Assembly: GCA_963763775.1 (NCBI GenBank)
Contig: CAVXPZ010000002.1
Location: forward strand, 1 to 64,000
Source of the DNA: an uncultured Chloroflexia bacterium
GTDB taxonomy: Bacteria; Chloroflexota; Limnocylindria; Limnocylindrales; CSP1-4
Length of the DNA stretch: 64,000 nucleotides
Direction of reading: 5' to 3'
Of this stretch, positions 1-64,000 are shown piece by piece; position 1 is the stretch's first letter; each line of letters begins with the position of its first letter. The notes under the pieces are model-generated. The model did not search any database. It saw nothing but the letters and a program-made list of their open reading frames with translations, and was not told where the DNA came from. Position numbers and translations under genes: made by a program.

Positions 1-83
1 CTCTCATGATTGCTGACAAGGGCCTTTGACATAGGATTTGGCCCGCCTCTTCCGATCGACGGCAGAGGCATTTGTACGACGGA

Positions 84-252
84 TATGCGGTGCAGGAGGC
101 GGGACTTAAACGTCGGTCAACAATCTCTCATCCGCGGGTCGAGCCGCATGACCTTGCTTCGTTTGGGGCTGCCTCAGTCTAGGTGGCGAGAGTCAAAGGC
201 TCATAGTGGAGACGAGGGCTCCCCGGCATTGTCCCACCCCCAGCGCCGCATA
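84..252 (-). ncRNA. Putative bridge RNA / seekRNA of the IS110 element
   Basis: 22-bp closing stem 84-105/231-252 (18 Watson-Crick, 2 G-U on the minus strand, 2 mismatches). Internal stem 165-179/211-224 and hairpin 134-147. Loop segments match the IS ends and the CTAG target. Confidence 0.7.
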
Positions 253-308
253 CCGCGCCGAGGCTGATCTTGTGTTTGTTATCTCCTCTTCTGGCTGTCA
301 AGTAAGGG

Positions 309-1411
309 TCATGCCGTTTTTGGCGCGGATTGAACCGTCCAGGCGATCGACCAGATGAAACCCACCATCTCGCGTGCGATGGCGACATTGACGACGTTGG
401 CGGTCTTGCCACGCGCGCTCAGCCGACGATATCGAGTGCAGAGCCGAAGTTGCGCTCTCCAGGCGATGTCGCGAACGACTTTTGGCAGAGCCTCGATCCG
501 ATCGACCTTATGACGACCGATGCGCGCCTTCATTCGGTAAGCCCAGGCGCCTTCGACCAGCGCGCGTCGGGCATGGGTGTTGCCGGTCTTGGTGATGCCG
601 CCGCGTCGGATGGTCTCGCCACTCGATCGCTCGCCCGGGATCAGGCCGAAATAGGCCATGAGCTGGCGCGGGTTTGCGAAGCGCGTGAAGTCGCCCACCT
701 CCGCGACCAGCACCACGGCTGTGATCAGGCGATCCCCGCATCGCCTGCAAGGCGTCGACAACCGGGCGCAGATTCCATTCGGGGAGGAGGCTATCTGCTC
801 CTCGACTCGCTGCAGACGCCGCTCCGCATCCATGACGGCGTCGACATAGTCCTGAAAGGCGATCTGCTGAGCAGGATGTTCGAAGGCCAAAGTCGATAGC
901 CATCGCCGGTAAGCCATTCGCCATGCCGTCCCACGCCCATGCTTCCGACCGTGACGCGGGAGAAACCTTGAAGATGTTGCCGCGCGCGCGTCACGATGTG
1001 CCGGACGACGCTGCGCAGCCGGATTAGGTCGCGCATGGCTTCATGATCGGCGTCGGCACCCAGACGGCGTCAACTCTCCGGCCCGATGAAGACGGGCGAG
1101 CATGGTGGCGTCGCGACGATTTGTCTTCACCCGGTCGCCCGCCTTCGTTGGGATCAACGATGGCGCCACCACGTCACATCGATGACCAAAGCTTGTGAGT
1201 TGGCGATGAATGCCGTAGCCGCACGGTCCCGCCTCGTAGCAAAACGCCAATGGCTTGCCGGGCCGCCGAAGACGGTCGCAGAGCTTGCGGATGGCGCCAG
1301 GATCATTGGCAATCTCGCCAAGGTGATTCGCCGCCGGACCGCCCGCTTCCGCCACCGCGATCGGATTCGCTCTTTGTGAATATCCAAGCCAACAAATCGG
1401 GTATTTTTCAT
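309..1411 (-). pseudogene. IS110-family transposase (DEDD RuvC-like + Tnp20 domain), split over several frames
   Basis: Pieces: FVGLDIHK, CYEAGPCGY, KTNRRDA, AEVGDFTRFANPRQLMAYFGLIPGERSSG, GGITKTGN, VAIAREM. About five frameshifts, either real decay or sequencing error. Confidence 0.9.
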
Positions 1412-1517
1412 TCGGCCCGTCTCCTATGCATGAGGCTCTGTGCCGGCCAGCCGGCTTAACCCTCGTACCGGTGCATATCGGATGACGGGCCACTTCAGGC
1501 CCAGCAATCATAAGGTC

Positions 1518-3416
1518 TAGCCTGTGGCGGGCGAGATGCTCCGGAGATGGCTGTCTTGGCGCGAAAACGAGACGATTTGGGTCAACCCCCCGTTTGACCG
1601 CTTCGGCGCGAAGGTTGTCCTTGACGAGAACATTCGTCTCCAAGAGCCACAGCACGCTTCCCGGGATAGCGGTCAAGAGGCGCATCCAGATGCCGAAAAA
1701 CTCCGGCGTGATCTTGTAGGTATTGTTGAATGAGCAAAATACGAATCCCTGATCTGGAAGACCACATCCGGCGCGCGTCGGCGCGATGTTGGAAATCAGC
1801 CTCTTGCTGTCGTTTGGCTGGTAGCAATGCGGTAGATGGACGATATTTTCAGTGTAAAAAGGCTGCTGACTCATCGGTAACACAAAGGGATCAGCGATCA
1901 CATAGTCGATAAAACTGGCACCCATGGTTCCTGGAAAGCCAACGAAGCTCACCTGTAAGGGAGCTGGTCTTTGAGCGGCAATCCCAGTTCGCGCTCCTTT
2001 CGTGTATCCCTTCAATTCAACGAGAATATCAATTCGATCAGTTTTTATGCGTTTTGCCGCTTCAGTGTCCGTCATCTCCCGAAGATCAACGAATTCATGG
2101 AAGGCGCGCCGCAGCCGCACGCTGAGTTCACTGTGGTCCTCAGGACCGTGCGAATAAGCAAAAATCTCGAAACTAGAGTTGTCGTGGCACTCAAAGAACT
2201 CGGCCATGAGAAGCGCGGTCGCGTGGCGACAGAAATCGGCCGATAAATATCCTATTCTCAGCTTCCTGGAGCCCGCATATTCTTCCCGACTGTGTTCGAA
2301 TGGGTGTGGCTGCAAAAAACTTGCCGCGTAGGATTGCGCGACGCGAAGTTGTTCTTCCGCGCTCAGTTCCATGCTAAGGAGCGGGAAGGGATGAATGAGT
2401 TCGTGTGTCGAGGCAATCAGAGTACGAAGTTCGCGTTCATCGGCCTCAATCCCCTCCCAATCGCATGCTAGCCGCCGTTTGTGACAAAGCCAAACGCGAA
2501 TGGCTAGTAGCTTCGGGTTGATCTCGACGGCGGTACGGTAGGCCTCTATCGCCTCCTTAAGCCTACCCAGACTTTCGAGTGCTGCGCCCATATTGGCGTG
2601 TGCTTCGGCAAGATCCGGACGTAAAATAAGGGCCTGGTGGTAAGCCTCGACCGCATCTTCAAAGGCTTCCTGGCCTTGCAAGACATTCCCTAGATTGGTG
2701 TAAGCTTCGGCGAAATCTGGACGCAGTGCCAGCGCCCTCCGGTAGGCGTTAGCGGAGTCGTCCGGCTTGCCTAACTCCTTCAAAATGTTGCCGAGACAGA
2801 AATAGGATTCGGCCGAATCTGGACGCTGTTTGATGATGTGCTCGCACACCACAATCGCCTCCCCACACCGGCTAAGCTTGCGGAGCACATTAGCGCAATT
2901 CGTATGGGCTTCGACAAAACCGGGATTGAGCGACGCGGCTTGCCGATAGGCGGCGAGCGCGTCGTCGAGACGGCCCTGGTCCTCTAACGCATTGCCCAAA
3001 TTGGAATAGGCTTGTGCAAATTCCGGGGCGATGGCGATAGCTTTCCGGGTCGCGGAAAGCGCAGCTTCAGTATTGCCGAGCGCGCGATGAACCGCACCGA
3101 GATTGGAGAGGGCTTCAACATAATCTGGTTTGGCGGCAAGTGCCTGCTCGATCCACCTCGCGGCGGCTGTATGCTCTCCTCGCTGGTGAGCGATCAGACC
3201 CAGATGATGAAGGCCAACAAAGTGTTCAGGTATGCGGGTTAAGATCTCGGCATAGGCCGCCTCCGCCTCTGCGTAGCGGCCGGCGCGAAAATATTCGAGG
3301 GCGTTCGCAAGGAGTTCCCCCTCTGCAAATGACTGCGCCAGATGTCCGGGCGCTATTTCTCCCTTTTCCCGCCTGTGCTCGCTAATCCCTACTGTCATCG
3401 CCGTCCTTGCTTCCAT
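1518..3416 (-). pseudogene. TPR-repeat O-GlcNAc transferase (GT41/SPINDLY family), C-terminus interrupted by IS110
   Basis: Many TPR repeats, then LRIGYLSADFCRHAT, DILVELKGYT and FCSFNNTYKITP. The expected 'HLARHRLADLFLDT' stops after HRL at the IS junction. Confidence 0.88.
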
Positions 3417-3902
3417 TTAGTTTGAAGGCGCAAGGAATAGGCTCGCGGGCTTGCGTCAAGCGTGCGTAGACATGCGTTCAGTTTCATCCAGTCCAGATAC
3501 ACGCTCGAGGTATGACTGCAAAGCTAGCCTCAGGACTCGTGATTGGAGCAGGAGTGGAAATATGGCCAACATACAGATACTTGCGCGCTCACATCATCCC
3601 AAGCAGAATGTGAGCAATTTGCTGGCCGCTTATTCTTCTACCGTTGCCTTCTATAAAGGTTTGGTAGGGGTTCGATTGACGGCATTACCAAAGGTTAAGC
3701 TTTCTTGACTTTTTTACCGGGAAACGCCTAAATGACCACCTCCTTCTTTTGAGGGTGGTTGCAAGCGAGCCGGTTTGTCCTTTGCGGCAAGCGGTGAACG
3801 CTCAGCGGCGCGTTGCGCTCCTGGGCGCGTTTGCTATTGCAGAATGTGCTAAAGTTCGAGAAATTACCGCCTCTGATGTGGTGAGGCTTAAAGGTTAAGC
3901 GC

Positions 3903-5466
3903 ATGTTCGAAGGGCTTTCGGAAAAGCTCTCTGGAATTCTGGATAAACTGACGCGTCGTGGCGCGCTCTCGGAAGAAGACGTGAGTCTCGCACTGCGCGA
4001 GGTTCGCCGCGCCCTTCTTGAAGCCGACGTTGCGCTCGACGTCGTTCGCTCCTTTGTGGACAAGGTGCGTGCTCGCGCTGTCGGCGCCAATGTCGTCAAA
4101 TCAGTGACGCCCGGCCAGATGGTCGTGAAGATCGTCAATGACGTCTTGATCGAAACGCTCGGCGCCGATGCCGACCCTATCAATCTCGATGCAGCTCCGC
4201 CTGTCGCTATCATGATGGTCGGCCTACAAGGCGCGGGCAAAACGACCACTGCTGCCAAAATAGCCAAGCGGCTTTCCGAAAAAATGAAGCGCAAGGTCTT
4301 GATGGCCTCGCTCGATGTGAAACGGCCGGCCGCGCAAGAGCAGCTCGCCGTGCTTGGCCGCCAGGTCGATATCGATACTTTGCCGATCATCGTCGGCCAG
4401 ACTCCTGTCCAGATTGCCAAACGCGCGGAACAGGCGGCGCGTTTGCAAGGCTATGATGTCGTTATCCTCGACACGGCCGGGCGCACCCATATCGACGAAG
4501 CTCTGATGGCCGAGATGGCTGAGATCAAGGCGGCATCGCAACCGCATGAGATCTTGCTTGTCGCTGACAGCCTCACCGGTCAGGACGCGGTTCATCTCGC
4601 GAAAAGCTTCGATGATCGTGTCGGCATCACCGGCATCGTGCTGACGCGGATCGATGGCGACGGACGTGGCGGCGCTGCGCTGTCCATGCGTGCTGTCACC
4701 GGCAAACCGATCAAGCTGCTTGGGACCGGCGAGAAGATGGACGCGCTGGAGGATTTCCATCCATCCCGTATCGCTAATCGCATTCTCGGCATGGGCGACA
4801 TCGTTTCGCTCGTCGAAAAAGCAGCCGAGTCAATCGATGCTGAGCAGGCACGCCGCGCCACTGAGCGGATGCGCAAGGGAAAGTTCGATCTTGAGGACCT
4901 CTTGGATCAGCTCGCCCAAGTCGAGAAGATCGGCGGCCTCGGAGGCATCATGGGGATGCTGCCGGGGGTCGCCAAGATGAAGAGTCAGCTTGCCTCCGCC
5001 AACATCGATGATCGTATCATCAAACGCCAGCGCGCGATGATTTACTCGATGACGCGCGAGGAGCGCCGCAATCCCGACCTGCTCAAGGCGTCGCGCAAAA
5101 GGCGCATCGCGGCCGGGTCCGGGGTCAAGGTCGAGGATATTAACAAGCTCTTGAAACAGCACCGTCAAATGGCCGATATGATGAAGGCGATGGGGGGCAC
5201 CAAGCGAGGCGGCGCGATGGGGAAAATGGCCTCGATGCTCGGACTTCCGGCAGGTATGCCGCAACCGACGCCGGAGCAGATAGCCGCCATGCAAAAACAA
5301 ATGGGGCAAAAGCACGTTGCCTCGGCGCCGCAATCCGGATCGCATGGGCATGCTCCGAAAAATCTGGCGATCGGAACCGGGGAAACACCAAAATTACCTG
5401 GTCTCGGCGGCAGGCGGCGGCGGCGGCCTTTTGAGCGGGCTCAGTCCCTTCGGAAAGAAGAAATGA
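3903..5466 (+). CDS. ffh: Signal recognition particle protein Ffh (probable frameshift near 5410; natural end PFGKKK*)
   Basis: GLQGAGKTT, DTAGR, DGDGRGGAALS and the M-domain SRKRRIAAGSG. An alternative frame gives GGGGLLSGLSPFGKKK-TGA at 5464-5466. Confidence 0.97.
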
Positions 5467-5687
5467 TGGCCGGGCCGACTTTCTCTTCATAGCGTATCAA
5501 CCAACTAGGCGCACACGAGCTCGATCGCATCGGGCAGAGGCTCGATGACGTCATCATGCGGCTAGACCCTGTCGAGCGAACCGTCGCCAACCATTCCGAG
5601 GAACTTGCCGGGATCAATAGCAAGCTCGATTGCCTTGACGCGCAAACCACTCGGATCGAAAAACGGCTCGACATTGTCGAGGGTTAA
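5463..5687 (+). pseudogene. Small coiled-coil hypothetical ORF with an internal TAG
   Basis: ATG overlaps the ffh TGA. Reads MMAGPTFSS*RINQLGAHELDRIGQRLDDVIMRLDPVER...IEKRLDIVEG-TAA, with a heptad pattern. Confidence 0.4.
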
Positions 5688-5716
5688 TCATCAATCATCG
5701 TTGAAAGGAAAACACA

Positions 5717-6064
5717 ATGCCATTGAAAATTCGTCTGTCACGCGGGGGCGCCAAAAAGCGGCCGTTCTACCGTGTCGTTGTTGCCGATTCCCGGATGCCA
5801 CGCGATGGGAGATTCATCGAGCGTCTCGGCACTTTCGATCCCTTGAAGGCGAAGGATGCGGAGGGTCGCGTCGTGCTTGACCAGGACAAGGCTAAAGCTT
5901 GGATCGCCAAGGGCGCACAGCCGACCGACCGCGTCGCCCGCCTGCTCGACGGTCTCGGCGTTCTGACGCGAGAGCAGCACAGCAATCCCAAAAAGGCATT
6001 GCCAAAGAAAAAGGCGCAGGAACGCGCCGCTGCGGCAGACAAGGCGGCCGCATCGCCGGCCTGA
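5717..6064 (+). CDS. rpsP: 30S ribosomal protein S16
   Basis: [35 protein letters not shown]; conserved operon order. Confidence 0.98.
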
Positions 6065-6082
6065 TCGAAGGCTTAGTGTGCG

Positions 6083-6610
6083 ATGGTCAAGGATCTTATC
6101 CTCGTTGGCCGGTTTGGCGCCCCACATGGCGTCGGCGGCGATTTGCGGCTCCAATCTTTCACCGGCGTTCCATGTGAGATCGCTGCTTACAAGCCTCTAC
6201 TGGATGAAAGCGGCACTCGACAATTCTCGATTGTCAGCCTGCGTCCGGTGAAGGACTCGTTGTTCGTGGTCAAGATCGCGGGAGTTGCCAACCGCGAGAG
6301 TGCCGCAGCCTTGACCAATGCATCGCTCTATGTGCCGCGCGATGCTTTGCCGGACGCTGGGGAGGAGGAATTTTATCTCACCGATTTGATCGGTATGTCG
6401 GCATTCACTCAAGCGGGCGAGGCATTTGGCCGTGTCATCGATGTCCTGAATTTCGGGGGCGGGGATATTTTGGAAATTGCCCGCGCCAGCAGCGGCGAGA
6501 CTTTTTTTTTGCCGTTCAAAAAGGAAATTTTTCCGCATATTGATCTTAAGACTGGATGTTTGACTCTCGTGCCACCCGTCGAGATCGAAGCAAAACCGCT
6601 AGAGGGCTGA
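6083..6610 (+). CDS. rimM: Ribosome maturation factor RimM
   Basis: VGRFGAPHGVGG, EEFYLTDLIG, NFGGGDILEI; lies between rpsP and trmD. Confidence 0.95.
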   Translation: MVKDLILVGRFGAPHGVGGDLRLQSFTGVPCEIAAYKPLLDESGTRQFSIVSLRPVKDSLFVVKIAGVANRESAAALTNASLYVPRDALPDAGEEEFYLTDLIGMSAFTQAGEAFGRVIDVLNFGGGDILEIARASSGETFFLPFKKEIFPHIDLKTGCLTLVPPVEIEAKPLEG

Positions 6611-6616
6611 ACCGGA

Positions 6617-7144
6617 ATGTGGACCGCAACGGTCTTCACCCTGTTTCCGGAGATGTTTCCGGGGCCTCTTGGCGTATCCCTCGCGGGCGAGGGGCTATCT
6701 CGCGATATTTGGTCAATGGAAGCGCGCGATATCCGGGCCCATGGAATTGGACGGCATCGCGCTGTCGATGATACCCCAGCGGGTGGCGGCCCCGGCATGG
6801 TGATCCGCGCCGATGTGCTGAGCGCAAGCCTCGACGCTGGGCTTGATCGAGCCGATTCTAGACCCCGTCTGCTACTCAGCGCGCGTGGCATTCCTTTCAC
6901 CCAGGCACGTGCTCGGGCACTCGCTTCGGGCCAGGGAGTGGTGCTGATCTGCGGGCGGTTCGAGGGCGTCGATGAGCGCATCATTGCAGCGCGGGGTCTC
7001 GAGGAAATCTCAATCGGCGATTATGTGCTTTCTGGCGGCGAGATAGCAGCGATGGCGATATGCGATGCTTGCATTCGGCTGTTGCCTGGTGTGATGGGCG
7101 CGGAAGCGTCCGGCGTCGAGGAAAGTTTCGAGGCGGGACTGTGA
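6617..7144 (+). CDS. trmD: tRNA (guanine37-N1) methyltransferase TrmD, truncated at the segment junction
   Basis: [41 protein letters not shown]. Ends at ESFEAGL*, lacking LEYPQYTRP. Confidence 0.95.
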
Positions 7145-8336
7145 TCCCCGTGGCGAACCCGGCCTCGCACAGCGCGAGGTAGTACTCCCACGTCCGGATG
7201 AACCGTTCGTCGAAGCCCTGGGCTCGCACGGCGTCGAGCTGGCCCATGAAGCGCGTCCGCCAGGCTCGCAGCGTCCTGGCGTAGCTCGGTCCGATGTCGC
7301 GGACCTCGCGGACGAGGAGCTGTGTCCCGTGCAGCGAGCGCTCGATGACCGCGAGGGACGGGCACAGCCCACCCGGGAAGATGTACGTCTGGATCCAGTT
7401 CGCGCCGCGGCGCTGGGTCTCGTAGGCGACGTCGGGAAACGTGATGACCTGGAGGCTCATCCGCCCGCCGGGCCGGAGCGCGCGGTCGCACGCCTCGAAG
7501 TAGGCGCGGTGGTACTCGGCGCCGACCGCCTCGAGCATCTCGATCGAGACGACCGCGTCGTAGGTGCCCTCGATGTCGCGGTAGTCGCGGAGCTGGATGT
7601 CCACGAGGTGCTCCAGGCCGGCGGCCCGCACCCGCTCGCGCGCGAGGGCATGCTGGGCCGGCGAGATCGTGACGGACGTCACGCGACAACCCAGCTCGCC
7701 CGCCGCGTAGAGAGCGAACCCGCCCCAGCCGGACCCGATCTCGAGGACGTGCTGCCCGCGTTCGAGGCCGGCCTGCTCGGCGATCCGGCGGTACTTGGCC
7801 CGCTGCGCGTCCGCGAGCGACTGGTCCGGCGTCTCGAACACGGCGCTCGAGTAGGTCATGGTCTCGTCGAGGAAGAGCCGGTAGAAGTCGTTGCCGAGGT
7901 CGTAGTGCGCGGTGATGTTCTTCCGAGACCCCGTCTTCGTGTTCCGGCGCGCGCGGTGCGCCAGCGTCCGCGGCAGCTGGAGGGCGGAGCGCCACCAGCC
8001 CTGGGTGAGGGCCATCGCCGAGCGGTTGACGGCCGCGAGCTCGATGAGCGCGGCGAGGTCCGGCGAGGACCACAGCCCGTCCATGTACGCCTCACCGGCA
8101 CCGGTCTCGCCGTGGAGCAGGATCCGCACGGCTGCCGCGGCGTCGTGGATCCGGATCTCACCGCGACGGTCGGACGCGGCGTCGCCGAAGACGCGTCGCG
8201 TGCCGTCGGGCAGGACGACGGTCAGGCAGCCGACCTGGATCCGCGATGCGGCGGCCAGGCCGATGCGCTCGGCCAGGCCCGAGATCGTGCGGTCCGACAG
8301 GCTCGCGATCGGACGGACGGGGGCGCGGACGTTCAT
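7141..8336 (-). CDS. cfa: Cyclopropane-fatty-acyl-phospholipid synthase family methyltransferase, C-terminus cut at the junction
   Basis: [56 protein letters not shown]. Confidence 0.92.
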
Positions 8337-9139
8337 CGGGCCACCTCCCGGGCGGACGACGCGGCGACCGGCGCGGCATGGGCGGACGTCGCGGCCGTGC
8401 GCCGGGCGGCCAGGCCGTGCCGCTGGAACGGGATGCCACGCCGCCACAGGTGGAACGCATGCCAATGGATGAGGCCGATGGTCCGCTGGGGCATCAGCGG
8501 GTGCCGCAGCAGCATCCGCAGGGCGGACCGGTCCGAGAGTCGTCGGCGCTCCAGCACGAGGCTCGTCGTGAGGAGCGGGGCGTCGCCTCGTCGTTCGTTG
8601 ATCGCGATGCACAGGCGGGTCGGGTCGTCCTGCACGTGCACGGTGTACTGGCCCTCCATATCGATGAACGGCGAGACGTAGAAGTCCTTCTCCATCGAGG
8701 CCGTGAAACGCGGGCCTCCGGCGCGCGGGCGCAGGGTGTAGAGGTGGCGCTCCAGATGCGTGTTATGCACCTCCACGATGACGACGCGCAACTCGCCCGC
8801 GCCGTCTCGGCACAGGTAGAAGCTGGCCGGGTTGAAGACGTACCCGAAGACCCGCAGGTTCGTCACCAGCGTGATCCGCCACCCGGTCGGATCCTCGCCC
8901 TCCGCCCGAAGGTGGGCCAGGACCGTGTCTCGCAGGTCGGACGCCGGCACGGGCCAGTGGTCGTCGTCGCGGAACACGAGCGCGTTCCGTCGGTTCCGGC
9001 TCACGAGGCGCAGCGAGCGGTCGACCTCGTCGAGCTCGGCAAGGTCCAACGCGGCGTAGTAGACGTCGTGTTCGAGGGCATAGACCACCGGCCGCGAGCG
9101 ACGATGGCGGACCTTGCCTTCCAGCAGGTGGGACCTCAT
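8333..9139 (-). CDS. DUF1365 family protein
   Basis: [43 protein letters not shown]. Confidence 0.9.
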
Positions 9140-10439
9140 GCCGCCTGCTCCTCGGCCTCGTCGCCGCCGCGCTGGAGCGTCGCGAGGCGACTGGAGTCGC
9201 TCGACGGCCTCGAACCCGGAGCGGCAGCCGTCCTCGTGGAACCCGTAGCCGAGGTGGGCGCCCGCGTAGAAGGTGCGCCGGTGGCCCTGCAACCGCCCGA
9301 TCGCCGCCTGCGCCTCGAGCGATCGGAACGTGTAGAGCGGATGGCTGAACGCGCGCGCGAGGATGACCCGCTCGTCGCGGACCAGGTCGCCCGGATTGAC
9401 CGACACGAAGTACTGGGTCGGCCCGGCGAGGGCCTGGAGGCGGTTCATGTGATAGGTCATCGTGACGGCGGTCCCGGGCGGGTCGCAGGCCGCCTGGTCG
9501 ACGTTCCACGACGCCCACGCGTCGCGGCGGGACGGCATCGCGCGCTCGTCCGTGTGGAGCACGACTTGATTGTGGTTGTACTCGAAGCCGTCGAGGGCGG
9601 CGCGCTCCGCGAGGTCCGCGTCGTGCAGGAGCCCGAGGGCCTGGTCCGCATGGGTCGCCAGCACGACGGCGTCGAACCGCTCGTGCGAGCCGGACGCGGT
9701 CCGGACCACCGCGCCGCTCTCGTCGCGGAGCACGGCCGTGACCGGGTCGCCGGCACGTAGCGCGCCCGTCGGCAACGTCGCGAGCAGCCGGTCCACGTAG
9801 CGGCGCGAGCCACCGCTGACCGTCCGCCACGGCAGCGCTCGGCCGACGCCGATCAACCCGTGGTTGTCGAGGAACCGGAGGAGGTAGTCGACCGGGTAGT
9901 CCAGCGTCCGGCCCGGCGCCGTCGACCACACGGCCGCGGTGATCGGGGTCAGGAAGTGGTCCCGGAACGCGGGCGCCGAACCGGCGGTCGTCGAGGTACT
10001 CGCCGAGGGTCAGGCCCGTGGGGACCGGCGCATCGAGGATGGCGCGCGCGTCACGGTAGAACCGAAGGATGTCCGGGAACATCCGCAGGTAGGACGGACG
10101 GGCCAGGAGGCCGCGCTGGGCGAAGAACCCGCGCACGCCGCGCGAGCCGAACTCCACGCCACAGGCGTGGCAGGTCGAGGCGAAGGACATGTCGCTCGGC
10201 TGCGTCGCGACACCGAGGTCCGCGAACAGGCCGACCAGCCGCGGGTAGGTCGGCTCGTTGTAGACGATGAACCCGGTGTCGATATCGACCGGGCCGTTCG
10301 GCGCGTCCACGGTGACGGTCGCCACGTGCCCGCCGGGCGTGCCCTCCCGCTCGTAGAGCGTCACCGCATGGCCGTCGCGGTTCGCCGCGAAGGCGGCCGT
10401 GAGGCCGCTGACACCCGACCCGACGATCGCGACCCTCAT
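9136..10439 (-). CDS. FAD-dependent oxidoreductase / fatty-acid desaturase-like (frameshifts near 9970 and 9190)
   Basis: [46 protein letters not shown]. Confidence 0.88.
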
Positions 10440-10891
10440 CGCCCGGCCGCCGTGGCGCGTTCGTCGAGGGCGCGCTGCATCCCGCCGAGCGCGTCCTTCG
10501 CGATCTTCTCGAACGCGCCCCCGGCGAACGGCGCCACGAGCCGCATCCAGCCGCCGAGCTGGATGTCGGCGGTGTAGTCGATGCTGGTGCCCCCACCGGG
10601 CAGTGGCGCGAAGCGGATCTCATCGACGGCCGAGACGTTGGACCCCGCGCCCGTCAACACGACCCGGGTCGTCGGCTCGTAGGTCGTGATGCGGTACTGC
10701 ATCGGGGCGACTCGGCCGCGCATCCGGACACCCAGCACATACGTCGCTCCCAGGCCGACGGGGCCGGGATCGAGCCGCTCGGATGTGGCAACACCGGGGT
10801 CCCAGTGCTGCGCGTTGGCGAAGTCCGCGACGAACGCGAACGCGTCCTCGACGGGCAGGGGCGTCTGGATGGTCTCGTGCAATCGGGTCAT
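10436..10891 (-). CDS. SRPBCC family protein
   Basis: [18 protein letters not shown]; coupled to the downstream gene by an ATGA overlap. Confidence 0.85.
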
Positions 10892-10988
10892 GGCGGGTTG
10901 CGTCTCCTCGGTCCGTCTGGGGGACCGTCTACCCGTCCATACGCAGCCGGGACCGATCCGGACGGGTCCGACCAACGAAGATGGGTCG

Positions 10989-11963
10989 ATGACCGATCCA
11001 CGCGCGCTCCTCGACGACCTCCTCGAGATCCTGGTGTTCCCGTCCTTCACCCGGATCGGGTACGACGTGCGCCGCCGGCTCTTCGACTGGGACGACGTCG
11101 AGTCCTGGTCGATGGCCGGCCGGACCGTCGTGATCACCGGGCCGACATCCGGTCTCGGACGCGAGGCTGCCAGGTCGTTCGCCCGCATGGGCGCCGAGCT
11201 CGTGCTCGTCGGCCGCGACGCGGGACGCCTCGAGCGAACTCGCGCGGAGCTCGTGGGCGAGACCCCTGCAGCGAGCGTCACCGCCGTCGTGGCCGACATG
11301 GCGTCCCTCGACTCGGTCCGCGAGGCCACCGCGGAGATCCTCGACCGCGTTCCTCGCATCGACGTCCTCGTCGACAACGCCGGCGCGATGTTCGCGACGC
11401 GCGAGGTGACGAGCGCCGGCCTCGAGCGGACGCTCGCGACGATGGTGCTGGGACCGTTCGTCCTCGTCTCGCGGCTGTGGCCCCGGCTGGCCGAGAGCCC
11501 CGACGCCCGGATCGTCGCGGTGACCTCCGGCGGGATGTACACGCAGGCGCTGCACCTCGACGACCTCGGGTTCGAGCAGGGCACCTACGACGGCCCGCGT
11601 GCCTACGCGCGAGCCAAGCGCGCGCAGGTCGCCCTCGTCCGCGAGTGGGCGCGGCGACTGGCGCCCCGTGGCGTCGTCGTCAACGCGATGCATCCCGGCT
11701 GGGCCGACACGCCCGGTGTCCAGTCGTCGCTCCCTGGGTTCGCGGATCGCATCGGCGGACAGTTGCGAACGCCGGCCCAGGGCGCCGACACGATCGTCTG
11801 GCTGGCCGCGGCCCCGGACGCGGCTGGGACGACCGGCAAGGTCTTCCTCGACCGGCGGGTCCGGCCGTTCGACCGTGTCCCCTCGACGCGGGTCAGCGCC
11901 GCGGATCGTCGGGCCCTCTGGGATCAGGTCATCGCGATGACCGGCGAGGACCCCGGGGTCTGA
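10989..11963 (+). CDS. Short-chain dehydrogenase/reductase
   Basis: ITGPTSGLG, DNAG, YARAK, MHPGWADTPG. Confidence 0.9.
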   Translation: MTDPRALLDDLLEILVFPSFTRIGYDVRRRLFDWDDVESWSMAGRTVVITGPTSGLGREAARSFARMGAELVLVGRDAGRLERTRAELVGETPAASVTAVVADMASLDSVREATAEILDRVPRIDVLVDNAGAMFATREVTSAGLERTLATMVLGPFVLVSRLWPRLAESPDARIVAVTSGGMYTQALHLDDLGFEQGTYDGPRAYARAKRAQVALVREWARRLAPRGVVVNAMHPGWADTPGVQSSLPGFADRIGGQLRTPAQGADTIVWLAAAPDAAGTTGKVFLDRRVRPFDRVPSTRVSAADRRALWDQVIAMTGEDPGV

Positions 11964-12089
11964 GCCCTCGACGACGAGCGCGTCCGGCGGCGGGCCATCT
12001 CGCCGCGCTGGAGGCGGTCGATGCGGTTGACGCGAACGATCCCGCGCGCGTGCTGTCGAGCTACCCGGACGCCGTGCTGACCGACCGCC

Positions 12090-12992
12090 TCACGCGGGCC
12101 GTGGTCGCGGCGACGGGACGGCCGGGCTGAGGGCCCGCAGTCCCGGGATCACGTCCTCCGCGATCCGCCGAAAGGTCGCCATGCCGGCGGCGTCCGGCAG
12201 CACCGTCGTCGCATCCGTGAACCCGAGGCCCGCGTGCCGGCGGACGAACGCCTCGTACGTCGCCTCGGAGCGCAGGACGTCGGCGCTCGCCCAGGTCGAG
12301 CGGCGGATCTCGGCCGGGTCGCGCCCGATGGCCGCGCACGCCTCGTCGAGGTAGCGGATCCGCTCCTCGATCCCCCAGCCGACCCCGTCGGTCGCCGTCC
12401 CAGCCATCTCGGCGAAGGTGTCCCACTGGTCCGCGTACCTCGCCGCGATCCGGAGCATCCGCGGGCGGTGGGCCGCGATGAGGACCGGGATCCGCGGCTG
12501 CTGGATCGGGCGTGGCTCCAGCGGAGCGTCCTCCAGGCGGTAATAGCGTCCGTCGAAGGTCGTCCGTTCGTTGGCCATCAGGGCCGTGACGACATGGACC
12601 GCCTCCTCGAAGCGGTCGACGCGCTCCGCCGGCGCGGGCAGGTCGATCCCGTAGCGGCGGTGCTCATCGGCGTGCCAGCCCGTCCCGAGGCCCAGGATCA
12701 GGCGCCCGCCGCTGAGATGGTCGACCGTGACCGCGGACTTCAGCAGGATCGCGGGATGTCGGAACGTGTTGCTCGTCACGAGCACACCCAGGCGGATCCG
12801 CTGCGTCATGGTCGCCAGGGCCGCCAGCAGGGTCCAGCTCTCGAGGCACGGATGCTCGGGCGGCCCGTCCGTGTCCACGAGATGGTCGACGAGCCAGGCG
12901 TGGTCGAAGCCGAGGTCCTCGGCCATCGCGAACTCGTCGAGGACCTGCGAGAGCGGCTTGTTCGCCTGGCTCAGGAACAGCCCGAACCGCAC
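12090..12992 (-). CDS. LLM-class flavin-dependent oxidoreductase
   Basis: AEDLGFDHAWLVDH, RLGVLVTSNTFRHP, DHLSGGRLILGLGTGW. Confidence 0.9.
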   Translation of the reverse strand: MRFGLFLSQANKPLSQVLDEFAMAEDLGFDHAWLVDHLVDTDGPPEHPCLESWTLLAALATMTQRIRLGVLVTSNTFRHPAILLKSAVTVDHLSGGRLILGLGTGWHADEHRRYGIDLPAPAERVDRFEEAVHVVTALMANERTTFDGRYYRLEDAPLEPRPIQQPRIPVLIAAHRPRMLRIAARYADQWDTFAEMAGTATDGVGWGIEERIRYLDEACAAIGRDPAEIRRSTWASADVLRSEATYEAFVRRHAGLGFTDATTVLPDAAGMATFRRIAEDVIPGLRALSPAVPSPRPRPA

Positions 12993-13035
12993 CGTGACCT
13001 CAGTCGTCCGCGACGGGGCTGGTACGGTACCAGCC

Positions 13036-13066
13036 GGGAACGTTCACGGGAACGCTAACGCTTCCA
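13036..13066. promoter_or_regulatory. Tandem LacI-type operator-like sites in the divergent intergenic region
   Basis: GGGAACGTTCAC-GGGAACGCTAAC-GCTTCCA, CG-centred; upstream of sugar genes. Confidence 0.4.
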
Positions 13067-13208
13067 GCGGGCCGAGAAAAGCTTCGCATGACATCCCGTG
13101 CAGGGAGGACCGTGGCCAGCTACACGATCGGCGTGGATCTCGGAAGCGAATCCGGCCGCTGCAACGACGTCGCGTACCGCCTCGACGCGCGCCGGTAGGC
13201 CCGACCCG

Positions 13209-14195
13209 ATGACGGTCATGCCTGATCGGATGTCGGTCGCCCGGCTGCGGGCGCGCGGCGACATCCGCGTCGACCATGAGCCGCGTCCGGATCCCAGCGG
13301 GACGGACGTCCTCCTCCGCGTGACGAGCGTCGGCCTGTGCGGCTCCGATCGCCACTGGTTCGAGGACGGCGCGATCGGCGCCGCGGCGGTCCATGATCCG
13401 CTGGTGCTCGGTCACGAGTTCGCCGGCGTGATCGCGACCGGCGAGCGGGCCGGTCAGCGGGTCGTCGCCGATCCGGCCATCCCATGCGGACGATGCGGGA
13501 CGTGCGCCACCGGCCGCGTGGAGCTGTGCCCGAACGGGCGGTTCGCGGGCTATCCGGGGACCGACGGCGCGCTGCAGACGTACCTCGCGTGGCGACCGGA
13601 TCTGCTGTTGCCCGTGCCCGCCACGATCGACGACGACGAGTCGGCACTCCTCGAGCCACTGGGGATCGCCCTCCATGCCGTCCACCTCGCCGAGACGAAC
13701 CCGGGCGCCCGGGTCGCGGTCATCGGGGCCGGACCGATCGGCCAGCTCGTCGTCCGCGCCCTCGTCGCCGAGGGCATCACGGACATCGCCGTCGCGGAGC
13801 CGCTCGCCCATCGGATCGCGCTCGCGACGTCGGGCGGCGCTCGCCGGCTGAGGGACGACGACGAGGTGGACGTGGCGATCGAGACCGCCGGCGAGGATGC
13901 CGCCGTCGACGCGGCGGTGGGTCACGTCGCGCCTGGAGGCCGCGTGGTCCTGGTCGGGATCCCGAGCGACGACCGGACCACGTTCACGGCGTCGGTCGCG
14001 CGGCGGAAGGGCCTGACGCTCCAGCTCTGCCGTCGGATGCGACCGTCCGACCTGGCACGAGCCATCGATCTCGTCGGCGCCGGGGCGATCCGCCTGGACG
14101 GCCTGATCAGCCATCGATACGACCTCGCCGATGTCGCCGAGGCCTTTCAGGCGCTCATGCGCCGCGACGGTCACAAAGTGGTCGTGCACCCGTGA
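13209..14195 (+). CDS. Zn-dependent alcohol (sorbitol/iditol-type) dehydrogenase
   Basis: GLCGSD, LGHEFAG, CGRCGTC...C, GAGPIG. Confidence 0.9.
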   Translation: MTVMPDRMSVARLRARGDIRVDHEPRPDPSGTDVLLRVTSVGLCGSDRHWFEDGAIGAAAVHDPLVLGHEFAGVIATGERAGQRVVADPAIPCGRCGTCATGRVELCPNGRFAGYPGTDGALQTYLAWRPDLLLPVPATIDDDESALLEPLGIALHAVHLAETNPGARVAVIGAGPIGQLVVRALVAEGITDIAVAEPLAHRIALATSGGARRLRDDDEVDVAIETAGEDAAVDAAVGHVAPGGRVVLVGIPSDDRTTFTASVARRKGLTLQLCRRMRPSDLARAIDLVGAGAIRLDGLISHRYDLADVAEAFQALMRRDGHKVVVHP

Positions 14196-15019
14196 CGGCC
14201 GAACGGCTCATCCTCGAGGCGGGCGACGCGCGCCTGACGGTCAGCGCCGTCGACGGCGGCCGATTCAGCTCGCTCGTCGTCGACGGGCAGGAGCTGCTCG
14301 TGACGGAGGGTTTCGGCCCGATCCAGTGGGGCTGCTATCCGATGGTGCCCTTTGCCGGGCGGATCCGGCACGGCCGGTTCGCGTTCCGTGGCCGCGACGT
14401 CGTCCTGCCCATCAACATGGCACCACATGCCATCCATGGCACGGTCCTCGACCGAGCGTGGACCATCACCGGGTCGGACACGTTGGCGATCGACCTCGGA
14501 CCGGACTGGCCGTTCCCGGGACGCGTCACCCAGCGAGTCTCCCTGACCCGCGACGGCCTCGAAGCCTCGCTCACCGTCGAGGCCGATGCGCCGATGCCGG
14601 TCTCGATGGGCTGGCATCCGTGGTTCCGCCGACGCCTCACCGGGACGACGGAGCGGCCGACGCCCACGTCCGCGCCCGTGGAGCTCGACGTCGACGCGGC
14701 CACGATGCTGGTCCGTGACGCCGACGGCCTCCCGACGGGGCGGACGACGGCCCCGGGGCCACGACCGTGGGACGACTGCTTCACGGATCTGCGACGCCCG
14801 CCGGCCGTGACCTGGCCGGGCCACCTGCGCCTCGAGCTCGCGGCCGACACGGCGTTCTGGGTCGTGTACGACGAGCCCGTCGACGCGGTCTGCGTGGAAC
14901 CGCAGACGGCACCGCCGGACATCGTGAACCTCGCCCCGGCGGCCGGCCGCGAACCGCCGGTCGTGGAGCCGGGCCAGCCGCTCACGACCACCATGCGTTG
15001 GCGCTGGACGCGGCCCTGA
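14192..15019 (+). CDS. Aldose 1-epimerase family protein
   Basis: MVPFAGRI, HAIHG, GWHPWF, VCVEPQT. Confidence 0.85.
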   Translation: MTAERLILEAGDARLTVSAVDGGRFSSLVVDGQELLVTEGFGPIQWGCYPMVPFAGRIRHGRFAFRGRDVVLPINMAPHAIHGTVLDRAWTITGSDTLAIDLGPDWPFPGRVTQRVSLTRDGLEASLTVEADAPMPVSMGWHPWFRRRLTGTTERPTPTSAPVELDVDAATMLVRDADGLPTGRTTAPGPRPWDDCFTDLRRPPAVTWPGHLRLELAADTAFWVVYDEPVDAVCVEPQTAPPDIVNLAPAAGREPPVVEPGQPLTTTMRWRWTRP

Positions 15020-15103
15020 CCGTCCCCGGCGGCCAAACTCGCCGGTCCCCGTGACCCTACAGTTATCGCGAACGGGGCTGGAGATGACCGGAGGACGCGA
15101 GGG

Positions 15104-16034
15104 ATGACGGCTCAGGCGGGTGCGACAGCGACGAAGACCGACGAACCGGTCCTCGTGAAGCACGGCAACGCCTACAACATCTTCATCCTGGTCCTGACGA
15201 TCTTCTCGTTGATCGTCATGGTCCTGTTGCTCCTGCCGATCACTGACGCGGAACGGGAGCTCCTGCTGGTCTACGACAACGTCGCGTGCGTGATCTTCCT
15301 CATCGACTTCGCGGTCAACCTGCGCGGGGCGAAGCCAAAGCGCGCGTACTTCGTGGGTGCCCGAGGCTGGCTGGACCTCCTCGGCTCGATCCCGGACTTC
15401 GGCTTCTTCCCGGCCGCCGCCCTCTTCCGGCTGTTCCGCCTCAGCCGACTGGTCCGGATCACGACGCCTCATGCGCGGCCAGGCCGGCAAGGACCTCGTC
15501 CTCGACGTCCTCCAGAACCGCAGTCAGTACGCGATCTTCATCACGATCCTCGCGGCCGGGATCGTGCTCTCCACTGCGAGCATCCTCGTGCTGGAGTTCG
15601 AGAGCCGGACGAAGGGCGCCAATATCACGTCCGGTGGCGACGCCCTGTGGTGGGGCATCGTGACCCTCACGACCGTCGGCTACGGCGACTTCTACCCGAT
15701 CTCGACGGCCGGGCGGATCACCGGGGTGTTCGTGATGATCACGGGCGTCGGGATCATCGGCGCCCTCGCCAGCATCCTGGCGAGCATCCTGATCCCACCG
15801 GCGAAGGAGAAGACCCCCGAGGAGATCGCCGCCGAGGCGGCCGCGGACGCGGCGGAGGTCGCGGCCAAGGCCGCCGACGACGCGGCCGATACCGCCTCGT
15901 CGGCCGCGATCGCGACGGAGTTGGCCAACATCCGCGCCGAGCTGGCCGCCCTTCGGTCGGTCATCGTCGCCCCGGGGGGATCCGCGCCGGGAGCCGCAGC
16001 ACCGCCGAGCCCGGGCGACGCCCCTACCGGGTGA
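15104..16034 (+). CDS. Voltage-gated-type potassium channel (6TM; frameshift near 15465)
   Basis: S4-like RLFRLSRLVRI; pore WWGIVTLTTVGYGD. Confidence 0.88.
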
Positions 16035-17400
16035 GTCGCTCCAGGAGGTCGCCCCAGGCGCCGAGGTAGGCGTCGACGTCCTCGTCGGCCGCGGGCACGG
16101 AGCAGACCGGCCCGGCACCGACGATCGCCTCCCACACGCCCCGGTTCGCGAGCCAGATCCGGATCAGCCGCGTCAGCAGGTCGTCCTGGCACGCCCGCGC
16201 CTCGGCCGCGTCGTGGACCGGCGTGGGTCGGAACGTGTACCCAGCCCGGGGACCGAGGTGGTGGATGTGCCACGGCAGCCCGGTCCGGGCGACCGAGGCG
16301 CGCATCCCGTCGGCCAGCCGCGCCCCCAGCCGCTGGGTGCTCGCATAGGCATCGGGGGTCAGGATCTCGGTCAGGGTCGCGCGGGCGGCCGCCATCGAGA
16401 GCGCGTTCCCGAAGAGCGTGCCGCCGATGGCCACGAGGTTCGAGCGCTCGCCATCGGGGCCTTTCACCTGTCGGAGGTGCTCGGCGATCGCGTCGGTCAT
16501 GCCCCACGCCCCGAACGGCACCCCGCCGGCGATCGACTTGCCGCACGTGATCAGGTCGGGCTCCAGTCCCCACTGGGCCGTGAGTCCGCCGGCGCCGACG
16601 ACCTGCGTGTGCGTCTCGTCGATGGCGAGCAGCGTGCCGGTCTCTCGCGTCAGCCGTCGGAGCGCGTCGTGGTACCCGGCGTCCGGCAGGATCAGGCCGA
16701 AGTTGTTCGTGAGGGCCGGCTCGGTCAGGACGAGCGCGACGTCCCGGCGCTCGAGCGCCCGCGCCAGCGCCTCGAGGTCGTTGAGCGGCACGAGGACGGT
16801 CTGCTCCGTCACGGCCGACGGGACGCCGCGTTCCTCCGCCACGGGACGGCCATCGTCGTCGAGCTCGACGAGGGCCTGATCGAAGTGCCCGAGGTAGTGA
16901 CCGTCGAACAGCAGCACCTTGTCCCGACCGGTCGCGACGCGGGCGACCCGGATCGCCTCCGTGTTGGCCTGGCTCGCGGACAGCGTGTACTGCCATTTGG
17001 GCAGGCCGAACCGACGCGCGAGCTCCTCGGAGACGACGATCGCGTCCTCGTTCGGGAGCAGGAACTGGTGACCGCGGGCGATCCGATCGCTGACCGCCCG
17101 GACGAGCGGCTCGGGTGCGTACCCGCAGAACATCGAGAGGTCCGCGATGTTGAAGTCGGCGTACGTGTGCCCGTCGACGTCGGTGAACCGGGCGCCGCGG
17201 CCCTCGGCGACCCATGGCGGGGCATCGTGGTAGCTGCTCATGTGCCACGCCATCGGGACGCCGTTGGGCATCGACCGACGGGCTCGCTCGCGCAGGGCCG
17301 CCGAACGCGGGTGCTCGTCCCGGAACCTCGCGTCCTCGGCGTTCTTGATGGCGCGCACGAGATCGCGTTCGACGGTCGGGGTGGATGGAGCGGTCGGCAT
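16024..17400 (-). CDS. Class III PLP aminotransferase (GSA-aminomutase-like)
   Basis: MPNGVP, GARFTDVDG, LAIDETHT, CGKSIAGG, GTLFGNAL. Confidence 0.88.
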   Translation of the reverse strand: MPTAPSTPTVERDLVRAIKNAEDARFRDEHPRSAALRERARRSMPNGVPMAWHMSSYHDAPPWVAEGRGARFTDVDGHTYADFNIADLSMFCGYAPEPLVRAVSDRIARGHQFLLPNEDAIVVSEELARRFGLPKWQYTLSASQANTEAIRVARVATGRDKVLLFDGHYLGHFDQALVELDDDGRPVAEERGVPSAVTEQTVLVPLNDLEALARALERRDVALVLTEPALTNNFGLILPDAGYHDALRRLTRETGTLLAIDETHTQVVGAGGLTAQWGLEPDLITCGKSIAGGVPFGAWGMTDAIAEHLRQVKGPDGERSNLVAIGGTLFGNALSMAAARATLTEILTPDAYASTQRLGARLADGMRASVARTGLPWHIHHLGPRAGYTFRPTPVHDAAEARACQDDLLTRLIRIWLANRGVWEAIVGAGPVCSVPAADEDVDAYLGAWGDLLERLTR

Positions 17401-17524
17401 GGCGGCGATGATAGGGGGCGCGGCGCTCAGGACGCCCGGACGCACGAGGCGACGCGTGCGGTAGGCTCACGACCGCGACGCGACAGCGCGCCCGGGCAGG
17501 GTCAGGTCAAGGGATGGAGGCTGG

Positions 17525-19057
17525 ATGCGGCCGAAGCTGACGGTCCTCGACGACGATCTCATCGCGGACATCCTCGAAGAGGCCAAGCGCGTGCTGGCGA
17601 CCGTCGGGATGGAGATCCGTGGGCCCGGGATGCGGCAGCGGCTGCTCGATCACGGCCTGCCGCTCGACGCGAAGGGCGAACGCGTCCTCTTCCCGCGCGA
17701 CGTCGTCGAGCGCGCCATCGCGGATGCACCGAAGGCCTTCACGCTCTTCGACCGCGACGGCAACCCGCACGCCGACCTGGGCGGTGACCGCGTCCACTTC
17801 GTCCCGGGCTCGTCCGGCCTGAAGGTCCTCGACTACCGGACCGGGGAGACGCGGCTCGCGAACTCCACGGACTTCGTCGAGTACATCCGTGTCGGCGACG
17901 GGCTGGCGAACATCCCATACCTCGCCACGGCCTTCTCGACGAACAACGACATCGAAGCCCAGGTCTCGGACGCCTGGCGCCTGTACATGGCGCTCATGAA
18001 CTCGAAGAAGCCGATCGTCTCCGGCGCCTTCACCGAGCACGGCGTGCCCCGGATGGTCGAGATGATGCAGCTGTTCCGCGCGGACCGGGCGGACCTGATC
18101 GCGCGGCCGATGAGCATCTTCACCATCACCGCGACCGGCAACTTCCGGTACAGCGAGGACTCGTGCCAGAACATGATCGACTGCGTCGAGGCGGGCGTGC
18201 CGGTCGAGATCGTGCCGGTCACGCTGATGGGCCTCATCGCGCCGGTCACGATCGTGGGAGCCACCGTCTTCCACACGGTCGACGTCCTGGCGGGGATCAC
18301 GATGGCGCAGGTGATCCGTCCTGGCGCGCCCGTGCTGTTCGGCGGCGCCCCGGCCACGTTCCACATGAAGATCGCGAGCTCGCCGATGTCGGCGATCGAG
18401 GCGCTCCAGCTCGACGCCGCCTATGTCGCGGTCGCGAAGGCGCTCGACCTGCCCTGCCAGGCGTACATGGCCCTCTCGGACGGCCCGATCCTCGATGCCC
18501 AGGCCGGGGCCGAGACGTTCGGCAGCGCGCTGATCGCCGCGCTCGCGGGGGTCAACTCCGTCTCGGGTCCAGGGATGCTCGACTTCCTGCTGGTCTTCAA
18601 CCTGCCGAAGCTCGTCTTCGATGACGAGATGTGCGGCCAGGCCCTGCGCTTCGTCCGCGAGATCCATCCCGTCGACGACCTGCCGGTCGGGCCGCTCATC
18701 GACCAGCTGATGGCCGACCAGCACCTGATCATGGCCGACCACACGATGGCCCACTGGCCGGACGAGCTGTATCTGCCCTCGTCGATCGTCGACCGCGACA
18801 ACCGCGAGCAGTGGACGAAGCTCGGCGCGAAGGACACGTACCAGCGCGCCTGCGAGGAGGTGGACCGACGCCTCGGCACCTACCGCCAGCCGGCCACGGA
18901 CCCACTGGTGGACCTCGAGCTGCAGCGGATCATCCGGTCCGGTCTCGTCGCCCAGACCGAGCTTCCCGTCCTGCCGCCGGCCCTGGAGCCGACCGAGGAG
19001 GCCCTGGCGGCAGGCGCCGCCCCCGCGCGTCGACGGAACCCTCGCCGTGGCGGCTGA
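17525..19057 (+). CDS. MttB-family (trimethylamine methyltransferase-like) protein, no in-frame amber codon
   Basis: [44 protein letters not shown]. Confidence 0.88.
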
Positions 19058-20269
19058 TCGGGCGACGCCGGCGGCCGCCGACCCCCGGGTCGGGCTGAGC
19101 CTCTTCGACCCGACGATCCGCCTGCCGGCGTTCGTCCTCCGAGAGGCCGCGCTGGCCCACGACATCGCAGTGCTGGCCGACTTCTGCCGCGACCGAGACA
19201 TCAGCTTCGCCCCGCACGGCAAGACGACGATGTCGCCGGCGATCTTCCGACGACAGGCCGAGGCCGGCGCGTGGGCGATCACGGTGGCGCATCCGTGGCA
19301 GGCCGAGGTCGCGCTCGATGCGGGCATCGAGCGGATCCTCATCGCCAACGAGGTCGTCGACGACGCCGGGCTGGACTGGATCGGCGACGTCCTCGACCGG
19401 CCCGGACCGGAGCTGCTGGTCCTGGCAGACTCGGTGGCCGGTGTCGAACGGATGGCGCGACGACTCCACGGCCGTCGGCGGCCGCTGGCGGTCCTCGTCG
19501 ACATCGGGATGGCCGGCGGCCGGACCGGGGTCCGCACCGCCGACGAGGCCGAGGCGGTCGCCCTCGCGGTGGACCGCGCCGAGCGCGCTCCAGCTCGCGG
19601 GCGTCTCGCTGTACGAGGGCGTCGTCAGCGGCGCGACACAGGAAGCCCGTGAGGCCGCCGTCCGAGGCGATGACCGACCTCACCCGCGAGGTGGTCGCCC
19701 GACTCGAGCCACTCCTCGGCCGCGCCGGCATCGACGAGATCGTCGTGACCGGCGGCGGGAGCACCTACCCGGACGTCGTGGCCGATTCCCTTCGGGAGCC
19801 GTGGAGCACGGCTCTCCCCGTGCGAGTCGTCCTGCGGAGCGGGGCGTACATCACGCACGACCACGGGATCTACGAGCGCGGCTCGCCGTTCGGGATGCGC
19901 GCCGCACCCGGTGCGCCCCGGCTCGAGCCGGCCATCGAGGTCTGGGCGCCGCTCCTCTCCGCCCCGGAACCCGGGCTCGCGATCGCGGGGGCCGGGCGAC
20001 GCGACCTGCCGGTGGACCAGGACCTCCCGGTGGTCATCAAGGTCCGCGACACCTCGGGCCGGGCGCGCGCCGCCGAGCCCGGGTTCACCGTCACGAAGCT
20101 CAACGACCAGCACGCGTTCATCGCGCTCGCGGACGGCGCCCATGTCGAGGTGGGCGACCTGGTGGCCTTCGGGATCTCCCATCCCTGCACGGCGTTCCAG
20201 CTCTGGCGGGAGGCCCTCGTCGTCGACGCCGACGACCGGATCACGGACGTCTACGAACTCCGGTTCTGA
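19047..20269 (+). CDS. Alanine-racemase-fold PLP enzyme (D-serine dehydratase / D-amino-acid deaminase-like; frameshifts)
   Basis: [42 protein letters not shown]. Confidence 0.85.
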
Positions 20270-20760
20270 ACCGGCTCGTCGGTGAGCTCTCCACCGCGGA
20301 CGGTGGCCCCGAGGACGATCGCGGCGGACACCAGCACGATGTTCTTGATGATGTACTGGCCCTCGAGGGTGGGGACGAGGGGGAACCGCACCCAGGTCTC
20401 GGCCGGGAAGAGGAACAGCGGCGTCACGGTCCCGAGCATCTGCACGAACAGCAGCGCCAGGGTCACGCGCATCCACCGTCCGACCAGCAGCCCGACGCCG
20501 ATGGCGACCTCCCAAAGGGCCAGGATCGGCACGGCCACCGACGCCGGCACGACCCCGAACGTCAGGGTCTCGATGGTCCGCCCCGCCAGGACCTCGGCCG
20601 GGCTGACACCGGGGATGAGCTTCAGCGCCCCGAACCACAGGAAGACGATCCCGAGCGCGACGCGCAGCAGCGTCAACCCGTGATCGGCCATCCAGCCGGT
20701 GACCCGGCGGTCGACCCGGTCGAACCGCTCCGTCGTCGCGACCACCCTCGTGACCTCCAT
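20251..20760 (-). CDS. DoxX family membrane protein
   Basis: LRVALGIVFLWFGALK; TLEGQYIIKNIVL. Confidence 0.8.
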   Translation of the reverse strand: MEVTRVVATTERFDRVDRRVTGWMADHGLTLLRVALGIVFLWFGALKLIPGVSPAEVLAGRTIETLTFGVVPASVAVPILALWEVAIGVGLLVGRWMRVTLALLFVQMLGTVTPLFLFPAETWVRFPLVPTLEGQYIIKNIVLVSAAIVLGATVRGGELTDEPVQNRSS

Positions 20761-20804
20761 CTACGTCACGAGGGTTGTAGCACGAGTCGCGCCGAGGCGC
20801 TCCC

Positions 20805-21455
20805 CTAGTCGCCGATGGGCTGGCGGACGAGGATCACGGTCGTGCGCGGCGAGAACTCGCCGTTGACGATCAGGATCTTGTTGATCGAGCTGCGCATCCC
20901 GTACGCCTCCTGCAGCCGCACGTCTTCGAGCGGATAGCTGTAGGTCTCGATCCGGCGGAGCGCCGTCTCCAGGTCCGGGACGATCTTCTGGGACCCGACC
21001 ACGAGATAGACGTGCCCCGCGCCCGCGGCGATCGGACCGAGCTGACTGCCGCCGAACGAGGCCCCGACCAGCTTCCCGTCCTCGGTGACGGCCTGGATGC
21101 TGTTGACGTAGTGGTCCGGGGCCGCCCCGAGCTTGCGGATCAGGTCGCCCTGCGTCCGCCGGTCCATCGACCGAAGCCGCGGCCGGAGTGGGACGTAGTC
21201 GCCCGACCCCTCGAGGATCGCGCTCAGGCCGATCCCGTCGATCGTCTTCGAGGCGCCGCCGTGCACCTCGGCGCCGGTCGGGATGCGGCCGAGGACCAGG
21301 TCGCGAGCGGCATCGCCGTCCTCGACGATCTCGACCTCGATGTTGTGGGCACGCAGCGCCTCCGCGGTCCGCTCGATGGCGGCATCGGTGGCGGGTTCGG
21401 CGAAGGTCGCGTCGTACGGGAGTCGTTCGATGGCTGGCGGTGTCGCGAGGGTCAT
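20805..21455 (-). CDS. LUD (lactate-utilisation) domain protein
   Basis: SIQAVTEDGKLV, VVGSQKIVPDLETALRRI. Confidence 0.8.
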   Translation of the reverse strand: MTLATPPAIERLPYDATFAEPATDAAIERTAEALRAHNIEVEIVEDGDAARDLVLGRIPTGAEVHGGASKTIDGIGLSAILEGSGDYVPLRPRLRSMDRRTQGDLIRKLGAAPDHYVNSIQAVTEDGKLVGASFGGSQLGPIAAGAGHVYLVVGSQKIVPDLETALRRIETYSYPLEDVRLQEAYGMRSSINKILIVNGEFSPRTTVILVRQPIGD

Positions 21456-21481
21456 GTCGCTGGGGCCTCAGGTGCTGTGTC

Positions 21482-21523
21482 GTTGACCACGCAACGATAT
21501 GCCCAGGTTGGTTGCGTGTCAAA
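21482..21523 (-). promoter_or_regulatory. Sigma70-type promoter overlapped by palindromic operator(s)
   Basis: Minus strand TTGACA (21522-21517), 17 bp spacer, TATCGT (21499-21494). GTTGCGTGGTCAAC palindrome and a related site over the -35. Confidence 0.6.
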
Positions 21524-21667
21524 CACCGACGTGGGCGGCGAGGAGGCCCGGGCCGCCCGCATCCTCGATCCTCGACTCGAGGCGAGATCGAAGATCGAAC
21601 CCTTGGCCCCTCGACACCCTCTTCATGCTATGCGCGTCCGAAGGGCGCGTCGGACGAGGGAGGTCCC

Positions 21668-22222
21668 GTGGACCGTCGGTTGGTCGAACTGGCGCAAGGA
21701 GGCGACGAAGACGCCTTCGACACGCTCGTCCGCATCACCGGCGACCGCTGCCTCGGCATCGCGTATCGGATCCTGCGCGACGTCGACCTCGCCGAAGATG
21801 CGGTGCAGACCGCCTATGTCAGCGCCTGGCGGGAGTTGCGGTCGCTCCGCGATCCCGACCGGTTCGAGGCGTGGCTGCATCGGACCCTTGCCAGGGCCTG
21901 CTACGAGGAGGCGAGGCAGACGCGTCGCTTCGCCGCCAACGTCCGTGCCCTGCCCATCGAATCGACGTATGCCCCCGATGGCGCCATCGGGGTCGTCGAA
22001 CGCGATCAGCTCGATCGGGGGATCCGCCGGATCCCGGTCGAGCAGCGGATCGTCCTCGTCTTCCATCACTACCTCGGGCTGACGCTGCCCGAGATCGCCG
22101 ACCGCCTCGATCTCCCGATCGGGACGGTCAAGTCCCGCCTGTTCTATGCCGCCTCGGCGATGCGAGCCGTCCTCGAGGCGGATGACCGACCGACCACCAC
22201 GTCACGGGAGCGTCCCGCATGA
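21668..22222 (+). CDS. ECF sigma factor
   Basis: DLAEDAVQ, RFEAWLHR, EIADRLDLPIGTVKSRL. Confidence 0.92.
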   Translation: MDRRLVELAQGGDEDAFDTLVRITGDRCLGIAYRILRDVDLAEDAVQTAYVSAWRELRSLRDPDRFEAWLHRTLARACYEEARQTRRFAANVRALPIESTYAPDGAIGVVERDQLDRGIRRIPVEQRIVLVFHHYLGLTLPEIADRLDLPIGTVKSRLFYAASAMRAVLEADDRPTTTSRERPA

Positions 22223-23495
22223 CCGCGCCGAACGACGCCGATCGCCTCGTCCATGCCTTCCTCCAGGACGGCCCGGCCGAGCTGTCGCCGCCGCTTCACG
22301 AGCGGATCCGGGATGAGGTCCATGACACCCGACAACGGACGGCGCGCCGTCCGTGGAGGACCCCTTCCATGCCTCGAACCCTGTTGCTCGTCGCGTCGCT
22401 GGCCGCGGTCATCGTCGCGTTCGGCGCCATGCTTCTCGTCGGCTCCGGCGGGCGGACCTCCGTCCCCACGCCCGCGCCGACCGCCGCGGCCCTCGTCACG
22501 CCGAGCGTGGCGCCGACGCCATCGCCCTCACCGTCCATCTCGCCTGGGCCGTCGCCGTACCCGTTGGCCGACGGCGAGGCGTGGATCGTGCTCGAGGGTC
22601 CGGACTCGACGCGGCACGCTCATCCGGCCCGACGGCACCGGACCGCACGACATCCTGACGGGGCTCGGGGTGGCCGTGCACAACCCCGCATGGTCGCCGG
22701 ACGGCAAGCAGCTGGTCTTCGAAGGGAACGGCGACCTCGGTACGCAGCTCTGGGTCGCCGATGCCGACGGCACCGACGCGCACCAGCTGACGCCGACGCC
22801 CACGGGCTGTCCGAACGCCACGTGCATCGAGGCCGTGCACCCGGCGTGGTCGCCGGACGGCCGCACGATCGCCTACATCGCGCCAGCAGCACGACAACGG
22901 CGTCTTGACGCGCGACCACCTTGACGCTGATCGACGTGGCCACCGGCGACGACGACCGAGGTCTACGGGACACGACACGGTCGGTCTGGCCCGTCCGACG
23001 TGGTCGCCCGACTCGCAGTCGATCGCCCTCGAGATCGACCGATATGACGGGTCGGTCGAGGCATCCGCCATCAAGGACACGTTGGTCGGCGTCATCGATC
23101 TGCGGGCGACCGACAAGACCCCGAAGCAGATCACCGACCCGAAGCTCCTGGCCGGCTATCCGTCCTGGCATCCGACGCAGGACGTGCATCGTCTTCCGCA
23201 CGAATCGCCTCGACACCAACACGTCGACCCTCCTGGACAGTCAAGGCCGCCTCGAACGTGTACACGATCCAGCCCGACGGCAAAGGGCTGACCAAGGTGA
23301 CCCGCAACACCGTCGGCGGCGCCGTCGTCCGGGCGCCGTCGTGGACGCCGGACGGCGCGGATCCTGTTCTCGAAGCTGGCCGACCCGACGGCTCCCGAGG
23401 TCCTTCGCCTCGTCAACGCCGACGGCACGGGCGAGACGTCGGCGACCGGGACGACGATCACCATCGGCGAGGGTCGCTGGCGCCCGGGGACCTGA
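22219..23495 (+). CDS. Membrane-anchored putative anti-sigma with TolB/PD40-like beta-propeller (several frameshifts)
   Basis: Overlaps the ECF stop codon; one TM segment, P/T/S linker, repeated PAWSPDG / PTWSPDS / PSWTPDG. Confidence 0.7.
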
Positions 23496-23552
23496 TCTCA
23501 CGGCCCTTGCCATGTCACGCGGCGGGTGGTCTCGGATCGCCCGCCGCGATCC

Positions 23553-25118
23553 TCAGCTCCCCGTCTTCTCGATCTCGCGCTTGCGTCGGGCCACGAACGC
23601 GTCGAGCGCCTCGGCCACCGGCGGATCGAGCGCCGGCGTGACGTGCTCCGCGAGGAGCTGCTTCCAGATGGTGTTCGCCCGCTCCGTCGCGGTCTTCGCG
23701 CCGTCCGCCTGCCAGGTCTCGAAGTTGCGCCAGTCGGACAGCATCGGGCGGTAGAACGCGTGCTCGAAGCGCTCGAGCGTATGCGGCGTCGAGAAGAAGT
23801 GCCCGCCCGGTCCGACGTCGGCGATGGCGTCGAAACCGAGGCTGGCCTCGTCGACGACGATCGGCTGGAGCACCTCGGACATCATCTGGAGGATCTCCGC
23901 GTCCAGGATGAGCTTCTCGAACGACGCGGTCAGACCGCCCTCGAGCCAGCCGGCCCCCTGGTAGAGCAGGTTGACCCCGCCCATCACGGCCCCCCACACG
24001 GCCATCTCGGCTTCGTAGGCCGCCTGGGCGTCCACGACGTTGGAGGCGGTCGCGTTCGACGAGCGCCACGGCAGGCCGTAGCGGCGGGCCATCTGGCCGC
24101 TGGCGAACTGGCTCTTCACGGACTCGGGCGTGCCGAAGGCCGGTGATCCCGTGCGCATGTCGACGTTCGACGTGAACGCGCCGTACACCATGGGCGCGCC
24201 CGGCCGGACGATCTGCGAGAGCGCCACGAGGAACAGCACCTCGGCGTTCTGCTGCGCGATCGCGCCGGCGATCGAGACCGGGCTCATCGCCCCCGCCAGC
24301 GTGAACGGCGTCGCGACCACGGGCTGCCCGTGCTTGGCCATCTCGATGAGGCCGTCCCCCATCGGCCCGTCGAGTCGGAGCGGCGAGTTCGTGTTGATGA
24401 CCGTCATGCAGCTGGGCTCATCCTCGAGGGCGTCGTGGTCGACGCCGCGGACGAGGGCGGCGATGGCCATCGCGTCGTGGACCGGCGTCGCGCCGAACCC
24501 GAGGCACTGCCAGGTCTTGTCGAGCTCCTTGGCGAACGTGGCGTACATGTCGAGATGCCGGGTGGCGACCGGGAGGTCCGTGGGCTCGAGCGGGCCGCCG
24601 CCCTCCTGGTGCAGGACGTCGAGCGCGCCGACGAGCCGCACGTAGTCGACGAAGTCGGCGTAGTTGCCCGGGCGGCGGCCGCGGTCCAGGTCCGTGACGA
24701 AGGCCGGGCCGCCGACGGCGCTGATGACGAGATGGCCCTCCCCGAAGATCACGTCGCGCTCCGGGTTGCGGGCGTGGAGCCGGAACTCGCGGGGTGTCGT
24801 CGCGATCAGGGCCTCGGTGTGCGCGGGGTCGAGCCGCACGGTCCGCGCCGAGCGGTCGACGGTCGCGCCGGCACTCGCGAACGCGTCGAGCACCCGGTCG
24901 CCGAGGACTTCGAACCCGATCTCGGCGAGGATCCGGAGCGACGTCCGGTGGATCGCCTCCACGTGGTCGGCCGAGAGGAGCTCCACGGGTCGATACGGGT
25001 TGACGAGCCGACGCCACGGCAACTGCTCGATGCCGCCGCCGGCACGGCGCGGCCGGCGCCGGTGCGCCTCGGGAGGGGCGTCGGCCCTGGCGTCGCGAGC
25101 GGGGTCAGCCTGGTCCAC
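23553..25118 (-). CDS. Second MttB-family protein (glycine-betaine MtgB-like clade), no in-frame amber codon
   Basis: INTNSPLRLD, TPFTLAGAMSPVS, SNVDMRTGSPAFGTPE, AGWLEGGLTASFEK. Confidence 0.9.
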   Translation of the reverse strand: MDQADPARDARADAPPEAHRRRPRRAGGGIEQLPWRRLVNPYRPVELLSADHVEAIHRTSLRILAEIGFEVLGDRVLDAFASAGATVDRSARTVRLDPAHTEALIATTPREFRLHARNPERDVIFGEGHLVISAVGGPAFVTDLDRGRRPGNYADFVDYVRLVGALDVLHQEGGGPLEPTDLPVATRHLDMYATFAKELDKTWQCLGFGATPVHDAMAIAALVRGVDHDALEDEPSCMTVINTNSPLRLDGPMGDGLIEMAKHGQPVVATPFTLAGAMSPVSIAGAIAQQNAEVLFLVALSQIVRPGAPMVYGAFTSNVDMRTGSPAFGTPESVKSQFASGQMARRYGLPWRSSNATASNVVDAQAAYEAEMAVWGAVMGGVNLLYQGAGWLEGGLTASFEKLILDAEILQMMSEVLQPIVVDEASLGFDAIADVGPGGHFFSTPHTLERFEHAFYRPMLSDWRNFETWQADGAKTATERANTIWKQLLAEHVTPALDPPVAEALDAFVARRKREIEKTGS

Positions 25119-25194
25119 CAGCCGATGCTACCCGGCTCACGCCCGTCCGCCGCGGCGCGTCCCGGCGGCCGCCCCCACGCGACTCGATCGCAAA

Positions 25195-25222
25195 TCTTTG
25201 AGATCTCTCATGACCGTCTCAG
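25195..25222 (+). promoter_or_regulatory. OmpR/MprA-like direct-repeat box upstream of the efflux/TCS operon
   Basis: TCTTTG-N5-TCTCAT-N5-TCTCAG, 11-bp period. Confidence 0.6.
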
Positions 25223-25309
25223 ACGCCGGGCACGGAATGGGAGGGTGGCGGGCCGTCCGCGGCCGCCGCTCGCGAACGCGCAGACCGATCTGGATCGAAA
25301 GGGAATCCC

Positions 25310-26494
25310 ATGAAGTTGAAGGTCCTCGCCGTGGTGGCGCTCGGCGCCGTCGGCGTCGCAGCGGTCGTCTTTGCGCTCGGCGGCGTGCCGACCGGGTCGG
25401 CGAGCACGACCGCCTATCTCACGAGCGCGGCGACCACCGGCGATGTCACGAACGACGTCGCCGCGACCGGCACGCTCGAGCCGCAGGCCCAGTTCGGGCT
25501 GGTGTTCGGGGCCGACCCATACCTGCTCTCGAGCGGCGCCACGGCGCCGAGTTCGACGACGGCGTGGCCGGTCAAGGAGGTCAAGGCCACCGTCGGGGCG
25601 ACCGTCGCGAAGGGCGACGTCCTGGCCACCGCCGACACCGCCGACCTGCGGCGAGCGCTCGTCGCCGCCGAGAACGACCTGGGCTCGGCCCGCGTCAGCC
25701 TGTCCGCGGCGAAGACCTCGCTGTCCGACGCCAAGGACGCGAACGTGACCGCGCAGATCCAGCAGGCCCGGATCGGGCTCAACTCGGCCCAGAACGGGCT
25801 CGCGGACGCGGTGCAGAAGGTCAGCGACCTCAAGACCCAGATCAAGCAGGCGACGCTGGTCGCCCCCGTGGATGGCACCGTGACGGCCGTGAACCTCGTC
25901 CCGGGGTTCGATGCGCCGAGTGGCGACGGCATCGTCCTCGATGCGACCGGCTTCCAGGTCACCACGGACGTGGTCGAGAGCGACCTCGCCGACCTCAAGG
26001 TGGGCCAGCCGGCGTCGATCTCGGTCTCGGCCGTCGACGCCACGATCGATGGCACGGTCGCGGCGATCTCGCCGACCGCGTCCAGTGACAGCAGCGGCGG
26101 GACGAGCGTCGTGTCCTACCCCGTGACGATCACGCTGACCAAGCCGCCGGCCACGCTCCGTTCGGGCATGAGCGCCGACGTGACGATCACCATCGCGAGC
26201 GCGACGAACGTCCTGACCGTGCCGGCCGCGGCGCTGCGGGGGACCACCGGGGACTACACCGTCCTGGTGCTCGGTGCCGATGGCCAGCCAACACCCCAGG
26301 CGGTGCAGGTCGGTCTCGTCACCAACACGTCCGCCGAGATCACCAGCGGCCTCACTGAGGGCCAGGCCGTCGTCACGGGCACGAGCGCGGCTCGGACGGG
26401 CACCACCGTGACCGGTGGGTTCGGCGGCGGCGTCGCCATCCCTGGCGGCGGGGGCTTCGGCGGCAACTTCCGGCGCAACACGAACGGCAACTGA
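25310..26494 (+). CDS. MacA-like membrane-fusion (adaptor) protein
   Basis: Signal anchor, VGATVAKGDVLA, LVAPVDGTV, LRSGMSADV, EITSGLTEG. Confidence 0.88.
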   Translation: MKLKVLAVVALGAVGVAAVVFALGGVPTGSASTTAYLTSAATTGDVTNDVAATGTLEPQAQFGLVFGADPYLLSSGATAPSSTTAWPVKEVKATVGATVAKGDVLATADTADLRRALVAAENDLGSARVSLSAAKTSLSDAKDANVTAQIQQARIGLNSAQNGLADAVQKVSDLKTQIKQATLVAPVDGTVTAVNLVPGFDAPSGDGIVLDATGFQVTTDVVESDLADLKVGQPASISVSAVDATIDGTVAAISPTASSDSSGGTSVVSYPVTITLTKPPATLRSGMSADVTITIASATNVLTVPAAALRGTTGDYTVLVLGADGQPTPQAVQVGLVTNTSAEITSGLTEGQAVVTGTSAARTGTTVTGGFGGGVAIPGGGGFGGNFRRNTNGN

Positions 26495-26497
26495 CCG

Positions 26498-27172
26498 ATG
26501 AGCGAGCCGATCATCCACCTCGACCAGGTGTCGCGGGTGTACCAGATGGGGCACGTCGAGGTCCCGGCCCTCGCCGGGGTCAGCCTCGACGTCCACGAGG
26601 GCGAGTTCCTCGCGATCGTCGGACCCTCCGGGTCGGGCAAGAGCACGATGATGAACATCCTCGGCTGTCTCGACCGGCCGACCGGTGGGGCCTATCTCCT
26701 CGCCGGCACGCCTGTCGCCGACCTCGACGACGACGGCCTGGCGCATCTCCGCAGCCGGACCATCGGGTTCGTCTTCCAGTCGTACAACCTGCTGCCGCGG
26801 ACCAGCGCGCTCGACAACGTCGCCACCCCGCTGCTCTACCAGGGCGTGTCCCGGACCAAACGGGTCCAGCGGGCCACGGCCGCGCTCGAGCGGCTGGGCC
26901 TCGGCGATCGGATCCACCACGAGCCGACCGAGTTGTCCGGCGGACAGCAGCAGCGCGTCGCAGTCGCCCGGGCGATCGTGACCGAGCCCGCGCTCATCCT
27001 CGCCGACGAACCGACGGGCAATCTCGACAGCCACACCGGTGCCGAGGTGCTCGCGCTCTTCCGCGAGCTCAACGACGCCGGGCGCACGATCGTGCTCATC
27101 ACCCACGACGCCGAGGTCGCGAAGGCCGCCGGCCGACAGATCCACCTGCGTGACGGACGGATCGCCGCATGA
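26498..27172 (+). CDS. MacB/LolD-type ABC ATPase
   Basis: GPSGSGKST, LSGGQQQRVAVARA, ILADEPTGNLD. Confidence 0.95.
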   Translation: MSEPIIHLDQVSRVYQMGHVEVPALAGVSLDVHEGEFLAIVGPSGSGKSTMMNILGCLDRPTGGAYLLAGTPVADLDDDGLAHLRSRTIGFVFQSYNLLPRTSALDNVATPLLYQGVSRTKRVQRATAALERLGLGDRIHHEPTELSGGQQQRVAVARAIVTEPALILADEPTGNLDSHTGAEVLALFRELNDAGRTIVLITHDAEVAKAAGRQIHLRDGRIAA

Positions 27173-28347
27173 GCATCCTCGAGCTCCTGCGGCTGGCCTT
27201 CTCGCGGCTCCGGACGAGCCGGCTCCGCGCGGCCCTGACCATGTTGGGCGTGATCATCGGCGTGGCCTCGGTCGTCGCGCTCGTGGGCGTCGGTCAGGGC
27301 ACCACCTCGAACATCACCAACCGGCTCAACAGCCTCGGCACCAACCTGCTGACGGTCTCGCCGACCGGCCAGTCGTCCACGCTCACGCTCGAGGACAGCG
27401 CGGCCATCGCCAAGCTCGCGTCGGTCCAGGCCGTGGCGCCGGAGGTGTCCACGAGCCTGCTCGTCGAGAACGGCGTCAAGAACACGACGACGACGATCGT
27501 CGGCACCTCGTCGTCGTACCCGCTCGTCCGCGCCTACGAGGTCTGGCAGGGCTCGTTCCTGACCGACACCAGCGTGGCGCAGGACCTCCGTGTCGCCGTG
27601 CTCGGCGCGACCACCGCCGACGACCTCGGCATCGGCGAGGCGGACCTCGGCAAGGAGATCTCGATCGGCGGGATCCCGTTCACCGTGATCGGCATCCTCC
27701 AGCCCAAGGGCGGCTCGGGGTTCCAGGACCCCGACGACCAGATCATGGTGCCCGTCGGGACCGTGCAGAAGTACTTCGTCGGCGGCGACACGGTACGGAC
27801 CATCGGGGTCAGCGCCGCGGACCCGGCGTCGATGGACGCGACATCCGCCGAGCTCACCGCCCTGCTTCGCGAGCGCCACGACCTCGCCGCCGCCGACGAC
27901 GACGACTTCAACGTCTTCAACCAGACGCAGCTGCTCGCGGCGGCGTCGTCCATCACCGGGACCCTGACGCTGCTGCTGGCCGGGATCGCCTCGATCTCGC
28001 TGATCGTGGGCGGCATCGGGATCATGAACATCATGCTCGTCTCCGTTCGCGAGCGGACCCGCGAGATCGGGATCCGCAAGGCGATCGGCGCCCGTGGCCG
28101 CGACATCCTGGCGCAGTTCCTCGTCGAGGCCCTGACCCTCTCGCTCCTCGGCGGCCTGATCGGCATCGTCGTCGGGCTGTCCATCTCCGCCCTGATCGGC
28201 CAGCTGGCCGGCTGGGGCTTCACCTTCAATCCCGCGACCGTGGCGATCGCGGTCTTCTTCAGCCTTGCGGTCGGTGTGGTGTTCGGCGTCTGGCCGGCCC
28301 GCCAGGCCGCCCGTCTCGACCCCATCAGCGCGCTGCGCTACGAATAG
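27169..28347 (+). CDS. MacB/FtsX-type ABC permease
   Basis: LTMLGVIIGV; VGGIGIMNIMLVSVRERTREIGIRKAIGA. Confidence 0.93.
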   Translation: MSILELLRLAFSRLRTSRLRAALTMLGVIIGVASVVALVGVGQGTTSNITNRLNSLGTNLLTVSPTGQSSTLTLEDSAAIAKLASVQAVAPEVSTSLLVENGVKNTTTTIVGTSSSYPLVRAYEVWQGSFLTDTSVAQDLRVAVLGATTADDLGIGEADLGKEISIGGIPFTVIGILQPKGGSGFQDPDDQIMVPVGTVQKYFVGGDTVRTIGVSAADPASMDATSAELTALLRERHDLAAADDDDFNVFNQTQLLAAASSITGTLTLLLAGIASISLIVGGIGIMNIMLVSVRERTREIGIRKAIGARGRDILAQFLVEALTLSLLGGLIGIVVGLSISALIGQLAGWGFTFNPATVAIAVFFSLAVGVVFGVWPARQAARLDPISALRYE

Positions 28348-28359
28348 AGGAGACCTTCC

Positions 28360-29075
28360 GTGTCCGACGATCCCACCACCCAGCACATCACTCCGATCAC
28401 CCCGGCGTCGTCCCCGGCACCGGTCCCGCCGGCCCCCGGGATGTCGGCGTCCGTCGTCGAGCCCGCCCCGCCGAACCTCGAACCGGTCAGGCCGGTGACG
28501 ACCGCCGCGGCGCCGCGCAAGGGTTCGTCCGGGCGCTGGCTCAACGTCCTCCTTGGCGTCGCGGTCGTCGTCGCCATCGGCGGCGTGGCCTTCGCGGTCG
28601 GTCGCAGCACGGCTCCCGCCTCGGCAGCGGCCGCCGGCAACGGCACCTTCCGGGGCAACTTCGGCAACGGCACCGGCAACGGACCCAACGCCAGCGGCGC
28701 CCCGGGCTTCGCGAACGGCGGCGGTCGCTTCCTCGGCGGCCTCGGCGGTGGTGGCGTCACGATCAAGGGCACGGTCCAGTCCGTCAACGGCGACACGATG
28801 ACGATCACCACCGCCAGCGGGCAGACCGTCAACGTGACGACGAGCGGCGACACCGCGTACCACCAGCAGGCAGCCGCGACCGCCTCCGACGTGACCGTCG
28901 GCGCGGGCGTCTCGGTCCAGGTCGACGTGAGCGGCTTCGGGCGCGGCAACGGGAACGGGAACAACGGCAACGGGAATGGCAACGGCAACGGGCGACCGGC
29001 AATGGCGGAACGACCGGCAACGGCACCGTGCCCAGCCCGACCCTGACGGCCACCGACGTCACCGTCGTCCCGTGA
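28360..29075 (+). CDS. Membrane-anchored Gly/Asn-rich DUF5666-like protein (frameshift near 28990)
   Basis: One TM segment, GTVQSVNGDTMTITT, GN tract, ends LTATDVTVVP. Confidence 0.6.
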
Positions 29076-29096
29076 CGAAGGGGTAGGCTGACCGCC

Positions 29097-29771
29097 ATGC
29101 ATCTGCTCGTCATCGAGGACGACCCGCGGCTCAGCCGGCTGCTCCGGCGGCTCCTCGAGGAGGACCGCCACGTGGTCGAGCTGGCCACGGATGGCGAGAC
29201 CGGTGTGGACATCGCGACCGCCACCGACGGCATCGAGGCGATCGTGCTCGACATCGGGTTGCCGGACATGTCCGGCATCGAAGTGGCCCGCCGGGTCCGG
29301 GCGACCGGGTCCGACGTGGCCATCCTGATGCTCACCGCCCGCGACACCGTCGGAGACCGGGTCACCGGGCTCGACGCCGGCGCGGACGACTATCTCGTGA
29401 AGCCGTTCGCGTACGAGGAGCTCTCGGCACGCCTTCGGGCGCTGGGCCGGCGCGGGCACGGGTCGCGCAGGCCCGAGCCCAAGCTCGTCGTCGGCCCGAT
29501 CACCCTCGACGAGACGTCGCGCCGCGTGACCCTCGACGGCAAGCGCATCGACCTGTCGCCGCGCGAGTTCTCGCTCCTCGAGTGCTTCCTCCGGCATCCG
29601 GGCCAGACGCTCTCGCGCGACCAGCTCCTCGATCAGGCGTGGCCGTTCAGCGTCGCGGTCACGCCGAACGCGGTCGACGCGTACATCCACTACCTGCGCG
29701 AGAAGCTCGGCGGGTCCGGCGGCCTCATCGAGACGGTCCGCGGCGTCGGGTACCGGCTCGCCGATGCCTGA
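29097..29771 (+). CDS. OmpR-family response regulator
   Basis: VIEDD, VLDIGLPD, GADDYLVKPF, IETVRGVGY. Confidence 0.95.
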   Translation: MHLLVIEDDPRLSRLLRRLLEEDRHVVELATDGETGVDIATATDGIEAIVLDIGLPDMSGIEVARRVRATGSDVAILMLTARDTVGDRVTGLDAGADDYLVKPFAYEELSARLRALGRRGHGSRRPEPKLVVGPITLDETSRRVTLDGKRIDLSPREFSLLECFLRHPGQTLSRDQLLDQAWPFSVAVTPNAVDAYIHYLREKLGGSGGLIETVRGVGYRLADA

Positions 29772-31156
29772 CGGGACCCGCGGCGCCGACGAGCGGACCG
29801 AGGGTGAGCGAGCGGCCGACGAGGCCGATGCCGCCCTGGTCCGGCACGTCCGGCGCAACCTGGTCCTGTGGAGCGGGCTGACCACGCTCGTCATCCTCGT
29901 GGCCCTCGCGGGCGCCTTGTTCGTCGCCGCCTCGAGCTCGCTCGCCAGCTCCGGCACGGCCCAGCTCGAGGCCCGGATGACGATGATCAAGGGCCTCGCG
30001 AGCGGCCAGCGGCCGAGACCGGACGGCGACGACAACCCCTACGGGTTCATCTTCGGCCAGGGTTCCGGCACGTTCGCGATGATCCTCGACTCGACGGGAC
30101 AGCCGATCCAGCGTCCGAACTTCCGCGTCCCGCCCGGCCTGCCGGATACGACCGCGGCCGCGGCGGCGGCCGGCTCGGGCCGTGACCTGCGGACCGCCGA
30201 CATCGAGGGGACGCCGATCCGGATCCTGACCGAGCCCGATCCAGGACGCCTCGGGGACGACCTTCCTCATCCAGGTGGTCCAGGATCGCACCGCGGAGGC
30301 CCAGACGCTCACCATCATGCTGGCGGTCCTGCTCGTCGGCGGCCTGGTCGTGGTGGTCGTCGCGTTCGGGTTCGGGACCGTGTACGCGCGACGGGCCCTC
30401 GTGCCGATCCGGCAGTCGCTCGGGAACCAGCGGGCGGCTCTGCGACGACAGCGCGACTTCGCCGCGGACGCGAGCCACGAGCTCCGGACGCCGCTCACCG
30501 TCATCCGGAGCAGCGTCGAGTACCTCGGCCGGCATCGGGACGAGCCGGTGGCCGTGGTGGGGACCGCGCTCGAGGACATCGATGACGAGGTCCGCCACAT
30601 GACGGCGATCGTCGAGGACCTGCTGCTGCTCGCGCGATCCGACTCCGGCGCCATCGAGCTCGAGCGCGTCCCGGTCGACCTCGGCGACGTCGTCACCGAC
30701 GGTGCCTCCGCGCTCGCCAAGCCGGCGGCCGACCGAGGCGTGCGCGTCGAGGTGGACGCCGAGCCCGCCGTCGTCACGGGCGACCCGGCGCGTCTCCGCC
30801 AGCTCGTCATGATCCTGGTCGACAACGCGATCCGCCACAGCCCCTCGGGCGGTCGAGTCGGCGTGACCGTCCAGACGGACGCGACCGGTTCCACGCTCAC
30901 GGTGGACGACGAAGGACCGGGGATCCGGCCAGAGGACCTGCCGCACGTCTTCGAGCGCTTCTACCGTGCGCCCGGAGCCCCCGGCGGTGGCACGGGTCTC
31001 GGGCTCGCGATCGCCGCCTGGATCGTGGCGCGCCACGGCGGGCGGATCGCCGTCGGGAACCGGGCGAGCGGCGGCGCCAGCTTCAAGGTCCAGATCCCGA
31101 GCTCGAGCTCCGTGCGGCCGCTGCAGCCGGCAGCTCAGGCGGCGGACGCCAGATAG
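29764..31156 (+). CDS. Sensor histidine kinase (frameshift near 30240)
   Basis: Two TM segments, DASHELRTPL, LVDNAIRH, DEGPG, GTGLGLAIA. Confidence 0.92.
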
Positions 31157-31893
31157 GGGTCCATCCCGGGTGTCCAGACGAGACGCCCGTCGGTGGTGAT
31201 GGCCATCGCGGCGTGGTCGGGTCGGTCGGCCACCCAGGCCAGCCCGTCGAGACCCATCACGAAGGCCGCGGTCGCGTAGGCGTCCACGAAGGCGAGCCGC
31301 GGCCCGACCACGGTCAGGCTCCGCAGCGACGTGGCCGGGTCGCCCGTGCGCGGGTCCAGGATGTGGTCGCCCCGCTCGTACGTGCCGGATGTCGCCACGG
31401 CTCGGTCGGTCACCGAGACCATCGCGGCGATGCGGTCGACTCGGTCCGGGTGCCGGATCCCGATCCGCCAGGGTCGGCCGTCGTCGGCCAGGCCGCGGGC
31501 CAGGATGTCGCCGCCCGCGTTGATGAGGTAGTCGTCGACGCCCGCGTCATCGAGGATCCACGCAGCTTCCTCGACGGCCCAGCCCTTGACATAGGCCGAC
31601 GGGTCGAGCCCGCCCACGGCCGGCTGCCGACGCGCGTCGAACGCACCGCCGCTCGTCACCGCGAGGTGGTCACAGGCGGCGAGGACGTGCCGGACGTCGG
31701 GACTGCAGGTCTCCTCGGTCAGCTCGCCGCGGGCCAGACGGCTGATCTCGCTGTCGGCGCGGTACGTGCTGAACCGGGCGTCCACCTCGCGCAGATGGTC
31801 GACGACCCGGTCGAGGACGCCCGGCGGGACCGCCTCGCGACGGGTGTCGATGCTGACCGCCGTCCCCATGACGTGCTCGACGCGGGTCGCCAC
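31135..31893 (-). CDS. apbE: FAD:protein FMN transferase (ApbE family)
   Basis: VMGT, FSTYRADSEISRL, KGWAVE, NAGGDI, VATSGTYERG-HILDPRTG, DAYATA. Confidence 0.9.
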   Translation of the reverse strand: MATRVEHVMGTAVSIDTRREAVPPGVLDRVVDHLREVDARFSTYRADSEISRLARGELTEETCSPDVRHVLAACDHLAVTSGGAFDARRQPAVGGLDPSAYVKGWAVEEAAWILDDAGVDDYLINAGGDILARGLADDGRPWRIGIRHPDRVDRIAAMVSVTDRAVATSGTYERGDHILDPRTGDPATSLRSLTVVGPRLAFVDAYATAAFVMGLDGLAWVADRPDHAAMAITTDGRLVWTPGMDPYLASAA

Positions 31894-31894
31894 C

Positions 31895-32404
31895 CTAGAT
31901 CCCCGCCTGGTCCAGCGCGGCCTGGAGGCTCTGGGCGTAAGCCTCGCTCGTGTACGTCGCACCGGAGACCCCGTCGATATTGGCGCTCTGCGCCTGGAGT
32001 GCCTGCTCGCGCAGGAGCGGCTCGGCCGCCCGCGAGATCCGACCCGAGTGGCCACCGGACGGCAGCTGCATGGCCGTGATGTCGGTGACCTTGCCGCCGC
32101 TCACGGTGATCGAGACCTGCACGGGTCCGAACTGCGTGTCGACGACCGGGCCGCTGACCGTGGCGCCGGCCGGCGTGGCCGTCGCGCCAGATCCGGTCGT
32201 CGGGGCCGATGTCGCCGCCGGGGTCGTGGTCGTGCCGCCGGCGGTCGTGCCGCCGGCCGTCGTCGGCGCCGCTGTGGCCGTGTCGGCGAATGCGCTGCCG
32301 CTGATCGAGTTGCCGACCACCTGGTCGGGGGTCTTGAAACTGAGCAACAGGATCAGGGCGACCGTCGTGACGGCGATGGCGGCTGCGCCGCGTTTGGGAA
32401 ACAT
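31895..32404 (-). CDS. Membrane-anchored FMN-binding (flavinylated) protein
   Basis: FGPVQVSITV; flavinylation motif DGVSGATYTS. Confidence 0.9.
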   Translation of the reverse strand: MFPKRGAAAIAVTTVALILLLSFKTPDQVVGNSISGSAFADTATAAPTTAGGTTAGGTTTTPAATSAPTTGSGATATPAGATVSGPVVDTQFGPVQVSITVSGGKVTDITAMQLPSGGHSGRISRAAEPLLREQALQAQSANIDGVSGATYTSEAYAQSLQAALDQAGI

Positions 32405-32415
32405 CGATCCGGACC

Positions 32416-33276
32416 TCAGCTCTGGGTGGCGCCCACGGCCTGCTGGATCAGGCTCGACGCGGCGCTGATGGGGATCGCGAAGCCGAGTCCCTCGGCCTCG
32501 GAGGACACGGCGGTGTTGACGCCGACGACGGCCCCGCTGGCGTCCAGCAGCGGCCCGCCGCTGTTGCCGGGGTTGATCGCCGCGTCGGTCTGGATGAGGC
32601 CCGTGAGGGTCTCCGGCTGGCCCGTCTCCTCGTCGGACACCGTGATCGTGCGGTCGACCGCGGAGACGATGCCCTTGGTGACGGTTTCGGTGAACGTGCC
32701 GAGCGGGCTGCCGATCGCGATGGCTTCCTGCCCGACCTGGAGCGGGGTCGCGCCCGCGATCCGCGCCGCCGCGAGACCGGTGGCCTCGACCTTGATCAGG
32801 GCCAGGTCCTGATCGTCCGAGATCTTGACGACCTGCGCGTCGTACTGCGTGCCGTCCTCGAGTTCGACCGACAGGGACGAGCTCCCGGCCACGACGTGGC
32901 GGTTCGTCAGGATGTAGCCGTCGGCCGTCAGGATGATCCCGGAGCCCACGCCGGTCGTCGGGACCGCGAACGGCGACAAGCCACCGCCGGACTGGCTGTC
33001 CGCCGTGATCGTCACGACCGAGGCGGTCGCGGCGGCCACCACGTCCGTGATGTCCTTGGCCTTGGCGGCGGTCATCCCGACGGCCGTGCCCGAGCCGACC
33101 GAGGCCGGCGTCGCGGACGCGGCTGGCGCGCCACCGCCCACGATCAGCGCTGCGGTGGTGGTCGAGGCGAGGACCGCGGACAGCAGCGAGACCGCGAAGA
33201 CGGAGCGGCCGAGGCGGCGCGTCGGCGTTGCCGGGGAGCGCCCGGGCTCCGGGGCGGCGGCGCTCTGGCGTGTCAT
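32416..33276 (-). CDS. HtrA/trypsin-like serine protease without PDZ
   Basis: LTNRHVV, DLALIK, IQTDAAINPGNSGGPL. Confidence 0.92.
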   Translation of the reverse strand: MTRQSAAAPEPGRSPATPTRRLGRSVFAVSLLSAVLASTTTAALIVGGGAPAASATPASVGSGTAVGMTAAKAKDITDVVAAATASVVTITADSQSGGGLSPFAVPTTGVGSGIILTADGYILTNRHVVAGSSSLSVELEDGTQYDAQVVKISDDQDLALIKVEATGLAAARIAGATPLQVGQEAIAIGSPLGTFTETVTKGIVSAVDRTITVSDEETGQPETLTGLIQTDAAINPGNSGGPLLDASGAVVGVNTAVSSEAEGLGFAIPISAASSLIQQAVGATQS

Positions 33277-33380
33277 CGCGGGGCGCCGGGGTCAGGACGG
33301 TGGTGTCGTACATCGGGGGTTCTCCAGGTCGTCGCGTCGCGTCGGTCCCTCCCCGACGATCCCCATGTAAGCCGGTTCGC

Positions 33381-33397
33381 GTGAGAGGCTGCTGAGA
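33381..33397 (-). promoter_or_regulatory. OmpR/MprA-like box upstream of htrA-FMN-apbE
   Basis: Minus strand TCTCAG-CAGCC-TCTCAC. Confidence 0.65.
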
Positions 33398-33403
33398 ATC
33401 GAA

Positions 33404-33434
33404 CGACGCGGCGACCGCGAGGGTCGCCGCGTCG
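33404..33434. terminator. GC-rich hairpin after the DUF5666 gene
   Basis: Perfect 13-bp stem CGACGCGGCGACC/GGTCGCCGCGTCG, 5-nt loop; no U-tract. Confidence 0.5.
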
Positions 33435-33454
33435 TCTCGGGTCGGTGCCGCGAG

Positions 33455-34321
33455 TCAGCCGGCGCCGGCGGACGGGACCGGGGAGGCGTTCGGCGAACCG
33501 TCCTGCGGGCCGCTGGCGCCCGGCCAGCCGGGGCCGTCGCCGTCGCGATGGAACATGCCGCCGCCGAGGCCGCCGGCGACCGCCTCTGCGTCGAGCGAGC
33601 CGTCGGCGCGCTGGGTGCCCTGGGCCACGATGAACGCGTCCACCTTGATGTCCGCGAGCGTCGGGTTCGTGACGCCGGCGACCTGGTAGGTCGTCGAGCT
33701 GTCGACATGGATCGTCTGGGTCGTCCCCCCGAAGCCCTGGACCGTGATGGTGGAGCCGTCGACCTTCGTGACCTGGCCGAAGACGGTCGGGATCACGACA
33801 CGCACGGCCGTGATGGTGTAGGTGCCATCGGTCTGGCGATCCTGGCGGAACGAGATCTGGTCGCCGACCTTGAGGTCAGCCACCGCGATCGTCTTGCCGG
33901 CCCGCGTGATCGCGGTGTCGCTCGTGACGGTGATGGTCCGTGTCCAGCCGTCGTCGGTCTTGAGCGAGAGATCGGAGCCGTTGATCGCCGTGATGGTCAC
34001 GCCGCGTCCGACCCCGAATCCGGGGCCTGCGTCACCACCGAAGAAGCCGAAGCCGCGGCCGCCCATCATCGGACCGCCGTTGCGTGGGCCGAGGTTCGGG
34101 TCCGCCGAGGTGGCCGGTGCGCTGGACGGCGCCGCCGACGGATCGGTCACGGTCGACGGGTCGGCACCGGTCGACGGCGCGGGCGAGGCGCCCATCACCG
34201 ACATCACGCCGACCGCGAAGAGCAACGCGGAACCCAGGACGATCCCGCCCCGCGTCGCGCCTCGCGACAGGAGTGGGCGATGGATGCGCTCGTGGAACTC
34301 GGTGGGCTCTCGCTCGGTCAT
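33455..34321 (-). CDS. DUF5666-type tandem-domain exported protein
   Basis: One TM segment; two repeats (ITAINGSDLSL...DLKVGD and VTKVDGSTITV...DIKVD). Confidence 0.7.
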   Translation of the reverse strand: MTEREPTEFHERIHRPLLSRGATRGGIVLGSALLFAVGVMSVMGASPAPSTGADPSTVTDPSAAPSSAPATSADPNLGPRNGGPMMGGRGFGFFGGDAGPGFGVGRGVTITAINGSDLSLKTDDGWTRTITVTSDTAITRAGKTIAVADLKVGDQISFRQDRQTDGTYTITAVRVVIPTVFGQVTKVDGSTITVQGFGGTTQTIHVDSSTTYQVAGVTNPTLADIKVDAFIVAQGTQRADGSLDAEAVAGGLGGGMFHRDGDGPGWPGASGPQDGSPNASPVPSAGAG

Positions 34322-34493
34322 TCGGACACTCCGTGGTCGTGTTGGGATCTCGATGGCGGGTCGATGGACGGACCCGTGCAGCGCTGAGTCTCGATGGCGA
34401 TTCTTCGAGGGTCCTGAGAACGGGCGGATCCGGGGCGTGCGGGCAACATCGTCGGCGTCGCCGTCTCGGCGGGGCGCGTGAGCCCCGACCGGG

Positions 34494-35876
34494 CTAGTAC
34501 GCGAACCGCTCGGCGTGGATCTGCGATCCCGGGACGCGCAGTTCGGCCAGCGACGCCTCGACGGTCTGCATCATCGGGACCGGGGCGCAGATGTAGACAT
34601 CGCGGTCGACGACGTCGGGCACGAGCGTCAGCAAGGCGCGAGGCGCCAACGGATCCCCGGGCATGGCCGCGGACCCGCGTCGACCGATCACGTAGTGCAC
34701 CGCGATGCCGCGCTGGCGAGCCAGCTGGTCGAGCTCGTCGCGGAAGACGATGTCGGCGGGTCGGGCCGCGCGATAGACGAGCACGAGCTCGCCGGGAGCG
34801 GCCGGCAGGGCCTCCAGCAGCGCGCGCAGCGGCGTGATGCCGATACCGCCGGCGATCATCAGGACCCGGCGTCGCGTCCGTCGGGCCCCCGTGAGGATCC
34901 CGTACGGCCCCTCGACGCCGACGCGCGTCCCCGCGTGGATCTCCTGGAGCTGCTTGGACCAATCGCCGAGGTCCTTGACGGTGATCCGCAGCCAGCGGCC
35001 GTTCGGCGCCGACGAGATCGAGAAGGGATGGGCCCGCCACCAGCCGTCGCGCGTGAGGAACCGCCACTGGAACCACTGGCCGGCACGGACGGCGAGCTGA
35101 TCGAGGTCACGGCCCGTGATGTAGAGGCTGACCACGCCCGGCGCCTCCTGGACGACGTTGGCGACCACGAGGCGGTGTCGAAGCGACGTCCGGACCGGCT
35201 GTCCGACCCGGAAGACCAGGATGAGCGCGATGGTCGCGAGGTACAGCCCGATCCAGTACATCGACGCGACCTGGTCGTGCATGAAGTCCGAGCCCACGAA
35301 GAGCTGGTGGAGGAACCCGAGGGCGATCGCGAGGTAGGCGTACAGGTGGATGCCGTACCACGTCTCCCGCGACAGCTTTCGACGCGCGGCCCGGATCGAG
35401 GTGATCGTCACGGCCGCGAACAGGCCGGCGCTGACGGTGGCCATGAGGACGTAGGGATACGTGGTCACGAGCGCGACGAACTCGTCGACGACGCTCGAGC
35501 CGTCACCCAGGGCGTAGCCGACCGTCGTCGCGACGATGTGGCCGAGCAACAGCCAGGCCGTGGCGAACCCGAGCCACCGATGGGCGACCGCGAGGCCGTC
35601 CATCCCGAAGGTCTGGTCGAGCCATGGACTCCGGGACATGAGGACGAGCTGGATGAGGGCGAAGTAGGTGCCGTAGAGCGCGGTGACCTGGCCGATCGCC
35701 GTCAGGAGCCCGGCAGGGCTCGAGAGCTCGGCCGTGCCGCCGTGGCGGAACCACATCAACCCGATCACGATCGCCTGGGCGATCAGGACCGCCACGACGT
35801 CCGCGCCGCGCAGCCGACGCGACCGCGGCATCGGGACGGCGCGCGGTGCAGCGGCAGTCTGCGGGCGGCTGGTCAT
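34494..35876 (-). CDS. Ferric-reductase-like transmembrane + FAD/NAD-binding oxidoreductase
   Basis: Heme-ligand histidines (AHRWLG, GHIV, IHLYAY, FLHQL), HPFSISS, EGPYG, AGGIGITP, IHAERFAY. Confidence 0.9.
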   Translation of the reverse strand: MTSRPQTAAAPRAVPMPRSRRLRGADVVAVLIAQAIVIGLMWFRHGGTAELSSPAGLLTAIGQVTALYGTYFALIQLVLMSRSPWLDQTFGMDGLAVAHRWLGFATAWLLLGHIVATTVGYALGDGSSVVDEFVALVTTYPYVLMATVSAGLFAAVTITSIRAARRKLSRETWYGIHLYAYLAIALGFLHQLFVGSDFMHDQVASMYWIGLYLATIALILVFRVGQPVRTSLRHRLVVANVVQEAPGVVSLYITGRDLDQLAVRAGQWFQWRFLTRDGWWRAHPFSISSAPNGRWLRITVKDLGDWSKQLQEIHAGTRVGVEGPYGILTGARRTRRRVLMIAGGIGITPLRALLEALPAAPGELVLVYRAARPADIVFRDELDQLARQRGIAVHYVIGRRGSAAMPGDPLAPRALLTLVPDVVDRDVYICAPVPMMQTVEASLAELRVPGSQIHAERFAY

Positions 35877-35899
35877 GGTCCGGATGCTGGGGCCGGACG

Positions 35900-35916
35900 C
35901 TGAGAGGAATCTGAGA
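35900..35916 (-). promoter_or_regulatory. Perfect OmpR/MprA-like box upstream of the ferric reductase
   Basis: Minus strand TCTCAG-ATTCC-TCTCAG. Confidence 0.7.
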
Positions 35917-35946
35917 GCGCGATACTGCGCGGGACAGGAGGTTCGG

Positions 35947-37950
35947 ATGCGAGAACCCGGCCCCTCGTGGCCGATCTTCGGGCGCGACGGCGACGGCGTG
36001 GCGTGGCGACCTGATCCGGCCATGACCGGGGCGTCGCTCCTCGAGGGGTTCCTCCGGACCACCGGGGAGCGGAGTCTCGAGACGGTGCAGGCCCGCGCGG
36101 CCGCCGACCCGGCATGGTTCTGGGGAGCGGCGGCGGACGACGTCGGGATCCGCTGGCAGCGCCGGCCGTCCGGGATCCTCGACCTCTCCGGCGGGCCGGC
36201 GTGGGCTCGCTGGTGGAGCGGGGCTGCCTGGAACTACGCGCGCGCCGCGGTCGAGGCGGCCGACGCCGCGGACGGGGACCGGCCCCGGCTCGTCTGGGAA
36301 GGCGAGGACGGCGCGGTCGTCACGCTGACCGGCCGAGAGCTCGCCGCGGCCGTCGACGTGGCGGTCCGTCGCCTGGCCGCGCACGGGGTGCGTCCCGGCG
36401 ACCGGGTCGGGGTGCTGCTGCCGATGCTTCCCGAGACCGTGGTCTCGGTCCTCGCCCTCGGCCGGCTCCAGGCGATCTTCACGCCGATCTTCAGCGGCTA
36501 CGGCGCACCGGCGATCGCGACCCGGCTCGCCGACTGCGAGGCGTCGCTGCTGATCACCGCGGACGGGTTCCTGCGGCGTGGGACATGGGTCCAGCTCAAG
36601 GCCGTCGCCGACGAGGCGGTCGCGGGCGTCCCGTCGATCCGCCGGTTGCTCGTGGTCCGCCGCGCGGGCGACGCCCTCGAGACACCCTGGACCCAGGGCC
36701 GCGACGCCTGGTGGCACGACCCGGTGGCCGGGGAGGCCGGCGGTCCCGCGCCCGATGCCGGCAGCGAGACCGATCCCGAGACGCCGTACATGCTCATCTA
36801 CACATCGGGCACGACCGGGCGTCCGAAGGGGGCGGTCCACGTGCACGGCGGCTTCCCGATCAAGGCCGCCCAGGACCTGGCCCATCAGTTCGACCTCGGA
36901 CCGGCCGACACGCTCTTCTGGTTCACGGACCTGGGCTGGATGATGGGCCCGTGGGCGATCGCCGGCACACTGCTCCGCGGTGCTCGACTCGTCCTCTACG
37001 AGGGCGCGCCGGACTTCCCGGGGCCGGACCGGCTGTGGTCCCTGGTGGCACGCCACCGGGTCACCCACCTCGGCCTGTCCCCCACCGTCATCCGCGCGCT
37101 GATGGCCCACGGCGAGGAACCGGTCCGGTCGCACGACCGCTCGTCGCTCCGGGTCCTCGGCTCGACCGGCGAGCCGTGGAACCCGAGCCCTTGGTGGTGG
37201 TATTTCCGCGAGGTCGGGGAGGGCCGCTGCCCGATCGTCAACTACTCGGGCGGGACCGAGGTCTCGGGCGGGATCGTGTCCGGGAACGTCGTCGGGCCGA
37301 TCAAGCCGGCGTCGTTCTCGGGGCCGTGCATCGGGACCATCGCGGACGTCGTGGACGAGGCGGGGACCTCGGTGCGCGGCGCGGTGGGCGAACTCGTGAT
37401 CCGGGCGCCGATGCCGGGCATGACCCGGGGGTTCTGGCGCGATCCCGAGCGCTACGAGTCCACCTATTGGTCGCGGATCCCCGGCACGTGGGTCCATGGC
37501 GACTGGGCGCTCCGTGGATCCGACGGCTTCTGGTACATCCACGGCCGGTCCGACGACACGCTCAAGGTGGCCGGCAAGCGCGTCGGGCCGGCGGAGGTCG
37601 AGAGTGCGGCCGTCTCGCACCCGGCAGTCCTGGAGGCGGCCGCGATCGGCGTCCCGCACGAGATCAAGGGGGAGGTCGTCGTGGTGCTCTGCGTCCTGCG
37701 CCCGGGAGAGACCGACGACCCGGCACTCCGATCGGCGATCTCCGCGACCGTCGCCGAGCAGCTCGGCAAGCCGCTCAAGCCCGAGACGGTCGCCGTGGTC
37801 CGGGCCCTGCCCAAGACGCGCTCGGGCAAGGTCATGCGCCGCGTCGCCCGCGCGACATGGCTGGGTCTCGACCCGGGTGACCTCTCGACCCTCGATGACG
37901 CCGGGGCGCTCGACGCGATCCGGTCCGTGGCCCCACCGCGACCGGGCTGA
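35947..37950 (+). CDS. Acetyl/acyl-CoA synthetase-like AMP-binding protein
   Basis: YTSGTTGRPKG, GRSDDTLKVAGKR, LPKTRSGKVMRR. Confidence 0.92.
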   Translation: MREPGPSWPIFGRDGDGVAWRPDPAMTGASLLEGFLRTTGERSLETVQARAAADPAWFWGAAADDVGIRWQRRPSGILDLSGGPAWARWWSGAAWNYARAAVEAADAADGDRPRLVWEGEDGAVVTLTGRELAAAVDVAVRRLAAHGVRPGDRVGVLLPMLPETVVSVLALGRLQAIFTPIFSGYGAPAIATRLADCEASLLITADGFLRRGTWVQLKAVADEAVAGVPSIRRLLVVRRAGDALETPWTQGRDAWWHDPVAGEAGGPAPDAGSETDPETPYMLIYTSGTTGRPKGAVHVHGGFPIKAAQDLAHQFDLGPADTLFWFTDLGWMMGPWAIAGTLLRGARLVLYEGAPDFPGPDRLWSLVARHRVTHLGLSPTVIRALMAHGEEPVRSHDRSSLRVLGSTGEPWNPSPWWWYFREVGEGRCPIVNYSGGTEVSGGIVSGNVVGPIKPASFSGPCIGTIADVVDEAGTSVRGAVGELVIRAPMPGMTRGFWRDPERYESTYWSRIPGTWVHGDWALRGSDGFWYIHGRSDDTLKVAGKRVGPAEVESAAVSHPAVLEAAAIGVPHEIKGEVVVVLCVLRPGETDDPALRSAISATVAEQLGKPLKPETVAVVRALPKTRSGKVMRRVARATWLGLDPGDLSTLDDAGALDAIRSVAPPRPG

Positions 37951-38020
37951 CCGGTCATGGCCGGCCGGCGCGACGGTCGCGGCCGGCCCGCGACGGCCGC
38001 GGCGCCGTATCCTTGGCGAC

Positions 38021-38494
38021 GTGCAGACGACCACGGCCCCCGACCGCGACATCGTCACCTGGGACGAGCTGGACCGACTCGTGGCGGACCTGGCGGAACG
38101 GCTGACCGGCGCCCAATTCGACGTGATGCTGGCGATCACCCGCGGCGGTCTCGTGCCCGCAGGCATGCTCGCCTATCGGCTGCGCCTGCGGAACATCCTC
38201 GTCGCCGCCGTCGAGTACTACGACGACCACGGCAAGCCGGGGCCGCACCCCACGTTCCTGCAGTTCCCGGCGGATCCGCTCCTGCGCGGTCAGCGGGTGC
38301 TCATCGTCGACGAGGTCTGGGACAGCGGGACGACGATCCACGCCGTGACGGATCGCGTGCTGCAAGCGGGCGGCATCCCGACGACGGCGGTCCTGCACTT
38401 CAAGCCGGCGCGGTCGCGCGTCCCCGGCCGGCCGGACGTGTTCGCGGTGGAGACCGACCGATGGGTCGTGTATCCCTTCAAAGCGGGCGGCTGA
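38021..38494 (+). CDS. Purine phosphoribosyltransferase family
   Basis: AITRGGLVPA; VLIVDEVWDSGTT. Confidence 0.88.
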   Translation: MQTTTAPDRDIVTWDELDRLVADLAERLTGAQFDVMLAITRGGLVPAGMLAYRLRLRNILVAAVEYYDDHGKPGPHPTFLQFPADPLLRGQRVLIVDEVWDSGTTIHAVTDRVLQAGGIPTTAVLHFKPARSRVPGRPDVFAVETDRWVVYPFKAGG

Positions 38495-38567
38495 CCATCG
38501 GTCGGTCCCCAGAACCAACCTGTGCCGTGCGGCCCGATGCCGCGCCATCGACCAACGGAGGCCGATC

Positions 38568-39653
38568 GTGACGACCCAGTCGATACTCCTCGTCGGAACG
38601 AAGAAGGGGGCGTTCATCCTCGAGAGCGACGCGTCGCGTCACGACTGGACCGTGCGCGGGCCGTTGTGCGAGGGCTGGCCGATCCACGACCTGATCGTGG
38701 ATCCGGCGAGCGGGGCGATCCTCGCGGCCGGCGGCAGCCCGTGGTTCGGGCCTGCCGTGTGGCGGAGCGACGACCGCGGCGAGACGTGGACCCACTCCTC
38801 GGACGGGCTCACGTACGGTGACGACGCACCGGCGGCCGTGAAGACCGTCTGGAGCCTGGCCGTGGCTCCTGACGGCACGATCCTGGCCGGGGTCGAGCCC
38901 GCCGGGCTGTTCAGGAGCCGGGATGGCGGCACGACCTGGACGCATGTCGAGGGCCTCACGAATCATCCGACTCGCCCGACGTGGGGCCCCGGAGCGGGCG
39001 GCCTCATCCTCCATACGATCGTCCCGCACCCGGTCGATCCCGATCGCACCTGGGTAGGGATCTCGGCGGTCGGGGTCTTCGAGACCCAGGACGGCGGCGT
39101 CTCGTGGGAACCGCGCAACGTCGGCGTGCGTGCCGGGTTCCTGCCGGACCCCCATCCGATCACCGGCCAATGCGTCCACAAGTTCGCCATGGCGGCCGGC
39201 GAGCCGGACACGCTCTACCAGCAGAACCACTGCGGCGTCTACCGTTCGGACGACGCGGGCGCGACGTGGATCGAGCTCACGGACAACGGCCTGCCGAGCG
39301 AGTTCTCGTTCCCGCTCGTGACCCACCCGCGCGACCCGGACACGGCCTGGGTGATCCCGCTCAACGGCGCCGACCAGGGACGGTTCGTCCCCGACGCGCG
39401 CCCGGCGGTCTGGCGGACCCACGATCGCGGCACGTCCTGGATCCGGGCGGATGCGGGCCTGCCGTCCGAGCACGCCTACTTCACGATCCTGCGCGAGGCC
39501 ATGGCCCGTGACACGCTGGATCCGGTCGGCGTCTCGTTCGGCACGGAGACCGGCCAGCTCTGGCACAGCGCGGACGAGGGCCTGTCGTGGCGTCTGGTCA
39601 CCGATGCGCTGCCGGAGATCTGGGCGGTCGAGGCCGCGGTCATCGAGCGCTGA
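38568..39653 (+). CDS. Cytoplasmic BNR/Asp-box beta-propeller protein
   Basis: Repeated SxDxGxTW motifs; LYQQNHCGVYRSDD; no signal peptide. Confidence 0.85.
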   Translation: MTTQSILLVGTKKGAFILESDASRHDWTVRGPLCEGWPIHDLIVDPASGAILAAGGSPWFGPAVWRSDDRGETWTHSSDGLTYGDDAPAAVKTVWSLAVAPDGTILAGVEPAGLFRSRDGGTTWTHVEGLTNHPTRPTWGPGAGGLILHTIVPHPVDPDRTWVGISAVGVFETQDGGVSWEPRNVGVRAGFLPDPHPITGQCVHKFAMAAGEPDTLYQQNHCGVYRSDDAGATWIELTDNGLPSEFSFPLVTHPRDPDTAWVIPLNGADQGRFVPDARPAVWRTHDRGTSWIRADAGLPSEHAYFTILREAMARDTLDPVGVSFGTETGQLWHSADEGLSWRLVTDALPEIWAVEAAVIER

Positions 39654-39657
39654 CGGC

Positions 39658-39921
39658 GTGGCCGTGGTGCTGCTCCCGCGCTCGCTGATCGCGCTCTTCC
39701 CCGGCGCGGAGCGGCGCTACGAGGTCGGCGGCGTCACGGTCGGCGCCGTCCTGCTGGAGCTCGACGACCGGGTCCCCGGGATCCGCGAACGCCTCGTCGA
39801 ATCGGGGCCGCGGCTGCGTCCGCACATCAACGTCTACGTCGATGGCGACCCGGCCGACCTCGTCTCGGCCGTGGGACCGTCCGCCACGGTCCACGTGCTG
39901 CCGGCGGTGTCGGGCGGCTGA
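39658..39921 (+). CDS. MoaD/ThiS ubiquitin-like protein
   Basis: RPHINVYVDG; C-terminal PAVSGG. Confidence 0.88.
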   Translation: MAVVLLPRSLIALFPGAERRYEVGGVTVGAVLLELDDRVPGIRERLVESGPRLRPHINVYVDGDPADLVSAVGPSATVHVLPAVSGG

Positions 39922-40121
39922 CGGGAAGCACGAGCGGCCGGGCCGGGTTGACCGGCGCGACCTGGGAGTTGCGCGGGGGGACGCCCTCCTGGATCGGCGC
40001 CGGTCGGATCACATCGTCGCCGAGCTCGCGATCCGTTCCGAGGGCGCGAACCGGCAGACTCGACCCGACGCGGTTGCACGGTCGCGGCAACGCCACGAGG
40101 CGGACGCGCTATGGTCCCGCC

Positions 40122-41306
40122 ATGGCCATCGATGGGCAGATGGGCGACGACGTCGAAGGATTCGACCTCGAGGCGATCGTGACGATCGTGGCGGCGGACG
40201 TCGGCGAACGCCCGGACGACGTCCGCGAGGCCGTCGAGCAGGTCATCCGTCTCGCCCTCGGACCGACCGAGCCCGGGGCGGCCGCCGGGATCGTCGAAGC
40301 CGACGGCGAGCGGGCCGCGCGTGACGGGATGCTCCCGGAGCAGCTCATCGACCGGTACCTCTCCACCCTCTGGGCCGTCTGGGAGGCCAGCGCCTCCGGA
40401 GCGAGCTCGAAGGGCGCCCTCGTGATGCTCGGTGACCGGCTCCTCCACGCCGCCGACGAATTGGTCGCCGCGGTGGCGGTCGGCTATCGGTCGGTCGAGC
40501 GCGACCTCATCGTCCGGAACGCCGAGGCACGACGCGCCTTCCTCGAGGAGCTGCTGGGGGCCGTCGCCGTGGACACGAGCGCGATCGGGCGACTTCGGCG
40601 GATCAGCGCCCGGAACGGCCTCGACCCGTCGGCCAACTACCGGCTCGTGGCGATCGCGGCGGACGGCGACACGGACGACACCGAGACCGAGGCCCTGGCC
40701 GGCCGGCTCCGGCTCGTCGTCGCCCGCCCGGCTGGGCTCGATCGGGCGCGAGCCGGCGTCACGCTGCCGCAGGTCATCACCTGGCGCGGGCGCGTCCTCG
40801 TCCTCGCCCGGGCGTCGTGGCCCGGTCTCGCCGGGCTCCAGGCGAGCCTCGCCGACGCCGCCGGCACGCGCTGGACGGCCGTGGTGTCGCCATCGATCGC
40901 GGGCGTGCAAGGTCTCGCGCCCGCCCTCGCCAGGCTGCTGGACACCCTGCGGACGGCGCGTCGGCTGCATCACGACGGCTGGATCGAGCACCCCGACGAC
41001 CTCGCAGTCGAACGGTTGATGCTGGCCGACGACGTCCTGCTCCAGACGATCGTGGATCGCGAGCTCGGACCGCTGCTCGACGACGCGCGCATGGGCGACG
41101 AGCTCGTCCACACGCTCCAGGTCTACTTCGACGCCGGCGAGAACATGCGCGAGACCGCACGACGACTGCATCTCGCCAATCGGACGGTCGCCTACCGGAT
41201 CGAGCGGATCGCGACCCTCCTGGGGCACCCGCTGGACGGCGCCTCGCGCCAGCGCCTGGTGATCGCGCTGCTCGCGCGACGGATCCTGGGCGGGGACACC
41301 GCCTGA
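40122..41306 (+). CDS. PucR/CdaR-family transcriptional regulator
   Basis: C-terminal TLQVYF...ETARRLHLANRTVAYRIERI; helical N-terminal domain. Confidence 0.85.
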   Translation: MAIDGQMGDDVEGFDLEAIVTIVAADVGERPDDVREAVEQVIRLALGPTEPGAAAGIVEADGERAARDGMLPEQLIDRYLSTLWAVWEASASGASSKGALVMLGDRLLHAADELVAAVAVGYRSVERDLIVRNAEARRAFLEELLGAVAVDTSAIGRLRRISARNGLDPSANYRLVAIAADGDTDDTETEALAGRLRLVVARPAGLDRARAGVTLPQVITWRGRVLVLARASWPGLAGLQASLADAAGTRWTAVVSPSIAGVQGLAPALARLLDTLRTARRLHHDGWIEHPDDLAVERLMLADDVLLQTIVDRELGPLLDDARMGDELVHTLQVYFDAGENMRETARRLHLANRTVAYRIERIATLLGHPLDGASRQRLVIALLARRILGGDTA

Positions 41307-41308
41307 CC

Positions 41309-42888
41309 CTAGGGGCCGAGGACGCCGGCGAACGGGTCGAACGCCTCCGAGCGGTCCGCCACGGCGTCGCCGCCGAGGGCCCGGGCCGAGGAGACGTCCG
41401 GCGCATCGCCCGCGACGGACCGCCAGCCGCGATCGATGAGCATCTCGAGCGTCGCCGTCGCGACGCCGATCGCCCGCTGGGCGTGGTCGAGCGCGACGCC
41501 GGTCAGGTTCGCGGGCTCGCGGGCGGCCCCGACTTCGCGGGCGATCCGGGCCGCTGCCCGCGTCTCGCGCGCGACCGCCTGCGTCCGGCCGGACGGCGGA
41601 TCACGATCGCGACGTCGCCCGAGATGGAGAGGCCCGCGCTCAGGATGAACGGCCAGGCCGCCGCCTGGTCTGGCGGGACGTCGGGCTCGACGAAGGCCAT
41701 CGGGTGGCCCGAGTAGATCTCGCGACGGATCGCCACCTCGGCGATCGAGCGGGCGCCAGCCGCCGGCTCGTCGACGATCCACGGCGGCAGGGCCCCGACG
41801 GCGACCTGGTCGGCCGGGACGCCGTCGGCGCGCGCGAGCGACACCGCGAGCAGCTGGAGCGCGAGCGCCCGGCCGCAGCGCGTCGCCGGGTCCGACGGGA
41901 TCCCGACGCGCAGGTCCGGCGCCACGACGAGCGACCCGGCGCCGATCATGAGGATGGTGCCGGCCCGACGATGGAGCCGGTGGGCGAAGGCGTGGTCGGA
42001 GAGCGCACGCGCCGGATCGATCCCGGTGGCGACGATCTCGGCCATCGGATCGGCCTCCACGAGATCGATGCGCTCGAAGGCGGCGACGACCGCATCCTCG
42101 GGCGACCAGAGCGCCGGAGCCGCGGTCGCGAGCCGGACATAGCCGCGTCGCTGGGCCGCCAGGCTGTCCGTCAGTCGGCGGATCTCCGCGAGCGCCCGCT
42201 GGCTCCCCGCCGGGGCGGGCTCGACCCGTTCGCGCCCGCCATGTCCGCCGCGGCCCTCGCCGGCGCGCCACTCCGGGACGTCCTCGCCGACGCCCTGCAG
42301 GCGCTCGGCCAATTCCCGCCCGACGGGGACCTCGATGCGGATGACGTCGGCGCCGGCGGCGACGAGCTCGTCGACCTCGTCGAGCGCGCCGTCGAGATCC
42401 GGTTCGACGAGCGTCGTGCCGATCCAGGGTCGCGGCGCGTCACCGAGCAGGCCGATGATCTCGCGCCGCGCGGTCCGGTCGGCGTCGATCCGCTCGATGG
42501 CCGCTCGGCCGAGGCGTGTCGCCTCGGCCTCGGCGACGGCTCGGCGGTCGGGCTCGCGGAGCAGGTCGGCCTCGAGGCCGAGGTCGACGATGCCCGCGGC
42601 GACGTCCATCGCCAGCTGCTGCGGGTCGAGGTCGTATTCGAGCAGGCCCATCGCGAACGGCAGGGCGATCCCGCCCCCGAGACCGCGCCGGTCACGCGCC
42701 AGCCAGCGGTCGACCGTGGCCCCCGCGAGCGGCCGGCCGTCCCGATCGAGGCCGGTCACCCCGAACAGCCGGAGCACGGCGCGCTCCTGGCCCAGCGAGG
42801 TCGTCTCACGGGCGCGCGGCGCGAGGGACGCCGCAAGCGTGTCGGCGCGGGCCACGAGCGCGTCGAGCGGGCCCCAATCGCTCCTCAC
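41309..42888 (-). CDS. Divergent lysine 5,6-aminomutase alpha-subunit (KamD)-like protein (frameshift near 41590)
   Basis: TSLGQERAVLRLFGVTGLD resembles KamD TTVTVERAVCRLLGIDGVD; also GADVIRI, GIDPARALSDHAF, LGGDAV. Confidence 0.65.
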
Positions 42889-44064
42889 CCGGCGAGTCTC
42901 CCGGCCGCGTGGAGCATCGCGAGCGTCCGATCGATCGGGAGGCCGCGGACGACGTGGCCGTCACGACCCTCGACGGTGTCGGCCCGGAAGAGGGCGTCGA
43001 GCACCGCCGCTTCGGTCGCCTCGACGACCGCGCCGAAGAACGGGTCGAGGTATTCGTCGTCGATGGTCTCGACCGCGAGCAACGGCTGTCCGCTCCCGCG
43101 CGGGATGCGCAGGCCGGTCGAGAACGCGAGGAAGATCTCCCCCGAGCCGTGACCCGCGGTCGAGCCGGTCCTGGCCAGGCCCATCCCCGCGCGCCGGGCC
43201 AGCCGGGTCAGCGCCGGGCCGAGCAGGGGCGCGTCGGTCGCCACGACGACCGCGCAACTGCCGCGCTCGCGGTCGTGCGGGATCGCCTCCGGCCAACCCC
43301 CGGCCGTCAGGGCCTCGCCGACCCGGACGCCGTCGACCGTCAGGCGTCCCATGCGTCCGAAGTTCGCGAGCACCATGACGCCGACCGTGTAGGCGGGACC
43401 TCGAGGGCCCCCGCGACCGTCGAGGTCCTGCGGAATCGCGACGGTCGACCGGATGGACGACGCGCGACGCCGAGCCGATGCCGCCTTTCATCTCGTAGCA
43501 GATCATCCCCGTCCCCGCTCCGACGACGCCGCCGGCCACCGGGCCGCGCTCCGGGCCGGCGGCATCGGCCAGGGCCGCCCGCACGTCGGTCGCGTCGACC
43601 TGGACGGTCCGGGACGCGTTCAGCCAGCCGTCATCGCACTCGCCGACGGCCGGCATGAGCGCGTCATCGATCCCGGCCGCCTCGTCCAGCTCGACGAGCG
43701 TGGCGACGGCCGCGTCGTAGACGCGACCGATCGCCATCGAGCTGGTCCACAGGATCGGCGTCTCGAGGACCCCCCACTCGCCGATCGTGGTGATCCCGAT
43801 CGCCTCGCCGGCGCCGTTGAGGACGGCGGCCCCGGCCGGCACGCGCTGCTGGAACAGCTCGCCGATCCCGAACGGGACGATGGCGGTCACCCCGGTCCGC
43901 GCGATCCCGCGACCCTCCGGGGGCGGCGGCTCGTCGCGCCAGACCGTCGCGTGGCCGACGCGAACGTTCGCGACGTCGACGATCGAATCGGTCGGGCCGG
44001 GCGGGAGCATCCCGATGTGGATGCCCAGGTCGCGCGGGCGGGCTCGCGGGAGCGGCGGGGTCAC
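42885..44064 (-). CDS. P1-family peptidase (DmpA/BapA-like; frameshift near 43400)
   Basis: RARPRDLGI, VRVGHAT, RTGVTAI, GAGTGM, KGGIGSASR, GSCAVVVATDAP, SGEIFLAFST. Confidence 0.9.
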
Positions 44065-44134
44065 GGGCACCTCCGAGCGGGCGGCTCGCCCGGTCGCGCG
44101 CCCCGGGCTCCTCGATGTCCCAGTATGGCCGCGC

Positions 44135-44976
44135 TCAGTCGACGGTGCCGGCCAGCCGGTTCCCCGCGAGGAACCCGCGGAACGCCAGACCGGGTCGTCG
44201 GACACGTACCGGACGCCGCGATCGCCGACCCGCTCCGCGCCCGGCACGATCGCGGCATGGTCGGCGACGACCCCGCGCGCGTACTCGACCTCGATGACGA
44301 CCGGCGGTGGGACCGTGAGCCGCTGCAGGGCGCCAGGCTCGGCGGCTCGGCGCACGGCCCGCTCAGCGCCGGCGCGGACCCGGTCGCGGGCCACGCTCGG
44401 ATGCACGGAGGCCGCGCTGTTGCCGCCGTCCGCGACCTTGACCACGACCCGCTCGGTCCACGGCAGCCAGGCCTCGACCTCCTCGGCCAGCGCATCGTCG
44501 CCCGTCACCAGCCCGACCGGGATGCCCCAGGCGCCGAGGACCAGGGCGTTCAGGCCGTACTCACCCGTCGGTCGTCCGGCGAGGCGGGTCTCGACGGGCC
44601 GGCCCGAATAGGTGTGGGCGATCGTGCCTCGCGGGTGCCCGGCCCGGGCGTGGTACCCGACGAACAGGGCGACGTCGAATGCCGGGCCACCGTCCGGCCC
44701 GGGCTGGGCGCCGGCGACCATCGACCAGGCCTTCTCGCCCTGGAGGACCCGGGCCGCCGGGTGCAGCTCGGCCGGGAGCAGGTTGCGCATGTCCCAGTGG
44801 CTGTCGTTGACCAGGATGTCGTCCGCGCCGGCGGCGACCGCGCCCTCGATGGCGGCGTTCGTCTCGCCGATCATGAGCTCGACGGACGCGGGATAGCGGA
44901 CGTTCGCCGGATCCGTCGGGTGCGGATGGCTGACGCCGCCGATGCCCTCCATGTCGACGCTGATGTACACCCTCAC
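44135..44976 (-). CDS. M55-family D-aminopeptidase (DppA-like; frameshift near 44190)
   Basis: VYISVDMEG, VNDSH, FVGYHARAG, IAHTYS, VTGDD. Confidence 0.92.
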
Positions 44977-45722
44977 GACGGCCCCTCCTCGAGTCCGGTC
45001 CGCGCGGCATGCCCCACCCAGACGTGGCCGTCCGCGAACCGTTCGGCCTTCCAGATCGGCACCCGCGCCTTCGTCTCATCGATCGCGTAGCGAGCCGCCT
45101 CGAAGGCGGCGGCTCGATGCGGCGACACGGCGACGACGGCGATGGACGCCTCGCCGAGCGGCACGACCCCGAGACGGTGGACGATGGCCAGGCCGTCGAC
45201 GCCGAACCGCGCCTCGACCTCGTCGGCGATCGTCGCGAGCATCGCGAGGGCCATCGACTCGTGGGCCTCGTACTCGAGCGACTCGACGTCCCGTCCGACG
45301 TGCCGGGCCGCCTCGGCCTCCTGCCCGGGTGCCGGGGTCCCGGGCGTCGACCGGGTCCGCCCCAGGAACCCGACGACCGCGCCGTCGCCCGGGTCGGCGA
45401 GCCGGTCCGCCAACTCCCCGAGGACCGACGCGTCGAACGGCGACTCGCGCAGCTCGAGGACTCGCGTCGCCGACCCGCCCGAGACCGGCGGGATCATCGC
45501 GACCTCGTCCCCGTCAGCGAGGGCGGTCATGGGGTCCGCGTACGCGCCGTTGCACGCGAACCTGACGGACGGCCGCCCGGGCCCGAGGACCGGGAACCGC
45601 GCGACGAGCGCGGCCCAGGCATCCTCGATCGTCGCGCCGTCGCCGAGCTCGACCGGGACGTCGCGCGTGCCGGCCTGTTCGCGCTGCATCGCGAACAGGC
45701 GGATCCGGACCGTGATGGGCAT
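44973..45722 (-). CDS. Fused MoaD-MoaE (MoaX-like) molybdopterin synthase
   Basis: IPPVSGG, then GAVVGFLGRTR, LEYEAH, IVHRLG, VPIWKAE. Confidence 0.9.
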   Translation of the reverse strand: MPITVRIRLFAMQREQAGTRDVPVELGDGATIEDAWAALVARFPVLGPGRPSVRFACNGAYADPMTALADGDEVAMIPPVSGGSATRVLELRESPFDASVLGELADRLADPGDGAVVGFLGRTRSTPGTPAPGQEAEAARHVGRDVESLEYEAHESMALAMLATIADEVEARFGVDGLAIVHRLGVVPLGEASIAVVAVSPHRAAAFEAARYAIDETKARVPIWKAERFADGHVWVGHAARTGLEEGPS

Positions 45723-45723
45723 C

Positions 45724-46392
45724 TCAGCCGTGCCACGTCGCGACGAGCAGCCCGTCGCCGAGCGGGAGGATCGTCGCGGTGAATCGCGGGTCGCCCAGGA
45801 CGGTGGCGCAGAAGGCCCGCAGCGCCTCGGTGTTCGCGTCGCCCGTGCCGCCGCCCGTCGCCCCGGACGATCGGCCGCTCCACAGGACGTTGTCCGCGAC
45901 GACGAGGGCGTGCGGGGCGAGGCGCGGGATCAGCGCCTCGAGGTACGCCCCGTATTCCGGCTTGAGGGCATCGATGAAGGCGAGGTCGAACGGTCCGTCC
46001 AGCGCCGGGACCGCGGCGGCGAACGCCTCGAGCGCCGGCGCGGAGACCACGATGATCCGATCGTCGGCGATGCCCGCATCGCGCCACCAGCCGCGCGCGA
46101 GGTCCGTCCGCGTCCGGTCCGGGTCGATGGTCGCGATCGTCCCGTCGCCGGGCTGGCCGAGGGCGAGCCAGAGCGTCGAGTAGCCGTACGCGGTGCCGAC
46201 CTCGACGATCCGACGCCGCCCGCCCGCCAGGACCGAGAGGACCCGGCCGGAGTCCCGGTCGACGATCGGGACATGGAGCGGCTCGGCCGCCGCCTCGATC
46301 GCGAGGAGCGCGGGTACCGGCGGCAGCCCGAGCGACTCGATCCACTCGAGGTCGGTCGTGGTCGGGATCCAGCTCCGATCGTCCTTGCCCAT
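45724..46392 (-). CDS. O-methyltransferase
   Basis: VEVGTAYGYSTLWLA, FDLAFIDA, ADNVLWSG, PLGDGL. Confidence 0.9.
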   Translation of the reverse strand: MGKDDRSWIPTTTDLEWIESLGLPPVPALLAIEAAAEPLHVPIVDRDSGRVLSVLAGGRRRIVEVGTAYGYSTLWLALGQPGDGTIATIDPDRTRTDLARGWWRDAGIADDRIIVVSAPALEAFAAAVPALDGPFDLAFIDALKPEYGAYLEALIPRLAPHALVVADNVLWSGRSSGATGGGTGDANTEALRAFCATVLGDPRFTATILPLGDGLLVATWHG

Positions 46393-46406
46393 CGTCGTCT
46401 CCTCTT

Positions 46407-47246
46407 CTAGACCAGCAGTCCGGCGCCGAAATACAGCCCGGCGGCGAGGATGGTCCCCGCGGCGACCGATCCGACGTTGATGTACAGCAGCCCGGTCGCC
46501 GACTCCATCGACCGCGTTCGCGCCGTCTTGACCGAGGCCACCGACACGATCAACGGGAACACGAGTCCGACGATCAGTCGCAGCCACACGAACAGCGCCC
46601 ACGGGCCGACGAGCGCCGCGAACGGCGCGACGTCCGCCGGACCGGCACCCGTCGCGGTCCACGCCGCGAACAGCACGACCTGGATGGCGATCACGGCGAC
46701 CAGCACGCGCGTCAGCAGGATGAGCGGCCCCTCGGCCAGCTTGGGTGTCACGAGATACCAATGGCCGAGGATCATCGCCGCGAAGACGCCGCCGATCGCC
46801 GCCGCGACGACCGCCAGCTGCGTCAACAGGGAGACACTGCCCATCGCGCCGCCGCCCCAGGCGAGCGCGCCGAAGACCAGCGTCGCGACCCCGGCCGCCA
46901 GGGCGGCCCAGCCGAGCGCGTCCGCGACCCCGGGCCGGATCCGGCGGAGGAGCAGGGCGCCGCCCGCCAGGAGGCAGAAGGCCGCCAGGGCTTCGCGGCG
47001 AGGCGCGTCCCATGCCGGGTCGACGGTCACCGGCGAGTCACCGAGTGTCGTGGGAAGGGCCCCGTCCGAGATCCACGCGAGGACGCCGAACGCGATCGCG
47101 CAGACCGCGGTGAACGCCAGATAGCCGCTCGTGGCGGCCGTCCGACGGTGCAGCATGACGACCGCGGCATAGGTCCCGAGCGCGAGGCCCGTCAGCAACG
47201 TCCAGTTGATGAAGGCGAGGTTCTGGGCGATCTGTGTGGCGGGCAC
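46407..47246 (-). CDS. Polytopic membrane protein, function unknown
   Basis: About 7-8 hydrophobic segments; AMILGHWYLVTP; SATGLLY. Confidence 0.75.
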   Translation of the reverse strand: MPATQIAQNLAFINWTLLTGLALGTYAAVVMLHRRTAATSGYLAFTAVCAIAFGVLAWISDGALPTTLGDSPVTVDPAWDAPRREALAAFCLLAGGALLLRRIRPGVADALGWAALAAGVATLVFGALAWGGGAMGSVSLLTQLAVVAAAIGGVFAAMILGHWYLVTPKLAEGPLILLTRVLVAVIAIQVVLFAAWTATGAGPADVAPFAALVGPWALFVWLRLIVGLVFPLIVSVASVKTARTRSMESATGLLYINVGSVAAGTILAAGLYFGAGLLV

Positions 47247-47299
47247 GAACGCGAGTGTAGCCGCGTCGCTAGCATCGTCGGCACAGGAGGTTCGAAGCG

Positions 47300-48031
47300 A
47301 TGGGTATCGGTCGCGACACGACGGTCACCTGGTACGGCCACGCCTGCGTCGAGGTCCGGACACCGGGCGGGAAGGTGATCCTGATCGACCCGTGGTTCGG
47401 CAACCCGCGCTCACCCCGGACGGCCAATTCGGTCGACCGGTGCGACATCATGCTGGTGACCCACGGGCACAGCGACCATATGGGCGAGGCCGTGGCGATC
47501 GCCAGCCGGCTCCGGCCAGCGTGGCCGTGCATCCATGAGATGAGCCTGTGGCTGGCCCGGCGGCTCGCCGGCGGCGGCGAGGCCGTCATCGGCATGAACA
47601 AGGGCGGGACCGTCGAGCTCGACGGCGTCAAGGTGACGATGACCGGCGCCGACCATTCCGCCGGCGACTGGAACGCCGCCGGCGAGGTCCCGCTCTACCT
47701 GGGCGAGCCTGCCGGGTTCGTGGTCGAACTCGAGAACGGGTTCCGCCTCTACCACGCGGGCGACACGAACGTCTTCGGGGACATGCGCATCATCGGCGAG
47801 CTGTATCACCCCGACGTCGCCCTGCTCCCGATCGGGGGGCACTACACCATGGGCCCGACCGAAGCCGCCCTCGCGGCCGAGTTGCTCGGCGTGGATACCG
47901 TCATCGCCATCCACTACGGGACGTTCCCGATCCTGGCCGGGACCCCGGACGCGCTCCGCGCGGCCCTCGCCGCCCGCGGACGGTCGGACGTGATCGTCTA
48001 CGCGCCGGAACCGGGTGAGCCGGTCGGCTGA
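47300..48031 (+). CDS. Metallo-beta-lactamase-fold hydrolase (UPF0173-like)
   Basis: WYGHA, THGHSDH, YHAGDT, PIGGHYTMGP, IHYGTFP. Confidence 0.9.
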   Translation: MGIGRDTTVTWYGHACVEVRTPGGKVILIDPWFGNPRSPRTANSVDRCDIMLVTHGHSDHMGEAVAIASRLRPAWPCIHEMSLWLARRLAGGGEAVIGMNKGGTVELDGVKVTMTGADHSAGDWNAAGEVPLYLGEPAGFVVELENGFRLYHAGDTNVFGDMRIIGELYHPDVALLPIGGHYTMGPTEAALAAELLGVDTVIAIHYGTFPILAGTPDALRAALAARGRSDVIVYAPEPGEPVG

Positions 48032-48048
48032 GTCCCGCCGGGACCGCG

Positions 48049-48981
48049 ATGCCGTACCGTAGGCTGCGAGCCGAGCGCCGCCAGACGATCCCCACACACC
48101 GGGAGGCGATCATCGATCCGTTTGACTTCGCGCTCCTGGCCTGGGCGTTCGCCTTCGGCCTGGCGGCAGCGTGGCTCGCCCGCCGCCGTGAGCGCGTCCC
48201 CGCCGCGTGGGCCGTCTACGGGGCCATCCTCGGCCCTGTCGCGCTCACCCTTCTCTGGCTGGCACCGCCCGGGCGGTGTCGAGTCTGCCGGTCGTCCGTG
48301 CGCGGCTGGACGTCGACCTGCACCTGGTGTGGGAGCGACGTCCGTGGTGCCGCGAGCCGATTCGCGCCTCGCCCGGTGCGCGCCGTGCCGTCACCGCAGG
48401 CGATCGTCGTTGCCGAGGCGGCCGCGGCCGACGTCCCAGGGGTCGCGGCCGGTGGGCCAGAGCCTCGGACGGTTCCGCCGGACCCGGCGACCCCCCATCC
48501 GATCATCTCGGTCGCGCCGACACGCCGACCGGCCGATGGCGACGACGCGGCCGTGCCGGCGGCCCCGAGCGCGACGACCGTCGTGACCCCCGAGACGGCC
48601 AGTTCCGGGTCGACCGACACGAAACCACCGTCGAAGCGCGCCTCGAAACGACCGACGCCGGCATCACCGCCGGGCGTGGTCCTCGGCTCGGGCATCTTCG
48701 TGACGGGGACCGTCGGACTGTCGGCGGGGTCGCGGTACGCGATCGAGATCTCGGGGCACGACCTGCGGGTCGTCGCGACCTCCCGAACGGGGACCGCCCC
48801 GTCGCCGTTCACCCGAGCACTTCCGGGATTCGAGGCGACCGCCGTCGACGGCCGGCTGATCATCGCGTCCAGCGGCCGGAATGGCGCCGTCCTCGTCTTC
48901 ATGTCCGTCGACGGCGCCGGTCCGTCCGCTGTCGCCGACGCGATCAACCGCGCCGTGGACGACGCCGGAGGCACGTCGTGA
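48049..48981 (+). CDS. Hypothetical membrane protein with zinc ribbon and Pro-rich linker (start uncertain)
   Basis: Two TM segments; CRVC...CTWC. Confidence 0.55.
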   Translation: MPYRRLRAERRQTIPTHREAIIDPFDFALLAWAFAFGLAAAWLARRRERVPAAWAVYGAILGPVALTLLWLAPPGRCRVCRSSVRGWTSTCTWCGSDVRGAASRFAPRPVRAVPSPQAIVVAEAAAADVPGVAAGGPEPRTVPPDPATPHPIISVAPTRRPADGDDAAVPAAPSATTVVTPETASSGSTDTKPPSKRASKRPTPASPPGVVLGSGIFVTGTVGLSAGSRYAIEISGHDLRVVATSRTGTAPSPFTRALPGFEATAVDGRLIIASSGRNGAVLVFMSVDGAGPSAVADAINRAVDDAGGTS

Positions 48982-49763
48982 GCGGGACGGCGGGACCAGT
49001 GCGGCCGACCACGTCCAGGCTGCGCGAGAGCCTCAGCCCGGAGGCGATCTCGGTCGGCCTGATCGCGTTCCTCATGCTCGGGGCCATCGGGGCCATCGTC
49101 ACCGGAGGCACGCCGAGTCGCCTGGACGGCGGGTCTGGCGGTCCGCCGAGCGCACCGGCATCAGCCGGCGCGGTGGCGCCGTCGACCTCGCTCCTGCCGC
49201 CGACCGCGATCCCGACGCCCACGCCGACCCCGACCCCGACGCCGGAACCGACACCCACGCCGTCGCCCACGCCCACCGCGGCGCCGACGCCGACACCGAC
49301 ACCCACGCCGACCGCGGTGCCCACGCCGGTCGCGTGGCAGGCGACCGCCCGGACCGTGCTCGCGGCCGACGAGCGGCTGATCCTGGCTCGCGAGGAGCTT
49401 CGGGCGGTCCTGCGAACGAACCCGAAGCGCGCGGACGACCTCATCCGTCTGCTCCGCTCGACCAACCAGACGCTCAGTGCCACCAGCGACGCCATCGCGA
49501 CGCTGGCCCGCGAGCACGCGCCGAGCGACCTGGTATCACGGCTCCGGGAGGTCCATCAGACGGCGCTGGATGCGAGCGTTGCCACGCTCGCGAATGCCTT
49601 CAGCGATGTCGCTGCGTATCGCGCCGGGTCCGCGAAGGTCGCCGACATCCTGGGCGGCCTCGAGCCGTTGATGGTGGACCTCGCGACCGCCGCCGGCCTG
49701 CCCGACCCGTTCCCCGGCGGCACCCCCGCGAGCGCCTCCCCGAGCGCGTCGCCGGCGCCGTGA
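48978..49763 (+). CDS. Hypothetical membrane-anchored protein with PT-repeat linker and helical domain
   Basis: GTGA overlap with the upstream gene; one TM segment; (PT)n at about 49200-49330. Confidence 0.6.
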   Translation: MSGTAGPVRPTTSRLRESLSPEAISVGLIAFLMLGAIGAIVTGGTPSRLDGGSGGPPSAPASAGAVAPSTSLLPPTAIPTPTPTPTPTPEPTPTPSPTPTAAPTPTPTPTPTAVPTPVAWQATARTVLAADERLILAREELRAVLRTNPKRADDLIRLLRSTNQTLSATSDAIATLAREHAPSDLVSRLREVHQTALDASVATLANAFSDVAAYRAGSAKVADILGGLEPLMVDLATAAGLPDPFPGGTPASASPSASPAP

Positions 49764-49867
49764 AGTCGAGGCGACCGAGCCTTCCCGGGATCGTCCCGCC
49801 CCGAGGGCTGTGCTAGGCTCCCGGACGGTCCAGCCACGGAAGTGAGGAGTCTGACATCCCCATCATC

Positions 49868-50101
49868 GTGGGCGACGTCGGTCGCCGGCTGCTCGACGGC
49901 GTGCCGCTCGACACTCGGTCGGTCCTGCTGGCCGCGATCGCCGGGACCGCGCTGCTCGTGATCCTCGCGATGCGCGAGATCGAGCTCATCCTGCGGCCCG
50001 AGTCCGAGCACCGCGTGCACCGCCTCGACGGGGCGATCGCCGTCCTGTGCGTGGCCGTCGGGACGATCATCCTCGATCGGGCGTTCGCGATCCTCTCGTG
50101 A
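49868..50101 (+). CDS. Small two-TM hypothetical protein
   Basis: Two hydrophobic segments; GTGA-coupled to the next gene. Confidence 0.5.
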   Translation: MGDVGRRLLDGVPLDTRSVLLAAIAGTALLVILAMREIELILRPESEHRVHRLDGAIAVLCVAVGTIILDRAFAILS

Positions 50102-50859
50102 CGACCGACGAACGCCCGTCCACCTCGCCGCTCGCGCGGACCGCCGACCTCGACCGACTGCTCCTCTGGCTGGGGCTGCTCGCCGCGGCGGGCGTCGTCG
50201 GCGCGGTCGCACCGCTCCTCGGGGCCCTGGCGGATGCCGCGATCCTGGTGGGGTTCGCCGTCATCGCGCGTTCGAAGCGTCCCCTCGGCGACGCCGCCAC
50301 CGCGCTGATGCTCGTCCCGCTGCTTCGGCTCCTGTGGGTCACGATCCTCATCGAAGCCGTCCCGCAGGCCGACCGGACGCTGCTGGTCGCCGTGCCGTAT
50401 CTCGTGGCGACCTTCCTGATCGCGCGCGGCCTCGACGTGACCCCCCACGAAGTCGGCCTGGGCCGCCCGGCCCGACCGTGGGTCGACGTCGCCGTCGCTG
50501 CCGGGATCGGTGCCGCCGGACTCGCGATCGGGCTCCTCGTCGGATCGGAGGTCCACTGGGCGACGACGGCGAGCGGGTTCCAGGTCCGGGCCATCGGCTA
50601 CGCGATCGTCATCGCGTATGCCGAGGAGCTGGCCTTCCGCGGCCTCATGCCCAAGGTCCTCGAGCGTCACGTCCCCGGGCTCGGGTATGCCCTGGCCGCC
50701 GCCGCCTACGCGATCCTCGCCCTCGGTGCCGGCTCGCTGCTCCTCGTCGCCCTCACGATCGGGCTCGGGATCGCGACGACACTCGCGGCGCGGTCGACCG
50801 GGTCGCTCTGGGGCGTCATCGCCGGTCATGCCGCCTTCCTGATCCTGCTGAACGTCTGA
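50098..50859 (+). CDS. CPBP/Abi-family intramembrane protease-like protein
   Basis: AEELAFRG and TGSLWGVIAGH motifs. Confidence 0.7.
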   Translation: MTTDERPSTSPLARTADLDRLLLWLGLLAAAGVVGAVAPLLGALADAAILVGFAVIARSKRPLGDAATALMLVPLLRLLWVTILIEAVPQADRTLLVAVPYLVATFLIARGLDVTPHEVGLGRPARPWVDVAVAAGIGAAGLAIGLLVGSEVHWATTASGFQVRAIGYAIVIAYAEELAFRGLMPKVLERHVPGLGYALAAAAYAILALGAGSLLLVALTIGLGIATTLAARSTGSLWGVIAGHAAFLILLNV

Positions 50860-50893
50860 CCGAGGGTCCGCGCGGACCCGGACCTCGCGGCCG

Positions 50894-52330
50894 TCAGTCG
50901 GCTGGGGCGTCGAAGCGGCCGGCCAGGCCCGCGGCGGGCGAGCCGGGCTGCAACCGGTAGTCGTGGCCGGCCTGGTCGCGGAAGACCGGGTCGGCCACGA
51001 TGCCGTTGGCCTCCTGCCCGCTCCACTGTCGGAACGTCGCGAATTGGTCGGTCCCATCGTGTCCGTGGACGAACGCGATCTGATTCCCGAGCAGCGGGCA
51101 GACATCGGCTCGACATGGCGAGAAGACGTCGTGGTCGAGGGTGATGTCGGGCGGCAGGTCCGAGTCGATGCTGAACGCGCGTCCGCCGGCGAAGATGTTG
51201 TGGGAGACCTCCAGGCGCTCCATCGGACCACTGAACGAGTCGTTGCCCCGGAAGAGTCCGATGTCGAAGCGGTCCAGCCCGTCGAACGTGTTCCAGGAGA
51301 CCACCGCGTCGGACGCGCAACGCAGGTAGATGCCCCGTTCCTCCTCCCGGTCGCCGACATGGTCGCTGTACAGCACGTTCCGGGTGATCGAGAGGTTGTC
51401 GCAGGGCTGCCCTTCCTGGGTCCCCGTCTCGATGAGGTCGTTCGAGCCGGTGAGCACGTTCTCGCGGATGTCGAGGTCGGAGGCGCCGTAGATCTCGATG
51501 CCGACGTCGTGATTGCCCTGGATCCGGTTGCGCTCGATCGTGATCCCGCCGTGGGTGAAGTAGAGATTGATCCCTCCGCCTCCACGCCACTTGTCGACGC
51601 GCCGGTCGTTGTCGACGATGTCGTTCGCGACGATCGTGGTCCCGTCGGTCCGGCCGTGGATCTCGAGCCCGTAGCCGTTGTCGGTGACCGTGTTGCGCTC
51701 GATCCGTGCGCCGGTCGCATCGACCAGGTGGATCCCGAAGGGGTTGCCTCGGACCACGTTGCCGACGATGACCGCGCCGTCGGCGCCGCGGACCATCAGT
51801 CCACCGGAGTACGGCTCCGTGACCCCGGTGAGGGTGAGGCCCGTGACGGTGACGCCCGTCGCGCCCGTGTCGATCGTGAGGCCGCCGACCACGGACGTCT
51901 GGCCGGGCTCGCCGACGATCGTGAGTCCGGTCTGCTCCACGGTCGTCCCGTCGAAACTGCCCGGCCCCAGGCGGATCGTGGCGCCCGCCGGGGCCGTGGT
52001 CACGGCGTGCGACAGCGTGCGCCAGGGATGCGCCCGCGATCCGTCGCCCGCATCGTCGCCGGTCGTCTCCACGCGCAGGCCGACATCCGGCGCGATCGTC
52101 GGCAACGGGTCCATGTCGGAACCCACCGGGTCGGGCATCGATGCCGCCGGTGCCGTGACCTGGGGCGCGGTGCTGCTTGAGGGGGCCTCGGCCACGCTCG
52201 ACTCCGGGGTCGGCGGGACGCTGGCATCGGCCCCCCGAGACAGCCCGGGCACGCGCAACGCCGCAGCGAGGACGATGACCACGACGACCACCGTCGCGAC
52301 GGCGAGAAGCCGGAAACTGGTGCGGATCAC
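50894..52330 (-). CDS. Exported right-handed beta-helix (pectin-lyase-like) protein
   Basis: GDGSRAHPWRTLSHA, Asn-ladder repeats, DPVF...DYRLQPGSPA. Confidence 0.8.
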   Translation of the reverse strand: MIRTSFRLLAVATVVVVVIVLAAALRVPGLSRGADASVPPTPESSVAEAPSSSTAPQVTAPAASMPDPVGSDMDPLPTIAPDVGLRVETTGDDAGDGSRAHPWRTLSHAVTTAPAGATIRLGPGSFDGTTVEQTGLTIVGEPGQTSVVGGLTIDTGATGVTVTGLTLTGVTEPYSGGLMVRGADGAVIVGNVVRGNPFGIHLVDATGARIERNTVTDNGYGLEIHGRTDGTTIVANDIVDNDRRVDKWRGGGGINLYFTHGGITIERNRIQGNHDVGIEIYGASDLDIRENVLTGSNDLIETGTQEGQPCDNLSITRNVLYSDHVGDREEERGIYLRCASDAVVSWNTFDGLDRFDIGLFRGNDSFSGPMERLEVSHNIFAGGRAFSIDSDLPPDITLDHDVFSPCRADVCPLLGNQIAFVHGHDGTDQFATFRQWSGQEANGIVADPVFRDQAGHDYRLQPGSPAAGLAGRFDAPAD

Positions 52331-52501
52331 GTCGCCATCACCACGAACGGGGGGTGGGTTGTCAGGTCCGTCGACCTGGTGCGTCCCGCCAACGGGGCAT
52401 GGCCGCGTTCAGGGTCGTGCGTGCCGATAGGAGGCCGGTCCGGGTATCCTGCCACACCCGTGCGTCAGACGGCCAGAGCGCCGGCCACGGACAGGAGAAC
52501 T

Positions 52502-54268
52502 GTGCGGCAGCTCGATTCACGTGGTCGCGCCGAGGGGATCGGGTGGGTGCTTGCCGGCATCGGCCTGGCCGCCTGGCTGCTCACGTTGCGGCCGATCCAT
52601 GCCGCGGATCTCGATGATCTCGGGATCATCGGGGCCCTGCCGATGGGGACGTGGCTGGCGATCGCGCTCGTGACCGCCGCGTTCGCCTTCGCCGTCGAGC
52701 TCAGGCCGATGTCGATGCGCCTCGCCATCGCGTGCATCCTCGGCATGACCGTGATCCTGTACGGGACCCCGGCCATCGTCGAAGCGCTGCCGCGATTCAG
52801 CACGGTCTACGTCCACCTCGGCCTGATCGAGGCGATCGAACGGGCGGGCCGGCTCTTCCCCGAGCTCGATGCCCGGTTCAGCTGGCCGCTCTTCTTCACG
52901 GGCGCGGCCCTGATCTCGCAACTCGCCCAGGTGGACCTGCTGACGATCGCGCAATGGTTCCCGATGGTCACCACCATCGCCGTGCTGCCGCCGCTGTGGA
53001 TCCTGATGCGGTCGTTCGTCAACGACCGGCGGCTGTCCGTCGTCGCGCTCTGGCTGTTCGTCCTGGCCGACTGGGTCGCCCAGGACTACCTGTCGCCTCA
53101 AGGGATGAACCTGGTGCTTTACGTGTGGTTCATCGCGATCGTGGCCTGGCTCTTCAAACGGTCACCCCGGCCCAGCGCGTGGGTGGCGCGGGCGATGGAG
53201 CGCAGCCGACTCCCGCGCGCGGTCTTCGTCGACTCCGTCGACCGACCCATCGGGCCGGCCATCTCGCGCGTCGGGATGTTCGCGATCGTCGTGGCCGTCG
53301 CCTTCTTCAGTACGGCGAGCCATCAGCTGACCCCGTTCGCGATGGTCGGGGCGTCGGTCGGCCTCGTCATCGTCGGGCGGACGAGCCTGCGGTCGCTGCC
53401 GATCATGGTGGCCGTCATCGCGGCCCTGTGGATCAGCTTCGCCGGGCAGGACTACCTGCTCGGCAACCTCGCCCAGCTCCTCAAGGACGTCGGCAACCCG
53501 ACCGGGAACGCGGGGACGTCGATCGCCGGCCGGATCCGCGGCAGCGAGGGCCACCTGTTCGTCGTGGTGGAGCGGATCGCGTTCACCGCCTTCTTCTGGG
53601 CGGTCGCCGCGGTCGGCCTCTGGCGTCGCATCCGACTTGGCTTCTGGGACGTGGGGGCGATGGTCCTGGCTGTCGTGCCCTTCGCGATCATCGGGTTCCA
53701 GAGCTACGGTGGCGAGATCTTCCTTCGCGTGTTCCTGTTCTCGCTCCCGCCGATGGCGTTCCTTGCCGCTGCCGCGATCTTCCCGGTCTTCTATGCGCGG
53801 TCACGCGTCCAGACGGTCGTCCTCGTCCTGCTCAGCGTCGCCCTCGCCGTCGGGTTCGTCGTGGCTCGCTACGGCAACGAGCGCGCCGACATCGTGGAGC
53901 CGGGCGAGCTCGTCGCGACCGAGCAGGCCTACCGCCTCATCCCGCAGGACTCGCTGATCGCCACCATGAACTACAACAGCCCCATCCGCTACCGGTACGT
54001 CGAGCTGTACGACCACCTGGAGCTGCAGGGGCAGCTGGCCGATCTGACCGCCGACGGCGTCGCGAAGGAGCTCGACGCCGCCCGTAATGGCCAGCCGGCC
54101 TTCCTCTTCCTGACGCGCGGCCAACAGGCGCTCGAGGAACTCCTCGGCGGGGCGACCGGGGACTGGGAACGGCTGACGGCCGAGCTGGACGCGTCCGACC
54201 GGTTCGTCCCCGAGTTCCAGAGCGCGGATGCCGTCCTGTACCGATATGTGCCGGTGGAGGCCCCATGA
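52502..54268 (+). CDS. Polytopic membrane glycosyltransferase (GT-C)/polymerase-like protein
   Basis: Many TM segments; WVAQDYLSPQ, SHQLTPF, YGGEIFLRVFLF, RYGNE. Confidence 0.7.
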   Translation: MRQLDSRGRAEGIGWVLAGIGLAAWLLTLRPIHAADLDDLGIIGALPMGTWLAIALVTAAFAFAVELRPMSMRLAIACILGMTVILYGTPAIVEALPRFSTVYVHLGLIEAIERAGRLFPELDARFSWPLFFTGAALISQLAQVDLLTIAQWFPMVTTIAVLPPLWILMRSFVNDRRLSVVALWLFVLADWVAQDYLSPQGMNLVLYVWFIAIVAWLFKRSPRPSAWVARAMERSRLPRAVFVDSVDRPIGPAISRVGMFAIVVAVAFFSTASHQLTPFAMVGASVGLVIVGRTSLRSLPIMVAVIAALWISFAGQDYLLGNLAQLLKDVGNPTGNAGTSIAGRIRGSEGHLFVVVERIAFTAFFWAVAAVGLWRRIRLGFWDVGAMVLAVVPFAIIGFQSYGGEIFLRVFLFSLPPMAFLAAAAIFPVFYARSRVQTVVLVLLSVALAVGFVVARYGNERADIVEPGELVATEQAYRLIPQDSLIATMNYNSPIRYRYVELYDHLELQGQLADLTADGVAKELDAARNGQPAFLFLTRGQQALEELLGGATGDWERLTAELDASDRFVPEFQSADAVLYRYVPVEAP

Positions 54269-54684
54269 CGACCACGGATCGGGGCCCCGCCTCGGACGCC
54301 TCCGAAGCGACGGCGGCAGCGATCGTCGGCGCGTCGGCCGCGGTGTTGATCGTCGTCGCCCTGGACATCTCCGGGGTCGTCCGGACGGGCCTCGTCGCCG
54401 GCTACCTGCTGTTCGTCCCGGGTCTCGCCGCCATCCGCGCCGCAGGCTTCAGCGGGTCGGCCGCGGTCCTGTCGCTCTCGCTCATCCTCAGCCTCGGCGT
54501 CGACGGGACCGTGGCCATGGTGCTGTACGCGACCCAGCGATTCGAGACGATCCTCGCGCTCATCCTCGTCGTCGCGGTGACCCTCTGCCTGGTGTTCGTG
54601 GAGCGGCTGCTCGTGGCCGACCGACCCTTGACGGAACTGGACCCGACGACCGACGACTCGGGTGTTGCCCCCACGCACCGATAG
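54265..54684 (+). CDS. Small 4-TM membrane protein
   Basis: LLFVPG motif; ATGA-coupled to the upstream gene. Confidence 0.65.
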   Translation: MTTTDRGPASDASEATAAAIVGASAAVLIVVALDISGVVRTGLVAGYLLFVPGLAAIRAAGFSGSAAVLSLSLILSLGVDGTVAMVLYATQRFETILALILVVAVTLCLVFVERLLVADRPLTELDPTTDDSGVAPTHR

Positions 54685-54832
54685 TCGCGGCGCGCACCCG
54701 AATCCGACCGTCCTCAGGGTTGACCCGCAACCCTACTGGTACTACCGTCCCCTAGTACTTATCTCCCTGGGACCAGCCTCGGATAGGCGTCCCCGGGCCC
54801 GTCCTAGCGAGCGTCTTTGTAGGGGGAATCCA

Positions 54833-55705
54833 TTGGCTCAGGCTGCCTCGATACGAGTACTCCGACCGACGGCACCGACTCGGCTCGTTCCGAAGTCGCG
54901 ACCCACGGTGTCGGTCATCATCCCGACCATGAACGAGGCGGCGAACCTTCCGCATGTGATGCCTCGGCTCCCCGACTTCGTGAACGAAGTCATCCTGGTG
55001 GACGCCCATTCCCATGACGACACGGTCGCCGTCGCGCAGTCCCTCCGGCCCGATATCCGGGTCCTGATCCAGGAAGGCCGCGGCAAGGGCGCTGCCCTCC
55101 GACAGGGGTTCGCCGCCGCGCGCGGCGACATCATCGTCAGCATCGACGCCGACGGTTCGACCATCCCCGAGGAGATCCACTCGTTCGTCGAGGCCCTCAT
55201 GGCCGGCGCGGACTACGTGAAGGGGTCGCGCTACCTCCACGGCGGCGGCTCGGCCGACCTGACCCTCCTCCGACGGGCCGGGAACCGAGGTCTCACGATG
55301 ATGGTCCGCGTCGTCCATGGCGCGCACTTCAGCGACCTCTGCTATGGCTTCAATGCCTTCTGGCGCGACGTGCTCCCGATCCTCGACCTCCAGAGCACCG
55401 GCTTCGAGATCGAGACGGAGATGAACCTCCGCGCCCACATCGCCGGCCTGCGGGTCGTCGAGGTGCCGAGCGTCGAGGCGGCGCGCATCCACGGTGAGAG
55501 CAACCTTCGGACGTTCCCGGACGGGTGGCGGGTGTTCAAGCAGATCCTGCGCGAACGCCGACGCGACGTCGCGGATGTCGCCGAGCCGATGCCCGAGCCG
55601 AGCTGGGTCGCGGTGCCGATGGCCAGGTCCGAGCAGGTCGCCGTCCCGATCGCCGTCGAGGCCATCGAGCCGGTCAACGATCAGGAACTGGCCGGCGTCA
55701 TCTAG
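54833..55705 (+). CDS. GT2 glycosyltransferase (DPM-synthase-like)
   Basis: VIIPTMNE, DADGS, GFEIETEM; TTG start after AGGGGG. Confidence 0.9.
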   Translation: MAQAASIRVLRPTAPTRLVPKSRPTVSVIIPTMNEAANLPHVMPRLPDFVNEVILVDAHSHDDTVAVAQSLRPDIRVLIQEGRGKGAALRQGFAAARGDIIVSIDADGSTIPEEIHSFVEALMAGADYVKGSRYLHGGGSADLTLLRRAGNRGLTMMVRVVHGAHFSDLCYGFNAFWRDVLPILDLQSTGFEIETEMNLRAHIAGLRVVEVPSVEAARIHGESNLRTFPDGWRVFKQILRERRRDVADVAEPMPEPSWVAVPMARSEQVAVPIAVEAIEPVNDQELAGVI

Positions 55706-56665
55706 GTGACGAGCGACCCGTCGATCGCGGTCGTCATCTGCGTCTACACGGAGGATCGCTGGGATCAGATCCTGGCGGCCGTGGCATCGGTCCAGTCGCA
55801 GACTCGACCTGCCGCAGAGATCGTGGTCGTCACCGACCACAATGACGTCCTGCATGACCGCCTGATCGCCGCCTACGCGGCGGAACCCGGTGTGCATGTG
55901 ACGCCGAATGTCGAACCCGCCGGCCTGTCCGGCGGACGGAACTCCGGCATCGCCGCCACGAGAAGCGAGGTCGTCGCCTTCCTTGACGACGATGCGGTCG
56001 CGTCCGAGGGCTGGCTGTCGGCCCTGGCCGCGGCCTACCAGGACCCCGGCGTGATCGCCGCAGGCGGCGAGATCGAGCCCGACTGGGCCACCCGTCGCCC
56101 CGCCTGGTGGCCGCGCTCCTTCGATTGGGTCGTCGGCTGCACGTACGAGGGGATGCCGACGTCTTCGGCGCCGGTCCGGAACGTCATCGGCGCGAACATG
56201 TCCTTCCGGCGGTCGATCCTCGACCACATCGGCGGGTTCGTGCATGGCGTCGGTCGCGCGCGCGGCCGGCCGATGGGCGGCGAGGAGACCGAACTCAGCA
56301 TCCGGGCGATCCGGCATGACCCGTCCGCGACCATCCTGTACGTCCCCGAGGCATCGGTCCGACACCACGTGCCGGCAAGCCGCGCCACGTTCCGCTACTA
56401 CGTCCTGCGCTGCTATGCGGAGGGCCTCTCCAAGGCCAAGGTCACCCGGCTCGCGGGCCGCGAGCACGGGCTGGCTTCCGAGCGGCGCCACGCCATCTTC
56501 ACCTTGCCGCGCGCGGCGCTCCGCGACATGGGCGGGGCGATCCGGCACGCCGATCCGGCCCTCGCCGGGCAGGCGTTCGCGATCGCGACCGGCTTGCTGA
56601 CCACGACGGCCGGCTACGTCGTCGGGTCGGCGCAGCTCCGAGGCGATCGCGACCCCATATCCTGA
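55706..56665 (+). CDS. GT2 glycosyltransferase
   Basis: VVICVYT, AFLDDDA, GANMSFRR, GEETEL. Confidence 0.9.
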   Translation: MTSDPSIAVVICVYTEDRWDQILAAVASVQSQTRPAAEIVVVTDHNDVLHDRLIAAYAAEPGVHVTPNVEPAGLSGGRNSGIAATRSEVVAFLDDDAVASEGWLSALAAAYQDPGVIAAGGEIEPDWATRRPAWWPRSFDWVVGCTYEGMPTSSAPVRNVIGANMSFRRSILDHIGGFVHGVGRARGRPMGGEETELSIRAIRHDPSATILYVPEASVRHHVPASRATFRYYVLRCYAEGLSKAKVTRLAGREHGLASERRHAIFTLPRAALRDMGGAIRHADPALAGQAFAIATGLLTTTAGYVVGSAQLRGDRDPIS

Positions 56666-56670
56666 GGTCC

Positions 56671-57750
56671 ATGCGCGCCCTGCTGGTCACGCCCCGGTAT
56701 GCCCCATCGACGGGCGGCGTGGAGACGCACGTCCGCGAACTGGCGCAGCGGCTCCCTGGCCTGGGCGTCGACGTGTCGGTGCTCACGACGGACGACTCCG
56801 GCCGGCTGGCGCCATCGGAAGCGGTGGCCGGCGTGCCGGTGGATCGGGTGCGGGCGTGGCCTCCCGACCGGGACTGGCTCGCCGCCCCCGGCCTGGTCGG
56901 TCGCATCCGGGCGGCGGATGCCGACGTCATCCACATCCACAGCTACCAGACGTTCGTCGCGCCGCTGGCGCTGGCGGCCGCGGTGACCTCCGGTCGGCCC
57001 ACGGTGCTCACGTTCCACAGCGGCGGATCGTCGGTCGGGCTCAGGAACGCCGTTCGCCCCATCCAGACCATCGCGCTGTCGCCGCTGCTGCGACGCATGG
57101 ATGCGCTGGTAGCCGTCTCGCGGTTCGAGGCCCGACTCTTCGCCGGCCGGCTGCGGATCCCGACGGCCCGCATCCGCGTCGTCCCGAACGGCTCCGACCT
57201 TCCCGCCCCGTCGCCGGATGTCCGGGTCGAGCCCGGCCGGATCGTGTCGGTGGGGCGACTGGAGCGATACAAGGGCCATGAACGGGCGGTCGAGGCCTTC
57301 GCCATCATCGCCGCGCGGGACCCCGCGGCGCACCTGCTCATCCTCGGGGCAGGACCGGGGCGCGACGCCATCGACGACACCGCGCGCCAGCTTGGCGTCG
57401 CGGACCGCGTCGAGATCCGGTCCATCCCGGGCACCGACCGGCAAGCCTATGTCGACCTGCTGGCCTCGGCGGCCGTCGTCGCGGTCCTGAGCGGATACGA
57501 GTCGCACGGCATCGCCGCGTGGGAGGCGGCGGGTCTGGGCCGCCCGCTCGTGGTCACGGAGGCGACGGCACTCGCGGAGCTCGTCGAGATCGGGGCCGCC
57601 GTGGGCGTCGCGCCGGACGCCGATGCGAGCCTGGTGGCGTCGGCGATCGACGAGGCGATGCGCGCCGGCGTGCGCCGGCGGCCGGACCCGCCGACCTGGG
57701 ACGACACCGCGCGGGCAGTGGCGGCGATCTACGCCTCACTCATCCCGTAG
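56671..57750 (+). CDS. GT4 glycosyltransferase
   Basis: GGVETH, VGRLERYKG, ESHGIAAWEA. Confidence 0.9.
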   Translation: MRALLVTPRYAPSTGGVETHVRELAQRLPGLGVDVSVLTTDDSGRLAPSEAVAGVPVDRVRAWPPDRDWLAAPGLVGRIRAADADVIHIHSYQTFVAPLALAAAVTSGRPTVLTFHSGGSSVGLRNAVRPIQTIALSPLLRRMDALVAVSRFEARLFAGRLRIPTARIRVVPNGSDLPAPSPDVRVEPGRIVSVGRLERYKGHERAVEAFAIIAARDPAAHLLILGAGPGRDAIDDTARQLGVADRVEIRSIPGTDRQAYVDLLASAAVVAVLSGYESHGIAAWEAAGLGRPLVVTEATALAELVEIGAAVGVAPDADASLVASAIDEAMRAGVRRRPDPPTWDDTARAVAAIYASLIP

Positions 57751-58459
57751 CGAGCTGGGTGCCCGACGTGTCGCAGTCGTCCGCGTGGACCGACGGGCCG
57801 AGCGTCCCCTCGACCCGCCCGTAGGCGTCGCTGTCCCGGATGCGCACGACGCGGTCGGTGTGCGGCGCCAGCGCCGCAGCCACGGCGCGGCGGTTGATCC
57901 GATCCCACCGTCCGGCGGCGATGTCGTCTGGGACATCCGGTCCTGTTCGCCGCCAGTAGTAGCCGGACACGTCCCACAACTCCTGCAACAGGTCGACGCC
58001 GTGCCGGAGATACGCTCGAGGACGGATGACCCGGTGGATGCCTTCGTGCTGGAGCGACTCCCGAGCCCGGGAGCGACGCACGCGGTGGAGGATCCGCGTC
58101 GTGACCGTCACGAGTCCCGGGTGGTCGAGCCAGACGATCGTCTCCGCTCGCTCAAGGAGTGGGTCGGTCCAGTCGAGGAAGGCGCCCTCCGCGATCCATC
58201 GCGGCCCCTCGGCCATCTGCTCCACGATCCGGCGGCGGTCGGCGAGGGGCCGCGGCTCGAAGGCGGTCGTAGGACGATCGTCGACCGGGGCATGCAGGGC
58301 GCCCGGGTCGGCGTCGCCGCCGACAGCCGCGACGCTGTCGAGATGGAAGACCGGAAGGCCCAGGCGGTCCGAGAGCCGTAGAGCGAGTGTGGTCTTCCCG
58401 GTCGCCGACGATCCGATGATCATGACCCGACAGGGACGGTTCGACCGCTCAGCGCTCAT
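57740..58459 (-). CDS. P-loop kinase (adenylate kinase / topology-modulation FlaR-like)
   Basis: IIGSSATGKTT, HLD, WIAEG. Confidence 0.75.
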   Translation of the reverse strand: MSAERSNRPCRVMIIGSSATGKTTLALRLSDRLGLPVFHLDSVAAVGGDADPGALHAPVDDRPTTAFEPRPLADRRRIVEQMAEGPRWIAEGAFLDWTDPLLERAETIVWLDHPGLVTVTTRILHRVRRSRARESLQHEGIHRVIRPRAYLRHGVDLLQELWDVSGYYWRRTGPDVPDDIAAGRWDRINRRAVAAALAPHTDRVVRIRDSDAYGRVEGTLGPSVHADDCDTSGTQLATG

Positions 58460-60977
58460 CGATGACGAGCGCGGCGTCCATGGCCGCGTCCAGGGCTGGG
58501 TCCAGGGCCGGTTCGAGGGCCGGTTCGAGACTCTGCGTGTCGTGGTGCAGGTGCGTGACCATGCGCTCCTTGGCGTACTGCAGCAGCCACGTCGGCGCGA
58601 GGATCGACCCCGCGGCGAAGACGAGACCCGAAGGACGCAGCACGACGCCCGGACTCCATTTCGCGGCCCGGATGACGTCCGAGAGGGCCCCCCTGCGGCC
58701 CTTGCCCTGCGGAAGCACACGATGCTGCGCGGCCCGCTGGAGGTGCGACCGGCCGATCGCGTTGATCAGGCGGCGGCGCTCGCGCGATGAGAGGCCACGC
58801 ACTTCGTCATGGGCGTGCAGGGCATTCTGGTAGGCCAACCCGACGACCGTGTCGCCGACGCCGCTCGCTCGATTGAACTGCAGCCGCTGCGGGCCGTCGG
58901 AGTCGTCGCGGACGGTGTAGTCGAGAAGCTCGTCCATGAGGTACGCGACGTGCCCATACGCGCCGACGCGCATCGTCGATTCGAAGTCGGCCGACAGCCC
59001 GACCTCGGGCCGGAAGAGCCCGCCGGACTCGGCGACCACGCGACGGCTGACGACGACCGAACCCACCTGCCACGGTGGCTGACCGTCGCCGGTGCAGAGT
59101 TCGAGCCACTCGCTCGGTGAGTAGACGCCGTCGCGGACCGGGAACTTGGCCTTCGTTCCGTACCAGACGCGATCGGCCGATCCGCCGTCGGGGTAGACCC
59201 GTCGGCAGGACGAGAGCGCCATGGCGAGCCTCGGGACCTGCGGCTCGAACCACTCGATCGCGGCGGCCAGCCGTTGGAGGCAGTCGGGTCGGATCCGGTC
59301 GTCGGCGGCGAGCGACTGGATCCAGTCGCTCTCGCACAGTCCCGCCGTCCGGTTCCAGCTCTCCAGGATCGACACCCCGTGGTCGAAGCGGTGGTACCGG
59401 ATCCGCGGGTCGTCATAGCGCCCGACCACCGACGCGATGTCCTCCGTGGACGCGTTGTCGCCGATGACGAGCTCCCAGTGCTGGTAGGTCTGCTGGAGCA
59501 CGCTCTCGATGGCCCGCGGCAGCCACTTGGAGTCATTCCGCACCGGGATGAAGACCGAGATCGCGACCGAGGGCGACGGGATGTCCGCGATGATCCGGTC
59601 GCTCAGCGGGACGACCCGCTCGAGCGTCGCCGGGAGCGTGACCGGTCCGACGGGGACGGTCAGGGCGTCCACGGTCGCGCGGGTCATGTACCGGTCTGGG
59701 TCCGACGTCGTCGCCGCGCCGAACACCTCGCGGACCATGAGCAGCGCGGTCACGCACAGCCCGATGAACCAGCCGATGGCCAGCCCGGTCACCTCGTCGC
59801 GGACGGCACCGGCCCACGCCAGGGCGATCTGGAGGATCGCGCCGAACACGAGGATCGCGACGGTGCCACGCATCTCGTGACGGATCCGGCGCAAGGCGAT
59901 CCAGTGGTCGATCACGATCAACGGGATCGCGCAGGCGGCCAGCCAGGGGAGGCTGGCGCCGGCCAGCTCGACGTACGTCGGCCCGAAGAGGCCGAGCAGC
60001 CACGGGCCAAGGACCCAGAGGACCGCGATCCCGACAGCCACGATGGCACTCGACAGCGCGAGGGTGACCCGCAACTGGTGCTGGAACGCCCGTGGGGACC
60101 GCTCGCCGACGGCATAGAGCGTGAAGGTCGCCGACGATGCGATGACCTGGAGCGCCGTCGTGAGGATCAGCGCGACATAGAAGGCGGCGTTGGCCGTCGC
60201 CGACAGCACGCCCGTGACCAGGACCGGCATGAACAGCGCAGGGCCGGTGCGAGCCGCGCTGATCGCGTGGTGGCCGGCCGCGCTCCTCGCCAGCCGGGAG
60301 ACGGCGCGCCACTCGAAGGCGACGGTGATCCGCTCGTCCGATCGGCGAGTGGCCAGGATGGCGACGTACGAGAAGGCATCGCCCAGGGCCCACACACCGA
60401 AGATGACGAGGGCGCTCGACCCGCCGAAGACCAGGGCCGCCACGAGGAGGAAGACCAGCTTTCCGCCGGCGAAGGCCACGTTCCGGAAGAGCTGGAGTTC
60501 GCCCAGGCGCATCCCGAGCAGGATCTGGTCCATCACCACGCTGGCGGCCGCCAGGCCCACGCCGATGGCGAAGAGCGCGACGAACGGGAGGCTCGCGACC
60601 AGGGGGCGGTACTCATTGGAGAAGAACGGCGCGATGACCGAGAACAGCAGCCCGAGCACCGCACCGATGGCCACGGCGATCAGGATGGCTGTCGCGATGA
60701 GCTGCGCCCGTCGCCCGGCATAGCTCGGGACGAAGCCGGCCAGCGCGGTACCGAGTCCGCTCACGGTCAACCGCGCGATCAGGACGCTCGCCGAGATCGT
60801 GGCGCTGGCCAACCCGACCGCCTCGGGCGTGAACGTCCGGCTCGCCGCCCACCAGAAGACGAAGCCGAGCATCGAGTTGACGGTCCAGGCGGCGACCATC
60901 ATGCCGGTGGTCGCGATGATCACGCGCGATCGGCCGAAGAGGCCGAGGGCCTGTTCGATCGAGGTCAGGAAAGTCAC
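58449..60977 (-). CDS. Wzx-like flippase fused to a C-terminal GT2 domain
   Basis: About 12 TM segments (LGFVFWW...VGLAS), then SVFIPVRN, IGDNAS, AADD in one frame. Confidence 0.8.
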   Translation of the reverse strand: MTFLTSIEQALGLFGRSRVIIATTGMMVAAWTVNSMLGFVFWWAASRTFTPEAVGLASATISASVLIARLTVSGLGTALAGFVPSYAGRRAQLIATAILIAVAIGAVLGLLFSVIAPFFSNEYRPLVASLPFVALFAIGVGLAAASVVMDQILLGMRLGELQLFRNVAFAGGKLVFLLVAALVFGGSSALVIFGVWALGDAFSYVAILATRRSDERITVAFEWRAVSRLARSAAGHHAISAARTGPALFMPVLVTGVLSATANAAFYVALILTTALQVIASSATFTLYAVGERSPRAFQHQLRVTLALSSAIVAVGIAVLWVLGPWLLGLFGPTYVELAGASLPWLAACAIPLIVIDHWIALRRIRHEMRGTVAILVFGAILQIALAWAGAVRDEVTGLAIGWFIGLCVTALLMVREVFGAATTSDPDRYMTRATVDALTVPVGPVTLPATLERVVPLSDRIIADIPSPSVAISVFIPVRNDSKWLPRAIESVLQQTYQHWELVIGDNASTEDIASVVGRYDDPRIRYHRFDHGVSILESWNRTAGLCESDWIQSLAADDRIRPDCLQRLAAAIEWFEPQVPRLAMALSSCRRVYPDGGSADRVWYGTKAKFPVRDGVYSPSEWLELCTGDGQPPWQVGSVVVSRRVVAESGGLFRPEVGLSADFESTMRVGAYGHVAYLMDELLDYTVRDDSDGPQRLQFNRASGVGDTVVGLAYQNALHAHDEVRGLSSRERRRLINAIGRSHLQRAAQHRVLPQGKGRRGALSDVIRAAKWSPGVVLRPSGLVFAAGSILAPTWLLQYAKERMVTHLHHDTQSLEPALEPALDPALDAAMDAALVIDER

Positions 60978-61222
60978 GGGTCGGTTCGGTCCATGGGTGT
61001 CGCGGGATGGTCCGGATGGATGGGTCGGATGATCGGCTGAGCATACCCGGCAATGCGCCGGGTGCCGTTGTCAGGGTGCAACGGAACTCGCTCCGCCGGA
61101 CCCCTGACCTTCTGGCCAGCGCCTCGTCCACGGTCCCGGACCATCCCGCCATCGACTTCCGGCGGACCGCCACGGATACTGCAGGCCGGTCCAGACGCGC
61201 CCCGGGGACGCTGGACACCCCA

Positions 61223-61293
61223 CGAACGAGCACACCCGCTGCGAGGCGGGGCCGCAAAGCCACGGGACTCTCGGAGTCAGCCGGGTTGCCGAA
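61223..61293 (+). promoter_or_regulatory. GEMM-I (c-di-GMP-I class) riboswitch, A20 variant
   Basis: GAACGAGCACACCCGCT-GCGA-GGCGGGGCCGCAAAGCCACGGGACTC-TCG-GAGTCAGCCGGGTTGCCGAA; RBS GAGGTGG follows immediately. Confidence 0.85.
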
Positions 61294-61307
61294 TGAGGTG
61301 GATATCG

Positions 61308-63129
61308 ATGTATTGGGATGGAGAACGCTGGCTCGACGAGGAGCGCCCCACCCGCCGACGGAACCCGGGTACACAGCGAACCCGAACCCGCGATTGGATC
61401 GCGACAGGGATCATGGCGATCGCGCTTGTCGCCCTCGTGCTTCCCCTGGGGGCGACCTTTGCGGCGACCCGCCCAGCTGGGCGCCAGCTGTTGTCCGACT
61501 GGTCGGCACGCGCGAGGGTGCGCGTCTACCAAGAGAACAGTGACGCGATGACGTATCGCGGGCATTGGGTCAAGGCCATCTACCCCGGCTACCTGGGCCG
61601 GGGGGCACGGGCGTCCGATGTCGCCGGAGCGAAGGCGAGCCTGAAGTTCCGCGGTGCGGCCGTCTCCTGGATCGGGCCGGTCGGCCCGACGCGCGGGAAG
61701 GCGAAGGTCTACATCGACGGCGAGTATGTCGCCACGGTCGACACCCATGCCGCATCGTTCAAGCCCACGCGTGTCCTCTTCAAGACCTCCTTCAAGAAGG
61801 TCGGCGTGCACCGGATCACCGTGATCAACCAGGGAACAGCGGGCCATCCGACGGTCGCCGTCGATGCGTTCGCCATCCGTGGCGTCAACACGGCCGAGGC
61901 CGATCCGGTCCAGGGACCGCCCGCGCCGCCGGCGGACCCGACACCCGCCGACCCGACGCCGAAGCCGACGGCCGATCCGACTCCGACGCCGAAGCCGACC
62001 GCGGATCCGACCCCCACGCCGAAGCCGGCCGACACCCCGCCGCCCACGCCGACGCCGACACCGACACCGACACCCACGCCGGTGCCGACCCCGACACCCA
62101 CGCCGAAGCCGACGCCGACCCCGACGCCGCGCGTCGTCATCCTCGACCCGCCGGCTGCCACACCCACGCCCACACCCACGCCGACGCCGACGCCTGCTCC
62201 GACGCCGACGCCCGCTCCCACGCCGGCGCCCACGCCGAGCCCGGTGCCGACGCCGGCACCCACGCCAAGCCCCGTCCCGACACCGGCTCCCACACCGGTG
62301 CCGACACCCGTCCCGACTCCGGTCGCGACGCCCACGCCGACGCCGACGCCGAAGCCCACACCGACCCCGACACCGGTGCCGACGCCCGTTCCGACGCCGG
62401 TCCCCACCCCAGTCCCGACCCCGGGATCGGGCACCTCGATGCCGACGTCTGACCTCCCCGGCTGGAAGCTGGTCTTCAACGACGACTTCAACACGCCGGT
62501 CGCCCTCGGCAGCTTCCCGAGCGCCGTGTCCAGCAAGTGGGGCGCCTACCCATCCGGGTGGACCGACACGAGCAAGCACGGTGTCTACTCACCCGAGATC
62601 GTGAGCATCAACAACTCGATGATGGACGTGTGGGTCCACACCGAGAACGGGATCCACAAGGTCGCTGCACCCGACGCCGAAGGTGCCCGGCGGCGACCAG
62701 ACCTACGGCCGGTACGCGATCCGCTTCCGGGCGGACGCGGTCAAGGGCTACAAGGCGGCCTGGCTGCTCTGGCCGAAGTCCGGCACGTGGCCGCGCGACG
62801 GGGAGATCGACTTCCCGGAAGGCAACCTCGATCAGAAGATCTCGGCGTTCATGCATCGCCAGGGGGCGACCGCCGGTTCCGACCAGGATGCCTACAACAC
62901 GCAGTCGACCTTCACCTCATGGCACACCGCCGTCATCGAATGGGGGCCGGGACAGACCCGCTTCCTCCTCGACGGCACGGTGATCGGCACGTCGACCAGC
63001 CGGATCCCGAACACGGCGATGCACTGGGTCATCCAGACCGAGACGGCGCTGGACGGGACGACGCCGGCCGACAGCGCTCAGGGCCACGTCCAGATCGACT
63101 GGGTCGCGGTCTGGTCGTACGCCCCCTAG
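61308..63129 (+). CDS. Membrane-anchored protein: beta-sandwich + long PT linker + GH16 domain (frameshift near 62672)
   Basis: MYWDGERW start, one TM segment, GKAKVYIDG beta-sandwich, [10 protein letters not shown], catalytic [14 protein letters not shown]. Confidence 0.82.
61920..62425 (+). repeat. Coding Pro/Thr low-complexity repeat
   Basis: Degenerate CCG-ACG/CCC-ACG hexamers encoding (PT)n. Confidence 0.9.
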
Positions 63130-63172
63130 CCCATCTGGCGGGTTCGACCGCCACCCACGGACACCGATACCG

Positions 63173-63202
63173 CGACGGCCGGACCTCCTGGTCCGGCCGT
63201 CG
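63173..63202. terminator. Hairpin between convergent genes
   Basis: Perfect 13-bp stem CGACGGCCGGACC/GGTCCGGCCGTCG, loop TCCT. Confidence 0.55.
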
Positions 63203-63243
63203 TCCTTGTCGAGCCCGTCCCGCGTCGCCGCGCGGGACGTCGG

Positions 63244-64000
63244 TCAGCGAATCTCGGGCGACGGGATCGGCACGATGAAGCGGCCGCCTCGTCGGACGTA
63301 CTCGGCCTGCTGGCGGATGATCTCGTCGGCGAAGTTCCAGGCGAGGAGCAGGACGTAGTCGGGCTGCCGCTCGAGCAGCGCGCTCGGCGTCGACGATCGG
63401 CAGTCGGGCGCCGGGCGTCCAATGCCCCTGCTTGTGAGGATTCCGGTCGGCGACGAAGTCGATCGTGCGATGGTCGATCCCCGCGTAGTTCAGGAGCGTC
63501 GCGCCCTTCGCGGTGGCCCCGTAGGCCGCGACCGACCGGCCCTCGGCACGGAGGCCGCGCCAGGAGTCGCCGCAACGAGTCGGCGATCCCCTCGACGCGC
63601 GCGGCGAAGTCCGCGTACGCGCCCGATCGTCGTGAAGCCTCGCTCGCGCTCCTCGGCGAGATACGACCGGACGCGATCGGTCGGAGCCTCGACCGGGCTG
63701 ATCCACCAGCGCAGCGTGCCACCGTGCAACTTCGGGAAGTAGTCGACGTCGTTGAGGAACAGGCCGTGGCGTCGCATCAGGGCGTCGACCGCACTGCACG
63801 AGAAGTAGCACCAGTGCTCGTGATAGATGGTGTCGAACTCGGCGTGGTCGACGAGGTCGCGCACGTACGGGTTTTCGACGGTGATGACGCCGTCGTCGGC
63901 GATCAGCTCGCGGAACCCTTCGACGAACCCGTTGAGGTCGGGCACGTGGGCCATGACGTTGTTGGCCACGATGACGTCGGCCGGACCGTACTCGCGACGC
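63244..64000 (-). CDS. NDP-hexose C-methyltransferase family, partial (5' end outside the window; frameshifts)
   Basis: [49 protein letters not shown]. Confidence 0.88.

Follow-up and report, generated by a model that had tools for sequence, protein, structure and literature searches.

A probable guide RNA in the 3' non-coding end of an IS1111-group insertion sequence at the start of a contig from an uncultured Chloroflexia bacterium

The window, by which the whole analysed stretch of 64,000 nucleotides is meant, opens with an insertion sequence of the IS1111 group that lies at 1..1518 on the minus strand (own orientation 1518 to 1) and is delimited by homology to 78 loci, from the CTAG at 1520 to base 1. 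Following the minus strand from 1520 to 1, the order is CTAG, ACCTT, ATGATTGCTG, a leader (109 nt, 1520 to 1412), a broken transposase gene (309..1411, minus) and 308 nt of non-coding DNA (308 to 1); as in the IS1111 group, the longer non-coding stretch is the one downstream of the transposase gene, 308 nt vs 109 nt upstream. A putative guide RNA of 169 nt, of the kind termed long seekRNA or bridge RNA, can be placed within this downstream stretch at 84..252 on the minus strand (252 to 84). The gene interrupted by the element (1521..3416, minus) encodes a TPR and glycosyltransferase family 41 protein (PF13844 at 9.7e-65 plus TPR families) and is cut after ...PEHLARHRL, where the intact homologue in another genome (L162) reads on as ...HRLADLFLDT; a search of the same assembly for the C-terminal remainder of the gene found none.

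Relatives were gathered by scanning genome contigs with a 202-aa C-terminal fragment of the transposase, which matched 608 stretches, 414 of them encoding a relative; the best 80 were kept and represent 78 loci, mostly of Hyphomicrobiales such as Mesorhizobium and Microvirga, together with soil MAGs. From these best 80 of 414, the window region and 56 distinct relatives were aligned into an RNA alignment of 57 rows with 75% mean column identity. A second set of 80 metagenome loci was found via a 58%-identical relative, and nhmmer recovered the guide RNA in 76 of them. Among three relatives (L034, L021 and L045) the RNA-bearing non-coding region was seen to be interrupted by about 0.8 kb, at 3249-4085 in L034, or truncated. 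An ISfinder name may already exist for the element, or it may figure in the lists of the two 2024 papers on these systems that are cited below.

Base 1 of the window is also the first base of its contig (C2, in an assembly of 4 contigs and 3.3 Mb), so that the initial annotation's placement of an IS end at 1-7 was a guess; it proved right, since 53 of 55 right ends recovered from relatives (from the best 80 of 414) stop at ...ATCATGAGAG, the same point as the window start, and are followed by unrelated DNA, mostly starting TGG or TAC. The two remaining right ends comprise one that reads ...GAGGG and one that is cut off by its contig. At the other end, the left junction CTAG (1517..1520, minus) is made up of target CT (1520-1519) and core AG (1518-1517), the second copy of the core lying at 2-1 at the right end. 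Insertion in the lineage is both orientation- and sequence-specific: all 48 unique copies have [C/T]TAG at the left junction, with unrelated DNA upstream, and the right flank (TGG, TAC, TGC, TGT or CAG) follows the guide. As AG represents the letters common to both junctions (CT-AG-ACC on the left, GAG-AG-TGG on the right), it is probably AG, and not the CTAG proposed at first, that forms the likely crossover core shared by donor and target. The target is more than CTAG, namely YTAG with 3-6 nt to its right (TGGA... for the window guide). The core of IS621 is CT, compared to the AG inferred here.

The repeat search also identified subterminal inverted repeats on the minus strand, with ATGATTGCTG on the left (1502..1511), overlapping the -10-like TATGAT (1512 to 1507), and CAGCAATCAT on the right (6..15), followed by GAGAG to base 1. 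The full arms (3-15 and 1502-1514) measure 13 nt with 92% complementarity, in the IS1111 range of 7-17 bp, and stand back from the ends by 5 nt on the left and by 3 nt plus the core on the right. Two other matches, a 10-nt one between 504-513 and 1508-1517 and one between 96-105 and 1226-1235, were set aside as chance-level for 1.5 kb. Right junctions in L053 and L027, and also in L040 and L063, contain an extra AG before the expected flank (GAGAG-AG-TGG or GAGAG-AG-TAC), which could be a duplicated core or slippage.

The transposase gene is of the IS110-family DEDD type and is present only as ORF pieces; PF02371 is found on 309-917 and is the only domain detected, because the N-terminal half is frameshifted, and the fragment reaches 117 bits against NF033542 (cut-off 140). 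In the relative L005, which shares 91.4% DNA identity with the window element, an open frame of 371 aa contains PF01548 as well as PF02371 and scores 268.9 bits against the same model, 'IS110 family RNA-guided transposase' (cut-off 140). The translation of 309-917 includes GLIPGERSSG, which fits the C-terminal GL-P----S(t)G motif described for IS1111 transposases (PMC11187229).

The RNA is closed by P1 (252-231 with 105-84), a stem the initial annotation had drawn at 84-105/231-252, and in which 22 positions pair, 4 of them non-Watson-Crick on the DNA. Among 57 relatives, compensatory changes are seen in 16 of 19 P1 pairs. In addition to P1, the consensus fold of the 57 sequences (RNAalifold) contains P2a (GGGG 224-221 with CCCC 168-165), P2b (CCUC 217-214 with GAGG 175-172), P3 (UGAGC/GCUCG; in the window UGAGC 203-199 with (U)CUCG 191-187) and the P4 hairpin (134..147; GCGG 147-144 with CCGC 137-134), the last being invariant in 56-57 of 57 sequences and lengthened by RNAalifold through a pairing of UCAU with AUGA. 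P2a, P2b and P3 make up the target-binding arm (165..224, minus), whose internal loop lies between P2b and P3. The hairpin read earlier as GCGG 134-137 and CCGC 144-147 is thus P4, with its letters correct, and the second stem proposed at 165-179/211-224 corresponds to P2a and P2b; the initial annotation had overlooked the hairpin P3 and, within the guide, CCAC. The consensus structure is paired in 98.5% of cells vs 38.7-53.6% with slid partners, 127 cells are changed on both sides vs 29 in shuffles, and the covariation score is matched by none of 500 shuffles. The P2-P4 helices are invariant across the 57 sequences, and covariation therefore neither supports nor contradicts the inner helices; in a distant clade, P3 gains a longer apical helix. 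Folding the single sequence results in z = -2.72 (3 of 200 shuffles as good), with the outer stem kept and the inner helices absent. Scanning 1-3000 against Rfam 15 at E <= 1 gave no relevant family, and a CRISPR-DR53 match at 358-394 (minus), inside the transposase gene, was dismissed as chance (22.4 bits vs a gathering score of 45, E = 0.52).

Both strands of the internal loop match the insertion site. The 5' strand, GUCUCCACUA (204..213, minus, 213 to 204), is the complement of the top strand across T-AG and the predicted right flank TGGAGAC, with CCACUA (209 to 204) pairing with TAG and the right flank; the 3' strand, CCACCUAGACU (176..186, minus, 186 to 176), contains CUAG (182-179) in the same sense as the left junction CTAG and hence pairs with the bottom strand. 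The top-strand match comes first and the two matches overlap at TAG. A target-binding loop had been proposed from CTAG at 179-182, matching the CTAG at 1517-1520 (letters and positions are correct), and from a minus-strand CTA at 204-206, and its covariation with the insertion sites could be followed in relatives. Of 65 elements that have the RNA, a right end and a flank of 8 nt or more (from the best 80 of 414), 55 unique pairs remained once exact duplicates of guide plus 12-nt flank, and only these, had been removed. The first three flank bases predicted by the guide are those observed in 45 of the 55 pairs, over five guide classes (TGG 23, CAG 12, TAC 8, TGC 1, TGT 1). The natural guides that go with TGG, TAC, TGC, TGT and CAG are CCACUA, GUACUA, GCACUA, ACACUA and CUGUUA. 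The mean contiguous match between guide and flank is 3.45 nt vs 1.44 in shuffles, with 0 of 10,000 shuffles as good, and at positions 4-7 within a guide class it is 1.22 vs 1.02 (22 of 10,000 shuffles as good), shuffle counts which overstate independence because the copies are related. The 10 pairs that fail on the first 3 nt include four in which the junction is shifted or contains an extra AG; L005, L025, L052, L046 and L050 are among the ten as real mismatches or shifts, and L054 is there through an extraction error, as its right-end listing shows TGG.

For the 3' strand, 44 of 48 unique copies have the same base before TAG in the guide as at the junction, among them all three with a UUAG guide next to TTAG. 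Further left of YTAG the agreement is weak (0.60 vs 0.42, with 255 of 10,000 shuffles reaching it); in essence the left guide spans 4 nt (YUAG), and the guide for the right flank co-varies strongly. Every guide recovered in the metagenome set belongs to the CUGUUA type, and the right flanks recovered there mostly start CAG, some offset by 1-4 nt. The guide role of the target loop is thus confirmed at the level of sequence covariation, through the 5' strand and the right flank, and the presence of other guide letters beside matching flanks (TGG, TAC, TGC, TGT and CAG) is, on the same comparison, natural reprogramming. The right flank predicted from the guide of the window copy is TGGAGAC, and the homologous gene elsewhere has CTCGCGGATCTG at the corresponding position, which makes CTAG-[T/C]GGA... 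a plausible target site; as the right flank is absent at the contig start, the copy's own target is visible on one side only. Many TGG-class insertions adjoin a recurring TGGATKGAATCTAACRCTTGGTGCCC... and many CAG-class insertions adjoin CAGGCTGCTGAAAAA, so that preferred targets appear to lie in dispersed repeats. Inverted IS pairs are also seen 1-2 kb apart around another gene (L015/L016, L028/L037 and L019), with right ends inward and TAC... flanks; these are possible composite arrangements, or insertions in both arms of a palindromic repeat.

A long GC-rich stem right after a stop codon, as found here, could also serve, without any role as a guide, as a generic stabiliser in the 3' UTR of the transposase mRNA or as its terminator. 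Such an element would hardly be expected to carry loop letters that track the flanking DNA in five guide classes, nor loops that are more strictly conserved than stems, as they are in the 57-row alignment, and a search of the minus strand at the RNA 3' end for a U-tract terminator found none; this explanation is therefore regarded as highly improbable. Taken whole, the best explanation is that positions 1-1518 of the window are an IS1111-group element of the IS110 family whose 3' non-coding end encodes a guide RNA running from 252 to 84, a reading to which a probability of roughly 85% is assigned. The proposal of the initial annotation that a guide RNA of an IS110/IS1111-family recombinase is encoded in this 3' end is supported in the same way by the consensus structure and the target covariation.

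The same RNA may also read the ends of the element itself. Two segments on the minus strand flank the P4 hairpin in the multiloop: AAGGUC (150..155, 155 to 150), a putative right-donor guide, is complementary to the G+ACCTT of the left end (1517 to 1512), and AUGAGAG (125..131, 131 to 125), a putative left-donor guide, has the same sequence as the final 7 nt of the right end (7 to 1). A donor-binding loop had been proposed at first from the same letters, CTCTCAT at 125-131 being that of 1-7 and GACCTT at 150-155 the reverse complement of AAGGTC at 1512-1517; both sets of letters are correct and the segment matches stand, but the covariation anticipated between 150-155 and the left end does not appear. 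When the 169-nt RNA was shuffled 20,000 times, 44 shuffles contained both donor matches, for which at least 7 nt had to agree in sense with the final 10 nt of the right end and at least 6 nt in antisense with the beginning of the left end. In 40 close copies, AAGGUC is constant (40/40) while the left end varies (ACCTT 8, ACCCT 8, TCCCT 19, TCCAT 3, CCCCT 1, CCCT 1), and the full GACCTT complement is found in 8, a single mismatch in 8 and two or more in 24. Among metagenome relatives, GGUC is present in 64 of 68 and GGAA in 4 of 68, the latter with the left end still TAGACC. AUGAGAG is invariant in 57 of 57 aligned relatives and in 68 of 68 metagenome relatives; as neither this segment nor the right end varies, covariation is uninformative for 125-131, and its pairing is indistinguishable from a protein-binding motif. 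In a mutual-information scan between columns of the RNA and positions of the left end, the division into two clades was the dominant signal and one column was mis-parsed, and no conclusion is drawn from it.

These patterns also bring up an arrangement in which guidance by the RNA is confined to the choice of target, AAGGUC and AUGAGAG form a conserved structural or protein-binding module (an extended P4), and the protein reads the subterminal inverted repeats. It would account for the left-end variation that is uncompensated in 32 of 40 close copies, for the unchanged left end of the GGAA variants and for the absence of variation in both AUGAGAG and the right end; the predicted UCAU/AUGA pairing, which would occlude part of both donor segments, fits it as well, and in the account of IS1111 seekRNAs by Siddiquee et al. 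only target matches are given, end recognition being described as unknown (PMC11187229). A 7-nt identity to one end and a 4-6-nt complement to the other, symmetric around one hairpin and rare by chance, are more difficult to explain without a donor role, as is the sense/antisense layout, patterned like that of the target loop; according to Durrant et al., nucleotides complementary to the donor occur in multiloops of IS1111 elements, and many of these elements have their donor-binding nucleotides there (PMC11208160). The target-only arrangement is accordingly considered rather unlikely, and a donor-reading role for the two segments, suggested by their sense/antisense layout, is held to be plausible at slightly better than even odds. 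Two additional proposals were examined and rejected. Inheritance of the first base after TAG from the previous target, as in a 3-nt crossover, fits the T variants of the TGG class, but in the CAG class the letters after TAG are ACC in 15 of 16 recovered left ends, with GCC in L084, and never begin with C; extra pairing of the RNA segment GAUUGUUG with the inverted repeat was treated as chance, since the registers differ between clades.

No sigma-70-like site was found within 1-1600. Candidate parts of one are seen at the two ends: the -35-like TTGTCA (19 to 14) stands 13 nt from the right end, and TATGAT is located at 1512 to 1507. In relatives, the hexamer found at this distance of 13 nt is TTGTCA in 38, TTGAAA in 26, TTGACA in 17, TTGACT in 9, TTGACC in 6 and TTGACG in 5, and TATGAT or TATGTT follows TAG by 4 nt in 70 of 72 left ends. 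Joining of the ends with one AG would bring together TTGTCA, the 13 nt of the right end, ACCT and TATGAT, from which we infer a promoter with a 17-nt spacer; a junction promoter produced from joined ends has been described for the family (PMC11187229; PMC12288879). Contigs from RNA libraries, obtained in four runs and derived from relatives 90-99% identical, cover 1-671, 1-783 or 1-1247, starting at base 1, and thereby include 84-252 with no listed difference within 50-292; these contigs give neither strand nor ends and may derive from DNA, their uncovered parts carry no meaning, and two of the runs (X18 and X19) look like one data set.

The condition of this particular copy is a separate matter from the reading of its RNA gene. 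Compared to L005, it lacks 14 nt in 10 deletions, of which nine fall in the transposase gene and none in the last 730 nt, and the bases deleted from the transposase gene are present in all of the RNA-library contigs. At window position 191, a unique G to U change breaks a P3 pair, leaving C-U where 56 of 57 aligned sequences have C:G, and neither a second transposase nor a second RNA copy was found in the 3.3-Mb assembly, which is 87% complete. With nine deletions breaking the frame, an invariant P3 pair broken and no second copy, the window copy is probably not autonomous. In this genome, the element may be an inactive relic or an assembly-damaged copy, with an RNA gene that is readable but without effect, and all of these features, together with the lack of a promoter-like site found inside the element, speak for such a condition. 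The assembly does carry indel errors, however, and since the ffh gene on another contig (C1) is also split into three frame pieces, the transposase frameshifts may themselves be errors; further copies may be missing from an assembly of 87% completeness, and the IS is oriented as the interrupted gene, which makes read-through transcription possible. We would give even odds to the element being a relic or a damaged copy.

Base composition sets the beginning of the contig apart, with a GC content of 0.51-0.64 in the first ~7 kb vs 0.67-0.75 beyond it and 0.71 in all contigs. An intact ffh is present there (3903-5492), only 54% identical to the second, split ffh on C1 (422862-424228). This first part of the contig may result from a chimeric join or be of foreign origin, and the host of the IS may therefore not be the binned organism.

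The closest parallels to the window RNA are the seekRNAs of the IS1111 elements ISEc11, ISPa11 and ISKpn4, as described by Siddiquee et al. in 2024 (PMC11187229). In both cases the RNA is encoded after the transposase gene, in a long non-coding region, and the top-strand match is 5' of the bottom-strand match, the two overlapping at the insertion point; the long form of these seekRNAs measures 145-170 nt, comparable to the closed structure of 169 nt found here. The elements of that account likewise have subterminal inverted repeats and a promoter formed from joined ends, and close relatives here are retargeted by a change of loop letters, as is the case for ISEc11 and ISXne4 (PMC11187229). Unlike in the three characterized elements, the target deduced here from sequence consists of YTAG plus 3-6 nt on the right side only, the left being hardly read, and the window copy is broken; the 371-aa transposase of the intact relative also differs in length from the 330-350 aa quoted for IS1111 transposases (PMC11187229). 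The bridge RNA of IS621, a member of the IS110 group reported by Durrant et al. in 2024 (PMC11208160; see also PMC11208158), is similar in that one RNA has separate target and donor modules, in which internal-loop strands flanked by helices read both DNA strands around the core dinucleotide. It is different in that the IS621 RNA is found 5' of the gene in the left end and has the reversed strand order, and in that its donor module is a simple internal loop, whereas the candidate donor segments here flank a hairpin in a multiloop (PMC11208160). ISPpu9 of Pseudomonas putida, another IS110-family element, recombines at an invariant AG at its ends; as described, it belongs to the IS110 group without inverted repeats, targets REP sequences and forms circles that create no stronger promoter (PMC12288879).

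A mechanism can be proposed from these features, in which the recombinase-RNA complex would pair the strands of the target loop with both strands of a YTAG-N3-6 site and strand exchange would occur at the AG core common to target and donor. AAGGUC and AUGAGAG would hold the circle junction (...ATGAG-AG-ACCTT...) in the same manner as the target loop holds its site. The circle junction is predicted to read ...ATCATGAG-AG-ACC(Y)TATGAT with a single AG, and the promoter made by end joining (TTGTCA-17 nt-TATGAT) would transcribe the transposase gene and the RNA together. An asymmetric version of this guidance can also be envisaged, in which the target is a CUAG palindrome with a programmable right guide of 3-6 nt, the right end of the donor (AUGAGAG) alone is read by RNA, and the left end is tolerated in at least five variants or recognised by the protein via the inverted repeat. 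This version is speculative and judged improbable; if true, it would represent a minimal, half-programmable form of bridge recombination, and the palindromic anchor would permit insertion in either orientation at ACTAGT-like sites.

For genome annotation, the locus is a routine and probably dead IS that interrupts a glycosyltransferase gene at a contig end. Its interest lies with the family, as IS110/IS1111 RNA-guided recombinases are under development for genome editing and RNAs of the IS1111 type are less understood than that of IS621. The lineage is common in soil Alphaproteobacteria (Mesorhizobium, Microvirga) and offers a clean comparative set of one scaffold with five target programmes, in effect five guide swaps made by nature while the scaffold stayed nearly the same. 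The very short left guide, along with donor segments that do not track the left end, could help to define the minimal length of a guide and the manner in which these recombinases recognise the ends of their elements.
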